Shown here: piece by piece, positions 1-64,000 of the stretch
Position numbering within the stretch: position 1 is the stretch's first letter
How the letters are laid out: every line of letters starts with the position of its first letter
Source of the DNA: Podarcis bocagei
Lineage: Eukaryota
DNA: 64,000 nucleotides
Reading direction: 5' to 3' (one strand)
Assembly (NCBI GenBank): GCA_964188305.1
Contig: OZ076888.1
The notes under the pieces: generated by a model
The model's database searches: none
What the model saw: only the letters and a program-made list of their open reading frames with translations
Told to the model about the DNA's origin: nothing
Program-made: the position numbers and the translations under genes

Positions 1-59
1 AACAGGTAACTATTAGCATTTCAACCTTTCAGTTTCTATCTCTTCCATTTCCCATAGTT

Positions 60-540
60 CACTGTACTTTCTACCTTCATGTGGTCCAAAACTGCATCAG
101 TTGCATTTCAGTTTCCCCCATTGCATCTAGATTTCCATTGCCACCTGCTGGATCCTACTGCCCTTCACCATAAGGCAAAAGGAATATTCACCACCTCTAC
201 ATCTATCCTAGTAACAGGAAAGGGGATGCTGTTGGTCCAGACACTGTGGGATTGAGGAAATCTACGCAGCTGTATTGTCCCAACTATCCATTTAATTATT
301 TGTAACCCTTTGGGCAGTTTAAGCCATACAGCTATTTTATTCTCTGGCGACAATTTGACACTGAGTAAAATTTAATTTATTTTGAACCAAACTTTGGACC
401 TTTTGCAAAATGTCCCCAGTAATTAAAGAACAATACAAATCTCCATCTGGACCCAAAATTTCAAATATCACATATTTATGCTGACACATGTTTACATATG
501 TAATCAGGGGTACATGCAGACTTGGTAACAAGTGAGGGTC
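60..540 (-). mobile_element. Possible highly degenerate class III (ERV-L-like) protease/pol fragment
   Basis: Minus-strand translation FEILGPDGDLYCSLITGD loosely resembles the ERV-L protease region (FRGLLDTGSELTLIPGD). Many stops and frameshifts. Confidence 0.25.
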
Positions 541-799
541 ATGAATCCATCCCTGGTGATTGTATCACTGATATGGCATGTTGTAGGACATGCAATTTTT
601 CTCAGAACCTGACATTAGTTAGAGAGTGGGAACAAGAGAAAGGCATCACTTTCTGCCATAGTCATCATAACAGAAGGAGCTTGGTCAGCTAAAGTGCTCT
701 ATCTCAAGGGTCATAATGATGGCAACCTTTATGTTCATGTTCCAAGCCAGGAAATTACAAACTACAACAACATCACTAGCTGGAATATAAGCTTTTCTC

Positions 800-1602
800 A
801 CAAGTCTGCTCGCCCTCCCCAGTGTGGCAGCGTTGTGGGCCAGCACTGGCTTCCCATATGCCTGAAGAAGAGGCTTAGGATGCTAGGATCCTGCCTGAAG
901 GGGGCAGAATGCCCCCCGCACCTATCAGGAGCTGGGTTCAAGCCTGTTTGTGTGATTGACCGATGGCAGGCAAGCTTAAATGCAGGTCTGGCCTTGGGGG
1001 CAGACCTGATGGAGCAGGTAGGCTTGCTTCAGGTTCGCTTCCAGGGAATTTAAGCACCCTGCACCTGGACCCAGCACCTGGGTGTCAGATCACTGGATCA
1101 TTCTTGCTGCTCGTCGGGTTTTGGATCTTCAGGGTCAGCATCAGCACGTCAGGTCAGGGTCTCCTGCTATTGCTGTGGGACATGGAGTGAACCTGCTCTG
1201 AAGCCCCAGCTGCGGTTCACTCTCTCTTCAGAGCTGAAATCATTGGTGCCAATGGTAGTGTCCCACAGCCTTGTCCTCAGCCTTGTTAGCAGCCCATCCC
1301 TTGTTCCAGCTAGCGGACACACTCAAGGGTTTGGAGGCTGTTCCCATGACATTGCAGGAAGCAGAGCTTGAGTACTAAGGGTGGTGCCATTTTGTAGCTC
1401 AGCTTTAAGCAAGTGCCATTTTGGAGCATTGGAAGGACAGTTTCCCAGATGGGGGCTGGGGCCTATAGCACTCTCCAAGGCAGCAATCACTGTGAGGGTG
1501 CCCCTATTTGATGTAAGTCTTAGGAACCCCTGCCGTTGGATTGGTCCCTGGCATCACTTCTGGCCGGCAGGCCGGAAGTTAATGGTTATTATGCCAAACC
1601 TC
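800..1602 (-). mobile_element. Possible degenerate DIRS/Ngaro-like (tyrosine-recombinase retroelement) 5' fragment
   Basis: GC-rich island. The minus strand starts GAGGTTTGGCATAATAACCATTAA and later gives a zinc-finger-like remnant (DRCGGHSAPF). No intact ORF. Confidence 0.25.
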
Positions 1603-3326
1603 TTTCATATGTACTCAATAAAGTTGTGTCCTAATTCAATCCAAAGTCAAGTGTGTAGTATCCTTATTCTATGCAATCAGTCTGGGTGGCCTGGACAAAG
1701 TCTCGGCATGGAAGTATCCTTAAAAGTTAAATTTCCAAATCACAAATCTAAGAATATTCAACATTTTTAAAAAAATCAATTCCCCCCCCCCTCTTCTTAT
1801 TTCAGTCCCACTTCTGGACATCTATGGCCATGAATCTTATTATGCATATTGACTCAGCAGGTTTTAGGACACCAGAATAACTCTGCATTAGAAAGGACAA
1901 CAATATATATGGCATCAGTTACCCATTGCCTTCAGTTATCTAACAGCATTGCATTTTTCTATTGCTTTATTTGGTCTGTATATATCAAAGCAAGTATAAA
2001 ATATTCACATTCAAGTGGACATGCATACGTACATGCAAAATGCTATACTCAAGCCCATGCGTTCACAAACACCTCTCATACAGGCATCTCTAACTGAACT
2101 CAGCTTCTGTCTGAATCTCCAAATGTCATAAATTAATGCTCTTCCAGTCAGAGAGACTTTCTCAATGGAGACAACAATGTCAATGAAATAAAATTAATAG
2201 CGCAAAATGCTAATAAAATGGATAAACCTTCTTTCTCCTCATAAAACCATATTAGCCCGACTCATATTTACTCTTCTTCTGTGCAGAAATTAGTGTGTTT
2301 CTTGAAGTTGATGGGAAACACTAACAGTAATGAAGCAGAAAAATGATGAATGTTAAAAAATTAAGGTGATCCATAAATGGTGATAAACTTGCCCCCATTT
2401 TGGTGGCCATGTACTTTTGATGAGCTGGCAAACTTTTAAGGCTCTTTAATTTAAGACAGAGTGGTTTTATTTCTTTCAAGCTACAGTGGAAATAATTTCC
2501 TTATCTATCATTTAGAATGGTTTAATACTTTCATTAATCCACACATCATAAAGCAGAAAGTGATTTTTATACCTATTCCAATCATTCATTGTGGCCGACT
2601 GCAAATGGGAAACGGCTGTTTTTCTGCTGATTCTGAATTTAAACTTAAGGACAGTATCTCTACAAGTCAGAGTAATTATGGAGGCAAAGATTTAAAGACA
2701 GATAGAACCACTGTCATCTCTCCCTTGCTGTTATTGGGCTTATTATTGGTTTGTAGGGAAAATAAATGAACAAATCACAGGAACATAACCCCAGAGAAGA
2801 GAACGGAGACCTGACATATGGATGGAAAGGAAGCGGCGCCTTGGAGGCAGTGCTATGGTAATGACTGATGTTCAATTTTACCAGCTAGGAATTCATAGTC
2901 TGCTCTTTTTAAAAATAAATAAATAAATAAATGCTCCCAACACACACATCACAAGTGGCCTATATTCCTGCCGACTCAGTATAAAATCCACCAAGTAATT
3001 TTATCGGCTAATTAGCAACACTGGGATTTAAGAAAGACAAAGACGACAGAGAAGATCGGTTGTTCAGCATTTTTGTTAATACAATCACTATTTAGTATAA
3101 AATATTGTAGCATTATACTAAAATGTATCATAATATTATTATAATAGTTTTAAATGGTTGCTTTTGGTAACTGATATTGTTTTTACATGTTCACATTCTG
3201 TATATTGATGCTTTATGTAAGCTTCTGTGTAATGCACCCTTGCTCGAACTGGTACACTCCAGATGTTTTGGACTATAATTCCTATCAGCCTCAGCCAGCA
3301 CAGTTGTGATGGGAATCGTGGTCCAA

Positions 3327-3622
3327 GGCCTCGTCTACACAGCTGCAAATAAAACAATTTAAATGTGTTGCAAAGCGCAATATACAAATGTGACACTAGA
3401 TGGTGGGTCTGGTGACTTCTGTTTCAGTGTATCTGAAGAAGTGTGCATGCACACGGAAGCTCATACCAATGACAAACTTAGTTGGTCTCTAAGGTGCTAC
3501 TGGAAGGAATTTTTAAATTTTGTTTAGATGGTGACAGTGAGCTATGCAAAATTCAATGTATTTTTCAAAACTTTTTTTTAAAGTGTTTTCACAGCGTTTT
3601 TTATATGTGTGTAGATTCCACC
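3327..3622. mobile_element. PIF/Harbinger-like MITE containing a Penelope-derived insert
   Basis: Ends GGCCTCGTCTACAC / GTGTAGATTCCACC with 3-bp CAA repeats at 3324-3326 and 3623-3625. A paralog lies at 4755-4930. Confidence 0.6.
3406..3524 (+). mobile_element. Penelope-like pLTR fragment with minimal hammerhead ribozyme motif
   Basis: GTAT-CTGAAGA-A-GTGTGC-AT-GCACAC-GGAA-GC-TC-ATAC at 3429-3466. 9-bp TSD TAGATGGTG at 3397-3405 and 3525-3533. Confidence 0.7.
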
Positions 3623-4754
3623 CAAAACACCAAGAAGGCATTGGGTTAAGCAAGGCTGGCTTAACGAATTTTCTCTAAAAGGCAGCTTTAAATATAGAAA
3701 TAAAAACATTCTTTGTTCTGCTGCAGTTCATTTGGAATCAGAACAGTCAAAAATAAATGGCTGCTTGTGATGGCTTGGTTCAAACAAGTGCTGATAACCC
3801 AGTGGATAATTTTCAGATCTGGGTTTCTCCCCTTGCAACCTCACTGGATAGGAAGATGTCCCGAGAGCCAGTTGGAAGATGGAGTAAATTCCTTGCCAAA
3901 AATTTATCCGGTCAATCTCCTCCAACAAATACCCATCAACCTCTTTTGCAACAGAGCAATGAAAGGATGTACATTTGGCTTTCAGTCATTAAAAGTGGCT
4001 TCCCCACCCAACATGTTCAGGAATAAGAAGAGAACTGAATCAAAATAAAGCATTATTTTTCCTGGAATGCACTGGAGGGCTTAACTGCTGTTAGAAATCG
4101 CTCATGAAAAATTCGCTTTTTTGTTTCACATGCTAATATTTAGAAAAACCTCTTTTAAAATCATAAACAGGAAATAAATTATTTAAGCTCATGCTAAACT
4201 GCTGCAAGCAATCCAAATAGAAACAATATCCATTTTAGGCAGCATGTCAACCAATTTAGCAAATTCATTCTGTATTGTTCGGTTGCTTAATACTTCATCT
4301 CAGGCTAAAAGCATCTCCCATAGTTATTCTCGCCTCTTACAACCTGTGGCTTTGCTTCAGTAAGCAAAGTAAATTTCTCAAAATAAAGCTGGGTCCTCCT
4401 TTGTGGATGAGATTCCCTAAATGCTGAGCATCCGCTTGATGAATTTATGTGTCTGTAACCTTCCCCAAGCTTTGTCTAGTGCCCTCCAGTCACATTCTTC
4501 AAATTATTGTAATGTATTTTTGTAGGGTGACATATGTACATAGAGCTCCTTCAAGTGAAGGAGGAATTCTGAACCACTCATGATCTCCTGTTTCATACAG
4601 AACCTCTATGTGCATATATTAGTTTATGTTTAGGTCTTGTACTCGTGTTTGCTGAACTAAGCCTAATGACTTCTTTGTGTTATTTTAATGTGTGGGTGAG
4701 TCTGCCTGAACCCCGTCTTGCATTTTGTCCCTTAACAGAAAGCACTTACCGGTA

Positions 4755-4930
4755 GGTAGAATCTAGACACATATAAAAAAAGATTATGAAAATTCTTTTT
4801 TAAAAAAGTGTTTTGAAAAATATATTGAATTTGTCATAGCTCACCATCGCCATATAGTGTCACATTTGTATAATGCACTTTGCAACACACTTAAAACATT
4901 TTATTTGCATGCAGCTATATGGCTGAGTCC
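4755..4930. mobile_element. PIF/Harbinger-like MITE (uninterrupted, inverted paralog of 3327-3622)
   Basis: Its reverse complement aligns with 3327-3622 once the Penelope insert is removed. Confidence 0.6.
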
Positions 4931-5668
4931 TTAGATATGAACTCAGGTCTTGCGTATGACACTGCATTGAGTTATGTGATTTTCAGAAAATATCTTACAC
5001 CGATGTAGTTCATACCTACATGGTCTTTCTTGGGGAATGCTGTGCACTTTATAAATAAGAGCTGTATATCATAGTTGAATTTAATCACTATATTAAAATT
5101 GAATGATTCAATTGTGTGGTTGTGAGTTCCGTTTATGTTTCCTACGCTCTCCCCACAGTTGTCTGGTTTGTTTTATATGTACTGAGAAATGTTAGAAACC
5201 AGCTTGTTAATAAATCTGACTGTAGACAATGTCTTTCTCTTCATTCTACAAAATAGTTTAACTATTAAATTTGCTTTCGGAGAAGCAAACATACACATTA
5301 GACTGAGAGAGAAAAATAAAGGCACATAACTCTGTGTCTGCCATTGCCTCCTTGGTTCTTGGCAATGGCTTGTTTAGAAGACAGACCTAATCAGTCTTTT
5401 GTGTGTGGTATCTTATATACCACCAATCCTATTGCTACATTGAAGATAGGCACCTCATGACGAAGGGGTCAGACACCTGGACTCTGATTCCCCTTCTCCA
5501 GGGGATGAGAACTCTGGACCATAAAGAGAAGGACATAACTGTGACAGCCATAGAAGCTCTTCCACTGGATGAGGATGTAGCTGTGTCACACAGAAACATT
5601 GAGGACTTTATCACAGAAGGCAAGTGAGGCAATAGGGTCTCCTTCTCCACTGCAGTAGGAGACTACTA

Positions 5669-6020
5669 AAGTAACGGTAAAAGGATCCCTGACCATTAGG
5701 TCCAGTCGTGACCGACTCTGGGGTTGCGGCGTTCATCTCGCTTTATTGGCCAAGGGAGCCGGCGTACAGCTTCTGGGTCATGTGGCCAGCATGACTAAGC
5801 CACTTCTGGTGAACCAGACCAGCACGCAGACACACCGTTTACCTTCCCGCCGGAGCAGTACCTATTTATCTACTTGCACTTTGACGTGCTTTTGAACTGC
5901 TAGGTTGGCAGGAGCAGGGACCGAGCAACGGGAGCTCACCCCGTCACAGGGATTCAAACCGCCAAATGATTGGCAAGTCCTAGGTTCTGTGGTTTAACCC
6001 ACAGCGCCACCTGCATCCCC
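5669..6020 (-). mobile_element. Full-length Sauria SINE (lacertid type)
   Basis: tRNA-like head at ~5940-6020, characteristic body (gtttaccttcccgccggagcagtacctatttatctacttgcac) and ACCTTT-type tail. 12-bp TSD AGGAGACTACTA at 5657-5668 and 6021-6032. Confidence 0.9.
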
Positions 6021-8119
6021 AGGAGACTACTAGAGCATGCTGAATTCCTTTAAAGAAACATCTTTCAGCACAGGCAGAGGTAACAATTGGGATGCAGCTG
6101 TTGCTACTATAGAAAGCTCAGTCTCAGTTGTTGTTGTTTTTGTTGCAGCTCTGTGGTTCTTGAGCATAGTCCGAGCCTTGCGCTGCTTTGCCTCAGGGCA
6201 GAACAGTGGGAGATGTTGCTAGTGGGATAAGGGCAATGCTCTGTAATTCTGCTCCATTTGCAATACTTTATCTCCTCACAGGCCCATTGTTGACTTGCTG
6301 CACAGCAAATAATATTAAGAGAGATACGAAGCAAAAGGTGACATTTTAAGAATGCCTAGAGCAAGCCTGCACTTTCCATGGGACCTTCATTTAACATGGC
6401 TCCGAAACACAAACAAGGTTTCTGGCCTCATCCAAACATAGACGATGAATGCATTCCATTTTAGAGCAATAGTGAAAGATCTGTAGGATGACATAAACCC
6501 CCAAACATCCAAATCTGGGAAGTGTGGGAACATGTGGTAGGCCCAAGTTTCCTGATCCTTGAATCCAACTAGTAGTCCAATCCTATGAAGATTTACTTAG
6601 AAAAAGAAATCTATTATGTTGAATGGTGATTACTTCAGGTGGCAAATGCAAATAGAATTGTAGAGTATGTGAACCCACCAGTAGCCACTATTATCTTTTC
6701 CAGTTACATTCCAAATTGGCCAACCCCCAAACCTGTAACTTAGCTATCTTCTTCAGAAACAATAATTAAGTGTTCCCAATGGCAATGAATTCTAATTGTT
6801 CCAAAATGAAGGCTAGAAGAGGTTGATGCCTCTGAAAACAATATGATCAGGAAGAGGAAATAATGGCCCACCCTTCCCATTTATCTGCCTGACACAACTG
6901 TCCTATATCATCTGTGGAATTATTATGACTCCCTTATTCCTAAATCTCCATCCAAGATGAAATCTCTTGTCGGGGAGCAGATTATCCTGACTACGCTCTT
7001 CTTTCCATGCTTGATTCATCATTGAAGCTGGGTTTAACCTCTGCACGTTGCTTAGGAGGCTGAGATGAATTTTCCTAAGCTTCCCATTTTAAAGCACTAA
7101 GAAGTAAAGCCTATTTAGAATGTAAAGCACAATCAATAATACATCTCATTTAGCTCAATGACCTGAGAGCATGTAACTATATAATGTGCATGTTGACGTG
7201 GTTCATGGCGCCAAGCAGTGTGCTTCCCGCTTGATAAAGCTGCTGATAATGTGGCCTTGAGATTAGAGGCCGGTCTGAGATGAAATGAGATTGATTTAAA
7301 GATACTTTTCATTGAACGGGGCAGTTTATGTGATATTTGCTAATGAACAAGGCCCTTGAGCGCCTGTTTAAATGGTGATTGCTTGTGGGACAGTCGATTC
7401 AAGTTTTACAAGAGATGCAGGATCACTCTGCAGTATGCTGTGCTTCCAGTTTCCTACTCCTGACCAAAGCAGGTGATATTCTTGGGTCAGTCATCACAGA
7501 TCTACTGGGAACCCTAGAATAAATAGGGACACTGCTCCCCATAGGTGTTCAGACTGACATGTCCAGGATTCAAATGTGTGTTTGTGAGTTTTCCAGGAAG
7601 TGTTGGTGTGTGTTTGTCCAGGAAAGGTGTGTTTGAGTATCAACAATTTTAAGGCTGATTTCCTCTTGAAATATGGCAACCTTAGGAATGGAGAATAATT
7701 TAATAAATCCCAAGGCATTGGAAACTGTGTCCAATCCTTCCTCCAAGTTTCCATCCTTTATCCCTCTTCCCAGTAACAAATGAGGAGAGCGAAAGGGGAA
7801 AATAGACAAGTCTCAAGCTAAGACGAGGGTTCTTCTATGTTATTCCTGCATTATTGATGTCAACTCTGGGAAATGTAGCTTTTAAATCTCCCCTTAATTT
7901 CCTTTTGTCTGTCCTGAATCTCTAGTCAGCAAGTTTCATTGGCTTGCCATGGGGTTCTAGTCATATGAGGGTGAAAAATGTATTTCTTTAACAGCTTGAT
8001 TCACACCATGCATAAACCTCAATCATGTCTCCGCCCTGCCGCCCCCGGCAACCTTCCTGCCCCCTAAACCGATTCTTTTAAACGCTTGAGGAAATGTCAG
8101 CTTGAACATTATAAAGTTA

Positions 8120-9096
8120 CCGTATTTTTCGCTCTATAACACGCATCTGACCATAACACGCATGTAGTTTTTAGAGGAGGAAAACGAGGAAAAAATATTC
8201 TAAATGAAACAGTGGATGTATGATTTTTATGGTTCATGCTGTGGCCACAGACATGTGATCTGACAGTGAGTTTGGGGTAGCCCAATGCAAAAATCCTGAG
8301 GATCCATGTGGATCCGTGCTTTGTAACCACGTTTTAAGTGGGGAGGGAAGGAAAAGAACTCAAGGGACAAGGAGCTTTTCCGCGGGGAGGAGGGAGGGAA
8401 AGAGCACTGTTGCTTTAAAGGTATACTTAAGGTATTTGCCCTGTGCCTCGGTTTTTTTTTCCATTTAACAGTTTGCAGCCTTTTCCTTCCGCTCCTTGTT
8501 TTGAGGCGGAATAGATTTGAGCAAGTGAGGAGGACTTGGAATCCAGGGGATTCGCCATAGAATGGAGCACAAAAAAGCGGTAGGGGCACTAGGACCCAGA
8601 CATTGCTCAAATCTATCCTGCCTGAAAACAAGCTGCTCCATCCCAGCCGATCAGCTGAGACGCGGGGGATTTGCGAAGTTTTCCCCTCTCCCTCATGCCC
8701 TCCCAGGCCCTTTTTTTTACTTCCTGGTTTTCACTGCGTGGCTCAGAGCTCGAGGTTGGTTTTATTTTGCTGCTGGTTGCTTAAATTTTATCTTTCCTGC
8801 CGTCTCTCTGCAGCCTCATTGCTCTGTTTAGAGAGCGCGCAGACCTTTCCCTCCTCCCGTGTAAGCGGCTGCTGCCGGCTTTGCTGCTATGGCTCTCCTT
8901 CCCTCCCTCCTTCCTGGCTCCAGGTCGCTTTAAAGAAAGCAAAGTGAGAGCCTCGTAGAGCGTGTAAGTGGCTCCCGCTTTGCCTGACTGACGGCAGCCA
9001 TGGCTCTGATCCGTGCATTCGCTCCTTAACACGCACAGGCATTTTCCCTTACTTTCTCGGAGCAAAAAAGTGCGTGTTTTGGAGCGAAATTTACGG
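8120..9096. mobile_element. Non-autonomous Tc1/mariner (CCGTA-ended, Tc2/pogo-like) element with GC-rich interior
   Basis: 26-bp TIRs CCGTATTTTTCGCTCTATAACACGCA versus reverse complement CCGTAAATTTCGCTCCAAAACACGCA (4 mismatches). TA at 8118-8119 and 9097-9098. Confidence 0.8.
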
Positions 9097-10743
9097 TACA
9101 TGCTCTCAGGTCTTTTCAAATCAAGAAGGCTGGGGTTTGCTTATCTCTAGTGCTTACTCTTCAGAACCTCGTATTTCCAGACAGCTCCTCAAACTTTTCA
9201 TATCTTTCAAAAACTTTTCTCCCAAAACCATACACCTGGATTATGGATTATAAAGCAATCCAGCGGGAGTTGACAATTTTGCACCAACAACTCTGCTCCT
9301 CTACTGAAATCTGAATCATGTCCCAGTTCAGTATCTGTTTCTGGGCTGGGAGGAAAGAACTGACTTTTTTACATTGTACATAAGGAAAGTAACTTCAGCT
9401 GTTGTTGTTGCTGTTTTAAAAAAATGGGTGGTAGCCTTTGCTACCTGTTGCTTGATTAATTTGAATCCTGTCTGTGTTTTTGACCTCCTATAGTAATCCA
9501 GTAACCCCAGCTTTGCAAAACAGAGTTTTAAGATAGAACTTTACTCTTCAGTCTTTATTTACCTACCTATCATAATGTGACCCCTCTGAGACCATTGGTG
9601 AAATTCTAAGCTTCTTAACTCAGCTCCTACTCAGCTCAGTGGGTTGACTTCTTAATATCCCTATTAAGTTGCAGTCTATTGACATCATCTGTCTGAGACA
9701 GTGCACATCACTGGGAAATATGTTGGGAATAAAACTAGATTTTTCATCATGGAATAGAAGTTACAATGTTTGCAAAGTCCTTTATGGAAGTAGGAGGGGG
9801 AAAACTTTCTTAATCACTTTCAAAGATAAAGTTAGAAATAGGAACTTTGAACAAAATCGGTTGCTATGCATTTTCCTAATATAATGAGATTTATGCAGGA
9901 ATAATATGACTGAATTAATTGTTGGGATATCAATTAATACTTCAGTAATGCTGTAATTACAAAGTGATGATAATTAAATAGTCCACAGAAGCTTTGTGTG
10001 CAGAGAAATAATAAAAAAAGATATATAATTGAATTTAAGAATGTGAAAATGTCTTTGAAGTGAAAGTTAATCAAAAGTGGCAACAGGGATCTTTTGGTAA
10101 ATCTTCCCATCATTACCTTTCAATGGAGTAAAAGATCAAAGAGATAGAATTCTATCTGACTGTCACTTCAGCAAAATGAGCTCCTTGTGTCATTCGAAAT
10201 GGCTACCTCGAAACAGCTACATGGGTCCTTTAGGGAAGTGAAACAAAAATACCATTAATTAGTCATGAATGTTGGTGAGGGCGACGACATGTTGAAGAGT
10301 TTGATGGGCGTACGAATGCTTGAGGAGGAGAATGTCACAAAAAGCACCACAACTACATGCAGATAAATGAAGTGAGCAGATGGAGTGATTTATAATTATG
10401 AAGCCTTTGATCTCTTTTTTGGGTGTTTGAACATGATGCAATGCAAAGGAAGACAGAAGCGCTGGTGGTCTACTCACAGTTTTGTAATTCCCAAAGTGAA
10501 ACTTTCAAGCTCCTAATGAAAGAACTTCTCACAGTGGGAGTCAGAAATATGTGAAAGTTTTGTGTTGGTCATTATGAAATGTACAGCAACCAGTAAGTAT
10601 GAGTTATTTGCTCTTTTCATCCTCCCCATTCATATTACATGATGCCCAAACCTACCTCTTTCTTGGTTCACATCACTCAAGTACAGGATTTTAAGAAACT
10701 GGATAAGTATTTTTCTACACATCCAAGACATTAAATAAATAAA

Positions 10744-10799
<56 letters not shown>

Positions 10800-10907
10800 T
10801 TATTTGTACCCCACCCATCTGACTGGGTAGCCCCAGTCACTCTGGGCAGCTTCCAGCACATATAAAAACATAGCAAAACATTAAACCTTAAAAAGCTTCC
10901 CTATACA

Positions 10908-12374
10908 CCAAATGAGGGGAAATCTGATTTCTTTAAAAAGCTGCATGAGACCTTGATGGACTATCTGGATTATAATGTGATTTTGATAGGAGACATGAAT
11001 GGAGTGGTATCTACACATATGGACAAGGCACAAAGACAGGTAGTCACTAAGGATGGTAGACTACCGAAAACTTTATTTGAGATGACAGACAACTTGGACT
11101 TAGTTGATATTTGGAGAACAAAGAACCCCATGGCTAAAGAAGGAACCTTCTTCTCTGAAGCCAATATGACATGGACAAGAATTGACCAAATATGGGTAAC
11201 TAGAGGAATGGCACCAAAGACAAGAAAAGTGGAAATCTGCCCAAAAACATGCTCCGACCATAATGCTGTTAAGATGGAAATGAAACTAATATCAACTGGC
11301 TCCTTTAGATGGAGGATGAATGACACCTTATTTAGAGATGAAGAAGTGCTTAAGAAGGCCCAAAAAACTTTGAAAGACTATTTTGAGATAAATATGAACA
11401 CCAATGTGGAAAAAAGAGTAATCTGGGACACAAGTAAAGCGGTTATGAGAGGGTTTCTGATACAACAGAATACATTAAAGAAGAGAATCCAAAATGAGAA
11501 GAAGGATAAAATTTTGGAAAAAATAAAGGAAAGTGAAAAAATATTGGAACAAGATGGAGATAGATTGAAATTGCAGAGTTTTGAAAAACTAAAAAACAAA
11601 GTGCGTGATTGGTTTCATTATTATCAGATAATGGAGGCATATAAATTGGACAAGAAAATTGGCTTCCAGGTGGAAAAATCAAAATTAGAAACAGAACTGT
11701 TAGAACCTAAAACTAAGACCTTGTCAAAGATGTATAACTTGCTGTTGAAATGGAATACTCAGGATGAAACGGTCAAATCTGCTATGATTAAATGGGCACA
11801 AGATGTTGGACATAACATTATGTTTGCTGACTGGGAACAGTTGTGGACCACAGGTATGAAATTTACGGCATGTAATGCCCTGAGAGAGAATATTATGAAA
11901 ATGATATACAGGTGGTACATAACCCCAGCCAAGCTTGCAAAAATCTACCATTTGCCCGATAACAAATGTTGGAAATGTAAAGAAACTGAAGGTACATTCT
12001 TTCACCTTTGGTGGACATGCCCAAGGATTAAGGCTTTCTGGGAGATGATTTATAATGAAATGAAAAGGGTATTTAAATATACCTTTCTGAAGAAACCAGA
12101 GGCCTTTCTCCTGGGCATAGTCGGCCAATCGGTGTTAAAGAAGGACAGAACTTTCTTTATGTATGCTACAACAGCAGCAAGAATACTTACTGCAAAGTAT
12201 TGGAAGACACAAGACTTACCCACTCTGGAAGAATGGCAGATGAAAGTGATGGACTACATGGAATTGGCGGAAATGACTGGCAGAATCCGAGACCAGGGAG
12301 AAGAGGCGGTGGAAGAAGATTGGAGGAAATTTAAAGACTATTTACAGAAATATTGCAAAATTAAGGAATGTTAG
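10908..12374 (+). pseudogene. L1 ORF2 remnant: partial APE endonuclease fused in frame to the C-terminal CCHC domain, no RT
   Basis: EN motifs GDMN, RIDQIW and SDHNAV, linker IWDTSKAVMRG, then CWKCKETEGTFFHLWWTC. No YADD/FADD motif. The frame is open throughout. Confidence 0.85.
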
Positions 12375-12696
12375 AATGATGTTGGATTGTAGTTAAGTGG
12401 TTTCTAGCTGTAATGGTTTAAAAGAATATGGAAAAATTGGATTTTTAATAGGTAAAAATTTAATGTTATAATATATTAAGATTAAAGATCAGGATAATAA
12501 GGAGGGAAAGGAATTGCTGAACTAATAAATTGAACTGGAATACAAAAAAGGGAGGTATGAGGAGGTCCGGGAAACAAGTAAATGAAAGATAAGTGATGTA
12601 AAGAGGGAATTATTTTTAACTGTTTTTTATTTCCTACTTTTTCTTTTTCATTATGTAATATTGTGAAAACTTTAATAAATATTTTTATATATAGAA
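10908..12696 (+). mobile_element. L1 LINE, 5'-truncated with internal deletion of the RT domain
   Basis: 18-bp TSD AAAAAGCTTCCCTATACA at 10890-10907 and 12697-12714, at a TT/AAAA target. AATAAA at 12674-12679 and a short A tail. Confidence 0.9.
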
Positions 12697-12997
12697 AAAA
12701 AGCTTCCCTATACAGGGCTGCCTTCAGATGTTTCCTAAATATTGTACAATTACTCGTCTCCTTAACATCTGATGGGAGGGCATTCCACAGGGTGGGTGCC
12801 ACTACCGAAAAGAACAACTCTATTCTGATGAACCCCCATCTATATTGGAACTAAAGAGAATTACAAGTGGCGCTCTTCTGAGAAATGTTGTCGGGTATGG
12901 TTTCTTTACCTCATGGTAGACTTACAAAAAGAAAAGCACACACCAATAAATCAGTTTTAGAAAGGGCCAAGATTAGATGCAGACACACAAAGCATTT

Positions 12998-13261
12998 TGT
13001 TAAGTTGTGGGTGAACATATCAGACGACACGGCGATTCTTCAAACAGCTCTTGTTTATTCACAGGCCAGAACAGAACTGAACTGAAGGGTTCAGCCAGCC
13101 TGCTTATATAGAGCTCCACTACAACGCAACAGTAACCACTTTCTGTAACTATCCAATCACTGAACATCACTTTCAATCCCCTATTTGCATATGTGGACTT
13201 GAGTGAAAACTATCTACAGTATCCCCCTGCTGGCCCAGGGTGAGAACTTCAGTACATAACA
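12998..13261 (-). mobile_element. Solo LTR (Gypsy-like, 264 bp)
   Basis: TGTTA...TAACA termini and 5-bp TSD CATTT at 12993-12997 and 13262-13266. TATATAA and AATAAA on the minus strand. Confidence 0.85.
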
Positions 13262-13469
13262 CATTTTTTATAAAATAAAATAAAATATCAAGACTTCTTA
13301 CACTCTGGTCCCCCTTTCTTCCCACCCAGGGCAGCTGCAGCCTCCCCTCCTCTCTGATGCAGCTCAGCACACAAGACATGTAGTTCAGTAGTGTGTTTTA
13401 ATTCTTTATTCAAGAACATGGCTTGCGGCTTGACACTACTTCCATTGAGCAGTTGCCAGGACTGAAGGT

Positions 13470-13810
13470 CTCTGTCATCTGCATCCCCTTTTAGGCATCC
13501 TTTTCTAAATGCTCACGAACCAACTGTTGAATTATCTGTTCTAAGACCTTTCCTGGTATCAATGTCAAGCTTCCTGGTTAGTAGTTACCTGGGCCTTCTT
13601 TTCTCCTTTTGAAGATGGGGGTGCCATTTTCTCACCTCCAGTTTGCGGGGAACTCATCTGTTCTCCAAGAATTCTCAAAGATTATAGACAGAGACTCTGA
13701 GATTACTTCTGCAAGTTCCTTTAGTACCGTTGGGTGAATTTCATCAGGCCCCGGGGATTTGAATTTGTATTAAGGGAACTAGGTGTTCCCTGACCACTTC
13801 TTTTCCTAAT
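13470..13810 (-). mobile_element. Old CR1 RT-region fragment
   Basis: The minus strand encodes degenerate PGNY..SLTLIPGKVLEQII and PGPDEIHP motifs. Confidence 0.65.
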
Positions 13811-14838
13811 GAAAGGTTTATGTAGACATGTTCTCATAATGACAAACCACAATTTCCTTTTATGTCTTGAATGAGACTTTGTCTCTTGGTCTCAGTTTTC
13901 CCTTAGTAAAATGGAACTAATATTGAGTTGCTGGAGATCAGGTTATGTATTGGTATTCCATAGTGTTGGGTTGGTAGTGTTTAGGCTTCACATTTAAGAA
14001 ACAAATAGCAATATTTGCAGCAACACAGATCTCTTTTGAACTTCCATGGAGGTTGCAACCCATTTATAAGCAGGAAGAAAGGAAGAATGGCAATTCAAGA
14101 AACAACCAAGAGAGAGGAAGCCTTTGACATATTTTGCAATAAAAGTCTCAGCTTGGAAATGGAAAATAAGTCTCTTATTTGCAGCATAAACAGCCCAATA
14201 ATAAAAAAACACATTTATTCTGAGGATAGATGATTTCGCACAATGTTTGGCTGCTGACTGGAAAACTCTTCCTTTGATCTTTTTCTTTTATGCCACAAAC
14301 ATTAACAATATTATAAAAAAAATTAATAATTTATCTAAGATGAGCTGAATATATTTTCTGCTCCTTCATTTGTCTATTCCCAGCCAGGCAACAAAGCTGT
14401 CTAGCTTCAGAATCAATCTTAACCTTATTTTCTATTGTGTGTTTCCTGTTGTTCCAAAATAAGATTAATTTCTGTATATGCGAGCGACTGAACAGTCACT
14501 GCTAAAATAAGATTGATTTTAAATTTATTTATTTTCTTTCTTTAGCTTCACCCACTCGGTTAGGTTACTTTCTCTTTTTTGTTACCACATTAATAAAATC
14601 ACGTTGACTTATAAAATTGAATTTTGGGTTATATTCCATTTCAAAAAGTTTACATACCTTCTCCCTCCACCCTCTCTGTTTACTGTAGTAGATATCACTG
14701 ACATTTTTTTATTTTTATTTTTATTTTGTTAAGCAGTCATTGTGTTGAAGCAGCAAATGCAAGCTCAAAAGAAGCAATTGGTCTTTTGGGGTTCAGCCTT
14801 GCACCACCTTTTGCACTCAGTCTGTAGTTAGGGGCAAC

Positions 14839-15028
14839 CATGAGAACCAACTCCTAGGGTCCAAGGTCCCTTCAGCCCGACCCCCGGAAAATATTTGAAG
14901 GGGCTGGAGGCCCCAAAGTTGATGGGTATTGCCATTCAAATGGTGTATGTGTGCCACATCATGTGATTGATTATGTGGGGTTGGGCTTACCTGCCCCCCA
15001 AAACATTTTATTCAAGTTGGCACCCCTG
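14839..15028. mobile_element. hAT-like MITE
   Basis: 8-bp TSD GGGGCAAC/TGGGCAAC. An inverted relative lies at 23413-23602. Confidence 0.6.
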
Positions 15029-15548
15029 TGGGCAACTCAATTGTTTCAGTCCAGTCCAGTGTTCCATTTCTAACAGTGACCAGCCAAGTAATGCCATTTT
15101 TCCAGCTTTTCAATATAGGCTGCTTCTGTGGCTGCTCTGTTCTCCCCAACTTCTCTCCACCTTTGCAGTATGCCAAAACGGGGAAGTGCGTCACACACAG
15201 CTTTGCGATTCTGCAGCGGAAGACACCCATACAGGAAATGAGAAGTCTAAATGTAAAAATAAACAGGCAATCCTACCGTTAGCAACCTACTTCGTCCTCA
15301 TTCCCTTATTTTAACAACTTACCTGAGCAACTATCTTTTCTCCAGTACAGTAACAAATTCTACAGCAAGAGTCAGGAGAGTAAATGCCGCTTTATCACAA
15401 AGAGGCAGAAGATTTTCATTTACTGACATTCCTTAGTGTTATGTAAATCTTGTTAAAATGCACACCTATTGTGTGAACACAGCTGGGTGCCAAACTGCAG
15501 CAGGCAGGCAAAAAGCATTTGGTTGTGATCCCCACATTGAAGCTGCCT

Positions 15549-15551
<3 letters not shown>

Positions 15552-15580
<29 letters not shown>
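15552..15580. repeat. (TA)n microsatellite
   Basis: Direct observation. Confidence 0.95.
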
Positions 15581-15582
<2 letters not shown>

Positions 15583-18233
15583 AAGAATACCACGAGTCAC
15601 AGAGTCAGCAAGCTTGAAATGAGCTCCCTAGTCATGACTTTAGTGAAAATATGATGACTTGGAGCTTCTTTGTATTTATTTTTAGCTTATTCAGTGTCAA
15701 CCTTCCCTCCCTCTCATTCAATGAAATGTTTAGTTCTCTCTTGGGGGAGATTTTGTATCCAGGTTGTACCACATCAAAGACATAAATCCCTGCACCTAGA
15801 AAACTAGATTTCATTTAGAAGAGTTATAGATTAGATTTCTCTCTCTTCCCTGCTAGTATTCTGTCAGCAGGGATTTGCTTTATTTTGTTTTCACGTGGAG
15901 CATCAGTTATGTGAGGTTTCATCTTTTTGACTTAGCCCAAAAGGTGCTTTTCACAAATACTTTCAACAAGTCATGACCAGCAGTGTTGTGTATGTTAACT
16001 GAGCCTGTGGCCGAGGGGAGCAGCATTAAATTAACATCAAGGACAGTCATCCCTGCCTTAACTCGGGCACTTCTCCATCTGCAAAACTTCTTTATTAGTA
16101 GAGCATGAGGCTTCAGCATGCTATGGAATAAGAAAAAAAATGTAAGACTTCTGTTTGAAACTGAATGCAAGATTTGGTTTGAGAAGGTCATTTAAGTAGG
16201 TTGATCTTTGCTGCTGCCTGAGAAGTAAGGGGGATTTTTGATGGGGAATTCAATAAATCCACTAATTATAAAAAAACCCCACCCTTTCCAATCCTATTGT
16301 TCACTGACACTGTTTCTGCAATAGCGTCATACAAGTGACCTGCATGACAGGGTGGTTGTGTACCATACTCTCTGCAATGGATGAAAGGGATGAAAGCAAT
16401 GGATAACTCTACGTGGTTGATTTCAACTAATTTCCATCTTTTTGATGCTTTCTGAAAGTTGTTTCATTTGCCCTCAGTGATGTCAGCACATATCCATAAT
16501 CTGTTTTGCCATGTTTTGTCATGACACCATCCCATTCAGTATGTGATCCCTGATTGGTCGGGATCACCCAATTCTCAGGGGGGAAAAACAGCACCAAAGC
16601 AGCAACATATCACAGAAACAATATCGGTGAACAATAGGTTTAGAAAAGGTGAATGCTGCTGCAATTTGTGGATTTACATATATCAAAAACTGTGAATACT
16701 TGAAGTAGCCCTAATACATTTTGTAGCTTATCACTGGCTATTCCAGGGAGTACTTTCGATTATCATACCAGTACAGCACTTGCATACTGTGGAGTCAAAA
16801 ATGGTACATAAATCAAATAAACAAGCAAACATATTTTTCATATATGATACTGTATGATTATCCCTTTTTTAAAAAAAAGCTGTTCCTCCAATAGTAAACA
16901 TTTCCTACAGAAAAGATTTGGAAATTAGTATGTGCATGAGTTTGAAAATTTCTTGAACCTAGGATGGAAAATATATTTTGTATCTGGTATCGCAGCTAGA
17001 ATTTGCAAATAGTGAGAAAAAGCTGTGTTGGGAGTATTTTGCTAGGTCTAAGTATAAGCTTTTTTACAACCACGCTGGAAGTTGCCTTAAGCAAGTTTCA
17101 TTGTATCTGAAGCACGTGGATTGCAAATATCATACATTGCCTCCCATTTATCTTTGCCTTCACAGAAGATGTGTTCTCTGTATTAATGAGGGGGAAATAA
17201 CCTATTTTTTCACATCACTCAAGGAACTACCTTTTAATCTCCCCCGCCCCAAAGAAAAACCCCAGTAAAGGAACAAGGGTGAGGGTAGGATCGATTCATA
17301 TCAGAAAGAAGAGCTGTCAAACCCAGCTGGCTTCAAGCAGCATGAAAGAACATGTATTTCTAAGCATGTACCGCTTAGAGAGATGCCTTTTATCACGATT
17401 AAGAAACACAATCTCAACCTTGCAGAACTGCATTTTTGGAGAGAGAGAAAGAGGGGGACAAGGAGAGTGGCTCAATAAATCAGCATCCTCAGAGTTCAAC
17501 TGGCCACTACTGTATATGGCTGGGTGCGAAATGGTTTTCTATTCTTCTTCCAATCAACACAGATGAAACATTTCTCTCTCTCTCTTCCCCCCTCCCATTT
17601 GCATTCACTTGCGCCATATTGCCGATTCACACACTTCAACCGTCTTTGCGGTTCTATTAAATGTGTAGCTTATCCCACAGACACATCTGGAACAGTTCAC
17701 TTTGCTGCTTTTTTTTGCAGTTTTTAACAGAGTAGACTAAGTAGATTAAGAGGCTATATTCTTTTGCTGGGAGCAGGCAAACCTGCTTAGGAACGTGTGA
17801 GCATGATGGGGGAGGATTAGACTGGATGATCTTCAGGCCCTTCTCCTTGACAGTTCTGTGATTCCTATAAAACCTACTGCTAAATTTAGTGGGACTAAAA
17901 TGGCTTGTATCCAAATACACCGACTCCTCTGCTCACCACCTAATGGCCCATCTATAAAGCATTTTCCTATTTCAGTTTTTAGTGATGGCTCATTTATTGT
18001 CTTCGGTGAAATTTTACAAAGTGGCTAATGGCCTAATAATAAAACGATTCTGCTGGCACATGCCCCATTGCACTCTTCTATGTCTGCACCAACACAGTGT
18101 GATTCACTGGCCATGTCTTTTATTTAGTCCCACTAACAACAGGGTGCCCTCTGTGGACTCTCTGATGAGGGATGTACCTACTATGACGTAAAAACATGGT
18201 TGTTGTACCATATTATTACCTCCCATCACCTAT

Positions 18234-18273
<40 letters not shown>
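18234..18273. repeat. (CAT)n microsatellite, probably an old LINE tail on the minus strand
   Basis: Direct observation. Confidence 0.9.
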
Positions 18274-18274
<1 letters not shown>

Positions 18275-18312
18275 TTGGTTGTTTCATTTACGAAAGTGAC
18301 CCAAAGCAACTT

Positions 18313-18399
18313 ACAAAAATAGTATAAACATTATAACAAACAATACCTAAAAGCACAGATAAACACAGATGTTTGTTATAATGTTTATACTATTTTTGT
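18313..18399. repeat. Perfect 30-bp inverted repeat with 27-nt spacer
   Basis: ACAAAAATAGTATAAACATTATAACAAACA at 18313-18342 and its exact reverse complement at 18370-18399. Confidence 0.95.
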
Positions 18400-18494
18400 T
18401 CAGGTCCCACCCCACTGAAAGAGGCCACTAATGCCCCAAACCCTTCAAATTAAGGATCAAACCCCTGGCTAAAGAGCAAAGTCTTTGCATGGAA

Positions 18495-19589
18495 CCAGGC
18501 ATGGCTCCCTGGAGAGAGATTGGATCCTTTCCAGATTTCAGGCCCCACCATGGATTGGAAACTGCCCTGGTCACACTGATCGATGATCTCCAGCAGGCTA
18601 GGGACAGAGGTGAAAGTTGTTTTCTTGTTCTGCTGGATCTCTCAGCATCATTTGATACCATCAATCACAGTATCTTTCTGGACCACCTAGGACGGTTGGG
18701 AGTTGGGGGCACTGTTTGCAGTGGTTCCACTCCTTCCTCCTGTGTCCAGAAGTGGTGTCAGGGAATGGGTGTTCGGGCCCCTAGGCGCTCACCTGTGGGG
18801 TGCCTCAGGGCTCTGTCCTCTCCCCCTCTATATGAAACCATGGCAGAGATTGTCAGGGAGTTTGGGCTGAGTGTTCCCCCATATGCAGAAGATACCCAGC
18901 TCTACCCCTAGTTTAAACTGGAACTGGTGAAGGCCCAGAGCATCCTGTGTGGGTGTCTAGAGGCAGTTGGAGGATGGGTGGCAGTCCATGGATTGAGGTT
19001 GAATCCCAACAAGACAGAAGTATTGTTTCTTGGGGACAGGGTGTGGGGACTCCCTGGTTCTGAATGGGGGTAACAGTGCCCCTTAAGGACCAGGTGCACA
19101 GCCTTGTGGTCATTTTGGACTCACGGCTATCCATCAAAGCATAGGTCGACTCTGTGTCCAGGGTGGCTGTCTGCCAGCTCCATCTGATATTCTGGCTGCG
19201 ACCTGCCTGCACACTGCCTCACCAGAGTGGTACAGTGGTACCTCAGTTTTCAAACATAATCCGTTCCAGAAGTCCGTTCGGGTTCCGAAACGTTTGGAGA
19301 CCAAAAACTGAAAGCAGACGCCTCAAAATGGAAGCCCCAATATGGAAAACTCAAAACGGAAGCTGTGTTTCCTGTTCGACTTCCAAGGCGCATTTGAAAA
19401 CAAAGGCATTTACTTCTGGGTTTTCAGCGTTTGAGTTCCGAAACATTTGACTACGGAGGCATTCGAAAACTGAGGTACCACTGTACATTCTCTGGTTATC
19501 TCCCACTTGGACTACTGCAATGCACACTGCATGGGGCTACCTTTGAAGGTAACTCAGAAACTACAACTAATTCAGAGTGTAACAGCTAG
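18495..19589 (+). mobile_element. Older degenerate L2 RT fragment (same family as the 31.5-41 kb copies)
   Basis: FRPHHGLETALVTLIDDL...LDLSASFDTINH with frameshifts. Interrupted by a MITE. Confidence 0.85.
19233..19483. mobile_element. Tigger/pogo-like MITE
   Basis: TIRs CAGTGGTACCTCAGTTTTC / GAAAACTGAGGTACCACTG with TA TSD. Confidence 0.85.
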
Positions 19590-19994
19590 TTCTTATTAAC
19601 CTGGAACTTTCAATTTAAGGTCAGAGTATTATGGTTATCAGCATTCATGATTGTTTCTGCCACTCTGCTTCTTCAGCATGAAGCATCACTCCTTCTACAG
19701 CAAACCTTTTCCCAAACCACCTGTCCTTTCCACTTTGTGCCCACTTCCACTGCCCTCCAATGTTTTCCCACCCTTCATCACTCCTTATGCCTCCACCCCC
19801 AGCGGGGCTGACCTATCACCTAACATATATTATAAATCTCTGGGCCAACATAATATCACAATAAAAGCTCCTCCTATATATATTGGCAGTTAAAAATTGT
19901 TAGCCTCTGACAAAGTGTGAGCCCATATAATAAATATTTTCCCCCAAAGGGAACAAGGTTGGCTATAATGACACAATGTCACAACCTCATCTCA

Positions 19995-20770
19995 AGCTGA
20001 CCTACACGCATGGTTTATAGCATTAAGGAAATGTAAAGGAATTGTTTCCATAACGTAGTGTCAGGGACTGGGCAGAGGCGGAATGGTGGAAATCGCCTCC
20101 CAATCCTTCCAGGGAGGATGAAGAGGAAGACAGTATAGATTTACAACAGGGGTTTGAAGGAGGCAACAGCTCAGAGGCAGATGAGGGGGGAAGTTGGGAA
20201 ATCATGGAAGAGCCAGAGCAACACCTGGCTGACACATTGTCATTAGAAAGCATTCCTGACCTTCATCTCCCCGAACCCTGCGAGCCTTAAAAGTAGGAGA
20301 GCAAAGAGCTCAAAGACAAAGGGTACTTAGTAGCACCCATAGAGGAGGTGATGATAATGACGAATGAGGAAGTGGGAGAGACAAGGGGTGGGGATTCACA
20401 AAGGACAGTGTCATTATCCAAGAGGCTGGGTTCTATAGCCTCTCTCTGTACAGACTGAAATAAAAAAGGACTGTAAGAAACTTTTCCCTGTCTTTAGACT
20501 TTCCTGGGCTACCAACCGGGAGCCGCTGACAGCATCCTGACACTTAGATGGACACATTACGTTCTACTTTTAATGTTCTTAATGCATTAGTAAAATGTGA
20601 CACCAGAGGACGCTGTAGAGCAACCAGGAACCAGCAGTAGGGATATGGCATTTTGACAGAGGAAACAGGTAAGAAACACTTTTAATTTGCAAGTATGCCC
20701 TGTGACGTTTTAGAATGCTATGTCTAATATTGTTCTAATAACGTTAGATAGGTCAGTGTAGATCCAGCCC
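19995..20770. mobile_element. PIF/Harbinger-like MITE interrupted by a solo LTR
   Basis: Ends agctgacctacac / gtgtagatccagccc. The internal aaatgtgacaccagaggacgc resembles the 3327 and 4755 MITEs. Confidence 0.5.
20059..20542 (+). mobile_element. Solo LTR (Gypsy-like, 484 bp)
   Basis: TGTCAGG...CCTGACA termini, TSD CGTAG/CTTAG (1 mismatch), AATAAA at ~20459. Confidence 0.7.
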
Positions 20771-23412
20771 TAGGATGTTGGGTTTGCAGATAGGCGATGT
20801 CCAGGTATAGCAGAGCAATGCTGTGAAAAGACTGCCATGTGGGACAAAATAAAGGTCAAGGTGGCACACAGAAGGCCAAAACTAGGCACAGTTCATCTAT
20901 ATGCCATCCCTCCAGCCATGAGGGTTTGTTTTTTGTTCTTGGTCTTGTTTTTATTATGTATTTTGTGTTCTCATTTTGTATTTTTATGTTGTGAACCACT
21001 CTGTGATATTTGGGTGAGGGGCGGCTTATTAATAAATCATAATTAACAAAATAACAATAATAGAGAGCCAGAGATGCCTGTGTACCTTTGCACATGGATA
21101 TACGATAGTAATGTTTTCCATTAAGCATATTGAGAATGTCTTGCCCATCACACAAGTTGCTCTGTTTTGGCATGTTGTTTTGTACCCTGTGGCAGTTATG
21201 CATATCTGTTATATGAGGTTTCTAGACTCTTATTTAATTAGGTGTTTATTACTAGTCATTAAGTCACTAGTTTGGTATTATATTATTTTCCTAGATGTAA
21301 ATTTGCTCTGGTATTTACTAACTCAATATTTTTGGTTATTATTTCTTTAAGTGTAAGACATTTTGCATTTATTTATCTTCATTTGTTGTCAGCGAACATC
21401 ATGAGCAGAAGTAGATATAAAATGTCAGCTTTGTTTAACGAGCTGAGTTGGCATGTTTGGCAGGGTTGAAATTCATTGGACTCCTTCTGCTCCCTATTGA
21501 AAAATAAGCAGGCCTCAAAATCAGATTTGTCAAACATGGCAAATAAATTAAACTGAATTTTGTTGGAATGTTGTAAGACAGGGGAATTAAAATTGGAAAA
21601 GACCTTCAAAGAAATGAATCTTCTAATTTGATCCATAAACTTGAAAAGCCATATTTACTTCAGCTTTAGTGAAGAAAATAAAGTTCTGAATAAAGTGAGT
21701 TATATTCTTCGCATGATTTATAGTGTATTACCTACCTTGGGCTTCACTTTGAATTAACCTTTGAAACCACAAATCCCCAGGGAAGTTACCTTCTCCTAAA
21801 AGGTGACGTGTGCAGGCAAGAGATGTTTTGTAAACACAGATTCAAGCAGTAGCAGTGAGTTCAGAACCATCTGGAAATTCTCACTCCATTACAAGGCAGA
21901 CCCGGATCTCACCATGTTTTGGTGTTGCTTATAATGTGTTTTCTCCCTACTGTCCCCATTAGCCAGCCATTCTGGCCCATCCCTCTCTGTTGTAAACAAG
22001 CAAAAGCTTTCAAAAGGCCAAAGAGTCAACTAGCAGCAGGGAGAATTTGCTGGAGGAAGGAGTAGTCTGCTTCACATGTTATCACTCCAACACATGGAGG
22101 GAAACAGGGAAGGCAATGAAGGTCAGAGCTCTCCTTCATCATCTCACTAATTAGAATGCCTAGACTAGAATGCCTGAATTGGGATTGTGAATGTGTTATA
22201 TTGTACACAAGCTCTGCTTTAGTTTCTGAAGTGTCATTCCCTACATCAAGGCTGCAGCAGGATTGTGATTTTCTCCCAATATAGTTTGTGGGAGAACAGG
22301 CAGAGGTGAATTTCACCAGTTAATATTCACAAAAAACACTGGACCTATCTGTCTGAAATTTGACGGACTTCATCCTCCAAAGAAAGGCCTGCTGCTGTGC
22401 CTACACATTCCATCCATTTCTGCCAAAAAGGAGAATGTTATAGCTCTCTTTTTTCATTTCCTGATTATATTCAGTTTTCAAGCTTTAGAGAATTTAAGTG
22501 AAGCTCTGGCCCAATCAAATATAAGGTGAAGCACAATTTGTCAAAAGAGATCTTAAGCAAAGTAGTACCCTATCCAAAGCATCAATGTGGATTCCAAAGT
22601 GAATTTTTTTATGACTATGCCTAGAGTTCAGCAATCACTAATTTCTTTTTTAAGAAAGAAATAACTGACATCAGCATTAAGGTTTGATGTCAGGACAAAT
22701 GTCCTGTTTCAATGGAGCTAAGACAAAAGTGAATCGTTACTTAAAAAAACCAAAAACCTACAAACTGTCAATGCAAAATGCTGAATAGTACTATTTTCAA
22801 GTATTTCTGACTGAATACTAATGGATTGGGACATAATACACTTTTCAAAAGCTGAATGCAGCCTCCAAATGAAAGAACTTAATAGGAAAATCTAACCAAT
22901 TATTATTTATTCTTTAATATTCAGCCTTTCACAATTCTCCATGACGCAGCCTGATTCGGTGTTGAATCATTCATGTTCAAGTTTGTCTTAAATGAGCTTC
23001 CCAAATTCACTAGGCAATATACTGAACATGCTGAGCCTGCCTTTCAAATTGAGCTTATTCATGCAATTCTAGAACAGATCAAGTTCCAGTGAGTCAACAA
23101 CTAACTGTCATTGATCATTTCCCCAAGCATGACCTATAGATGTGCAGGTTATAACCCTGGCCTGTCTACCACATCCTCCCTCTATCATTACATTTGTGGT
23201 GGGACAGAAATATCATTAAATCAACTGTTTATTTCCCATCCATGGTGGATATCTAAAAATAGAGCCTTCCCTGTCACCAACCTCCCCCCGCCCTCCACTA
23301 TCTCACCCTGCTGCCTGGAAGACCATACTTATTCATCTGTATACAATACTCCACTCGTGAATATTTTCAGGGTTTTAAAACTTCATGTGTGCTTAGTTAA
23401 GTGAATAGGGAG

Positions 23413-23602
23413 CAGTGGTGCCAACTTGAACAAAATATTGAGGGGGCCCAGGTGAGCCTCGGCCCACGTATTCAGTCACAAGATGCAATGCACAAATACC
23501 ATTTGAATGGCAATGTCCGTCAACTTGGGAGGGACCCAGCCCCCTCAAATATTTTATTGGGAAAACTGAAGGAAACTCAACCCCTAGGATTTGGCTCCTA
23601 TG
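23413..23602. mobile_element. hAT-like MITE, inverted relative of 14839-15028
   Basis: Shared blocks ggtgccaacttgaa.aaaat, catttgaatggcaat and cctcaaatattt. Confidence 0.55.
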
Positions 23603-23617
23603 GTAGACAGAGAAATA

Positions 23618-23786
23618 CTGTATTTTTCCATGTATAAGACACCCCCATGTATAAGACGCCCCTATTTTTGGGAATTCCAAATTAAGAAAGTACCCCTCAG
23701 CACTACCTGTGTATAAGACAAGCCCCAATTTTAAACCTAATTTTTTTGGTAAAAAAACCCCTAGTCTTATACACGAAAAAATACGG
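23618..23786. mobile_element. Tc1/mariner CCGTA-type MITE
   Basis: TA-CTGTATTTTTCCATGTATAAGAC ... GTCTTATACACGAAAAAATACGG-TA. Confidence 0.8.
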
Positions 23787-25219
23787 TAGACCTTTTTCTA
23801 TATATCCATGGAAGATGCAACAGAGGACAGAACTCCCCTACTGTGAAAGGTATAGGAGTTCTGTCTTCTGCTTCAACTGTTCATCCACTTACTAAAGCAA
23901 AGGGAACCAGAATAAGGTTCCAATAGGGTTATTGTTGTTGTGGTTTTCAACTGAGTATTGGTCATTGGCCCATGCTTCTACAACTGTACACAGGCTTCCC
24001 TTTCTGACCTTCACCAGATGGCACAGAAGTCGGGGGGTAATGAATCCAAGAGCTGAAACAAGGATGGACAAGTTTTTCCCCACCTATGTGTATGGAATGA
24101 ATGTCTTGAAGGATGTGTAAGAAATATATTGCCCCCAAGAGAGAAGATATTGAGTAAGGTTAATGTTAACATAAGTTAATGTACACTGGGTGAGGTTAAT
24201 ATTAAAGTAACATTGAATTAACATTATTGAGTAGGGTTAGCATTAAATAAATTTTGGAAATGCTTCTGCAGATCAGATGGCTTTGTAACCCATGTATTTG
24301 CACAGCAATCAACAAGCATTTCAGCAAGAGGAAGGGATTCGTATTATAGATTCCCCCCCCAATATACATATACAAAGCAGATGGCGCTGAGTCTACAGGA
24401 TTGTTGTGGGGATTAAAATAGGAATCATGTATGCCGCCTTGAGCTCTTCGGGAAAAAGTTGGTATAATAGCAATAAATAAATAAAAGAGTAAACATTGAA
24501 CACTCATTTCACATACTAAGCCAGAGAAGAACCTTTGTGGAAATGCCACTCTATGTATAATACCACTTATGCATTAGAAATGGAACAATTCATGAGGTAA
24601 TTCTGAACATTAGTGGCATTGGCCTCAAACAAGAAATTCATTTATATCTTACATATGTCAGGAACAAAAATGGCTGTATTCAGTATGTAGCATTCAGCCT
24701 TCAGGCCCCCAGACTTTAAAAAAAGATAAAACAGGTATCTAACAGAGTTTTGGTACTGGATCAGAGGCTGTTATGAAGCTGAACAGCATAAGTGGCTTCC
24801 CCCCTCCCCCTGAATTTTTGCAACAGGATATGGAGAAAATTTAAATTAACCGTGTATAGTGTGTATAAAAGGTAATGGTGTGGCATTTGCACACAAATTG
24901 TATTGCAAGGCTGTCATTGCAAAGGTGGAAATTTTAAAATTCCTTACTTGTTTGTTTTTAAATGCATTCAATACCAAGTAGGGTAAAATTCAAGGCCGTC
25001 TAATAAGGGCTAAAGATGGAAATTGTTCATTTGAAATTGTCATATATTTTAACGTAAATGTGTGAAACCCTCACCCACATATCTTAACAAGGAATTTCTT
25101 TGCATCACACATTCATTCCCAGAAGTCTCCTTGCTCTTTTAGACTTTTAATTTGAACCTTTGCATTTTCTCTCTTTACACATACACAGTCTCACACACAC
25201 ACAAATGTATATACCCAAC

Positions 25220-25316
25220 AACTGAAGTTATGCATCTGATAATGTGGGCTCACATCCCCAGGGCTACAATTCAATTTGTTAGTCTAGAAGGTACCACGAG
25301 ATTCTTTGTTGCATTT
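25220..25316 (+). mobile_element. Degenerate Penelope-like pLTR remnant
   Basis: atgcatctgataatgtgggct...tttgttagtctagaaggtaccacgagattctttgttg resembles the 3406 element. Confidence 0.45.
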
Positions 25317-27254
25317 ACTCAATACTTAGTATTTTTAGGATTCCTTTCATTGGTTTAATTTGCCAACATTACAGTGTGTTTTCTTTTACAACTGTTCACA
25401 ATCTGTACTTGATTTGCAATTTTCTTCCAATTTGTTTCTCCTATTGCCAAAACTCCCTAAGCCTGCCTCCTTACCTTTCAACCCTTTCTGGGATGCCAAC
25501 GTGAACAGTAATCCACACTGAAGTGAAAGAAAATATTTATTTTCAAGTTGTCAAGGGTTCCGTTCTGAAACCATTCTGATTGTATAACAGTGTACTTTGC
25601 ATTTTCCTCTTAAGAATTCTTATTGAAACTGACATTTGCATGAAAAGAGCTTTGTATTGTAGACAGCTGATGAAGCCATGGGGAAATAGTTGAGGGGAAA
25701 TGCTATTTGGAGACAATGCGCTGATCTGGCGCATGTGTGCACGCACATATTCTGGTCCCAGCGCTGGCCCACATGGCAAGTTGAGCTGACCACCTCAAGT
25801 CACAGAATCCACAGAGGCAACAAATCCTGCCTCCAAAGAATGCATCGCCCACTATTGCTGCCCCAACTGTGGTGGCAGCAACAGCAGATGCATAGTCTGC
25901 TGTTTCCTTGGCAGCCCCCCTCCCAGTGCCACCCCTTGGCAAATAGGAGGTGCTGCTGGCCTCCTCCACCCCTTTTCCTGATGTAGAGCTTCACTCACCC
26001 GTTCTTCCCTGGTGAGGGGGTTCATCTCAGCTGCTGATATCCTGGGCCAGCCCTGTCTGGTCCCTCTTTTACTCTTATAGGTAAAGCTATTTTCACCCTA
26101 GCAGGATGCTTGCAATCACATAATTCTATGGCAATTCTCTATTATACAGTGGATCTTCTGCTTTTTTACTTGGCCATCCATCTTCTCTTAATTGAATTAA
26201 ATTACAGTTGCAGTACACAGTACAAGCAACTAAACTAATACAATAAGCAATTACAAACCTAGTGTGGCTCAATATCTACATATTCAGCAACCTGGAATCC
26301 TTGCTTTGCACACTCTGATTTCAGTGACTACAGAGATCCACTTCTAACATTAGATTTAATGGCATCAGAGTGCTCCCGCAAGTCACTCCTGTCTCAGCAA
26401 ATGACAGGTGGGAATGATTAATATACACTGCTTTGGTTAATTTCCCCTTTAGGAAACCTATTCTAAATTTAACCAATACTGACAACAAATGGAGTTGCTC
26501 TCCTCTTTAAAAATGCTGACTTAATTTTTGTCAGCTGTGGCAAATAGCATTATGTCTCAGGGCAATTGCCTCTTCTCTTTAAAAATTATCTCCATGTGCA
26601 ATTCTGCATATAGCAGGTTCTTTAATTATTTATTGTTCATTTTTGACATTCCTGACTTATTACAGAAAGCTAGCTGCTCTGCCTATTGGCCATTCTCATA
26701 TATTGTTGTCGCCACATTACAAACAAGAGATTTGATTGCCATCTCTTACCCACAACACCGATCATTGCCTGTTAAATCTCAAGTTAAAATCTGGTTTCCA
26801 GGGAGTTACAGTTTCACTGCCTTCTCTCCATGGTCTGTCATCTACTTCCCTTCACTGGTTGTGCTTCATATCTGGACATGTAATCTCCACTGTGGGGCTA
26901 AGACAATGAGTGAGAAGGATCCAGAGGAGTTCATACTACCTTATATTCCTCTTCAGCTGGTGATACAGGCACTGCACACACAACTCCTCCACCCCTGGAG
27001 CTCACACATTCACTCTGATGAACGGTGCGATTTTCCTGGTTGCTCTTGCATCAAACTGTTGACACATTCCCTGGCCAAACCATGGATGGTCCTATTTTGC
27101 TAACACTGCTTGTAGCCACTGGGGACAGGGCCGACAGGTGTGGTGTGTCCCCCACCCCATGTATTCACCCAATAGAGATCCATTAACTGAGAAACATTTT
27201 TATCCCTGTTCCCTGGTCATGATGTGTGTGTGTGTGTGTGTGTGTAAGCCCAGA

Positions 27255-28090
27255 GGTCATAAAATCATTGGGATGGAGGGGTCTTCTGGGCCCTGATTGA
27301 CCCAGGAAAGTCAATTAGATCATCCCCAACAGATATCTGACCTGACTCTGCTTGAAGACCTCCACTGAAGAGGAACTCACAACTCCTTTAGATAACAAGT
27401 GTCACTGACAAACTCCTCTTACTATGAAGATAATTTTCCTCAGGTTTAACAAAAAAAAGTGACTTAATTCCATTAGGTCATCAGGGAACAAGTCTTTGTC
27501 CTTTTTGATAGGACTGCCATTTAGGTATTTGTAGGGTGCTATCATATTTCAGCTCCCCCCCTTACTTTTCTTTTCCAACCTAAACAAACACATTTCTTTC
27601 AACCTTCTGCTATGGTCTATGTACTAACTCAATCAATGCTATTCTGATTCTGATTCTTTCATAGGACTTGTTTTCTGTACCACTGAACATAGTTTTCATA
27701 CAGCTGTTTTTTATATCATTGCCCTCCTCTGAACCCAATCTGAGTTGTCCTCAAACTTAGAGTGACATCCGGAATTGGACACAGTACTCCAGATGGAGTC
27801 TGATTAGTGCAGAATAGAAACAGAACTATTATTTCCCAGATCATGGAAATTATGGCTCTGTTAATGCAGCCTAAAATCATTCTGTGCTTTTCATGCAGCC
27901 ATATTACAGAACTGTAGAGTTGGATAGGTTATCTGGTTCAAACTCCTGCAATGCAGGAATCATCAGCTTCTGGTCAAATGCAATCTCAATGTACTTTTCA
28001 GGTGTTTTGCTGGCAAACCAGGTTCTCCCAATCTAAAACTGTGCATTTGCCCTCCTCCTCAAATGCAGAAGCTTACATTTGGCTCTCTTG
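27255..28090 (-). mobile_element. Old CR1 3' portion
   Basis: CR1-type tail (tcataaaatcattgggatggagggg) and the diagnostic block aattggacacagtactccagatggagtctga. Confidence 0.65.
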
Positions 28091-29445
28091 AATGTAAGCG
28101 CCGTATAACCAATGGATGAAAGTTCTGAATGTTTTGCATGTGTGCAGATAATGCTTTTGTGAACAAGGTGGTGAATGAAATGAATGAACACAAACCTTAA
28201 ATACCAGAAAAATCGCAAATATAGCATCCTTCAAAGTTAAACACAGACGGCTGGGCACAGTAATGCACTATTAAAATCAAAATGTTAAAGGCAATTCAAA
28301 GGAGAGAGATATTTTATTATTTCAAATGCCAAGGTGTTCTAAGAATTGCAAACACAAATGGTGTTCTCTTAACCATATATTAACCTTTTCACTGCCTTTG
28401 GATTCAAGGTTGTTTCGTGTGTGTGTGTGTCTTTTTTCAGCCTCCAACCTCACCTGGTACACAATACACCATCCCTGCTATTGTTGTGCCTCACAAACGC
28501 TAGGAGCATGCATTGATACTTGATAGTAGGTATTAAAAATGTCTTTACCATGTGCAAGACCTTAATATCCCCCTCTTAACTCTATCTTGCAAAAGCCATT
28601 TTCAAACCAGGCCTGCCTTCAAAAGAGAAAGGAATAGAAGTCTCGGTCCATATGAAACAATTTTGTAGCCATTGTAACTTATGAAACACATTCTGATGGA
28701 GTAAATAGCAGCATCCTTTTCAATTTACTAACAAGTCAGGACAATACAGGTAACTGCTATATCCTGTTATTCTTCTAATAGGAATGATGGGAGTGAATGA
28801 GCCATTCTAGTGTTGCTGTGCTTACAAAAAAAAATAAGAAACCATGATTCACCAGTACTAAATATTCACTGAAAGACTATATGATGGTAAACATGAGTCT
28901 TGAGTCAGGAATGTGTTTTATGGTTTCAAATTATAAACCTCTCCTGTCACAGATGAAATTACCGCTCTTGTTAGGTGATTTGGAACATTCTAAAGATTTG
29001 CTTGCACTGCTCTTAGTATACCAGCATTGCTTCCTCTTTGTGGCATAGAGGCAAGTTTGGATTTAAGCTGGATGTTTTCTTCCATTACAGCACAACTTCT
29101 CTGTTGGCTCCTTCTAGGATGAGAAGAAAACAACTCATTTACAGCTTCACTTAAATACTACCAACGACCAAGTAAGTTTCAAAAGAACGGCACTTTGCAA
29201 CTCTTCTCTCCAGTTTACATGGATCCTCCATTTTTTGAAATTTTGTTCTCAAATCTTTTCATTATTTCAGAATAAATTGGTTGTCTATGCTAAAATGTTA
29301 CAGGGTGGACCAGTGTATAGATTCTATGGGAAATGCTGGCAAGTTTCCAGTTTGTTTATTCCTTCTGTTGTCTATAGAACATGCTATTTAGCAAGTTCCT
29401 TTGCATATATCTCTATATTTCCACTTAAAAGATCGCTTCATTATA

Positions 29446-29658
29446 CAGTGGTACCTCGGGTTACAGACGCTTCAGATTACAGACTCCACTAACCCAGAAA
29501 TAGTGCCTCGGGTTAAGAACTTTACTTCAGAATGAGAACAGAAATCATAGCTGCAGCAGGAGGCCCCATTAGCTAAAGTGATACCTCAGGTTAAGAACAG
29601 TTTCAGGTTAAGAACGGACCTCCGGAACAAATTAAGTTATTAACCCGAGGTACCACTG
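29446..29658. mobile_element. Tigger/pogo-like MITE
   Basis: TIRs CAGTGGTACCTCGGGTTA / TAACCCGAGGTACCACTG with TA TSD and internal ggttaagaac repeats. Confidence 0.85.
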
Positions 29659-31487
29659 TATACCCAATGGATCACTGCATTCTGTAGGAAAGAACCTCCT
29701 ACAGATACCATCTTCTTAGGAGGTCTGTTCCCTATGATATAGGAATAGGGCATTTAGTATGATGGTGTCCACCTTCTGGAATCCCCTCCAATTACATATT
29801 TGGCAGGTGCCATCTCCTTTGTCTTTTTGGTGCCTACTGAACTTCCTCTTTCAAGAAGATAATAAAACTACCAGTCTCATATGCATCTATACAAATCTAT
29901 GGTGCAAACACGCTGGAAATACTAGGAGGAATTCAACATCACACTAACACAAATGTTCCTTCAGCTTGTTTGTTGGAATGATCTCCTTTCTCCTCATCCC
30001 ATGTGCTGTTCTGGGGGGGTTCCCTTGGCCCACTGACAGTGGGGAAAGTGCAGTGGGGCAAGTCTCATTGCACTAGTGGCACCTGTTGCCCTCTGCAAAA
30101 TCAGAGCTTTTGAAAATTGCTGATTATATGTTGCTTGCAACAATATTGGCTCTCTAGATCAACACAATACAGGGTTTTTCATGTGTAACGATGGGATGCT
30201 CATCACTCAGTATTTTGTGTTCTGTTTATTTAATTCAAGAGACATCAGCTTTGGGAGCTATGTGTTGGATCAAACAAGGCCCAGTTTGTGATATACTGTA
30301 TGTGCTGTAGAGCTGAATGCTAAACAGGGACGCAGTTCTTGCTTCCTTGACTGCTTTTAGAAGTCACAGCTTCTGCACAAATTTTCCCTTCATAATGTTT
30401 ATTATATACACATCTATTTTGTACTTACAATCTTTACTCGAGTGCTAACCCAAGTTCAGCACGTGTCCTGAAATAATCCCATTTTGCTTTCTGGTGATAA
30501 TGCATTAATGGGGGCAGGGCAATTTGGATTCAAAAAATATATATAATACCTGTCACTCTACATAAATAATAGTATTTAAACTTTACCATTTCAGTTGCTT
30601 GCTCCATATGAGGAAGGGGGGGATTCATAGCTCAGATGGTTGCTTTATACGCAGCCTAAAATCTAAACACATTAAAGTTTATTGCTGATCTGTGGTCACA
30701 GATGTTTATTTGCAATGAAGATTTATGCCCTAGAGAGAGAAATAATGACAAATGCATTTTTAAAACCGTCTGATGCAATAAAGACAAAGGAAACCCCTCA
30801 AAACAGAATACACTGGGCAATTGTGATATAATTGCAATTTGGACATACAGCAGACGGGAGGCAAGTAGGTTCATAGGAAGCCCTTGTTAGTTTTGAAGCA
30901 TTATCATTCTTCAAATACAACAGTATCTTCCCAGGCCCCCAAGACAGCTTCAGCTAGCCAGCTCCAAAAATGTAAAAATGCTTTGTCTTTAGACCCCAAA
31001 CAAAATTTTATTATTATATTACTTGCTGATATTATGAGAGTTAATTTTATTGTGTACTATTATATTCTAATGGATTGTTGAATATTACATTATTTGATAT
31101 AAGTTGTTTATTTTAACTCATATTTTTAATATGACTTATTTGTATTGGATCATATTGTTATAAGATGTGTGGTCTCTGTTGTGTATTTTGTTGTTTCTTA
31201 AGCTTGTAAACTGTCTTGTGTATAGCAATACGGAAAGGCAGTACACTTAAGTGGGGGTTATATTCTGGGCCCCTGTGCGCATAAGTGGGGAGCACCCTCT
31301 ACAAAGCCTCTAAACGACCATTTTTCCTGATTCCCAGCTCTCGCACTCTCACTCTCTCTCCACACAACTCTCTCTTCAACTAGATTTGAAGCTCTGGGGC
31401 TGCCTGGAGGACACACGGGAAAGTGGCTGCTGCTGCTGCGCTCTCCCACATGTCAGCTGCTAGGCAGGAAGGCTGACCAGCCTAAAC

Positions 31488-34235
31488 CTGGCATGTGTAA
31501 CAGAGACTTGGTTGGATGAAGCAGATGGGCCTGTCCTTGCCGCTGCTTGTCCACCAGGTTTCTCTTACGCACAGCAACCCAGGTCACGTGGGCGGGGAGG
31601 GGGGGTTGCAGTGATTTTTAGGAAGTCATTAGTTTGCACCAGGCGTCCTATTGGGAAGACCCAGTTTTCTGAGTGCATGTTCTGGAAGCTGGGCAATAGG
31701 GGCAGTACAGGATTCCTTTTGGTGTACCGACCTCCCCGCTGCACCAAGGATTCCCTGCCCGAGCTGCTTCAGGTCGTGGCGGATGTTCTCCTGGAGACAC
31801 CTAGCCTGGTCGTCCTAGGGGATTTTAACATCCATGCCGACACGACCTTACAAGGGGCCGCTCGGGACTTCGTGGAAAGCATGGCCTCCATGGGGCTGTC
31901 CCTGAATAAGTCTGGCCCAACCCATAGCCGTGGACATGCCTTGGACCTGGTGTTTACCTCTATGGATGTTGGTGATCTGACACTAAGTAAAAGCGAAATG
32001 AAAGAAGTGCCATGGTCAGATCACTTCCTGGTGCAACTGGACTTCTCTGCGACCCATCCCCTCTGCAGGGAGGTGGGACCAATTCGGATGGTCCGCCCCC
32101 GCCACTTAATGGATCCAAATGGTTTCCAGAGAGTGGTAGGGGATGCTTTATCCCATGTTGATGGCCTTTCAGCCGATTCCCTGGTGGCCCGCTGGAATGT
32201 GGAGTTAACCAGGGCTATTGACTGTTTGGCTCCGAAGCGCCCTCTCCGATTGCATGGAGCCCGGACAGCCCCATGGTTTTCCACGGATCTGAGGGCAATG
32301 AAACAATCGTTGAGACGGCTAGAGCGCCGGTGGCGGATAACTCATTCCGAATCTGACCGGACACAGGTTAGAGCTCAACGTCGAGCCTACCAAGTGGCGA
32401 TAGCGACGGCGAAGAAGAATTTCTTCACCGCCTCTATTGCATCTGCAGAAAACAGCAGCAGGAGACTTTTTCAGGTGGTTCACAATTTAGCGGAACCACC
32501 TGCAACATCGGGGCCCAGTACGGGCCACATGTTCTCCTGCAATGATTTTGCAAAGTTTTTTGCAGATAAAATCGCCCAGATTCGGGAAGAAGTAGACTCC
32601 ACCGTGGGAGCAGGGCCGGGGCGGGAGAGTGCTAGAGTTCTGTCTAGTCAAGCTGAGTGGGATCAATTTCAATCTGTTACCTCCGAGGATGTGGACAGGC
32701 TGCTTGGACGAGTGAAACCAACCACCTGTCTCCTGGATCCTTGCCCATCCTGGCTTATAAAAGCTAGCCGGGAAGGACTGGGCGATGGGCTTCGTGGGGT
32801 GGTGAATGCTTCCCTCCGTGAGGGAGCCTTCCCAGACCCGCTGAAAGAGGCGGTTATTAAACCGCTTCTTAAAAAACCATCTTTAGATGCGGCCACGATG
32901 GCCAACTATCGCCCAGTCTCAAATCTTCCATTCCTGGGCAAGGTGATTGAGCGAGTGGTTGCTGAACAACTCCAGGCACGCCTGGAAGAAGCGGACCATT
33001 TGGATCCCTTCCAATCGGGATTCAGGCCTCATCATGGGACTGAAACTGCCTTGGTCGCACTGGTTGATGATCTCCGGCGGGCTAGGGACAAGGGTGAGAG
33101 CTGTTTCCTAGTTCTGCTGGATCTCTCAGCGGCGTTTGATACCATCGACCATAGCATCCTTCTGGACCGTCTTGAGGGGCTGGGAGCTGGGGGCACTGTT
33201 ATACAGTGGTTCCGCTCCTTCCTCCTGGGCCGTGTTCAGAAAGTGGTGGTGGGGGATGAGTGTTCAGACCCTTGGGCCCTCACTTGTGGGGTGCCTCAGG
33301 GTTCTGTCCTCTCCCCCATGCTTTTTAACATCTATATGAAGCCGCTGGGAGAGATCATCAGGAGGTTTGGGCTGGGTGTTCATCAGTATGCGGATGACAC
33401 CCAGCTCTACCTCTCTTTTAAATCAGAACCAGTGAAGGCGGTGAAGGTCCTGTGTGAGTGTCTGGAGGCGGTTGGAGGATGGATGGCGGCTAACAGATTG
33501 AGGTTGAATCCTGACAAGACAGAAGTACTGTTTTTGGGGGACAGGAGGCGGGCAGGTGTGGAGGATTCCCTGGTCCTGAATGGGGTAACTGTGCCCCTGA
33601 AGGACCAGGTGCGCAGCCTGGGAGTCATTTTGGACTCACAGCTGTCCATGGAGGCACAGGTCAAATCTGTGTCCAGGGCAGCTGTTTACCAGCTCCATCT
33701 GGTACGTAGGCTGAGACCCTATCTGCCTGCGGACTGTCTCGCCAGAGTGGTGCATGCTCTGGTTATCTCCCGCTTGGACTACTGCAATGCGCTCTACGTG
33801 GGGCTACCTTTGAAGGTGACGCGGAAACTACAACTAATCCAGAATGCGGCAGCTAGACTGGTGACTGGGAGCGGCCGCCGAGACCATATAACACCGGTCT
33901 TGAAAGACCTGCATTGGCTCCCAGTACGTTTCCGAGCACAATTCAAAGTGTTGGTGCTGACCTTTAAAGCCCTAAACGGCCTCGGTCCAGTATACCTGAA
34001 GGAGCGTCTCCACCCCCATCAGTCTGCCCGGACGCTGAAGTCCAGCGCCGAGGGCCTTCTGGCGGTTCCCTCACTGCGAGAAGCAAAGCTACAGGGAACC
34101 AGGCAGAGGGCCTTCTCGGTAGTGGCGCCCGCCCTGTGGAACGCCCTTCCAGCAGATGTCAAAGCGATAAACAACTATCTGACATTCAGGAGACATCTTA
34201 AGGCAGCCCTGTTCAGGGAAGTTTTTAACGTGTGA
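31488..34235 (+). CDS. L2 ORF2 (APE endonuclease + reverse transcriptase), uninterrupted but lacking its N-terminus
   Basis: EN motifs ETW, YRPP, GDFN, LDLVF and SDH. RT motifs NYRPVSNLPFLGK, QSGFR, LDLSAAFDTIDH, GVPQGSVLSP and YADD. Confidence 0.88.
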   Translation: MACVTETWLDEADGPVLAAACPPGFSYAQQPRSRGRGGGVAVIFRKSLVCTRRPIGKTQFSECMFWKLGNRGSTGFLLVYRPPRCTKDSLPELLQVVADVLLETPSLVVLGDFNIHADTTLQGAARDFVESMASMGLSLNKSGPTHSRGHALDLVFTSMDVGDLTLSKSEMKEVPWSDHFLVQLDFSATHPLCREVGPIRMVRPRHLMDPNGFQRVVGDALSHVDGLSADSLVARWNVELTRAIDCLAPKRPLRLHGARTAPWFSTDLRAMKQSLRRLERRWRITHSESDRTQVRAQRRAYQVAIATAKKNFFTASIASAENSSRRLFQVVHNLAEPPATSGPSTGHMFSCNDFAKFFADKIAQIREEVDSTVGAGPGRESARVLSSQAEWDQFQSVTSEDVDRLLGRVKPTTCLLDPCPSWLIKASREGLGDGLRGVVNASLREGAFPDPLKEAVIKPLLKKPSLDAATMANYRPVSNLPFLGKVIERVVAEQLQARLEEADHLDPFQSGFRPHHGTETALVALVDDLRRARDKGESCFLVLLDLSAAFDTIDHSILLDRLEGLGAGGTVIQWFRSFLLGRVQKVVVGDECSDPWALTCGVPQGSVLSPMLFNIYMKPLGEIIRRFGLGVHQYADDTQLYLSFKSEPVKAVKVLCECLEAVGGWMAANRLRLNPDKTEVLFLGDRRRAGVEDSLVLNGVTVPLKDQVRSLGVILDSQLSMEAQVKSVSRAAVYQLHLVRRLRPYLPADCLARVVHALVISRLDYCNALYVGLPLKVTRKLQLIQNAAARLVTGSGRRDHITPVLKDLHWLPVRFRAQFKVLVLTFKALNGLGPVYLKERLHPHQSARTLKSSAEGLLAVPSLREAKLQGTRQRAFSVVAPALWNALPADVKAINNYLTFRRHLKAALFREVFNV

Positions 34236-34342
34236 CATTTTACTGTATTTTTGGTTTTTATGGAAGCCGCCCAGAGTGGCTGGGGAGGCCCAGCCAGATG
34301 GGCGGGGTATAAATAATAAATTATTATTATTATTATTATTAT
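31488..34342 (+). mobile_element. Young L2 LINE, slightly 5'-truncated within the endonuclease
   Basis: Starts at LACVTETW. 3' stem-loop CCGCCCA..TGGCTGGG-GAGG-CCCAGCCA..TGGGCGG and (TTA)n tail. Possible 5-bp TSD TAAAC at 31483-31487 and 34343-34347. Confidence 0.92.
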
Positions 34343-37300
34343 TAAACAAAGCCATGCTGTACCTCTAGTCGCTTTGCGGCTTCCTCCGCCCTCACTGAAG
34401 TCCTCTTAGGGTTCCGGGGAAGTTCTCCTCATGAGCCACAAGGACTCTCCAGCTTTCTCCCACCATTTCCTGGTTGGAATCTGTTTACTTATTTATTTCC
34501 TGGTGCCACGCATATACAAGGTCAAGCAGGAGTATGTCACGTGTAAGTGGGTTGCCTGTAAACGGCCAAAAGTGGAATGAAATTTTAAAAATGGATGAAG
34601 GTAATTCTGGCTTTTGACACTTGAGGTGTATAGTTTTAGGACCCACCTCATCTTGTGATTATAAGTTTTAAATTGTTTTAAATTTTGTGTTGCCATGTCC
34701 TAGGACATTGAAGAGTGGGTTAATAACAATAACAACAGCCACGTCTGTATTGTTTTAACAATTTACAAGTGTGGGAGGAAAGAGAGGTATTAAGAAAATG
34801 CAATATTTGTTTATCATAAGGCTTTTACAGTATCAACCTAATGAGCTAATATACTTATTTATTATAACAATAAACACAGCTGTAAACGGACCATAAAAAT
34901 AATAAATGATTTGCATATTTCTATACCCAACATGTCAGCTGTAATTGGAAAATAAATTAAATGATTCATCTGCTTGCTATCATCTACTCTATTTGTCTTC
35001 CTATCCGCAACATTTAAATACAGTCAGCATTATTCATACTAATTACTAACTAGCACAAAAACAAAATTTCCATGAAGAAATGGATTGGTCTGGTAATATA
35101 ATTTCTTTTCTTCCACCCCCAGTTATGCACTTACTTACTTTCTTTGCATTCAGTTCTAATGAGCATGATGAAGTTGCTTTTCTAATTAATAGTGTTCACT
35201 TTATCACACCAGTGCTATTGAGTTTTCTCTTTATTAGTGACTTTCAATGATGGGTCATATAAGAGGCTGAAAGGCATCCAATTCAGTCACTACTGGCAAT
35301 TCTATACCATCTGGATTCAGCATATAGAGCCATGAATGTTATGGTGCTGTTGTGAAGTAGCATATTGCCGGATGCTACACAGCACACATCTGGACTTGAA
35401 GAAATGCCATGAGTCAGAATACAGTGAGAGGACTCCAAAGGTTCACATTCAGATTTTCCAACTGCTGGAGCCATCTCCACATCTGCACACACTTACGACA
35501 AAAATATGGGAACTGACAACACTCTGGTGGACCAACCCATGAAATATGGAATTCTAAACTGGACTCAAGCTTCCATGGATGAGTGCATGACTATGACCTG
35601 TACACAAACAATTCTCTGAAGAAGTTGCCAGTACCTTAACATTCTTGATACAGTACTCTGTTTCAGATGCTGACACAAGTTCTACTGCCATGGTGGGTGG
35701 ATGCATACACTGGTAAATCCAGTGATCTTCTCTGTAACCATATAGAGACTGTTCATGGTTCATGTGAAATATATTTGTAGTATATGCCTGTGGGGGCAAG
35801 ACCACCAGCATCATCTCCTTTCTGTAGATGCTAGGAAATTCAGGCCAATGGAGGATGAGTAACACTGTGGTTAATTTGGTGCTTGGAAGCTGCAGAAGGC
35901 CTCTATAAGTGTGGCTCTGGGGTCTACAATGTGTTGTGGACAATATGTAAGACAACCACTTGCAGAAGAGTCCTTTCTTTAGGATTCATTTCCTGAAGTT
36001 CATTTGTAAGGTAGAGATGAAAACCAAAAAATAGCACGGAAATCAAATTATTTCTGTATATGAAATTATTTGACTGTGTGCAATTTGAATCAGAAATTAT
36101 TTGAACAACGCCTGTTCAAAACCTATACAATATATTGCTGGTAGAAATATTAATCTATTTTTTTGAACTAAGAACCCTTATCTAGAAATTCCCTACACAT
36201 GTAGGAATGACAGTGCATGTGCACATTATGCTCAAGGCTGGGTTTCATTCATTTGCGTGCCAGGGAAAGCTTTGCATGAACTTTTGCCCTTATTCCTGAC
36301 CCAGAAGTCAATAGAAAGCTCCTGCTTGAGGAAAGATCCTGCGTATGTGTTGGAGCTCCCACAGAGATTGCAATCGGGCAGAAACTATTTTTTCATTTTC
36401 TTAATGTAAGCCTTCCAGAGGATTTTTTTAAAAAATAATCTTATTTCAAAACGAGGAAGAAAATGGATTAGTATTCCCCCCTTGAAATAAATATTTATAT
36501 GTTTTCATATAGTTGAAATTAATGTGAGCATTTCTATATAAATATATAAAAGTGTCAATCTTAAATAATCATGTTATGCAATCTGGAGTTCTTGGGGAAG
36601 ACTTTATTTTCTTTAAAACATCCCTGATGCAAACACATTCTTGAATGAAATAAGCCTCCATCTTGAAATATGCTGCTGCTAGCTCTCAAGCTGGAGATCT
36701 TGACACAGAACCCCACCTTTTAATCTATACTGCACTTTCCTAAAAAATAGCTCTACATATTCAAAATAAGTGAGTGTCATGAGGTCAAACACCATATGTA
36801 ATGGTACAGTTTCTTTCTCAATACTTGAACAAGATTATCACTCAGCAATTGCAAGTTCATGTGAGTTCACTTAAGAGCCTTTCTGTTGCTCCTCTATTAA
36901 ATCATGATTTAATTTTATCTGCCGTCTTACTAGAAAACATTTGTGCTCTTTGACACTTTCCCTCTTATCTCCTGCATGCTAAAAAATGTAATAGCCTTTG
37001 TTATAATTTGTACTATCTTTTAAAATTAGTCGTGCTTGTGATTCCCTGCTGGTTGGCTTACTGTTGTCTGAAAAGTGTAGGTTCTTATATATGTTTCCTC
37101 CCTTTGTGTAGAGAACCCGTCTCCACTCCCATTTCAAATGACTGGTAAATCACAATGGCTAGATACACCAGTACTACTGAGAAGTACTGTACTCTGAAAG
37201 GATGGCAACCATAGGGGTTTAGAAGCTGCCAGAGCTGCAACAAATATGGCTTTTTATTCTACACAAGGGATAATTTCATTAATCTATGCAATGTGTGGGA

Positions 37301-38080
37301 AAGAACAGTAATGGCAGAGGAACAACTTATGGCAAAATGGTGGTGGAAAGTGATTAAAAAATTGGCAAAGAGACTTTACACGTAGCAAAGACCTGAGATG
37401 ACAAGACTTTCTTCCTCTCTTCCCATTCCAGTTTTCTGCTGTGCAGTTGAGTGAGGCGGTTCACCTGTGGGACTCATGAACCATGGCACACACAATCAAA
37501 GGAGGAAGCTAGGAGGCAGAGGTGATAGAAGGGGAAACTTGGGGCAGAGCCACACGGCGCAATTAAAGCACATCTGATGCACATTTAAAGCATATGGCTT
37601 CCTCCAAAAATCCTGGGAGCTTTCATTTAAGAATACTCAGATTTCTGGCTCTGCAAAAGGGAAACTACAGTTCCCAAGATTATTTGTGGGCAGGCATTGT
37701 GCTTTAAATATGTATTGGATATGTTTTAAATGCATGGTGTGAAACTGACCTTTTTATTCTCAGCTGGATTGTATCCTATCAGAGATGACTAAGGAAGATA
37801 AAATTATCCTCCTGGGTTATTATAATGCAAGAGTAGCAAGGTGCTTGCACACTGCTTGCTAAGCTACTCCTCCTTCCACCACTGCCTCTACGTGGTTGCA
37901 AAAAGGATATAATTTATCTCCTTATTGCCCCACAAACCCATAAACTGCCACACCAACTGCAGCTTCTCACACTGTCTCCCACAGCTGGCTATAAAGCATT
38001 GTGATCAGCACTTTCTAACATTTGAAAGTGTTGATCACTTTTCCTACCGGGGCAGTTATCTTTCTACAAGGGCCGACATC

Positions 38081-39482
38081 TCAAAACTTCCATTCCTGGG
38101 CAAGGTGATTGAGCAAGCGGTTGCCGAACAACTCCAGGCACGCCGGGAAGAAGCGGACCATTTGGATCCCTTCCAGTCGGGATTCAGGCCTCATCATGGG
38201 ACTGAAACTGCCTTGGTCGCACTGGTTGATGATCTCCGGCGGGCTAGGGACAAAGGTGAGAGCTGTTTCCTAGTTCTGCTGGATCTCTCAGTGGCGTTTT
38301 GATACCATCGACCATAGCATCCTTCTGGACCGTCTTGAGGGGCTGGGAGCTGGGGGCACTGTTATACAGTGGTTCCGCTCCTTCCTCCTGGGCCGTGTTC
38401 AGAAAGTAGTGGTGGGGGATGAGTGTTCAGACCCCTGGGCTCTCACTTGTGGGGTGCCTCAGGGTTCTGTCCTCTCCCCCGTGCTTTTCAACATTTACAT
38501 GCAGCCGCTGGGAGAGATCATCAGGAGGTTTGGGCTGGGTGTTCATCAGTATGCGGATGATACCCAGCTCTACCTCTCTTTTAAATCAGAACCAGTGAAG
38601 GCGGTGAAGGTCCTGTGTGAGTGTCTGGAGGCGGTTGGAGGATGGATGGCGGCTAACAGATTGAGGTTGAATCCTGACAAGACAGAAGTACTGTTTTTGG
38701 GGGACAGGAGGCGGGCAGGTGTGGAGGATTCCCTGGTCCTGAATGGGGTAACTGTGCCCCTGAAGGACCAGGTGCGCAGCCTGGGAGTCATTTTGGACTC
38801 ACAGCTGTCCATGGAGGCACAGGTCAAATCTGTGTCCAGGGCAGCTGTTTACCAGCTCCATCTGGTACGTAGGCTGAGACCCTATCTGCCTGCGGACTGT
38901 CTCGCCAGAGTGGTGCATGCTCTGGTTATCTCCCGCTTGGACTACTGCAATGCGCTCTACGTGGGGCTACCTTTGAAGGTGACTCGGAAACTACAACTAA
39001 TCCAGAATGCGGCAGCTAGACTGGTGACTGGGAGCGGCTGCCGAGACCATATAACACCGGTCTTGAAAGACCTACATTGGCTTCCAGTACGTTTCCGAGC
39101 ACAATTCAAAGTGTTGGTGCTGACCTTTAAAGCCCTAAACGGCCTCGGTCCAGTATACCTGAAGGAGCGTCTCCACCCCCATCATTCTGCCCGGACGCTG
39201 AAGTCCAGCGCCGAGGGCCTTCTGGCGGTTCCCTCATTGCGAGAAGCAAAGCTACAGGGAACCAGGCAGAGGGCCTTCTCGGTAGTGGCGCCCGCCCTGT
39301 GGAACGCCCTTCCAGCAGATGTCAAAGCGATAAACAACTACCTGACATTCAGAAGACATCTTAAGGCAGCCCTGTTCAGGGAAGTTTTTAACGTGTGATA
39401 TTTTACTGTATTTCTGTTTTCTATGGAAGCCGCCCAGAGTGGCTGGGGAGGCCCAGCCAGATGGGCGGGGTATAAATAATAA

Positions 39483-39524
<42 letters not shown>

Positions 39525-39527
39525 GAT
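38081..39527 (+). mobile_element. Young 5'-truncated L2 (RT to 3' end)
   Basis: Near-identical to the 31488 copy with a +1 T frameshift near 38300 and a (TTA)n tail. Flanks GCCGACATC (38072-38080) and GCCGAAATC (39528-39536) are a probable TSD. Confidence 0.92.
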
Positions 39528-39604
39528 GCCGAAATCCAGTATCACCTGAGCTGTGTGAGTGCAGCTTTCTCCCAATTAGGTGCAGAGTGTTTGAGGACCA
39601 GGAC

Positions 39605-41443
39605 ATTCCCACTTGGGAAGGCAGGTGAACTAACGTCAGGCCTCATCATGGGACTGAAACTGCCTTGGTCGCACTGGTTGATGATCTCCGGCGGGCTAGG
39701 GACAAAGGTGAGAGCTGTTTCCTAGTTCTGCTGGATCTCTCAGCGGCGTTCGATACCATCGACCATAGCATCCTTCTGGACCGTCTTGAGGGGCTGGGAG
39801 CTGGGGGCACTGTCATACAGTGGTTCCGCTCCTTCCTCCTGGGCCGTGTTCAGAAAGTGGTGGGGGGGGATGAGTGTTCAGACCCCTGGGCTCTCACTTG
39901 TGGGGTGCCTCAGGGTTCTGTCCTCTCCCCCATGCTTTTCAACATCTACATGCGGCCGCTGGGAGAGATCATCAGGAGGTTTGGGCTGGGTGTTCATCAG
40001 TATGCGGATGATACCCAGCTCTACCTCTCTTTTAAATCAGAACCAGTGAAGGCGGTGAAGGTCCTGTGTGAGTGTCTGGAGGCGGTTGGAGGATGGATGG
40101 CGGCTAACAGATTGAGGTTGAATCCTGACAAGACAGAAGTACTGTTTTTGGGGGACAGGAGGCGGGCAGGTGTGGAGGATTCCCTGGTCCTGAATGGGGT
40201 AACTGTGCCCCTGAAGGACCAGGTGCGCAGCCTGGGAGTCATTTTGGACTCACAGCTGTCCATTGAGGCGCAGGTCAAATCTGTGTCCAGGGCAGCTGTT
40301 TACCAGCTCCATCTGGTACGTAGGCTGAGACCCTATCTGCCTGCGGACTGTCTCGCCAGAGTGGTGCATGCTCTGGTTATCTCCCACTTGGACTACTGCA
40401 ATGCACTCTACGTGGGGCTACCTTTGAAGGTGACTCGGAAACTACAACTAATCCAGAATGCGGCAGCTAGACTGGTGACTGGGAGCGGCCGCCGAGACCA
40501 TATAACACCGGTCTTGAAAGACCTGCATTGGCTCCCAGTACGTTTCCGAGCACAATTCAAAGTGTTGGTGCTGACCTTTAAAGCCCTAAACGGCCTCGGT
40601 CCAGTATACCTGAAGGAGCGTCTCCACCCCCATCATTCTGCCCGGACGCTGAGGTCCAGCGCCGAGGGCCTTCTGGCGGTTCCCTCATTATGAGAAGCAA
40701 AGCTACAGGGAACCAGGCAGAGGGCCTTCTCGGTAGTGGCGCCCGCCCTGTGGAACGCCCTTCCAGCAGATGTCAAAGTGATAAACAACTATCTGACATT
40801 CAGGAGACATCTTAAGGCAGCCCTGTTCAGGGAAGTTTTTAACGTGTGATATTTTATTGTATTTTTGGTTTTTATGGAAGCCGCCCAGAGTGGCTGGGGA
40901 GGCCCAGCCAGATGGGCGGGGTATAAATAATAAATTATTATTATTATTATTATTATTACTGGAAGAAGTGAAGATCACCAGTTTTCAAGCAATGATTCTT
41001 CAACATCAACTTTGTTGGACTGGTCATATTGTTCGGATGCCTGATTATCGTTTTCCAAAGCAACTGCTCTATTCCCAGCTTAAGAATGGAAAGCAGAATG
41101 CCAGTGGACAACAAAAAAGGTTTAAAGACACTCTCAAGGCAAATCTTTAAAAATGCAGTATAAGCACAGATAATTGGAAAACACTGGCCTTGTGAGCTCC
41201 AATTGGAGAATAGCCTCTACTAAAGTACTTTGAAGAAGGACAAAGGGGAGAAACGAGCTAAGAGGAAGGCAAGTGTGGCAAATCCTCAGCATGATCAACT
41301 CCTGCTCGGAAACCTATGTCTCCACTGTGGAAGGATGTGTGGATCCAGAATTGGCCTCCACAGTCACTTACGGACACAGCTTTAAGACCATGTTCATTTA
41401 GGACAATCTTACTCAGCTAAGAGTGCTGGCCAAAGAAGAAGAA
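39605..41443 (+). mobile_element. RTE-clade LINE 3' fragment split by an L2
   Basis: TWEGR*TNVS (39611-39639) continues as LEEVKITSFQAMILQHQLCWTGHIVRMPDYRFPKQLLY from 40959. Terminal CLHCGR motif and (GAA)n tail at 41434-41443. Confidence 0.75.
39636..40958 (+). mobile_element. Young 5'-truncated L2
   Basis: Near-identical to the other copies, with a premature TGA at 40691-40693 (CGA>TGA) and a (TTA)n tail. Confidence 0.92.
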
Positions 41444-41685
41444 CAAAGCATTGACCTAATGCCCATTTCAGAGATAAATGTGAATGCATACCAGGCAGGG
41501 AAGTAGAGAGAGGGATAGTAAATGCTCTGCCTCTGATTATTAATTATAAGATTAGGTGCCCTATCACATACAGCTGTAAGCACAGAGTGTTCTCCCAGTC
41601 TGATCAGCAACCCAGAGCTACCCTTAAAGGTTGGATAAATGACAGGGCAGAGGCAAGTGCATAAATTACAGTGGCAAAAATTTCC

Positions 41686-41780
41686 AGGGGGTAGCCATGT
41701 TCATCTGTTGCAGCAAAAGGGGGAAAGAGTCTTATGGCACCTGAAAGATGAACATGTTTAGAGTCATGACTTCTTCTTCA
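41686..41780 (-). mobile_element. Degenerate Penelope-like pLTR remnant
   Basis: ggggtagccatgttcatctgttgcagcaaaa...agagtcttatggcacctgaaaga is the reverse complement of the tail type seen at 3470-3510 and 25270-25316. Confidence 0.45.
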
Positions 41781-44777
41781 TTCCCCCCTCCCTCACCCCA
41801 CTATGTTTTTGGCATCACATGTGCTCTGAGTTTATGGGATTAAGTCCTGATTTCCAAGTATAGCTCAAAGGCTGAAATGGACTGAAACAAAAATCCATCA
41901 ATTACTTATCTTTGACTAATGGGATTTGCAGGGGCTCTGGTTTGGGGAAAGACAAGGAGAAAAGAAGCATATGGATGATCAGGAGGGACCTTCTCCCTCA
42001 CCTTTGATTATACTACCAATACATCTGTTCAAAATTCCCATTTCCACAGATAATTACTGATTTCAAGGGGAGATTTCAATTTGAAGGATATAAAACCCCA
42101 CAACTGGATAAGGCAGCCGCCTTCAAAATGTTTCAGTTGTTCTTAAAATTGCCATGGCAAGCTTGATTCTGGCATCTTTATCCATGCTGAATTATTCCAG
42201 TCCTTCGCCAGACAGCAGGACTGCCAGGGTTACATGAAACACCTGGCCTAGTTTGCTGGCTCCCTGCTGTCCTGCTTCACTTTGAAACCTGTTGCTCTAT
42301 TTTCAGCCTCAGAATAATGTAAACACTGAACAAGACTAGATATGATCCCTTTTCTCTTTTATTGATGTGCTGTTGTCTTCTAAATGACACCTTGCTTCTC
42401 ACAGAAGTGACAACTAATTCGGTCCTGTTGGGATAATTTTATGAACCATCACCTCCTTGGCACTTGTTCGTATCCAAAATGTTTTACACTTCTTGCCTCC
42501 TCAATCCTGAACAATAGACTGCAAGAGAGTGTGTTTTGTTCTATCATTGAACTGAAGAAGGGTTGCCTGTTAAAACCAGCCCATACTCTGAGCCAGCTTG
42601 AAAGCTCCAGGTTCCACATCCTAGTCCTAACAAGGACTTCTCTAAGATGGTATTCCACAAGAAAGCTATAATGTAAAAAACCAATATTTGGCACAGTGGC
42701 TAGGTTAGAGGGGAGGACTTTGGCCAGGGATACTTGATGGCACAGCTGATCCCTGCAGATTGCAGGCTTGAAGTCACTGCCCCTCAGCTGATAGGTGGTG
42801 ACTGAAGTCTGCTGAATAGCAGCATATCAGAGCACTGCACCAGGCTCTTTGCAAACCTGCGTAGTGCTTTGAAGTCCCAAGTCAGGGACTGTCAGGTTAG
42901 CATCCTCAGCTAACTGTCCAATTGGGCCCACAAGGAATACATGAGAAGGATCTGGATCTCTGGCCAGATCAGGTTCCCCACCACTGCCCTAAAGCACAGT
43001 GGGTGACCACCATTCATTTTTGCTGAGTTATTGTGAGGGTAGAAGGGGAACTTGTACACCACAGAGCTTCTTGGAATTTAAAATAAAAATCTATGATTCT
43101 AATAATGTAAGTTTTATACTGGCTGAAGTGTATGTTCCCAGTGATTGCTAACACCGGGATAGTGTCTCTTCATATAATCAGGCTGCTACATGTGGTAAAT
43201 AGCTTACATTGACACTCTTCCCCTGCATAGTACCCTGCAAAGATTTTGGACTCCAACTCCCTTTAGCCTTATGAGGAAGGCTGAATTAAGTATTAGAGTG
43301 CCAAAATGGACCGAAATTCATAGAATGGATTTCCTTTAGATATGAAATGGCCTCGTTTCCACCAGAGTCTGGCCTGAATTAAAGCTTGCTTGTTCTGTTC
43401 AGCCTTGTAGAGAAAAAACATTACATAAATATTGAATATTGAATAGTGCCAAAGAAAGTATGTGCAGTAATGTTTGCCTCCACTTGAGAAACCCAGTCAT
43501 CCGTTGCAAGGGCATAACAGTGCAAATCTCAGTGCAGGAAATTGAGAAAGGCTACCGTATCCAATTAAATTTGGAACCTCAAAAATGACGTTCAGAAGAC
43601 GGGAATGTAGCTGTTCAAAATGGAATCTGGCCAAGACGTCCACTTTCACCTCACCAGCTAATATCCTGAGACTTTTAACAGTGATATGAGGTCGGTACTC
43701 CAATTTTAGAGCTCAACTGAATTATTGTAATCTGTAGCAATAAAAGACTTTTCCAGGTCACTGGTTTTTAAGCAGAAATGACACTATATTTAAAACAGTG
43801 ATCATCCTGCAGCACGGGCATAAGAATGGACAAAGTTCATTTGTATTTACAGTAACTTTGTCATATACACCAGACTGTCCAGAGACAATTCAGCAGATTG
43901 CAAAGATAATGAAAGCATGACTGAAAATGAAGAAGTGGGGCATGGGCCACTATGGATGACATAATCATCCTGTTCCCGTTAGACATCATGGAAACAGTAG
44001 GCTTTGGCCCCATTTAATGTATCCATTTTGAGAGCTTGGAGCAGACAACAACACTTTAAAAAGTAAGCTAAGAAAAGGTAACAAGATAAAAGGTTTGCTA
44101 ATGAACATTATATTCTAATAAATGTAACATTTCTCCCATGATGTTTTAATCCCCAGGTGGAGTGTCTTAAGAAACTTAAGGAATACCCAGACTCAGTTCC
44201 ATACTTGCAGAAGGGCCAAGAGTGAGAATTTGGAAGCATCAGAAAGCATATGAGGAAGGGATGGACCATTAAGAACATATTGGGATCTAATAGCCTAGCC
44301 ACAACTTATCTGCTTATAGAAGAGGCCTTGTGGGAGGCTTCTGGAAACTTATTCAGGTTATAAAGCCCAGAGTAGCAGAGGCAAATTCATTTTCAAGTTT
44401 TATATTACAATGTGTTTGTTGTTTTTGCTGCAATGTATGACTAGCCTTTTGGCATCTTCATAGCTACTTCAGGTGACAAGACAAAATAAATCCAGAGTTC
44501 TTTGGCTTTCCCTTTCATTTAATGGACAAGTAAATGTAGTGGAGAGTTGACAGCGGAGAATTATGGTTGATATATGGACATAGAAAGGGACAGAGAAAAG
44601 CATGGTGTAAATCCAGTTATACAAGCCCAGTGATTAAGCAGGATAGTTCTGGTTGTACAAGCCCAACGATTAAGTAGGCTAAGGAAGAATTAAGTGTCAT
44701 CAGTCTAGGGGAAATAACAGAAGAGGAAGACAAATGGACTTTGAAATTATTTAGTCATTCCATATGCAGGTATAGAG

Positions 44778-44971
44778 TAAACGGCATTTCCGTGTGCTCT
44801 GGCACTTGTCACGGTGTCCCGTTGTGACAGAAGTGGTTTAGTCATGCTGGCTAAATGACCCGGAAAGCTGTCTGTGGACAAATGCCAGGCCTGAAAAGTG
44901 AAATGAGTGCCGCACCCCATAGTCACCTTTGACTAGACTTAACCATCCAAGGGTCTTTTACCTTTACCTTT
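44778..44971 (+). mobile_element. 5'-truncated Sauria SINE
   Basis: ttagtcatgctggc..atgacccggaaagctgt body and ACCTTT tail. Probable TSD TATAGAG at 44771-44777 and 44972-44978. Confidence 0.8.
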
Positions 44972-45623
44972 TATAGAGCAACAAGGAATAGAGGGTTGGT
45001 GATATAATTATTATTATTTAACTGATATACCTCTTACTGCCAAAATAGGCTTCTAAGCAGTTTACAAGTATATAAGTCAATAGCACAAACATTAACGCAT
45101 AAACATCCATAATTAAATTAAATCCCATTACAACATTAAAATATAAACATCCATAATTTAAATAAAGGAAGTAAAGCAGTTCCATTAAAACAACACAGCA
45201 ATTAAAACAGGAGACTTGGGATGAGTAAATACTTTCCCAAGTCTCTTTGTATGGTTGACAAAACTTACTCAGATGTTAACTGCACAGAAACAAAAATGAA
45301 GCTTCCCATCTTTGTCAAACACATAAAATTTACTGCTTTTTGGAGCCAGTCTTAAAGAACAGCCCAAGTTTCCCTTAATAGAACTGTGGCTGCACATCAT
45401 TAAACTGAGAAGGTTTCTTTTGGTGCAGAAAGGTGTTTATATAAATGTCCATTAATCTTTGCCTTCTAGTTGCTTCTGGTTTTGTAGCCAAAAGTGAAAT
45501 CTCTTAAATTATTTCAGTTTAATCTTCTGAAGTGTGCTTCTTGGGAGGTACACACATCAATAGCTGGGGCGTGGTGCGTCTGTGTGCTGATCTCTTTACA
45601 GTTCACTGAGCAATACCAAATGA

Positions 45624-45655
45624 CCTACCTACCTACCTACCTACCTACCTACCTA
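45624..45655. repeat. (CCTA)n microsatellite
   Basis: Direct observation. Confidence 0.95.
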
Positions 45656-47029
45656 CAGGACTACCTTTCCCCCAGCAGACTCCACAACATTATAGGAAAC
45701 TTTAGTTTGAGTTAGAGGGGAGGAGAGGGCAGCCAACATGATTAAATAATTACACTGAGAATTCACAGAATTATTTATTCATTGAATTCAGACTGAATTA
45801 CAGCTGGGGTTATCTTTCCTTGTGCTGAAAGTAATTGTCCCTCTCAGTATGTTCACTTAGCATACCAAAACACTGTCTGTGGGTATAAACTGGTAACTCT
45901 TACTCAGCGCTATTTTTCTAGAAAAAGAGGTGCCGAAACTCACCACGAACACCTCCCTTGTGCTCTTATCTTCTTTGGTGATTACTCGTAGCTGAGTAAG
46001 ATTGTCTTCCATAAACACAGTCTTAACAGTGAGTCCCAAACCATTCCTCATTATTGCTATTTCCCATTCCTTCAGCCAAAGTCAGAGAAGGAAACAGATG
46101 GCCACTTCTTGTCATTTCTTTAAGAAGTTCCTACCTGTGAGTTGTAGTTGAGTAGGAAACAAATCATGATACCACACTCCTAAAGCCCAGTAGCCTACAA
46201 GAAATCAGCTTGCTCTGTCGTTAGAACTGACACACATGGAATCTTCTTATAGAAACAACTGCTTGACAGGAAGTCATTTTAATGCCATACAGGCAACGGT
46301 TCCAAATGGGGTTGGTTATATTCCATACTGTCCTTTAAGAGCTCTAAGGATAGCACATGTTCTGCTGGTGAAAATCACACATCACTATGTTGAACTGACG
46401 TGACAAACTGACTTTGCCTAATGTTGCTAGACTTTCTTCTGTGATGTTATTGTACTAATTTGATTTTCACACAAAAACCAATAACAACATAGTGGCATTT
46501 GATTCCCAGGATTATATGAATACAGCCCCAGTATAAACACTCAAATGTAATAGCACTATAACCAGGCTAAATACATAGCTTTCTAAAGAAACATAGTGTG
46601 GCAGCTGAGAAATAAACAATCTAATATTAAGATTTCAGAAGCCGTTCCACTTTGCTGCATGATATTTCCTCAGGGGAATACCAGGTGCTCAAGACTCTCA
46701 AGGTTTGCATTCTGAAAAGTTAAATTCAGTCATTTCAGTAACTTTTTTGGTTTTCTTCTGACCCCTAATAATTACCCAGTCTGAGTATACCAACTTGTTT
46801 ACAGAGGTAAGTTTCTTCCTAGTTCAGAACAAGGCCCAAGAACACATTCTTTGTGTTCTTTTGCTAACTTTTGCATTTTATTCTCATGAAGAGAGAAAGG
46901 ATTAGGTTTATTGGATGGGGGCTTCTTGTGTTGTTATACTGAAAAAAAGAATAATAAAAACACACACCCTTAAAAAATGAATTTGGCCATTTCCTAACAC
47001 TTCCTAGTGTTCTGGTGCTTGACTCCTTC

Positions 47030-47127
47030 TCGCTGGTTTCCCACAGGCATCTGATTGGCCATTGTTGAGAACAGGATGCTGGCCTGGATGGGCCACTGGC
47101 CTGATCCAGCTCCCCTTACATTCTTAA
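47030..47127 (+). mobile_element. CR1 3' tail
   Basis: cccacaggcatctgattggcc...gatgggccactggcctgatccagc...ttctta. An opposite-strand relative lies at 48532. Confidence 0.6.
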
Positions 47128-47311
47128 TACTGACAATCAATGAAAGGACTGGAGGGGAGATCAATTGTGAAAGGGCTGATTTCTTAGCTGGTACCCTTTG
47201 TCATGGTGCATTAAGAAATATAAGAAAATGAGCCAACCATGGCTGAATTTGCATCTCTCTCACCTGTTTCATCTCAACACCTATATCTACTTGTGTGTGG
47301 TTGATATAGGA

Positions 47312-47572
47312 CAGGCATGTCCAACTGGTCGATCACGACCTACCAGTTGATCTCTGGGTGTTCCTGGGTGATCCTGGGTGATCGTTGGATTGATTGCCCA
47401 TTAAAAAAAAAAGGTGAACAACTCCGGTCAACCCTGACCTAAAACAGCTCAACCACTTTAATGAAGCCTCCCCCAAAAAAGCTCAACAACAACTCTGGTC
47501 AATGGGTAGATCACTACCAGTTTTTTTTATAGTGGGAGTAGATCACAGTCTCTTGGAAGTTGGACGTGCCTG
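47312..47572. mobile_element. hAT MITE
   Basis: TIRs CAGGCATGTCCAAC / GTTGGACGTGCCTG. Perfect 8-bp TSD ATATAGGA at 47304-47311 and 47573-47580. Confidence 0.9.
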
Positions 47573-48531
47573 ATATAGGAAATATCAGAATAAGTTCATG
47601 TTACATTAGAGACTGAACATGTTCCTTGCTCTAGCACAAACCTGTTCCCCAATTTTTTGAAGTCTTTCACACTAACACAAATCACTGTAATTACCTAGAA
47701 TGCATTCCACACAATCAAATATGTGTGTATCCAGAATGAAACTCCAAATTGAAGTGAGAAAGCCAGTCACGGTCTAAATGAGTTGCATATGCTTATGGGA
47801 TTGGCTATAATTATAATCTTTGAGGTCAGACAAATAAGCCCTCTGGAGAAGAAAATAAAGCAGCTATCTATAATAACTCTTGGGTTATTACATATTTATT
47901 AAGGAGAAGACAGAATCTGATTTTGCTTCACTACGTAGTATATATGGTTTATTTTAAAGCCCACTGTTGAGCAACTTATTTATTAGGAACAACCAAAATG
48001 TCACAAAATGATGCATAAGATGTCTTCAGGTGTGTTGTTACACAAAGCAGGAAGAGAATGTGGGGAGGTTGTTGCATTTATTTATTTATTTATTTATTTA
48101 TTTACAAGAAGTATTGAAGCCTTGAAGTTTCTAATTAGATTCAGTCTGAAATTGGAGGTTGAAGACTGAATATGTGTTATGTTACACCTAGGGTTTTGGG
48201 CTATGGCTGACCCCCCATTTTTGGAAAACACAAAGCCCAGCTGTTACACAGTTCTGCCTCACGCCTTAAGCAAAATACGCAGGTTCCTGGCTAGGGGGAA
48301 AGCTGTAGAAAGAAACACGATCACCTTTATACTGGACTTTGCAGACCAACACAGCTGCTTTTCAGTGTGTGTTTGGTATCTAGGGATGTTTTACCATTCA
48401 TTATCTGTACTTGTTCATTGCCTTGGAATCTACTGATGGGAAATGGTGGTATATGTATATGAGGTATAATAGAACCTATAATTGTATTCTTGGTATTGTA
48501 ATTATTTGATTTTAAATTGTACCACTGCTTC

Positions 48532-48730
48532 AAGAACATAAGAAGAGCCCTGCTGAATCCAGCCAATGGCCCGTCTAGTCCATCATCCTGTTCTCACCAA
48601 CCAGATGCCTGTGGGAAGCCCACAAACAGGAACTGAGCAGAAGAGCACTCTCTTCTCCTGTGGTCTCCAGCAACAGTTATTTGGTAGCATTACTATCTAC
48701 AGCTATGGAAGCAGAGCAGGGTCATTATGG
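48532..48730 (-). mobile_element. CR1 3' end
   Basis: aagaacataagaagagccctgctg...gtctagtcc..catcctgttctcac. Confidence 0.65.
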
Positions 48731-48807
48731 TCAGATTGATAAAGCGTAACAGGCATGAGATGCCTGGTGTCCTGCCATTTCAGAAGTAAGCAGGAGGACA
48801 ACTATAT

Positions 48808-49643
48808 TTGCCTGGAATTGAACTTTTTTTCTGGAAAAGCGTGTTCTCCTTCATGGAGAGCACATGTTGCAGTGGGGTCTGCTGAGCCACCCCTCTGTTA
48901 CCAGGCAGGGTCTCTAAAGATGGCCTGGGGCAGTGATTGGTTCACTGGGTTGCTGGGGTAAAAGTCATGTTGCAATTTTGGTGGGAGGGGTAAAATGTTT
49001 AAATACTCTGCACGCAGCCTGGAGCTTTCTCTTTGCTGCGTGCAACGGATCACCCGCCCACCCGCCCTTGAGTAAGGGGTTGTTGCATTGACCTTGCTAT
49101 GCCTGTCATGGGGTCGTCTGCCTTTGAGCAGGGGCCTGGTAGGAATTTTTCCATCTGGCAAATTGGCCGGCTGGGTGGTTTTTGCCTACTGCGTAGCAAA
49201 TCGTCACAACTTGTAAGGTTGTGGTTAGGCATTGGTTATAAATCTGGTGGAGGAGGGGTTAGGATAGGCTGGGCCTGCCCCTCCATGGTTGCTGCGGAAA
49301 GGGAATTCTGTTAAAGGAATCCTCGGGCTTGCCATCTTTTCGTCCAATCCCTGGAATGGGACTAGGGCCGGCAAGCCTTCGGGGAGCATGCGGATGAGAA
49401 TTGAGGGTCTGTGACTCAGCTCCATTTCTCCCCGACTTGCTTTCCCCCGCACTGTCTTTCGGTGGTGCCCGGAAGTCAGTTCTGTCCCCAGGCGGGGGGA
49501 CAGATCGTCTTAACCAATGCCTAAACAACCACTCGCGGTTTTGTATTTAAATAAAGTTGTGGCCAAAATTATGCAAAAACCTTAAACAAAAATTAAGTGT
49601 GCATTGTGAGTTATTTGGGGGGTGGCTTGGGGACCTCGACACG
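48808..49643 (+). mobile_element. Retroelement terminal remnant (LTR-like or Ngaro/DIRS-like)
   Basis: GC- and CpG-rich, with TATAAA at ~49237 and AATAAA at ~49550. Flanked by CAACTATAT at 48799-48807 and 49644-49652. Confidence 0.45.
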
Positions 49644-50257
49644 CAACTATATATAGCAACAGGCCTGAAGAAGAGAGAAAATTTAACAACTTTTGCATTA
49701 ACTGGTTTAATTTTATTTCTTATCTTTTAACAAAATAACACATATATTGACCACCAAAGACTCATAGAACATTATAGAACACTATGTTTTTGCAACTTGG
49801 GAATAACTACTGTACAATTGCTATCCTCAAACGGGCTTGTTGGGGAAATTGTTGGGGGAAGAAGGGGATAGTTTTCTCTCTTTTTTCACTCTTTAACCTT
49901 GTTCCATTCTACATGGAAAGCCAAAATAAAATATTTAATAATAAAGAAGATAGAAAGGAGAAGGGTGTTACAGCTGAGCAGAAAACACATAATAGTTAGA
50001 GCTGGGTTTGAGTGCCTGCCTGTCTGTCTGCCTGTCGAGAGAAAGAGACAAGAGGAGACAAACTATGGGATTTTTTTGTTGAATTGTTTAAAATAGCTGA
50101 CCTTTTATTTGGAGGGCTCCTGTCACTTTCAGCTTGCATTTACTACAGATTTTTGTAGTAAAAATAAAAGAGGAAAACTTGAATAACCAACTTTGCTTTG
50201 AACAGAGCCTTCTTGGTTGAGTAGAGTCTTTTGAGTAGAGCTTTAGGAAATATGAAG

Positions 50258-50439
50258 CACTGGCGGAGGAAGAGGCATGCGGGGGAGAGCACTGCCCCCA
50301 GCAGCACGATCCCGGTGGGGTACCATAATGGTTGCCCCCCCCCAATGCTGGGCGGCACGCCCCACCCCCGGGACGCACGCCAGCCCCACCCCTGCCTGCT
50401 CTCCGCCCCCCAGTGCCGGAGCATGAAGCTCCGCCACTG
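50258..50439. mobile_element. GC-rich hAT MITE
   Basis: TIRs CACTGGCGGAG / CTCCGCCACTG. TSD ATATGAAG/ATATGGAG. Confidence 0.75.
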
Positions 50440-51730
50440 ATATGGAGTTCTTGTTTTTGTAGGGCATCCTCTCTCAAGTTGCAACATGAGGGTTTTTGGC
50501 TCACATAGGTTGTCTAGCCTCTGACAAAAGTTCCAGCTGTTTCCTGCCACCTTCACCACCAACTCTAATCTGAATCACACTCAACTCTGCCCATGGAGCT
50601 GAATGGACTGACCCAAATCAGGGGAGCTGTGTAGACCCTGGCCACATCTACACCATACATTTAAACCACATGGCTTCCCTCAAAGACTCGTGGGAACTGT
50701 AGTTTACCTCTCACAAAGCCACAATTCCTAGCACCTTTAAACTACAATTCCCAGGATTCTTTTGGGGGGGACATGTGCTTGAGGTGTGTTTTAAATGTGG
50801 ATATACCCATCATTACTTTGATATTATATTGTATCCATGCACAAAAAGTCCCTCTAAAGTGCCAAAGCACCCCAAAAATGTCCAATCCCTTTTGGACTCT
50901 TCACTGCCTCCAATACCATTCTGACTCTACAGCCCCAATTCCCCAGTGAATGGGTTTTATTGACTGTGCCCAAGAGGTGTTCCTGCTTGAGAATGTGTAG
51001 AAGGAGCAGTACTACACCTCCCAAGCCTTCAGACACAGAATATATCCAAATATGCATCATCAAAAGGGCAAAGGGGAGAGAGACAGCCTAGTTAATTGTT
51101 AATTATTCTTTTTTATTATTACTATTATCCAAGACCTTTAAAAATTATGATTTAGTCTCCATAGTAATTAGGTTAAAATCCCTTTTGTATTTCCGTCTCA
51201 TTTTCTTCTTAACAATCGACTAAACAGCAGAGTGTTCTCTAGAAAGCACAAATCTCTTTATTAGCATGAGGACAAGCTGCCTTGTACAACACTAATGAAT
51301 CTTTCATTGGCGCATTCTGAATTCATTGCGGTTACAAGTGAAATGGCAAGAAGAATTCATTTGTCTTCTCCCCCCCCACCCCCCGCACCTCAATGAATCT
51401 TTGCTCACAGCCAGCTCTCAACTGGGAGACTGCATGGCACTGGTTCCTTTTAGCCACACCAAAGGATCTAGATTTCTCTGAAGGATCATTCTTTCAGCAC
51501 TGGGGAAATCAAAGCCAAATAGAACATAGAAAACTACCTTAGACTGATTCATACTGTTCATACATCTAGCTCAATTGTCAAGGCGGGAGTTGGGAGCAAG
51601 TGACAAGTTGTCATTGAAATTAAAGAAACAAAACAGCTCAGGTCTGGTGATCACAGCAACTCTTTCCAGTAGATTATTTGATTGTTTGATTATTTGATTG
51701 TTGTTAGCCGCCCTGAGCCCGGCTTCGGCT

Positions 51731-51868
51731 NNNNNNNNNNNNNNNNNNNNNNNNNNNNNNNNNNNNNNNNNNNNNNNNNNNNNNNNNNNNNNNNNNNNNN
51801 NNNNNNNNNNNNNNNNNNNNNNNNNNNNNNNNNNNNNNNNNNNNNNNNNNNNNNNNNNNNNNNNNNNN
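51731..51868. other. Assembly gap (138 N)
   Basis: N run. The left flank is the start of an L2-type 3' stem-loop and the right flank is an LTR. Confidence 1.
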
Positions 51869-52304
51869 GCAGTTGTGAGGACTCTAAGGTCCACTAAGGC
51901 TCCTCTTGCCCATGGTCCTTCCCCAGCAAACTGAGGCTCCTTCATCTCCCTTTGCTCCACCCTCTTTATTCCAGGGTGGAAGGGAGCTGATCACAGTAGG
52001 AGGGGAAAACTCCCTGGCTTCTTCAGCAGCCTGCCTCCACTCTGCCTCTTGGCCCTGCTCCTCACCAGCCTCCACTTCTGCCTCCGGGCTGCTCTCTGTC
52101 ACAGCCTCTTCCTGCTCACTAAACCCTGTTACCTCTTCAGGTTCCAGCGCTCCCTCCTCCCCTTCTGCTCCCTCCTCTCCCTCTGACCACTCATTGTCGC
52201 CCCACCACCAATTCCCTGGCTTTGAGCCTTCTTACCCTGAGGGGTCCCTTGGGGTTTCCCCAGCCAGTGCTTCTCACACTCCTCTGCATCCCCAGTCCAT
52301 GACA
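51869..52304 (-). mobile_element. LTR fragment (Gypsy-like) cut by the gap
   Basis: The minus strand starts TGTCATGGACTGGG, versus TGTCAGGGACTGGG for the 20059 LTR. Confidence 0.55.
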
Positions 52305-53611
52305 CCAGTCTTTTCTACTTTGACTGACAACGACTTTCCTGCATTTACTGATGTGATGTGGTTCTGGGCATCACCTAGTCTATAGAATCTGATGTGTTGG
52401 AAAAGATACAGCTCCCAAATATCTAGGTTAGATACTGCCTACTGGCAAGTCTATACTTACAGAATCTGATTGCCAACTGAGACAAATACAAAGGGAGAAC
52501 AAAAATGCCTAATGGCTTGAATGCTTACCACGCCTAATTGTTGGCAGACTGGGAATGGCAGTGATTACTGTCAATGCCATTGTCTTTTATAGCAATTAGA
52601 TTGTGAACCATTGCCTTCAGCTTTTGTGGAATGCCTTTGCTTCACTTCCAGTCATATCCTGCAAGAGAATTAATACTACCGTCACTCTGCTCCCCATTAA
52701 GAAGTAGTTATGGCTTCAGACAGTGGGCATGCTATGAATCTTGTTCAGATAGCAGAGCTACTTTATATCTCGGCAGACATTCGTGTTGTGTTTCGCATTA
52801 TAGTCGTTAGCTTTCCCTTTGCTTCAAGCCACCTATTCTTCAGATACAAAGCAAACAGTTTGCCATCTGCATGGCAAGTAGCTGCCTAGAACTGAAAACT
52901 GATTGCAACCAGTTGCCTGCAGCAGATCAACTGAAAACGTAACTAGGTTTTGTCACTAGTGATTTGGTTGGCTATTAATACATATAATGCTGCAAGCACT
53001 GGAGACACAGCTAGCAGTTCATCACTGGGTCACAACTGGGTTCAGACACAGAAAGCAATTGAACTTTCACCCTCTCTGAAATATTTTTTTTTCTTCTTCA
53101 TGAAATGATATGTTTGTGACTGAACAAGAAAAGAAGCATTGTCTGCATGGTTTATGCACTTTCCCAATGCTGTTTCCAGCTAGAGAGAAAGGAAAAAATG
53201 ATATGTGTGGAACATTAATCCCTAATCCTAATTGGAACAGGGAGAGAACTTCCATTGAGATGACCACAACTAGAAAAGGGACATTAGTGGAACTGACCGT
53301 GATTGCACAACATCTGATCTGCAAATCTGAACAGAGACTGACACAAACTTAATAAACTCATTGCTTTGGATGCCAACCTTGGATTGCAAAACAGGGCTTG
53401 CCAATCATCTGGTGACCAGGTTGTGCAGATCTGGAAGATGCTATATGTTAGGGTTAAGACATTATTTTACCTAGGTTAGATTATTAGTTTGCCCCATGTA
53501 ACAATTGCCAAAGTTCTGTCTTATGAAAGCTAGCCAGAATCCTGCATTGAAAACATTACACCCATGCATGAATATCCTGTAGGATCAGAATCAAGGCTGA
53601 GTGGGTGAACA

Positions 53612-53790
53612 AAGAAAGCTGCTTATACCAAGTTATTGGTCCATCTAGCTCAGAACCATTTACACTGACAGGTATTGTGGTTCTATGGGCTTGCAAGCAG
53701 TGGACATTTCCAGCACTACCTTAAGACTCAGGGATTGAGCCTGAGACCTTCTGCATACAGAGCATGAGTTCCATCATTAAGCCATGGCCC
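53612..53790 (-). mobile_element. Old tRNA-derived SINE with CR1-type tail
   Basis: gggattgagcctgagaccttctgcat (B-box, reverse complement) and ggtccatctagctcag tail. A relative lies at ~59625-59770. Confidence 0.55.
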
Positions 53791-54125
53791 ATCCCAGATG
53801 GGCTTCAAGCCCATGATCCCAGGTTTAGGAAGCCAGTGCCTTATGCATTCAAGGGAGGGAGAAATTTAAAATACTCCATTTCATTGCACATGGGAAAGAA
53901 TATTGTCTGGACCATTTGAATTAGACGTGCAACTAAAATGGTTTACTGGTACACCAAAAAAAGAAGCATGTTTTGTATCATACATCATATTGTTTAGTAT
54001 GTCACATTGGTAAAATCACTCAAATCTCAGGATTGGCTTTATTGCTAATATATTGTTTGAAAAAGTCCAGAGCGTGGGCTTGCCCAAACACCAACAACAA
54101 ATTAGGTTTCTATATAGAAAAATGA

Positions 54126-55133
54126 TCACCTCATCTGTCTCCTGAGAAGTCTCTATGTGGGACACGAAGCTACAGTTAGAACTAGATATGGAACAATTGA
54201 TTGGTTCAAAATTAGGAAAGGAGTACGACAAGGTTGTATATTGTCTCCCTGCTTATTTAACTTATATACAGAATTCATCATGCAAAAGGCTGGACTAGAT
54301 GAATCACAAGCCGGAATTAAGATTGCCGGAAGAAATATCAACAACCTCAGATATGCAGATGACACAACTTTGATGGCAGAAAGTGAGGAGCAATTAAAGA
54401 ACCTCTTAATGAGGGTGAAAGAGGAGAGCATAAAATATGGTCTGAAGCTCAACATCAAAAAAACAAAGATCATGGCCACTGGTCCCATCACCTCCTGGCA
54501 AATAGAAGGGGAAGAAACGGAGGCAGTGAGAGATTTTACTTTCTTGGGCTCCATGATCACTGCAGATGGTGACAGCAACCACAAAATTAAAAGATGCCTG
54601 CTTCTTGTGAGAAAAGCGATGACGAACCTAGACAACATCTTAAAAAGCAGAGACATCACCTTGCCAACAAAGGTCCGTATAGGAAAAGCTATGGTTTTCC
54701 CAGTAGTGATGTATGGAAGTGAGAGCTGGACCATAAAGAAGGCTGATCGCTGAAGAATTGATGCTTTTGAATTATGGTGCTGGAGGAGACTCTTGAGAGT
54801 CCCATGGACTGCAAGAAGATCAAACGTATCCATTCTGAAGAAAATCAGCCCTGAGTGCTCACTGGAAGGACAGATCGTGAAGCTGAGGCTCCAATACTTT
54901 GGCCAGCTCATGAGAAGAGAAGACTCCCTGGAAAAGACCCTGCTGTTGCGAAATATTGAGGGCACAAGGAGAAGGGGACGACAGAGGACGAGATGGTTGG
55001 ACAGTGTTCTCAAAGCTACCAACATGAGTTTGACCAAGCTACGGGAGGCAGTGGAAGACAGGTGTGCCTGGCGTGCTCTGGTCCATGGGGTCATGAAGAG
55101 TTGGACATGACTAAATGACTAAACAACAACAAC
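54126..55133 (+). mobile_element. RTE-BovB LINE, 5'-truncated
   Basis: GVRQGCILSPCLFNLY, NINNLRYADD and a (CAA)n tail. One premature stop at 54751-54753. 12-bp TSD ATAGAAAAATGA at 54114-54125 and 55134-55145. Confidence 0.92.
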
Positions 55134-58100
55134 ATAGAAAAATGAGACTGCTGCAGCCTCAATACAAAAAGCTGATATTCCATATTAATAAATAGTTCAG
55201 GTTTTGTGACCTGTTGTCCCACGTATCTATCTGTGTGCATGTGCTGCAGTTGAAAGAACAGACTGGAATCAGCTGTGACATCTTCCTGCTGTGCAAAGCT
55301 TCCTGCTGTGCAAAGCCGCCTGTTTAAAAACAAGTGCTGGGAATGCTAAGAGCCAACCTTCCCCTTCTCAATTAGAACGATTAACGTTCTGCATTGCTGT
55401 TGATTCCAATCACAAGGAGAAAACAGAGAACAACTTGTTATCTCTCAAGTCTCTACTCTCACCCCAGAACACATGCCTCATCTGTATTGATTCTCTCTTT
55501 AGCACATTAATTGTGATTCTCTGTTTTCATGTCCTACTAAAATTAAACCCTTTCAGTGAGAAATTGAATGTACTTTTGGTATGTTCAGATCTTTATTAGA
55601 TCTTTAATTCATCCATAAAGAAAAGGTCAGGTTCCATTCTTTCCAGCATTTGGGGGATAGGCAGTTTCAGATAAAATGAAAAAAGTAAGTAGTTAATAAA
55701 TAATAAGGAGAACAAGATAGTCATTGAGAATAATTTAAATCCATGAACTGAGCTGCCCAATTTTTGTAGGATACCACTGCATTAAAACAGGATCACAAGG
55801 GACATGGCTTACAACCAGAAAGCTGCTGTGAGATCTGGAGCTGAGCAGTTTTCTGTCAATTACATCTGCTGCACCATTAAACCCCCTGCTTGCCTTTTCA
55901 GAGGACAGGGATTTCACCACATTGATTTCCATTTTTGCAGCTTCCTGGTTTAAGAGACATGGATTACTGGAGTGGGGGGTGGGCATCACCACTTACCACC
56001 ACCAGGGAGGCATCCATGACATGTGCCCCATGTTCCTGGAGCACAGTCTGAACCCTTCTGTATCTAGTGCTGCCTAAATTTCCCTTCCATCCAGCCCAAA
56101 CCTTACCCAGCCTGAGTCCCGTCTTGCTTTGCAGAAGAGGATGCTTGGAGCCCAAAAAATGTTGTGATGGCCAGGCCTGACATTTTGTCAGATGGATTTT
56201 TGAAAAATCCCATCCAACGTTCTTTTTTTGTCATGGTTCACTATTCAGGAACCCAATGTGTTATCATACTACTCTCAGCAGTTTGACTCAACTGAATGCA
56301 GTGCAGCAGATCTGGATCAAAGCCTATGGATTTCAGCAGCCTTATTTGCATGAGTAAAATGAGCAAGACCAGCCTTTTCTTTGCTTCTCCTTCATTTGCC
56401 CTATTTGTCCTGAGTCCAGGGAGCCATCTCTGACTGTTTGAATAAGGTTATTTGAAATCTTCTAGATTTCAGGGGCATAGCATCACCTCTTAAAACCTTT
56501 TCAAATTTACCCTTAGCTGATTTTGGTATCTATGGGCCACATGCGTAAGTTAGTCTAAAGGGGGGGGGGATTTTACTTGAATAAAATATTTAAATACAAT
56601 AAAATAGATGCAGGAAGGCTCATGATTAAATTAAATGTTTTTTTTTCAGACAGTAGACATGTCCATTCCAGCTATCCAAAGAAATGAGGGGAAATTAAAC
56701 AACTTTTGAATTACATATGAATTAGAATTTTTAACCCACCAATATTGCCCATTACATTTTTCTGCATATGAAATAAAATGTGATGTTTAAACAGCCAGCA
56801 GAGAGTACCTTTTTATAAAGGTTGCTATCAATCAAATACCAGGTTAGAAAGCCATTTCTCTCAGCTTTTCCTCCACCTTTTCCTTTCAAACTCCTTGCAA
56901 TCATTTAGTTTTAATAACTCTCTTCATAACCTTCAACTTATTTCATATGAAATGGGAAACCTGGCAAAATATCCTAAACAAATTAAATGCAACCTATTCT
57001 TTGACATGCAAAATGGATTTTAGATTTGCCCTGGTGAGGTCTTATGTTTCATTATTATTAAAAATGTCAGCAATATTTTGCCTGCTGGGAGCGTAGCTTT
57101 TCCTCTTCTTTTTTCCAATCTTACTCCAAGCCCTTTATTACATATTTTACCATTCACATCAGCATAGACTAATAGCTATTTTGTTTTCATTTTTAACCAA
57201 TTTTGAAGCCCCTGCTATCACTTGCTTAAATGTTTTTGCTCAAGTTAAATTTCAGCCTGGTGTAAAAGAATTAAATGAGACATTATATTAAAAAGTATAT
57301 GATTGCAATCCGTAAGCCAGGTAAACTGAAATACTTAGTTTTTAGGTTATGGGATTAAATAAACTGAAATCTTAGTATTCCAGTTTAACTAATGCTTCAG
57401 CCAGGGTGTAATGTTCTATTGCGTGAACTGGGTTAACTGGAAAAGTGAAAAGAAAGCCCATAGGCAAATATTTCCTTCTATGGGCCTGGAGCATATTTTG
57501 TTTTGTTCCCAGAAGACCTCTAGAGATGTTCCCAGAACCATAAATTACCTTCTTTTCTTTTCATTTTTAGGAAAGAAAATTGCTTTCCAAAATACTATGG
57601 CTAGATGAATCATGGTATTTCTGGTGCATGTGTTCCCTCTTTTTCATCTGGTTCCATCTGTGTTTGTTTTTGATAATGAGGTTCTTAAGTTGCCCCATTG
57701 GGGGGAAAGTGGTGACCAGACAGGACTCAGGAGGCTAAAATCTGATTGGAAAAATTTATTTTAATCATATCAGCAGACCAGTGAATGCATTTCATTTTAT
57801 GAAATACACAACCATAAAAATATCAAACAGAAATCAACAGCACATGATACATGAATAAATCTTGGAGAAAGGAGAAATAAAGAATATTGTATGCAAATAA
57901 TGATGACATTAAAAAGTAAATTGAATATGAATATGCAAGTTAACTATTAAGCTTAACTCTATGCAGAAGAGCAATACAGGATAGATAAGGATTGTGGTGT
58001 GCATGAGTACGCCACTTCCTGAGCTAGTGGTTGGAATGCACTGGATATGGAGTAAATGGGATTGTGTACATAGTCTTGGAGCTGCTAATAGGACCCTGGT

Positions 58101-58799
58101 ACATGATCTCAGCTTGTCTAAGCTTTGCCAAGCCTTCTGTTCTCATTTTCCAGCACAGGGGACATGCAAACAGAGACATTTCTGACATTAAAGTAGACAT
58201 TCAGGCCTGCATAAACCATGAGACAGAGTCCTCTTGACCAAAGTCTGCTTATATTCCATTACACAGCTTCTAGGCATGATCACCAGCACCATGCATGCAG
58301 AATCACCCCTCAAAATGACCTCCCAGTTTGTAATATTCACTTTGAAATATGTGCTTTAAACACATTTTCCCCCTAAAAATATACATTTAAAAACACATTT
58401 TGATATTTTTGACGTTTTGAGCCAAGAAGTGCACTGAAATATTCAGAAAGTGCAAAAGCCATTACATAGTTTATCCTCAATTCACGCATCAATACAGGTG
58501 ATGTGTATAGGCCGATTTGCAGTAGAATGGGCAGATAACAAATTTCTCAATTAATCCTATAAAAAACAAACAGATGAGGAATCAAAATCGAAAATTATTT
58601 TGTGCATTAATCAATTAAACTTTTCTCCTGTCCTTCCTCATAAAAGACACCAGGGTGTCAAAACACAACAGTGCTGAAACAACACAATTTTTTTAAGCAT
58701 AAAGGCATGTTTAAAGAACTTAAAAACAATGTTAAAGTTCTCAAACATTTTTAAAAGGTTAAAAACATCTAAAGACATACACTCTCTGTTAATAATGTC

Positions 58800-59290
58800 A
58801 AGGTTGCTAGGAGCTGTATCTTTCAGCCATCAAATGGCTGGGTACCCAGAAATGTTTTAAATTCCTCCTGAAAGTCGATAATGAGGGAGATAGATGCCCT
58901 GCACCAGGAAGGCCATTCCACAAATGAAGAACCACCACTGAGCAAGCCATGAAATGGTACAATGCCAACCAGGTAGCACCCAGTGGTGGCACCACCAACA
59001 AGACCTCACCTGCCAATAGCTCGCCTCACCTGCCAAGATGATTGACATTGGGGAAGGTCCCAAGCTGTTTAGGGCTTTGTACATTAGTACACCTGGATGT
59101 AGGTCCAGTATCTCATTGGGAGCCAATGCAGTGCTTTTGAGGATCAGTGACACATCATCCTGCCAGGCTGCCCTACTTCCCAACCTAGCAGTTGCTTTTG
59201 CACCAGATGTAGCCTCTGGTCCATATTCAAGGGCAGCTCCACATGGAGTATAGTGTTGAAAATTTAGGAAAGCCACCACACACACAGGAC
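58800..59290 (-). mobile_element. Old L2 3' fragment
   Basis: Minus-strand translations LMYKALNSLGP and CSVVVLHLWNGLP...STFRRNLK resemble the L2 ORF2 C-terminus. Confidence 0.7.
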
Positions 59291-59427
59291 AAACCAGTGA
59301 AGATGGCTGCTGATAAAATTGTGCAAGCATTTTTGTTCAGCGGTTACTGGCTTCCTCCTGCAAAATCCTCTGTGAGGACTAACCGAAACTGAGCTACTGC
59401 TGGAAAGTCTAGCAGTGTGCATGCATT

Positions 59428-59433
<6 letters not shown>

Positions 59434-59478
<45 letters not shown>
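59434..59478. repeat. (TC)n(CA)n compound microsatellite
   Basis: Direct observation. Confidence 0.95.
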
Positions 59479-61435
59479 TGGATATTGCATCCTTTGAAGA
59501 AATACCTGCTAGAGAGTTGCTATACGTAGCTGATCACAGAGTCCATGACACACAACTGCAGTGGAGATACACTGCAGCTGTGGACATAGTCACAATGCAC
59601 TGTAATTATTTTACAGCCTCAGCTGGGGATCAGGCAATTGGTCTATCTAGCTCAGTGTTGTCCAAACAGATTGGCAGAAGCTCACCGGGGTTTCAGACCA
59701 GAGTCTTTCACTACCTACCTGAAGATGCCAGAGATTGAATCTGTGACCTTTTGTATACAAAGCATGTGCAGGAAATAATTCATCCATTGATCACTGTAAT
59801 CAGTGTAAAGTTGTTGGAAGCCAGGTGACAGTTGGAAAAGACTTTAGAAAAATACAGTACTTTTATTCTTATAACAAAAAAGGAGGGGCCCTTCCCTTAA
59901 AAACCCAAGTGCTTTGTAAAAGAATAAGCTGCTCTTCTTCCCCTAAACCAATTCTACGTTATTTTGCTCCAACCTTGACTGTTTTTTTGAATTAACTATG
60001 TTTCCCTGAGAGATCCCTTTGATCTTCTTATGAAGTCTGTGATGCAGCAAGTTCACGTTCATGAACAACAAGCTGGGGAAATGATTTTCATCTTTGTTTA
60101 CTACCATATGTGTAAAAATAACAGCAAGCACTTTGTGCCACAAGGAAGAAGAGGTCGTGTTTGGACCATCCTTGAACTCTGAGAGCTGTCTGTTGTGATG
60201 AAAAAGAGAAATGTTGCTTCTGAAGGGCTGTAGTAGTGCCCTGGGCTGGGGAGATTTGCCTTCACTGAAAAGAGCCCAAAGAGTCTTAATTTGTGGCACC
60301 ATTTTTCACACCAAGGAATGGAATATTCACTTCCCATAGACTAACTTTCCCTAATCTGCTGCCCTCCAGACATTTTGGACTCTCCATCCCTGGCCATTGA
60401 TCATAGTCTCTGGGGAAACCCAGCCAGATGAGTGGGGTATAAATATATTATGATGGTGATGATGGTGATGATGAATTGATGGGAGATGTGTTCTGTTTCC
60501 TGAGTTGGCATCAGGTTTGGATTTGCAGGCTCTGACACAAGAGAAGGAAGAAATGTAGGTGACTGAATGGTGGAAACCTGGCTTGGAAGAAGGGTGTCTC
60601 TTTTTTGCACTCTGACTTCAGCAGCTTTGCAAGGAGGAGCGGGATGCTGGCCCCTCCCCCTGACCTTCCTGCAGAGTCAAGATCCTCCATAGAGGATGGG
60701 GAAGGCTTTGAGCAAATGAGCAGGGAAGCAGAACAGTTAGCAGCAGGGAATCATGAAGAGCCTGAACAGGAAGGTGCAGTTGTCACCTAGAACCACACTG
60801 TCTTCACAGATGGGTGCCGACCCACACACCCTGATGGAGTGTGCATTTGCAGTCCTGACATTCCTGCAAGGCAAGCAAGTCTCTCCAGTGAATGCCTCAC
60901 GCCTCCCCTTTCAAAATTTGGTGGAAGGCGGATGGAAAGTTGTTGGGACATCTTTGTCACTTCTGACCAGTTGAACTTCTTGCCCTGCTCCTGAACATGA
61001 ACATGACTTCTGAGCCCTGTGTTTGCTGCTGAGCCTCCTCTGCTTTGTGAGTTAGGGTGGGGGGAGAAGCCAATATAGTCTGGAACATCTGGAGGTTGAG
61101 GAGGATTGGGCTGGCACCCTTTGAGCTCCAAAACAGCTTCATACACTGTACTATTTTGTTTGCCAAATGGGCAAATTGGCATACAGTGATACAGGGATAC
61201 TTCAGTTCTAACATTCTGCATTGTGATGCCAATGATGTTTTTTTTATGGCTGAACTCATATTAAATGAAGCATTCAATGTTCATACAATTAAGGGGAAGG
61301 GGTGGCCACCAGTAATTATCATGTTTACCTCCAGAACCTTCTGTACCAGCACGTTCTTCACCAGCAGGTTTTGAATTTCTGCTGTAGGAGCTCTTGCTAC
61401 CTTGAGCAAAGAAGCTAGTTTGGGGGGAGGCACTA

Positions 61436-61465
<30 letters not shown>

Positions 61466-61470
<5 letters not shown>

Positions 61471-61707
61471 GGTTTTGGTATCTTCGGGTGTCTTCCCGTG
61501 TAAGAGTTGGGGTGTCTAGGCGACGTTTCGACGAGGTCTCACTCGTCATCTTCAGGCTGGTGCTTTCGGCTTCTAGCCGAAAGCACCAGCCTGAAGATGA
61601 CGAGTGAGACCTCGTCGAAACGTCGCCTAGACACCCCAACTCTTACACGGGAAGACACCCGAAGATACCAAAACCTGCATTCCTGTACCCGTGAAAATCT
61701 ACGAAAG

Positions 61708-61710
<3 letters not shown>
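61466..61710 (+). mobile_element. Penelope-like element terminus arranged as a perfect inverted repeat
   Basis: Arms 61466-61571 and 61575-61680 are exact reverse complements with loop TCT. The 3' extension cccgtgaaaatctacgaaagc resembles squamate Penelope ends. Confidence 0.75.
61589..61626 (+). ncRNA. Minimal hammerhead-ribozyme-like motif (mirror copy on the minus strand at 61520-61557)
   Basis: CTGAAGA-T-GACGAG-TGAGAC-CTCGTC-GAAA-CGTC. Core and stem II are intact, but adjacent stem I is only 2 bp. Confidence 0.55.
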
Positions 61711-61770
<60 letters not shown>

Positions 61771-62466
61771 TCAGACTTGATAATGAAGATAAACACAATC
61801 CCACGCCAAGTGAAAGAGCACCTGACGCTTCACACTGTCAATCAACACAGCAGAGTTTCTCACTACACTGGAGAAACATAGCAGGAGGGTGAAAGACTGC
61901 TGGGTACCAGCCTATTAAAAATGTTGTATAAAACTAGCTTCTCCTTGCAGTCTTACAATGCAGCTAAGTTGGCATACAACCAAGTGAGGAAAGGCAGCTT
62001 GCTTTGCCACCCAGCCTTACCAACATTTTTACATAATGCTCAAGCCAGTTTAAAAAGTATGAGACAACCCTCTTTCTCTGTGGTGTTTGTTTTTTTTTAA
62101 CAGAACTGTCAAGTATTTGTGGCCCTTAAATACCATAAGGACTGTTCTTTAGAGTTGGTGGGTACTGTCAACTTAATTCTCAGAGAGTGAAGAACTAGGG
62201 GTTCTGCACACTGCTCACTCCACTGGCCAACCCCACCAACACTCACCCCACATTAATCCCCCAGAGCTTCCCTTTCCCACCCCACTAACCCCACTTTTCA
62301 CATTCTCAACTATTTTTGAAGCCACTTCTCTCTTCTACTCTGCGGCCCCACTTTTGCGCCCACATCTGTGCCTCTTCTGCTGATGCTTTAGTGTAAATCT
62401 CCCCTCCTTGCATGCAGACTACCCCTATGGTAACCTGCTGAATCTTCCACCCACAAAATGCAAGTA

Positions 62467-62838
62467 ACGTATATGCTCGAGTATAAGCCGACCCAAATAT
62501 AAGCCAAGGCACCTATTTTACCACAAAAAACTGGGAAAACTTATTGACTCGAGTATAAGCCTAGGGTGGGAAATGCCAACAGTGGCAAAGGAGGAGGAGG
62601 AGGAAGGAGCAGCCCAAAAGGACTGCTTTCGGGCTGCTAGTTCCTCCTCCTCTGCCAACAACAGCCTCTGCCACTCGCAAGGGCAGGCACAGGAGGCGCG
62701 CTTGGCAGAGCAGCGGTGGCACAAGCGGCGGCAGCAAACAGTAAGTGGGACCCTCACTCCAGTATAAGCCGGGGGTGGGGGCTTTTTCAGCATTAAAAAT
62801 GTGCTGGGAAAAGTCGGCTTATACATGAGTATATACGG
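62467..62838. mobile_element. Tc1/mariner (Tc2-like) MITE with GC-rich interior
   Basis: TA-ACGTATATGCTCGAGTATAAGCCGAC ... GTCGGCTTATACATGAGTATATACGG-TA, with internal GTATAAGCC repeats. Confidence 0.8.
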
Positions 62839-63685
62839 TATTGTTTGTGTTTTGTAGCTTAACTGAAAACTCTGCTAAGAAACCATTCCACCCACTGTCT
62901 TTTCTTCTTCATTTTCTCCAAGCTACAATAAGCCCCTGCTGCCATTACAACTGGCTCCTCTTCAGTATAACCCCTTAAACAATCAAACAGACCTGTTTAT
63001 GTAGCATTCATCCTGGTAAGTTTGCACAAAGTTGTAGGAAGGTCATACAGCATCCACTGTTTATTGAGTATTCATTCTGATTTGTTTGCAAAGCAGTTAT
63101 ACCATGTTGCATCAAACAATTGTGACTCCACATTTTCCAGTGCACTTTCGAGGCACTTTCCTTAATGTAAAAGGCCTAATTTGGGGGAGGGGGGCAGATT
63201 TGTTGCATATGAATGTCAGCTTCATGTGTGTGTATCTAATTACGAAGGATATAAATTTGCAAAAGATTACAATAGGATATTAAAGAGATTACAAAAGGTA
63301 CATAGAAAAACCAAGGTCACATTTATGCTGACAATAAAGCATGCAAACAAAACAGGGAATACAGAAAAAGAAAATGATCCTTCACACTGAGCCTTTTTAA
63401 ATTCAAAGCAAAATATTTGATCCCAAAATATTACATTGTAGACACTTCCAGTTTAATAAAGCTGGGTTCAACTGCTGAGTTCCATCAGCAGAAGTCCATG
63501 CAAGGACTTCTGCTAGCGCAATGGAGCTCCCCCCCCAAAAAAAAAAAAAGTACATAGGGGAAGGAGAAGGGAGATCATTCTGTCAGACAAGCAGAAGTGC
63601 CGGTGCTTATAGAATGATCTCCTTAGCGCTACACTGAATTCTTCCCAATATATTCCACTTTATTTTATTCTGTTCTTTCCCTCAC

Positions 63686-63813
63686 ATAGAACCATAAAGT
63701 TGGAAGGGGCCATCTAGTCCAACCCCCTGCAATGCAGGAATCTTTTGCCCAACATGGGGCTCAAACCAACAACCCTGAGATTGATAGCCTCATGCTCTAC
63801 CAACTGAGCTATC
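63686..63813 (-). mobile_element. Short tRNA(Lys)-derived SINE with CR1-like tail
   Basis: The minus strand reads GATAGCTCAGTTGGTAGAGCATGAG...GGTTTGAGCCCCATGTTGGGC, then ggttggactagatg...ccaactttatggttctat. Confidence 0.75.
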
Positions 63814-64000
63814 CTCTAGCTCTATGAAGTCTATGAAGCCTGGAGACACTAGATTAGGTCCAGGCCATAAACCAGATGGGTCCAAATAAGAAGGTATTAC
63901 TGTCACCTGCAAAATGTAGCTATTGTTTCTTTAAAGGAAGTAAAAGCATTGGGTTCGTGTTTTCTTGAGTAGTCTTTTGTGCCATATTTGCCAAAATGAT

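What the first reader, a model, noticed from the sequence alone, without database searches (positions are those of the whole stretch)
10890..12714. Young L1 with the whole RT deleted in frame: EN fused to the zinc-knuckle domain
Seen: a stop-free frame of ~1.47 kb runs from EN motifs through ESEK|ILEQ (~11540) directly into the CCHC C-terminus, and the insert has a perfect 18-bp TSD at TT/AAAA. Known: L1 ORF2 is ~1270 aa with the RT between these parts, so roughly 2 kb is missing (estimate). Inference: either a one-off template jump or deletion in the A-rich junction, or a copy of an RT-less non-autonomous L1 subfamily mobilised in trans. This copy also lacks the EN N-terminal catalytic residues, so it cannot itself make an active nuclease. 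A random deletion is in frame one time in three.
Basis: partly seen in the sequence, partly recalled or inferred. Interest (0 to 1): 0.7.

Follow-up and report, generated by a model that had tools for sequence, protein, structure and literature searches.

The report
Dead lizard L1 copy missing its RT
This is a recent, 5'-cut and therefore dead copy of a wall-lizard LINE-1 jumping gene that lost the 1.94-kb stretch encoding its copying enzyme in one short-homology jump or deletion; I found no sign that this form spreads, so it is an ordinary defective copy.

Summary
Window 10908-12696 (+) is a 5'-truncated L1 flanked by an exact 18-nt target-site duplication at a TT/AAAAA site. It carries a 488-codon open frame. 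That frame matches ORF2 residues about 110-322 (second half of the endonuclease plus linker) joined directly to residues about 969-1248 (end of the wrist plus the CCHC C-terminal domain). About 648 codons (1.94 kb) are absent, including the whole RVT_1 domain.

Podarcis lilfordi L1 copies place the joint at 11539-11546. There the two parental sites share an imperfect 8-nt A-rich microhomology, AAA(G/T)(A/T)TTG. There are no GT..AG ends, so splicing is unlikely.

No second copy of this joint turned up in protein databases, earlier notes on this genome, or a metagenome scan. Read depth beside the joint caps any such family at about 25 copies in the one genome sampled.

The closest relative found is also RT-deleted, but at different breakpoints and out of frame. 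Such deletions therefore recur independently, and the open frame here is probably a one-in-three accident.

Most likely this is a one-off template switch during reverse transcription, or a later genomic deletion. Interest is low.

The parts
10890..10907 (.). 5' copy of the target-site duplication (aaaaagcttccctataca), preceded by TT, which is an L1 endonuclease-type TT/AAAA site
   Evidence: Read directly; identical to 12697-12714.
10908..12696 (+). The whole L1 insert (1789 nt): 5'-truncated inside the endonuclease and internally deleted
   Evidence: blastn and tblastn to P. lilfordi L1 copies L001-L004; phmmer to human ORF2p structures.
10908..11541 (+). Left part: ORF2 residues about 110-322, i.e. 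the C-terminal half of the APE-type endonuclease (GDMN, RID and SDH motifs) plus the A-rich linker. The N-terminal catalytic residues are absent.
   Evidence: It is 92% identical in DNA to L003 6416-7005.
11522..11527 (+). Internal AATAAA hexamer 12 nt upstream of the joint; also present in the left-parent copies
   Evidence: Read. It bears only on the variant model of a jump onto a prematurely polyadenylated L1 RNA.
11539..11546 (+). Deletion joint (AAATATTG). The left parent reads AAAGATTG and the right parent reads AAATTTTG, a 6/8 microhomology. The crossover lies somewhere in these 8 nt.
   Evidence: Ungapped three-way comparison with L003 copy B (left) and L003 A/B, L001, L004, L002 (right); protein breakpoints.
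11541..12371 (+). Right part: ORF2 residues about 969-1248, i.e. the end of the wrist plus the C-terminal domain
   Evidence: It is 88-91% identical in DNA to L001 and L003.
11967..12020 (+). CCHC zinc knuckle (C-x2-C-x8-H-x4-C; codons 354, 357, 366, 371)
   Evidence: Invariant columns C354, C357, H366 and C371 in alignment A1; aligned to the human ORF2p CTD.
12372..12374 (+). ORF2 stop codon (TAG)
12375..12696 (+). 3' UTR with AATAAA at 12674-12679 and a very short A tail (2 A's beyond the TSD, up to 7 if the TSD's A's are counted)
   Evidence: homology to L001 runs to element position 1778 of 1789.
12697..12714 (.). 3' copy of the target-site duplication
10762..10889 (-). Left flank: part of a very high-copy repeat, the 3' tail of a non-L1 LINE or its SINE, into which the L1 inserted in antisense orientation
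   Evidence: Read depth of about 600-880 per strand at roughly 1.3x sampling. The minus-strand ORF 12482-12817 ends like the LINE ORF at 31512-34235.
12715..12867 (-). Right flank: continuation of the same high-copy repeat
   Evidence: Depth of 1100-4300 per strand.

Best explanation
An L1 RNA of an active Podarcis lineage was reverse-transcribed at a TT/AAAAA nick. After copying the 3' UTR and the last ~278 codons of ORF2, the enzyme (or the nascent cDNA end) left the template at ...GGGAAATTTTGG... It re-annealed about 1.94 kb upstream at the look-alike A-rich site ...GAAAAAAGATTG... in the linker after the endonuclease. It then copied another ~630 nt and stopped, leaving a 5' truncation at ORF2 codon ~110.

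The result is a dead-on-arrival copy. It has no promoter, no ORF1, no RT and only half an endonuclease. Its two ORF2 remnants happen to be in the same frame, a one-in-three chance.

Shown here: the anatomy, the breakpoints, the microhomology, the lack of splice ends, and the absence of other copies in the data that could be searched. Inferred: that the loss happened during reverse transcription of this very copy.
For: Single event: one exact 18-nt TSD encloses both halves, and no poly(A) separates them.

Breakpoints: left homology ends and right homology starts within 2-3 codons of each other. At the DNA level the two parental sites share AAAnnTTG in register.

Recurrence of the same type of event in this lineage: the closest relative found, L003 copy A in P. 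lilfordi (91-92% identical), joins ORF2 aa 63-301 to aa 785-1240. Its joint is another A-rich microhomology 45 nt upstream of ours, and it is out of frame. In the same locus, the poly(A) end of copy A abuts the 5'-truncated copy B, whose first base corresponds to window 11490. Both copies sit inside one perfect 39-nt direct repeat. This is the signature of an end-to-end template jump.

No spread seen:
- None of 34 Podarcis-type proteins covers both halves; the maximum is 57%.
- A 140-aa query centred on the joint found nothing.
- An exact 30-mer scan of metagenome contigs found nothing.
- No note in 716 windows of this genome describes an EN-CTD L1.
- Depth at 11519 is 33 reads at about 1.26x sampling, most of them with a non-window base, so there are at most ~25 joint-bearing copies in that genome.

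Young copy of a selected lineage: open frame, and dN/dS of 0.06-0.18 against relatives.

From established knowledge: internal deletions and template switches are recognised categories of L1 insertion structure (PMC2912911; my recollection of Gilbert et al. 2005 and Symer et al. 2002, not re-read here).
Against: Nothing separates a template switch during reverse transcription from a later genomic deletion by microhomology-mediated end joining or replication slippage. Both leave the same joint.

Neither parent proxy reproduces the joint exactly. There is one mismatch either way, at 11542 or 11543, because the true source sublineage was not sampled; the best proxies are 91-92% identical.

The search for further copies could not reach complete lizard genomes. 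The read tables were truncated and did not show rows at the joint.
Confidence: 0.45

Rival explanations
1. Post-insertion genomic deletion. A 3.7-kb 5'-truncated L1 inserted normally and later lost 1.94 kb by microhomology-mediated end joining or replication slippage between the two A-rich look-alike sites.
For: The same joint anatomy is expected: 6/8 microhomology and no filler. The TSD and both halves are otherwise intact.
Against: The copy looks very young, with an open 488-codon frame and an exact TSD, which leaves little time for a second event. The same L1 lineage shows other RT-type jump signatures in L003. Neither point is decisive.
Confidence: 0.28
2. Inherited deletion. The source element already lacked the RT, and this is one 5'-truncated copy of a small non-autonomous L1 lineage mobilised in trans by intact L1s.
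For: Earlier unchecked notes of this scan say this genome holds abundant RT-less HAL1-like L1 dependants, so trans-mobilisation would be efficient here. A few reads carry the window's minority alleles near the joint, for example 5 of 33 at 11519, which allows a handful of sister copies. The in-frame joint would be compatible with a translated ORF2 remnant.
Against: No second copy of the joint was found in any searchable data. Read depth caps a family at about 25 copies in the sampled genome, and most of that depth is expected from ordinary left-parent copies. The nearest relative's RT deletion has other breakpoints, so deletions arise independently. L1 cis-preference (established knowledge) disfavours RT-less L1 RNAs.
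Confidence: 0.2
3. Spliced L1 RNA (SpIRE-like). The RT segment was removed as an intron from the L1 transcript before retrotransposition.
For: An RNA-level loss would also give one TSD around both halves.
Against: In every parental proxy, the removed segment in the register that reproduces the window begins GA.. or AG.. and ends ..AA or ..TG, not GT..AG. The nearby GT at 11533 is retained in the window.
Confidence: 0.03
4. Assembly artefact. The RT segment was collapsed out of the assembly.
For: Not tested directly. The one raw-read run gave zero depth on the unique left flank, and no listed record bridges the joint.
Against: The two sides share only 6 of 8 bases, far too little for a repeat collapse. 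The joint keeps the frame open, and the TSD is exact.
Confidence: 0.02

Closest known systems
5'-truncated, internally deleted or rearranged L1 insertions of mammals (cell-culture assays and human/chimpanzee-specific insertions; category listed in PMC2912911; Gilbert et al. 2005 and Symer et al. 2002 from memory)
   Same: TPRT hallmarks: TSD, TT/AAAA site, AATAAA plus A tail, and 5' truncation. An internal segment is missing at a short-homology joint. The copy is dead on arrival.
   Different: This is a lizard L1 lineage, with a very short A tail. The loss is large (1.94 kb), removes exactly the polymerase part, and happens to keep the frame.
L1 template-switch chimeras (U6/L1 and mRNA/L1 chimeric retrocopies; end-to-end template jumping of non-LTR RTs; from memory: Buzdin et al. 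2002, Bibillo & Eickbush 2002)
   Same: The proposed mechanism is the same: the RT leaves one template position and resumes elsewhere, helped by a few matching bases. The L003 A+B composite within one 39-nt repeat looks like such a chimera.
   Different: Here the jump would be within L1 RNA (same or sister molecule), from one internal site to another, not onto the 3' end of another RNA.
HAL1 / half-L1 non-autonomous L1 derivatives (mammals; HAL1-like families noted in this genome by earlier notes)
   Same: An L1-derived sequence without reverse transcriptase.
   Different: HAL1-type elements keep a 5' UTR and an ORF1-like gene, lack ORF2, and are multi-copy. This copy has no 5' end and no ORF1, keeps two ORF2 pieces, and is known from one locus.
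SpIREs (spliced integrated retrotransposed L1 elements; Larson et al. 2018, from memory)
   Same: An internal piece of L1 is missing within a single TSD.
   Different: SpIRE joints are GT..AG splice sites in the 5' UTR or ORF1. This joint has no splice ends and lies in ORF2.

Membership tests
LINE-1 (L1 clade non-LTR retrotransposon), defective copy | APE-type endonuclease domain at the start of ORF2 | tested here: met
   Only the C-terminal half is present. phmmer to human L1 EN structures gives E 1.6e-16 for codons 1-126. Pfam Exo_endo_phos hits are below the cutoff because the domain is cut.
LINE-1 (L1 clade non-LTR retrotransposon), defective copy | Reverse transcriptase domain (RVT_1) in ORF2 | tested here: not met
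   There is no RVT_1 hit. ORF2 residues about 323-968 are absent, and these include RVT_1 511-765 of P0181. The copy is therefore an L1 by descent, not a functional L1.
LINE-1 (L1 clade non-LTR retrotransposon), defective copy | C-terminal domain with a CCHC motif | tested here: met
   C354, C357, H366 and C371 are present. The region aligns to human ORF2p 1049-1234 and these residues are invariant in A1.
LINE-1 (L1 clade non-LTR retrotransposon), defective copy | TPRT insertion hallmarks: TSD, TT/AAAA target, poly(A) signal and A tail | tested here: met
   Exact 18-nt TSD, TT before AAAAA, AATAAA at 12674-12679, and a short A run.
LINE-1 (L1 clade non-LTR retrotransposon), defective copy | Close sequence relatives that are complete L1 ORF2 genes | tested here: met
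   80-93% aa identity to Podarcis muralis and P. lilfordi ORF2 fragments. About 50% identity to a full-length 1253-aa P. muralis ORF2 on both sides of the gap.
Propagating non-autonomous (RT-less) L1 subfamily | Several loci with the same internal joint but different flanks and TSDs | tested here: inconclusive
   None was found in protein databases, earlier notes or the metagenome scan. Read depth allows at most ~25 copies. Complete lizard genomes could not be searched.
Propagating non-autonomous (RT-less) L1 subfamily | Full-length members with a 5' UTR/promoter and ORF1 | tested here: not met
   This copy begins inside the endonuclease at ORF2 codon ~110. No other member is known.
SpIRE (spliced L1 retrocopy) | GT..AG at the ends of the missing segment in the source sequence | tested here: not met
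   Parental proxies show GA/AG..AA/TG in the register that reproduces the window.

The most novel reading that the evidence does not exclude
The A-rich linker-coding stretch just after the endonuclease (window 11486-11546) may be a recurrent template-switch site in this Podarcis L1 lineage. It may repeatedly generate RT-less L1 RNAs, and one or more of these, including this in-frame EN-CTD form, may be mobilised in trans as a small non-autonomous lineage alongside the genome's HAL1-like families. Three independent breakpoints fall within these 60 nt: our joint, the joint of L003 copy A, and the 5' end of L003 copy B where it is fused to a poly(A) tail.
Probability: 0.12. Interest if true: 0.45.

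Novelty: new member of a known kind. Interest (0 to 1): 0.15.

Why it matters
As it stands it matters little. It is one more defective L1 copy. Its open frame has no promoter, no ORF1 and an incomplete nuclease, so no function is expected.

It is a clean natural example, outside mammals, of a large microhomology-guided internal loss inside a single L1 insertion event. Together with the P. lilfordi locus L003, it hints that the A-rich linker after the endonuclease is a preferred switching site.

If whole-genome searches showed many copies of the joint, it would document how non-autonomous L1 derivatives are born in a genome that already supports several RT-less L1 dependants.

Tried and rejected
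1. Seven database proteins (P0036-40, P0043, P0044; UniParc-only, 457-728 aa) align to the query in one piece across the joint at 30-37% identity, which at first looked like an old RT-less family. I rejected this reading. They are closest to Anolis ORF2 (up to 59%). Five of them carry ORF1 fused in front of a partial endonuclease. One keeps a 41-aa RT piece. Their left ends (aa 263-479) and right starts (aa 987-1114) all differ, and five stop at the same residue. They are most likely patchwork gene models on L1 copies.

2. Read laying was meant to count reads across the joint. The tables were dominated by the high-copy flank repeat and showed no row at the joint. Depth in the left half varies 25-146 regardless of the joint, so the dip in bin 11491-11571 is not evidence. 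Only the upper bound of ~25 copies was kept.

3. A second L1 copy in the window: none.

4. Word search with a 140-aa joint-centred piece: nothing.

5. Exact joint 30-mer in JGI metagenome contigs: nothing, as expected.

6. A model of two separate insertions was rejected: one TSD encloses both halves and no poly(A) separates them.

7. A jump onto a prematurely polyadenylated L1 RNA (AATAAA at 11522-11527) was considered. The A run at the joint is no longer than in the left parent, 6 A's, so the model is not needed, though it is not excluded.

Only natural copies were compared.

Full report
WHAT IS THERE. Window 10908-12696 (+) is an L1 fragment bounded by an exact 18-nt direct repeat, aaaaagcttccctataca, at 10890-10907 and 12697-12714. 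The repeat is preceded by TT, so the target is the classic TT/AAAA(A) endonuclease site. The insert ends with AATAAA (12674-12679), 15 more bases and a very short A run. The A's of the repeat could belong to the tail, in which case the duplication is 13 nt.

The host sequence on both sides is a very high-copy repeat. Its depth is 600-4300 reads per strand in a run sampled at about 1.3x. Thousands of its paralogues read straight through the duplicated site once (table 7, place 12698), so the empty site is reconstructed. The minus-strand reading of the right flank ends like the 907-aa LINE ORF at 31512-34235. The L1 therefore landed antisense in the 3' tail of a non-L1 LINE, or of a SINE derived from it.

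THE FRAME AND ITS TWO HALVES. From 10908 to the TAG at 12372-12374 there are 488 codons without a stop.
- Pfam sees only a sub-threshold C-terminal piece of the APE endonuclease and no RVT_1.
- phmmer against solved structures aligns codons 1-233 to human ORF2p 116-347 (E 3e-29) and codons 272-460 to ORF2p 1049-1234 (E 4e-11).
- The word search returned 34 relatives, nearly all from Podarcis muralis and P. lilfordi, at up to 93% identity. This agrees with earlier notes that the genome is a wall lizard.
- blastp shows that every left-type relative stops matching at codon 213, and every right-type relative starts at codon 211-212.
- Against a full-length P. muralis ORF2 of another lineage (P0181, 1253 aa; EN 8-229, RVT_1 511-765), the retained parts are about aa 110-322 and 969-1240.
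- About 647-648 codons are missing. Two P. lilfordi copies give 1942 nt, and each has its own frameshifts.
- The missing part comprises the rest of the tower, the fingers, palm and thumb, and most of the wrist.
- The copy keeps the GDxN, RID and SDH endonuclease motifs and the CCHC knuckle (codons 354-371). It starts after the positions of human N14 and E43.

THE JOINT. DNA of five natural P. lilfordi L1 copies was fetched (L001-L004) and compared without building any consensus.
- The best left proxy (L003 copy B) reads ...GTGAAAAAAGATTGAGAACAAATCC.
- The right proxies read ...GGGAAATTTTGGAACAAGATGG.
- The window reads GTGAAAAAATATTGGAACAAGATGG.

In the register that reproduces the window, the two parental sites agree at AAAnnTTG (window 11539-11546; 6 of 8). 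The crossover lies somewhere in these 8 bases. One base (11542 or 11543) mismatches whichever side is chosen. This is expected, because the true source sublineage was not sampled; the best proxies are 91-92% identical. The removed segment does not begin with GT or end with AG in any proxy, and the nearby GT at 11533 is retained. Splicing is therefore unlikely.

IS IT A FAMILY? I found no second copy of the joint.
- None of the 34 relatives covers both halves; the maximum is 57%.
- A 140-aa query centred on the joint found nothing.
- An exact 30-mer scan of metagenome contigs found nothing.
- Notes on 716 windows of this genome mention several HAL1-like RT-less families, but no EN-CTD L1.
- The single read-laying run did not list rows at the joint. 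Depth in the left half varies from 25 to 146 irrespective of the joint. The usable result is a bound: 33 reads cover 11519 at about 1.26x sampling, and 28 of them carry a non-window base. Joint-bearing copies at 90% identity or more therefore number at most about 25 in that genome, and probably far fewer.

These are limited searches.

A FALSE LEAD. The exhaustive representative search gave seven proteins that align in one piece across the joint at 30-37% identity. They are UniParc-only entries, closest to Anolis ORF2. Five carry ORF1 fused in front of a partial endonuclease, one retains a 41-aa RT piece, all have different boundaries, and five end at the same residue. I read them as patchwork gene models on L1 copies, not as an RT-less family.

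A REAL LEAD. The closest relative of the window's element is copy A in L003 (P. lilfordi, 6278-8847; 92% identical on the left, 91% on the right). It is also RT-deleted, but differently.
- ORF2 aa 63-301 is joined to aa 785-1240.
- The joint is an A-rich microhomology of about 13 nt, at the equivalent of window 11486-11498.
- The joint is out of frame.
- Its poly(A) end abuts copy B, a 5'-truncated L1 whose first base corresponds to window 11490.
- The pair sits inside one perfect 39-nt direct repeat, 6239-6277 and 12108-12146. This looks like an end-to-end template jump within one insertion event.

Three independent breakpoints therefore fall within 60 nt of the A-rich linker-coding stretch. 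With n=3 this is only a hint of a switching hot spot. It does show that RT-removing jumps arise repeatedly and independently, and that an in-frame outcome is not the rule.

AGE. The exact TSD and the open frame point to a recent insertion from an active lineage. So does the fact that differences from relatives are overwhelmingly synonymous: dN/dS is 0.06-0.18 in both halves, and dS is 0.2-0.36 to the nearest sampled copies. The low dN/dS reflects selection on autonomous masters, not on the fusion.

MECHANISM AND ODDS. I estimate the alternatives as follows.
- 0.45: a microhomology-guided template switch during the reverse transcription that made this copy.
- 0.28: a later genomic deletion between the same look-alike sites. 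The joint itself cannot distinguish this from the first.
- 0.20: the deletion was inherited from an RT-less source.
- 0.03: splicing.
- 0.02: assembly error.

A variant, a jump onto a prematurely polyadenylated L1 RNA using the AATAAA at 11522-11527, is not needed, because the A run at the joint is no longer than in the parent.

Whichever route applies, the copy lacks a promoter, ORF1, the RT and half the nuclease. It is not expected to do anything.

COMPARISON AND VERDICT. The anatomy matches the known class of 5'-truncated, internally deleted L1 insertions (category listed in PMC2912911). In tumours, internal deletions are mostly tied to twin priming (bioRxiv 10.1101/2024.08.27.596794), which does not apply here because there is no inversion. 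It is not a HAL1-type element and not a SpIRE. It is a new instance of a known kind, and interest is low. The only upside is the untested possibility of a switching hot spot or a small RT-less lineage.

Noticed in passing
L003:6239-12146 (Podarcis lilfordi, OX395133.1): Two L1 pieces lie head to tail inside one perfect 39-nt direct repeat (6239-6277 and 12108-12146). Copy A (6278-8847) has ORF2 aa 63-301 joined to aa 785-1240 and ends in a poly(A). Copy B (8848-12107) follows directly and is 5'-truncated at ORF2 aa ~310. It looks like a single insertion made by an end-to-end template jump, and copy A carries its own RT deletion.
   Followed up: partly
window 31512-34235 (+); also 38409-39398, 39665-40693, 18489-18911: There is an intact 907-aa ORF of a non-L1 LINE with endonuclease plus RT (YADD). 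Two further long partial copies lie nearby. Its C-terminal residues (..FSVVAPALWNALP..KAALFREVF) match the very high-copy repeat that flanks the L1 insert, so that repeat is this LINE's tail or a SINE built on it.
   Followed up: no
window 10748-10802: An (ATT)n microsatellite of about 18 units lies just upstream of the host repeat. Reads and contigs break there.
   Followed up: no
window 51731-51868: A run of 138 N (assembly gap or masked stretch).
   Followed up: no
proteins P0036-P0040, P0043, P0044 (UniParc UPI0001F9....): Seven Anolis-like database proteins join ORF1, a partial L1 endonuclease and the ORF2 C-terminal domain without the RT. Their boundaries differ. They are probably gene-model artefacts on L1 copies that could mislead homology-based annotation.
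   Followed up: partly
window 63754-63811 (-): A borderline Rfam tRNA match (31.1 bits against a gathering score of 29). It is probably the tRNA-derived head of a SINE.
   Followed up: no

Follow-up and report, generated by a model that had tools for sequence, protein, structure and literature searches.

Very probably, the inverted structure near the end of the window (the whole 64,000-nt stretch of DNA analysed here) is a dead-on-arrival insertion of a Poseidon-type Penelope-like element (PLE) whose target was a (TA)n microsatellite and which arose through target-primed reverse transcription (TPRT) from both DNA strands. All of its features have previously been described for the PLE class, and the copy is an instance of a well-described kind of insertion.

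The core of the structure is a perfect palindrome of 215 bp, in which two 106-nt arms (61466-61571 and 61575-61680) are 100% complementary and enclose 3 nt, TCT. TA tracts lie on either side, (TA)15.5 at 61437-61467 and (AT)28 at 61711-61766, and the palindrome, a tail and these tracts fall within a block of 345 nt (61429-61773). Each arm holds 8 CpGs (CpG o/e 1.08), while the window as a whole has an o/e of 0.27 and a GC content of 42%, a vertebrate-like CpG depletion. Recomputation confirmed the exact 106-bp arms, their 8 CpGs and the (TA)n on both sides that the original prediction had reported. Its description as a palindrome holds for the arms, which are perfect, but not for the block as a whole: a non-repetitive 30-nt tail (61681-61710), overlooked at the time, comes after the right arm and before (AT)28 and is found on the right side only, which makes the palindrome structure asymmetric. 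Likewise, TCT does lie between the arms as the predicted 3-nt loop, but it is element sequence belonging to the left copy and not a spacer. It is templated, being the antisense of the AGA found in longer family copies. These longer copies, seen in contigs and RNA reads, read through 61574 into TGTTACTGG... or TGTTACTGGAACAGAGC...; on the opposite strand, ...GTTCCAGTAACAAGA stands before 61575, and a related contig, L001 (see below), shows AAGA before AGCC. Because longer family copies extend past 61574, we assign TCT to the left copy. This gives a left copy of 109 nt (~107-109 nt) and a right copy of 106 nt to which the 30-nt tail is added. The outermost AT of each arm is indistinguishable from microsatellite. 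BLAST of the arm plus tail against the 64-kb window found no second copy, and the window holds no direct repeat of the palindrome unit, the arms being inverted. Only 2 (TA)n loci of at least 12 nt occur in the 64 kb, one of them occupied by the palindrome; the other, at 15551-15580, carries no PLE insertion. The window also includes a run of 138 N (51731-51868), a gap or masked sequence. Feature coordinates are collected in Table 1.

Table 1. Features of the palindromic insertion and its target, with the evidence used to place each.
Feature	Position	Strand	Evidence
Left target microsatellite (TA)n, 15.5 units	61437-61467	.	Repeat scan; empty-site contigs with 32 and 40 nt between 61428 and 61774
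Left PLE copy, tail-less: by homology ~25 nt pLTR + ~84 nt ORF start	61466-61574	-	Arm comparison
Left PLE copy, whose outer end is the putative +84 reverse-transcription start site	61466-61574	-	
'Spacer' TCT; its antisense AGA precedes AGCCGAAAG in longer copies	61572-61574	-	Contig ends at 61574, 61575
Head-to-head junction	Between 61574 and 61575		
Right PLE copy: by homology 22 nt pLTR + ORF nt 1-84	61575-61680	+	Alignment to L001
One-sided PLE tail: ORF nt 85-114, between the two putative internal RT start sites	61681-61710	+	L001 alignment
Right target microsatellite (AT)28	61711-61766	.	Repeat scan
Minimal hammerhead motif	61589-61626	+	Descriptor search, PMC4209133 criteria
Mirror-image minimal hammerhead, core from 61555, predicted cut after 61522	61520-61557	-	Descriptor search
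PLE ORF, first 38 codons (MTSETSSKRR...ENLRKQ)	61597-61710	+	66% identity to P0002

An open reading frame starts at ATG 61597, crosses the tail and then enters the microsatellite, giving 28 codons per arm and 38 with the tail. A phmmer search of the 38-residue peptide against 1.84 billion representative proteins returned 2 matches, P0001 (71% identity, E 2.8e-4) and P0002 (66% identity across residues 1-38, E 8.6e-4). The source of P0002 is L001, a Logan contig of 2,989 nt. L001 has the same hammerhead stretch with an ATG behind it at L001:119; after an apparent frameshift, a frame of 773 aa matches RVT_1 (2e-17) and, weakly, GIY-YIG (1.5e-3, below the Pfam curated cut-off). The PLE motifs LPADKGNATV, LYGLPKIHK, YVDDTF and GVYEIPC...YIGQT are present in this frame, and by eye they agree with the protein of Poseidon_Ac (PAc), the CHARACTERISED Poseidon element, a PLE from Anolis carolinensis that belongs to the Penelope/Poseidon clade (PMC11167929, Frangieh et al. 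2024; Arkhipova 2006), as printed in the supplement of PMC11167929. Poseidon elements are told from Neptune/Nematis by lacking an extra CX2-5CxxC motif upstream of GIY-YIG; upstream of GVYEIPC, inspection of L001, which is only a relative, revealed no such motif. Over 61575-61710 the window and L001 share 113 of 136 positions (83%) without a gap, including an identical run of 44 nt over the hammerhead; L001 is an 83%-similar relative from another sample and not the parent element of the source genome. Beyond +114 to +118 of the ORF the two no longer agree: the L001 ORF continues and the window enters (AT)n. In P0001, which comes from another sample, ...CENLR passes directly into HTHTHT, the repeat expected if a CA-type microsatellite is translated in that frame. 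The protein, from which alone this is known here, thereby suggests that the tail has the same end, against a different microsatellite.

The link to PLEs follows from the full-library phmmer match and the contig behind it; Pfam gave no match for either the 38-aa fragment or P0002. On this homology, each arm is made up of 22-25 nt of pLTR and the first 84 nt of the ORF of an autonomous, probably Poseidon-type PLE, and we assign the insertion to the Penelope/Poseidon clade as a derivative of such an element. Its outer ends fall at ~+84 of the ORF on the left (tail-less) and at ~+114-118 on the right (tailed), and the tail region is 67% A+C. A Penelope pLTR origin had been proposed before. The PLE affiliation stands, by homology to L001, but only 22-25 nt per arm are pLTR and the rest is ORF. 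The further proposal of a non-autonomous, retrozyme-like, ORF-less family is not supported, since the arms are homologous to an autonomous element with RT and GIY-YIG and contain 28-38 of its codons. Among the larger ORFs of the window, Pfam identified APE-type LINE RT fragments only and no PLE ORF. A 907-aa frame at 31512-34235 (+), in a GC-rich stretch, has an AP-endonuclease domain and RVT_1 (3e-37) and is apparently an intact non-LTR (LINE) ORF2, and two adjacent frames of 329 and 342 aa at 38409-40693 (+), each with a partial RVT_1 and lying in a block of 53% GC, may be a broken or duplicated LINE.

The junction between pLTR and ORF also carries a minimal hammerhead motif. We searched the window with a descriptor built on published criteria for PLE minimal hammerheads (PMC4209133): CUGANGA, an optional bulge, a stem II of at least 4 bp closed by G10.1-C11.1, GAAA, complementary 15.2/16.2, and UH. 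The 64 kb yielded 2 matches, both inside the palindrome and one per strand, and 200 shuffles yielded 0. On the plus strand, where the core starts at 61591, CUGAAGA (61591-61597) is followed by a bulged U (61598), a stem II of 6 bp with a 6-nt loop (61599-61604 paired with 61611-61616), GAAA (61617-61620), and then C-G, U and C17 at 61624, after which the cut is predicted. Stem I has only 2 contiguous base pairs (61589-90 with 61625-26). A hammerhead core on each strand with a 6-bp stem II and a 2-bp stem I was thus correctly predicted, and the descriptor finds it nowhere but in the palindrome. All of the features given in PMC4209133 are present: the boxes, the nucleotide between 9 and 10.1, G10.1-C11.1, a long helix II, a palindromic 15.2-16.2 and the absence of helix III. 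The motif and the start codon overlap: letter by letter, the ATG supplies A9, the bulged U and G10.1 of the hammerhead. Because loop II is one nucleotide shorter, the cut is predicted 25 nt past the start codon (26 in Poseidon_Ac). The Rfam hammerhead models (Hammerhead_1, _3, _II, HH9 and HH10) gave no match at E<=10 on 61000-62200 or on the arm 61576-61660, as expected because the motif is of the dimer type and lacks helix III. An exact-pattern search of the hammerhead stretch had 0 hits in viral_contigs and 0 in metagenome_contigs, neither of which includes the host genome.

At the Rfam gathering threshold, nothing passed in the palindrome region. We also considered and rejected a miRNA precursor: MIR6288 and other models matched both strands at 69.8 and 69.6 bits, short of the gathering threshold of 74, and such sub-threshold matches are a generic response to a perfect hairpin. 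Elsewhere in the window, the Rfam tRNA model matches 63754-63811 (-) in part (positions 8-63 of the model) at 31.1 bits, barely above its threshold; this match probably marks a tRNA-derived SINE, at its head, and not a tRNA gene.

Folding calculations indicate what would become of the motif in a transcript. A single arm constrained to the hammerhead fold has -20.6 kcal/mol, against -24.3 for the MFE structure, and a read-through transcript, whichever strand it copies, folds at -230 kcal/mol into a perfect 106-bp duplex, in keeping with the idea, already put forward in the original prediction, that the hairpin would sequester the ribozyme if transcribed. For the same region taken as single-stranded DNA, the computed folding energy is -171 kcal/mol (z = -35). 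Because each transcript would bear a lone, dimer-dependent motif locked in a 106-bp duplex, self-cleavage at this copy is very unlikely on these models. RNA reads of a related species, species F, showed no pile-up of read ends at the predicted cleavage site (61624/61625), at low depth.

For the surroundings of the insertion (61100-62100), contigs and reads from four runs were examined, all from related taxa, with a best word share with the window of 0.67. In sister taxon A, a 543-nt contig aligns to 61198-61428 and 61774-62050 with 32 nt between the two parts; in sister taxon B, a 1,788-nt contig aligns to 61100-61428 and 61774-62100 with 40 nt between them. The flanks diverge from the window at ~1-1.4% of positions, and both taxa lack the 345-nt block (61429-61773). 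The short interval at these empty sites is presumably a (TA)n of roughly 8-12 units. Because the site is empty in both sister taxa, the insertion is young; it is younger than the splits from taxa A and B, in agreement with the perfect arms and undecayed CpGs, and the early suggestion of a very young insertion is borne out. The filled site has 31 + 56 nt of TA repeat and the empty sites ~17-25 nt, if the unique edges are kept; target duplication, repeats added by RT or later expansion may explain the longer TA.

Could the palindrome be an artefact of assembly, either a false inverted duplication or a repeat misplaced in (TA)n? The evidence for the palindrome consists of the assembly and the fit to the PLE class, and the reads compared came from other taxa and not from the source individual (best word share 0.67). 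PLE structures are known to trouble assemblies (PMC8557442), and an insertion missing from both taxa with covered flanks is what an artefact would also give. Even so, we regard this explanation as highly improbable. The flanks are unique on both sides, the published PLE anatomy is matched exactly with a tail of +85-114 at one end, and independent short-read contigs of another taxon hold head-to-head joints of the same family; moreover, artefactual palindromes in long reads are usually of read length, versus 215 bp here.

The family itself is very abundant, with thousands of copies, mostly adjoining (TA)n. In all three genomes the arms exceed the flanks 10^3-10^4-fold in summed contig word depth, although word depth is not a copy number. 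Within the arm, depth climbs toward 61644-61677, and this rise toward the 3' end is the 5'-truncation gradient of a retrotransposon. Past 61680, the best-supported continuation in other copies is ATATAT (17, 3 and 4 contigs; 17 RNA reads). The word depth of the tail bin is 10-25% of that of the 3'-end bin, and contigs span the junction of arm and tail. Given the ATATAT continuations and the tail-spanning contigs, both types of 3' end and the targeting of (TA)n are properties of the family, and the microsatellite targeting that had been predicted is upheld by other copies that run from 61680 into ATAT.

The same data bear on whether the palindrome itself is mobile, as a non-autonomous retrozyme-like or foldback family of ~245 bp mobilised by PLEs. 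In favour of this, a contig of species F has a break at 61572, and 61575 is where a few copies begin, but 34 contigs and 50 RNA reads extend past 61574/61575 into the parent pLTR. Head-to-head joints with other centres exist as well: one in taxon A (61541->61611) is nearly symmetric, with ~76/70 nt, and two others (61552->61678 and 61572->61674) are asymmetric. Because these joints have other centres, the palindromes arise anew at insertion and are not copied as a unit. The same centre is absent among the contigs listed in the three genomes, tandem direct repeats are lacking, and the arms hold the coding start of an autonomous element. We therefore attach very little probability to a mobile palindrome. 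The retrozyme-like unit of the original prediction falls on the same grounds, since there is no tandem array and most copies continue upstream into the parent element.

In the reading that we prefer, priming from both strands of the target, the steps can be reconstructed by analogy with Poseidon_Ac. Its protein prefers AT-rich DNA and nicks and extends both strands, unlike R2 or L1; cDNA synthesis begins inside the RNA, at two neighbouring sites of an AC-rich stem-loop; and the optional tail is the sequence between the two start sites, ~nt 85-119, with the second site at ~+111-119 (PMC11167929). By this analogy, the GIY-YIG endonuclease would nick both strands of the AT-rich tract, as it does in vitro for the Anolis element, and each 3'-OH would prime a cDNA internally in the RNA, at the AC-rich start of the ORF, with one cDNA at each of the two adjacent RT start sites. 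Both cDNAs would stop after ~106-109 nt; either end joining or a jump, in which one cDNA takes the other as template, would then connect them head to head. Two priming events are indicated because the left copy is tail-less with an inner TCT whereas the right copy is tailed, and a head-to-head pair may be expected because the Poseidon enzyme nicks and extends both DNA strands, an activity established in vitro for the element of another species (PMC11167929).

Two independent primings do not predict arms of nearly equal length (109 and 106). Synthesis may have been coupled in a dimeric RNP, or the RNA may have a preferred 5' end ~22-25 nt upstream of the ATG. Nearly equal lengths would also suit a different origin, in which a single priming gave rise to both arms, either because one cDNA folded back (hairpin self-priming) or because the palindrome formed after insertion. 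A snap-back would account for 100% identity between the arms and for a templated 3-nt centre, as expected of its loop; the nearly symmetric joint of taxon A (~76/70) and the minority base T61666/A61480, found in both arms at a position where C makes up ~99% of family depth, are also as it would have them, the shared base indicating a single source RNA species. The tail, however, is one-sided; it is the most diagnostic PLE signature, and it rules out a simple snap-back. Copying from a tail-less left cDNA would reach (TA)n and not ORF nt 85-114, and fold-back of a tailed right cDNA would give tails at both ends and would put TCT, not AGA, on the minus strand at the centre. The joints 61552->61678 and 61572->61674 are asymmetric, too. 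Because only one side has a tail and because of the way TCT is oriented at the centre, we rejected snap-back as the main model and consider a single priming very unlikely.

Lacking an RT and almost all of the pLTR, the copy is inert and cannot transpose. Only passive effects are plausible: it would form a palindrome prone to cruciforms and hairpins beside an expanded (TA)n, and, if read through, a dsRNA for ADAR or Dicer. Silencing through dsRNA and ADAR had been proposed at the outset. RNA depth of species F across the flanks (61100-62100) was zero, with no RNA from the palindrome locus. At the level of the family, strand-specific A>G changes in RNA are suggestive. Reads aligning to the arm (n=155) all continue into other sequence, in both orientations, and therefore derive from other copies. 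Reads with a sense first mate show T>C at 61592, 61605, 61612, 61628, 61643 and 61644, mirrored by A>G at 61518-61554; the changes affect 11 positions, in up to 25-45% of reads and several per read, and DNA contigs under the same species label have none of them. Given the usual dUTP library, this pattern therefore corresponds to A>G in antisense RNA of the family. The clusters look like ADAR hyper-editing of antisense PLE family RNA, in a comparison of RNA and DNA matched by species label.

At the level of the genome the importance of the copy is small, as it adds another inert copy of an abundant retrotransposon. Locally, with 215 bp of perfect palindrome next to a long (TA)n, the site is a candidate for instability, and the insertion is a clean presence/absence marker among closely related lizard taxa. 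It may also be seen as a natural counterpart of the 2024 in vitro result, with ends at both internal initiation sites, one per strand. A more speculative reading, which we judge unlikely but worth stating, is that short Poseidon stub pairs are in vivo footprints of concerted, dimeric two-strand TPRT and that PLEs are the main source of dsRNA and A-to-I editing in lacertids. If so, there would be one arm per internal start site, the cDNAs being made in step with one jumping onto the other, and this would account for arms of nearly the same length. In primates, inverted Alus are the main endogenous source of long dsRNA and of A-to-I hyper-editing; thousands of inverted PLE pairs in lacertids would then parallel them, and the A>G clusters in antisense family RNA would be a first sign of PLE-driven hyper-editing.

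Among known systems, PLE insertions in general are the natural reference. Their hallmarks, according to PMC8557442 (Craig et al. 2021), are an adjacent inverted 5'-truncated copy, a tail of 30-40 bp at only one end and a preference for (TA)n, and the present copy has in common with them the 5' truncation, the inverted neighbour, the one-end tail and the bias to microsatellites or (TA)n (Evgen'ev & Arkhipova 2005; PMC8557442). It differs in its extreme truncation and in having neither a full nor a tandem copy to separate the inverted repeats, which leaves the two stubs as a perfect hairpin. Dual hammerhead motifs on opposite strands, 100-700 bp apart, have been reported for PLEs (Cervera & De la Pena 2014, PMC4209133); helix I of the palindrome has 2 bp, like the D. 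virilis variant, whereas 4-5 bp are usual in metazoan PLEs (PMC4209133). The metazoan non-LTR retrozymes (Cervera & De la Pena 2020, PMC7229834; Li et al. 2026 preprint, 10.64898/2026.07.22.740005) likewise contain PLE-derived hammerheads, of type I, and rely on the machinery of PLEs. A retrozyme, however, is a non-coding unit in tandem direct repeat that gives rise to circRNAs, whereas the palindrome is inverted, with one sense motif per strand and a PLE coding start. As in L1 twin priming, both ends of a staggered break would prime cDNA and produce an inverted structure. L1 twin priming, however, inverts a different, more 5' part of the RNA, whereas both arms here copy the same 3'-proximal segment and, unlike L1 inversions, begin at defined internal start sites.

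Poseidon_Ac offers the closest comparison. In both elements the hammerhead lies at the junction of pLTR and ORF, with A9 in ATG A, a bulged U, G10.1, a 6-bp stem II and then GAAAC-GUC; in Poseidon_Ac, too, the ATG is at A9 and the cut falls 26 bp past the start codon (PMC11167929). Copies of both end at ~+84/85 and ~+114-119, have a tail of ~30-34 nt and lie in AT-rich targets. RNA-seq of Poseidon_Ac showed no pile-up of cleavage ends either, and cleavage required protein (PMC11167929). The two nevertheless belong to different families: by eye they are only ~60% alike over 114 nt and their peptides hardly align, and the stub has a loop II shorter by 1 nt and measures ~245 bp against 2.7 kb for active PAc. 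Stem II, compared by eye, reads GACGAG/CUCGUC here and GCCUGC/GUGGGC in PAc, such that several pairs have changed and the pairing is kept.
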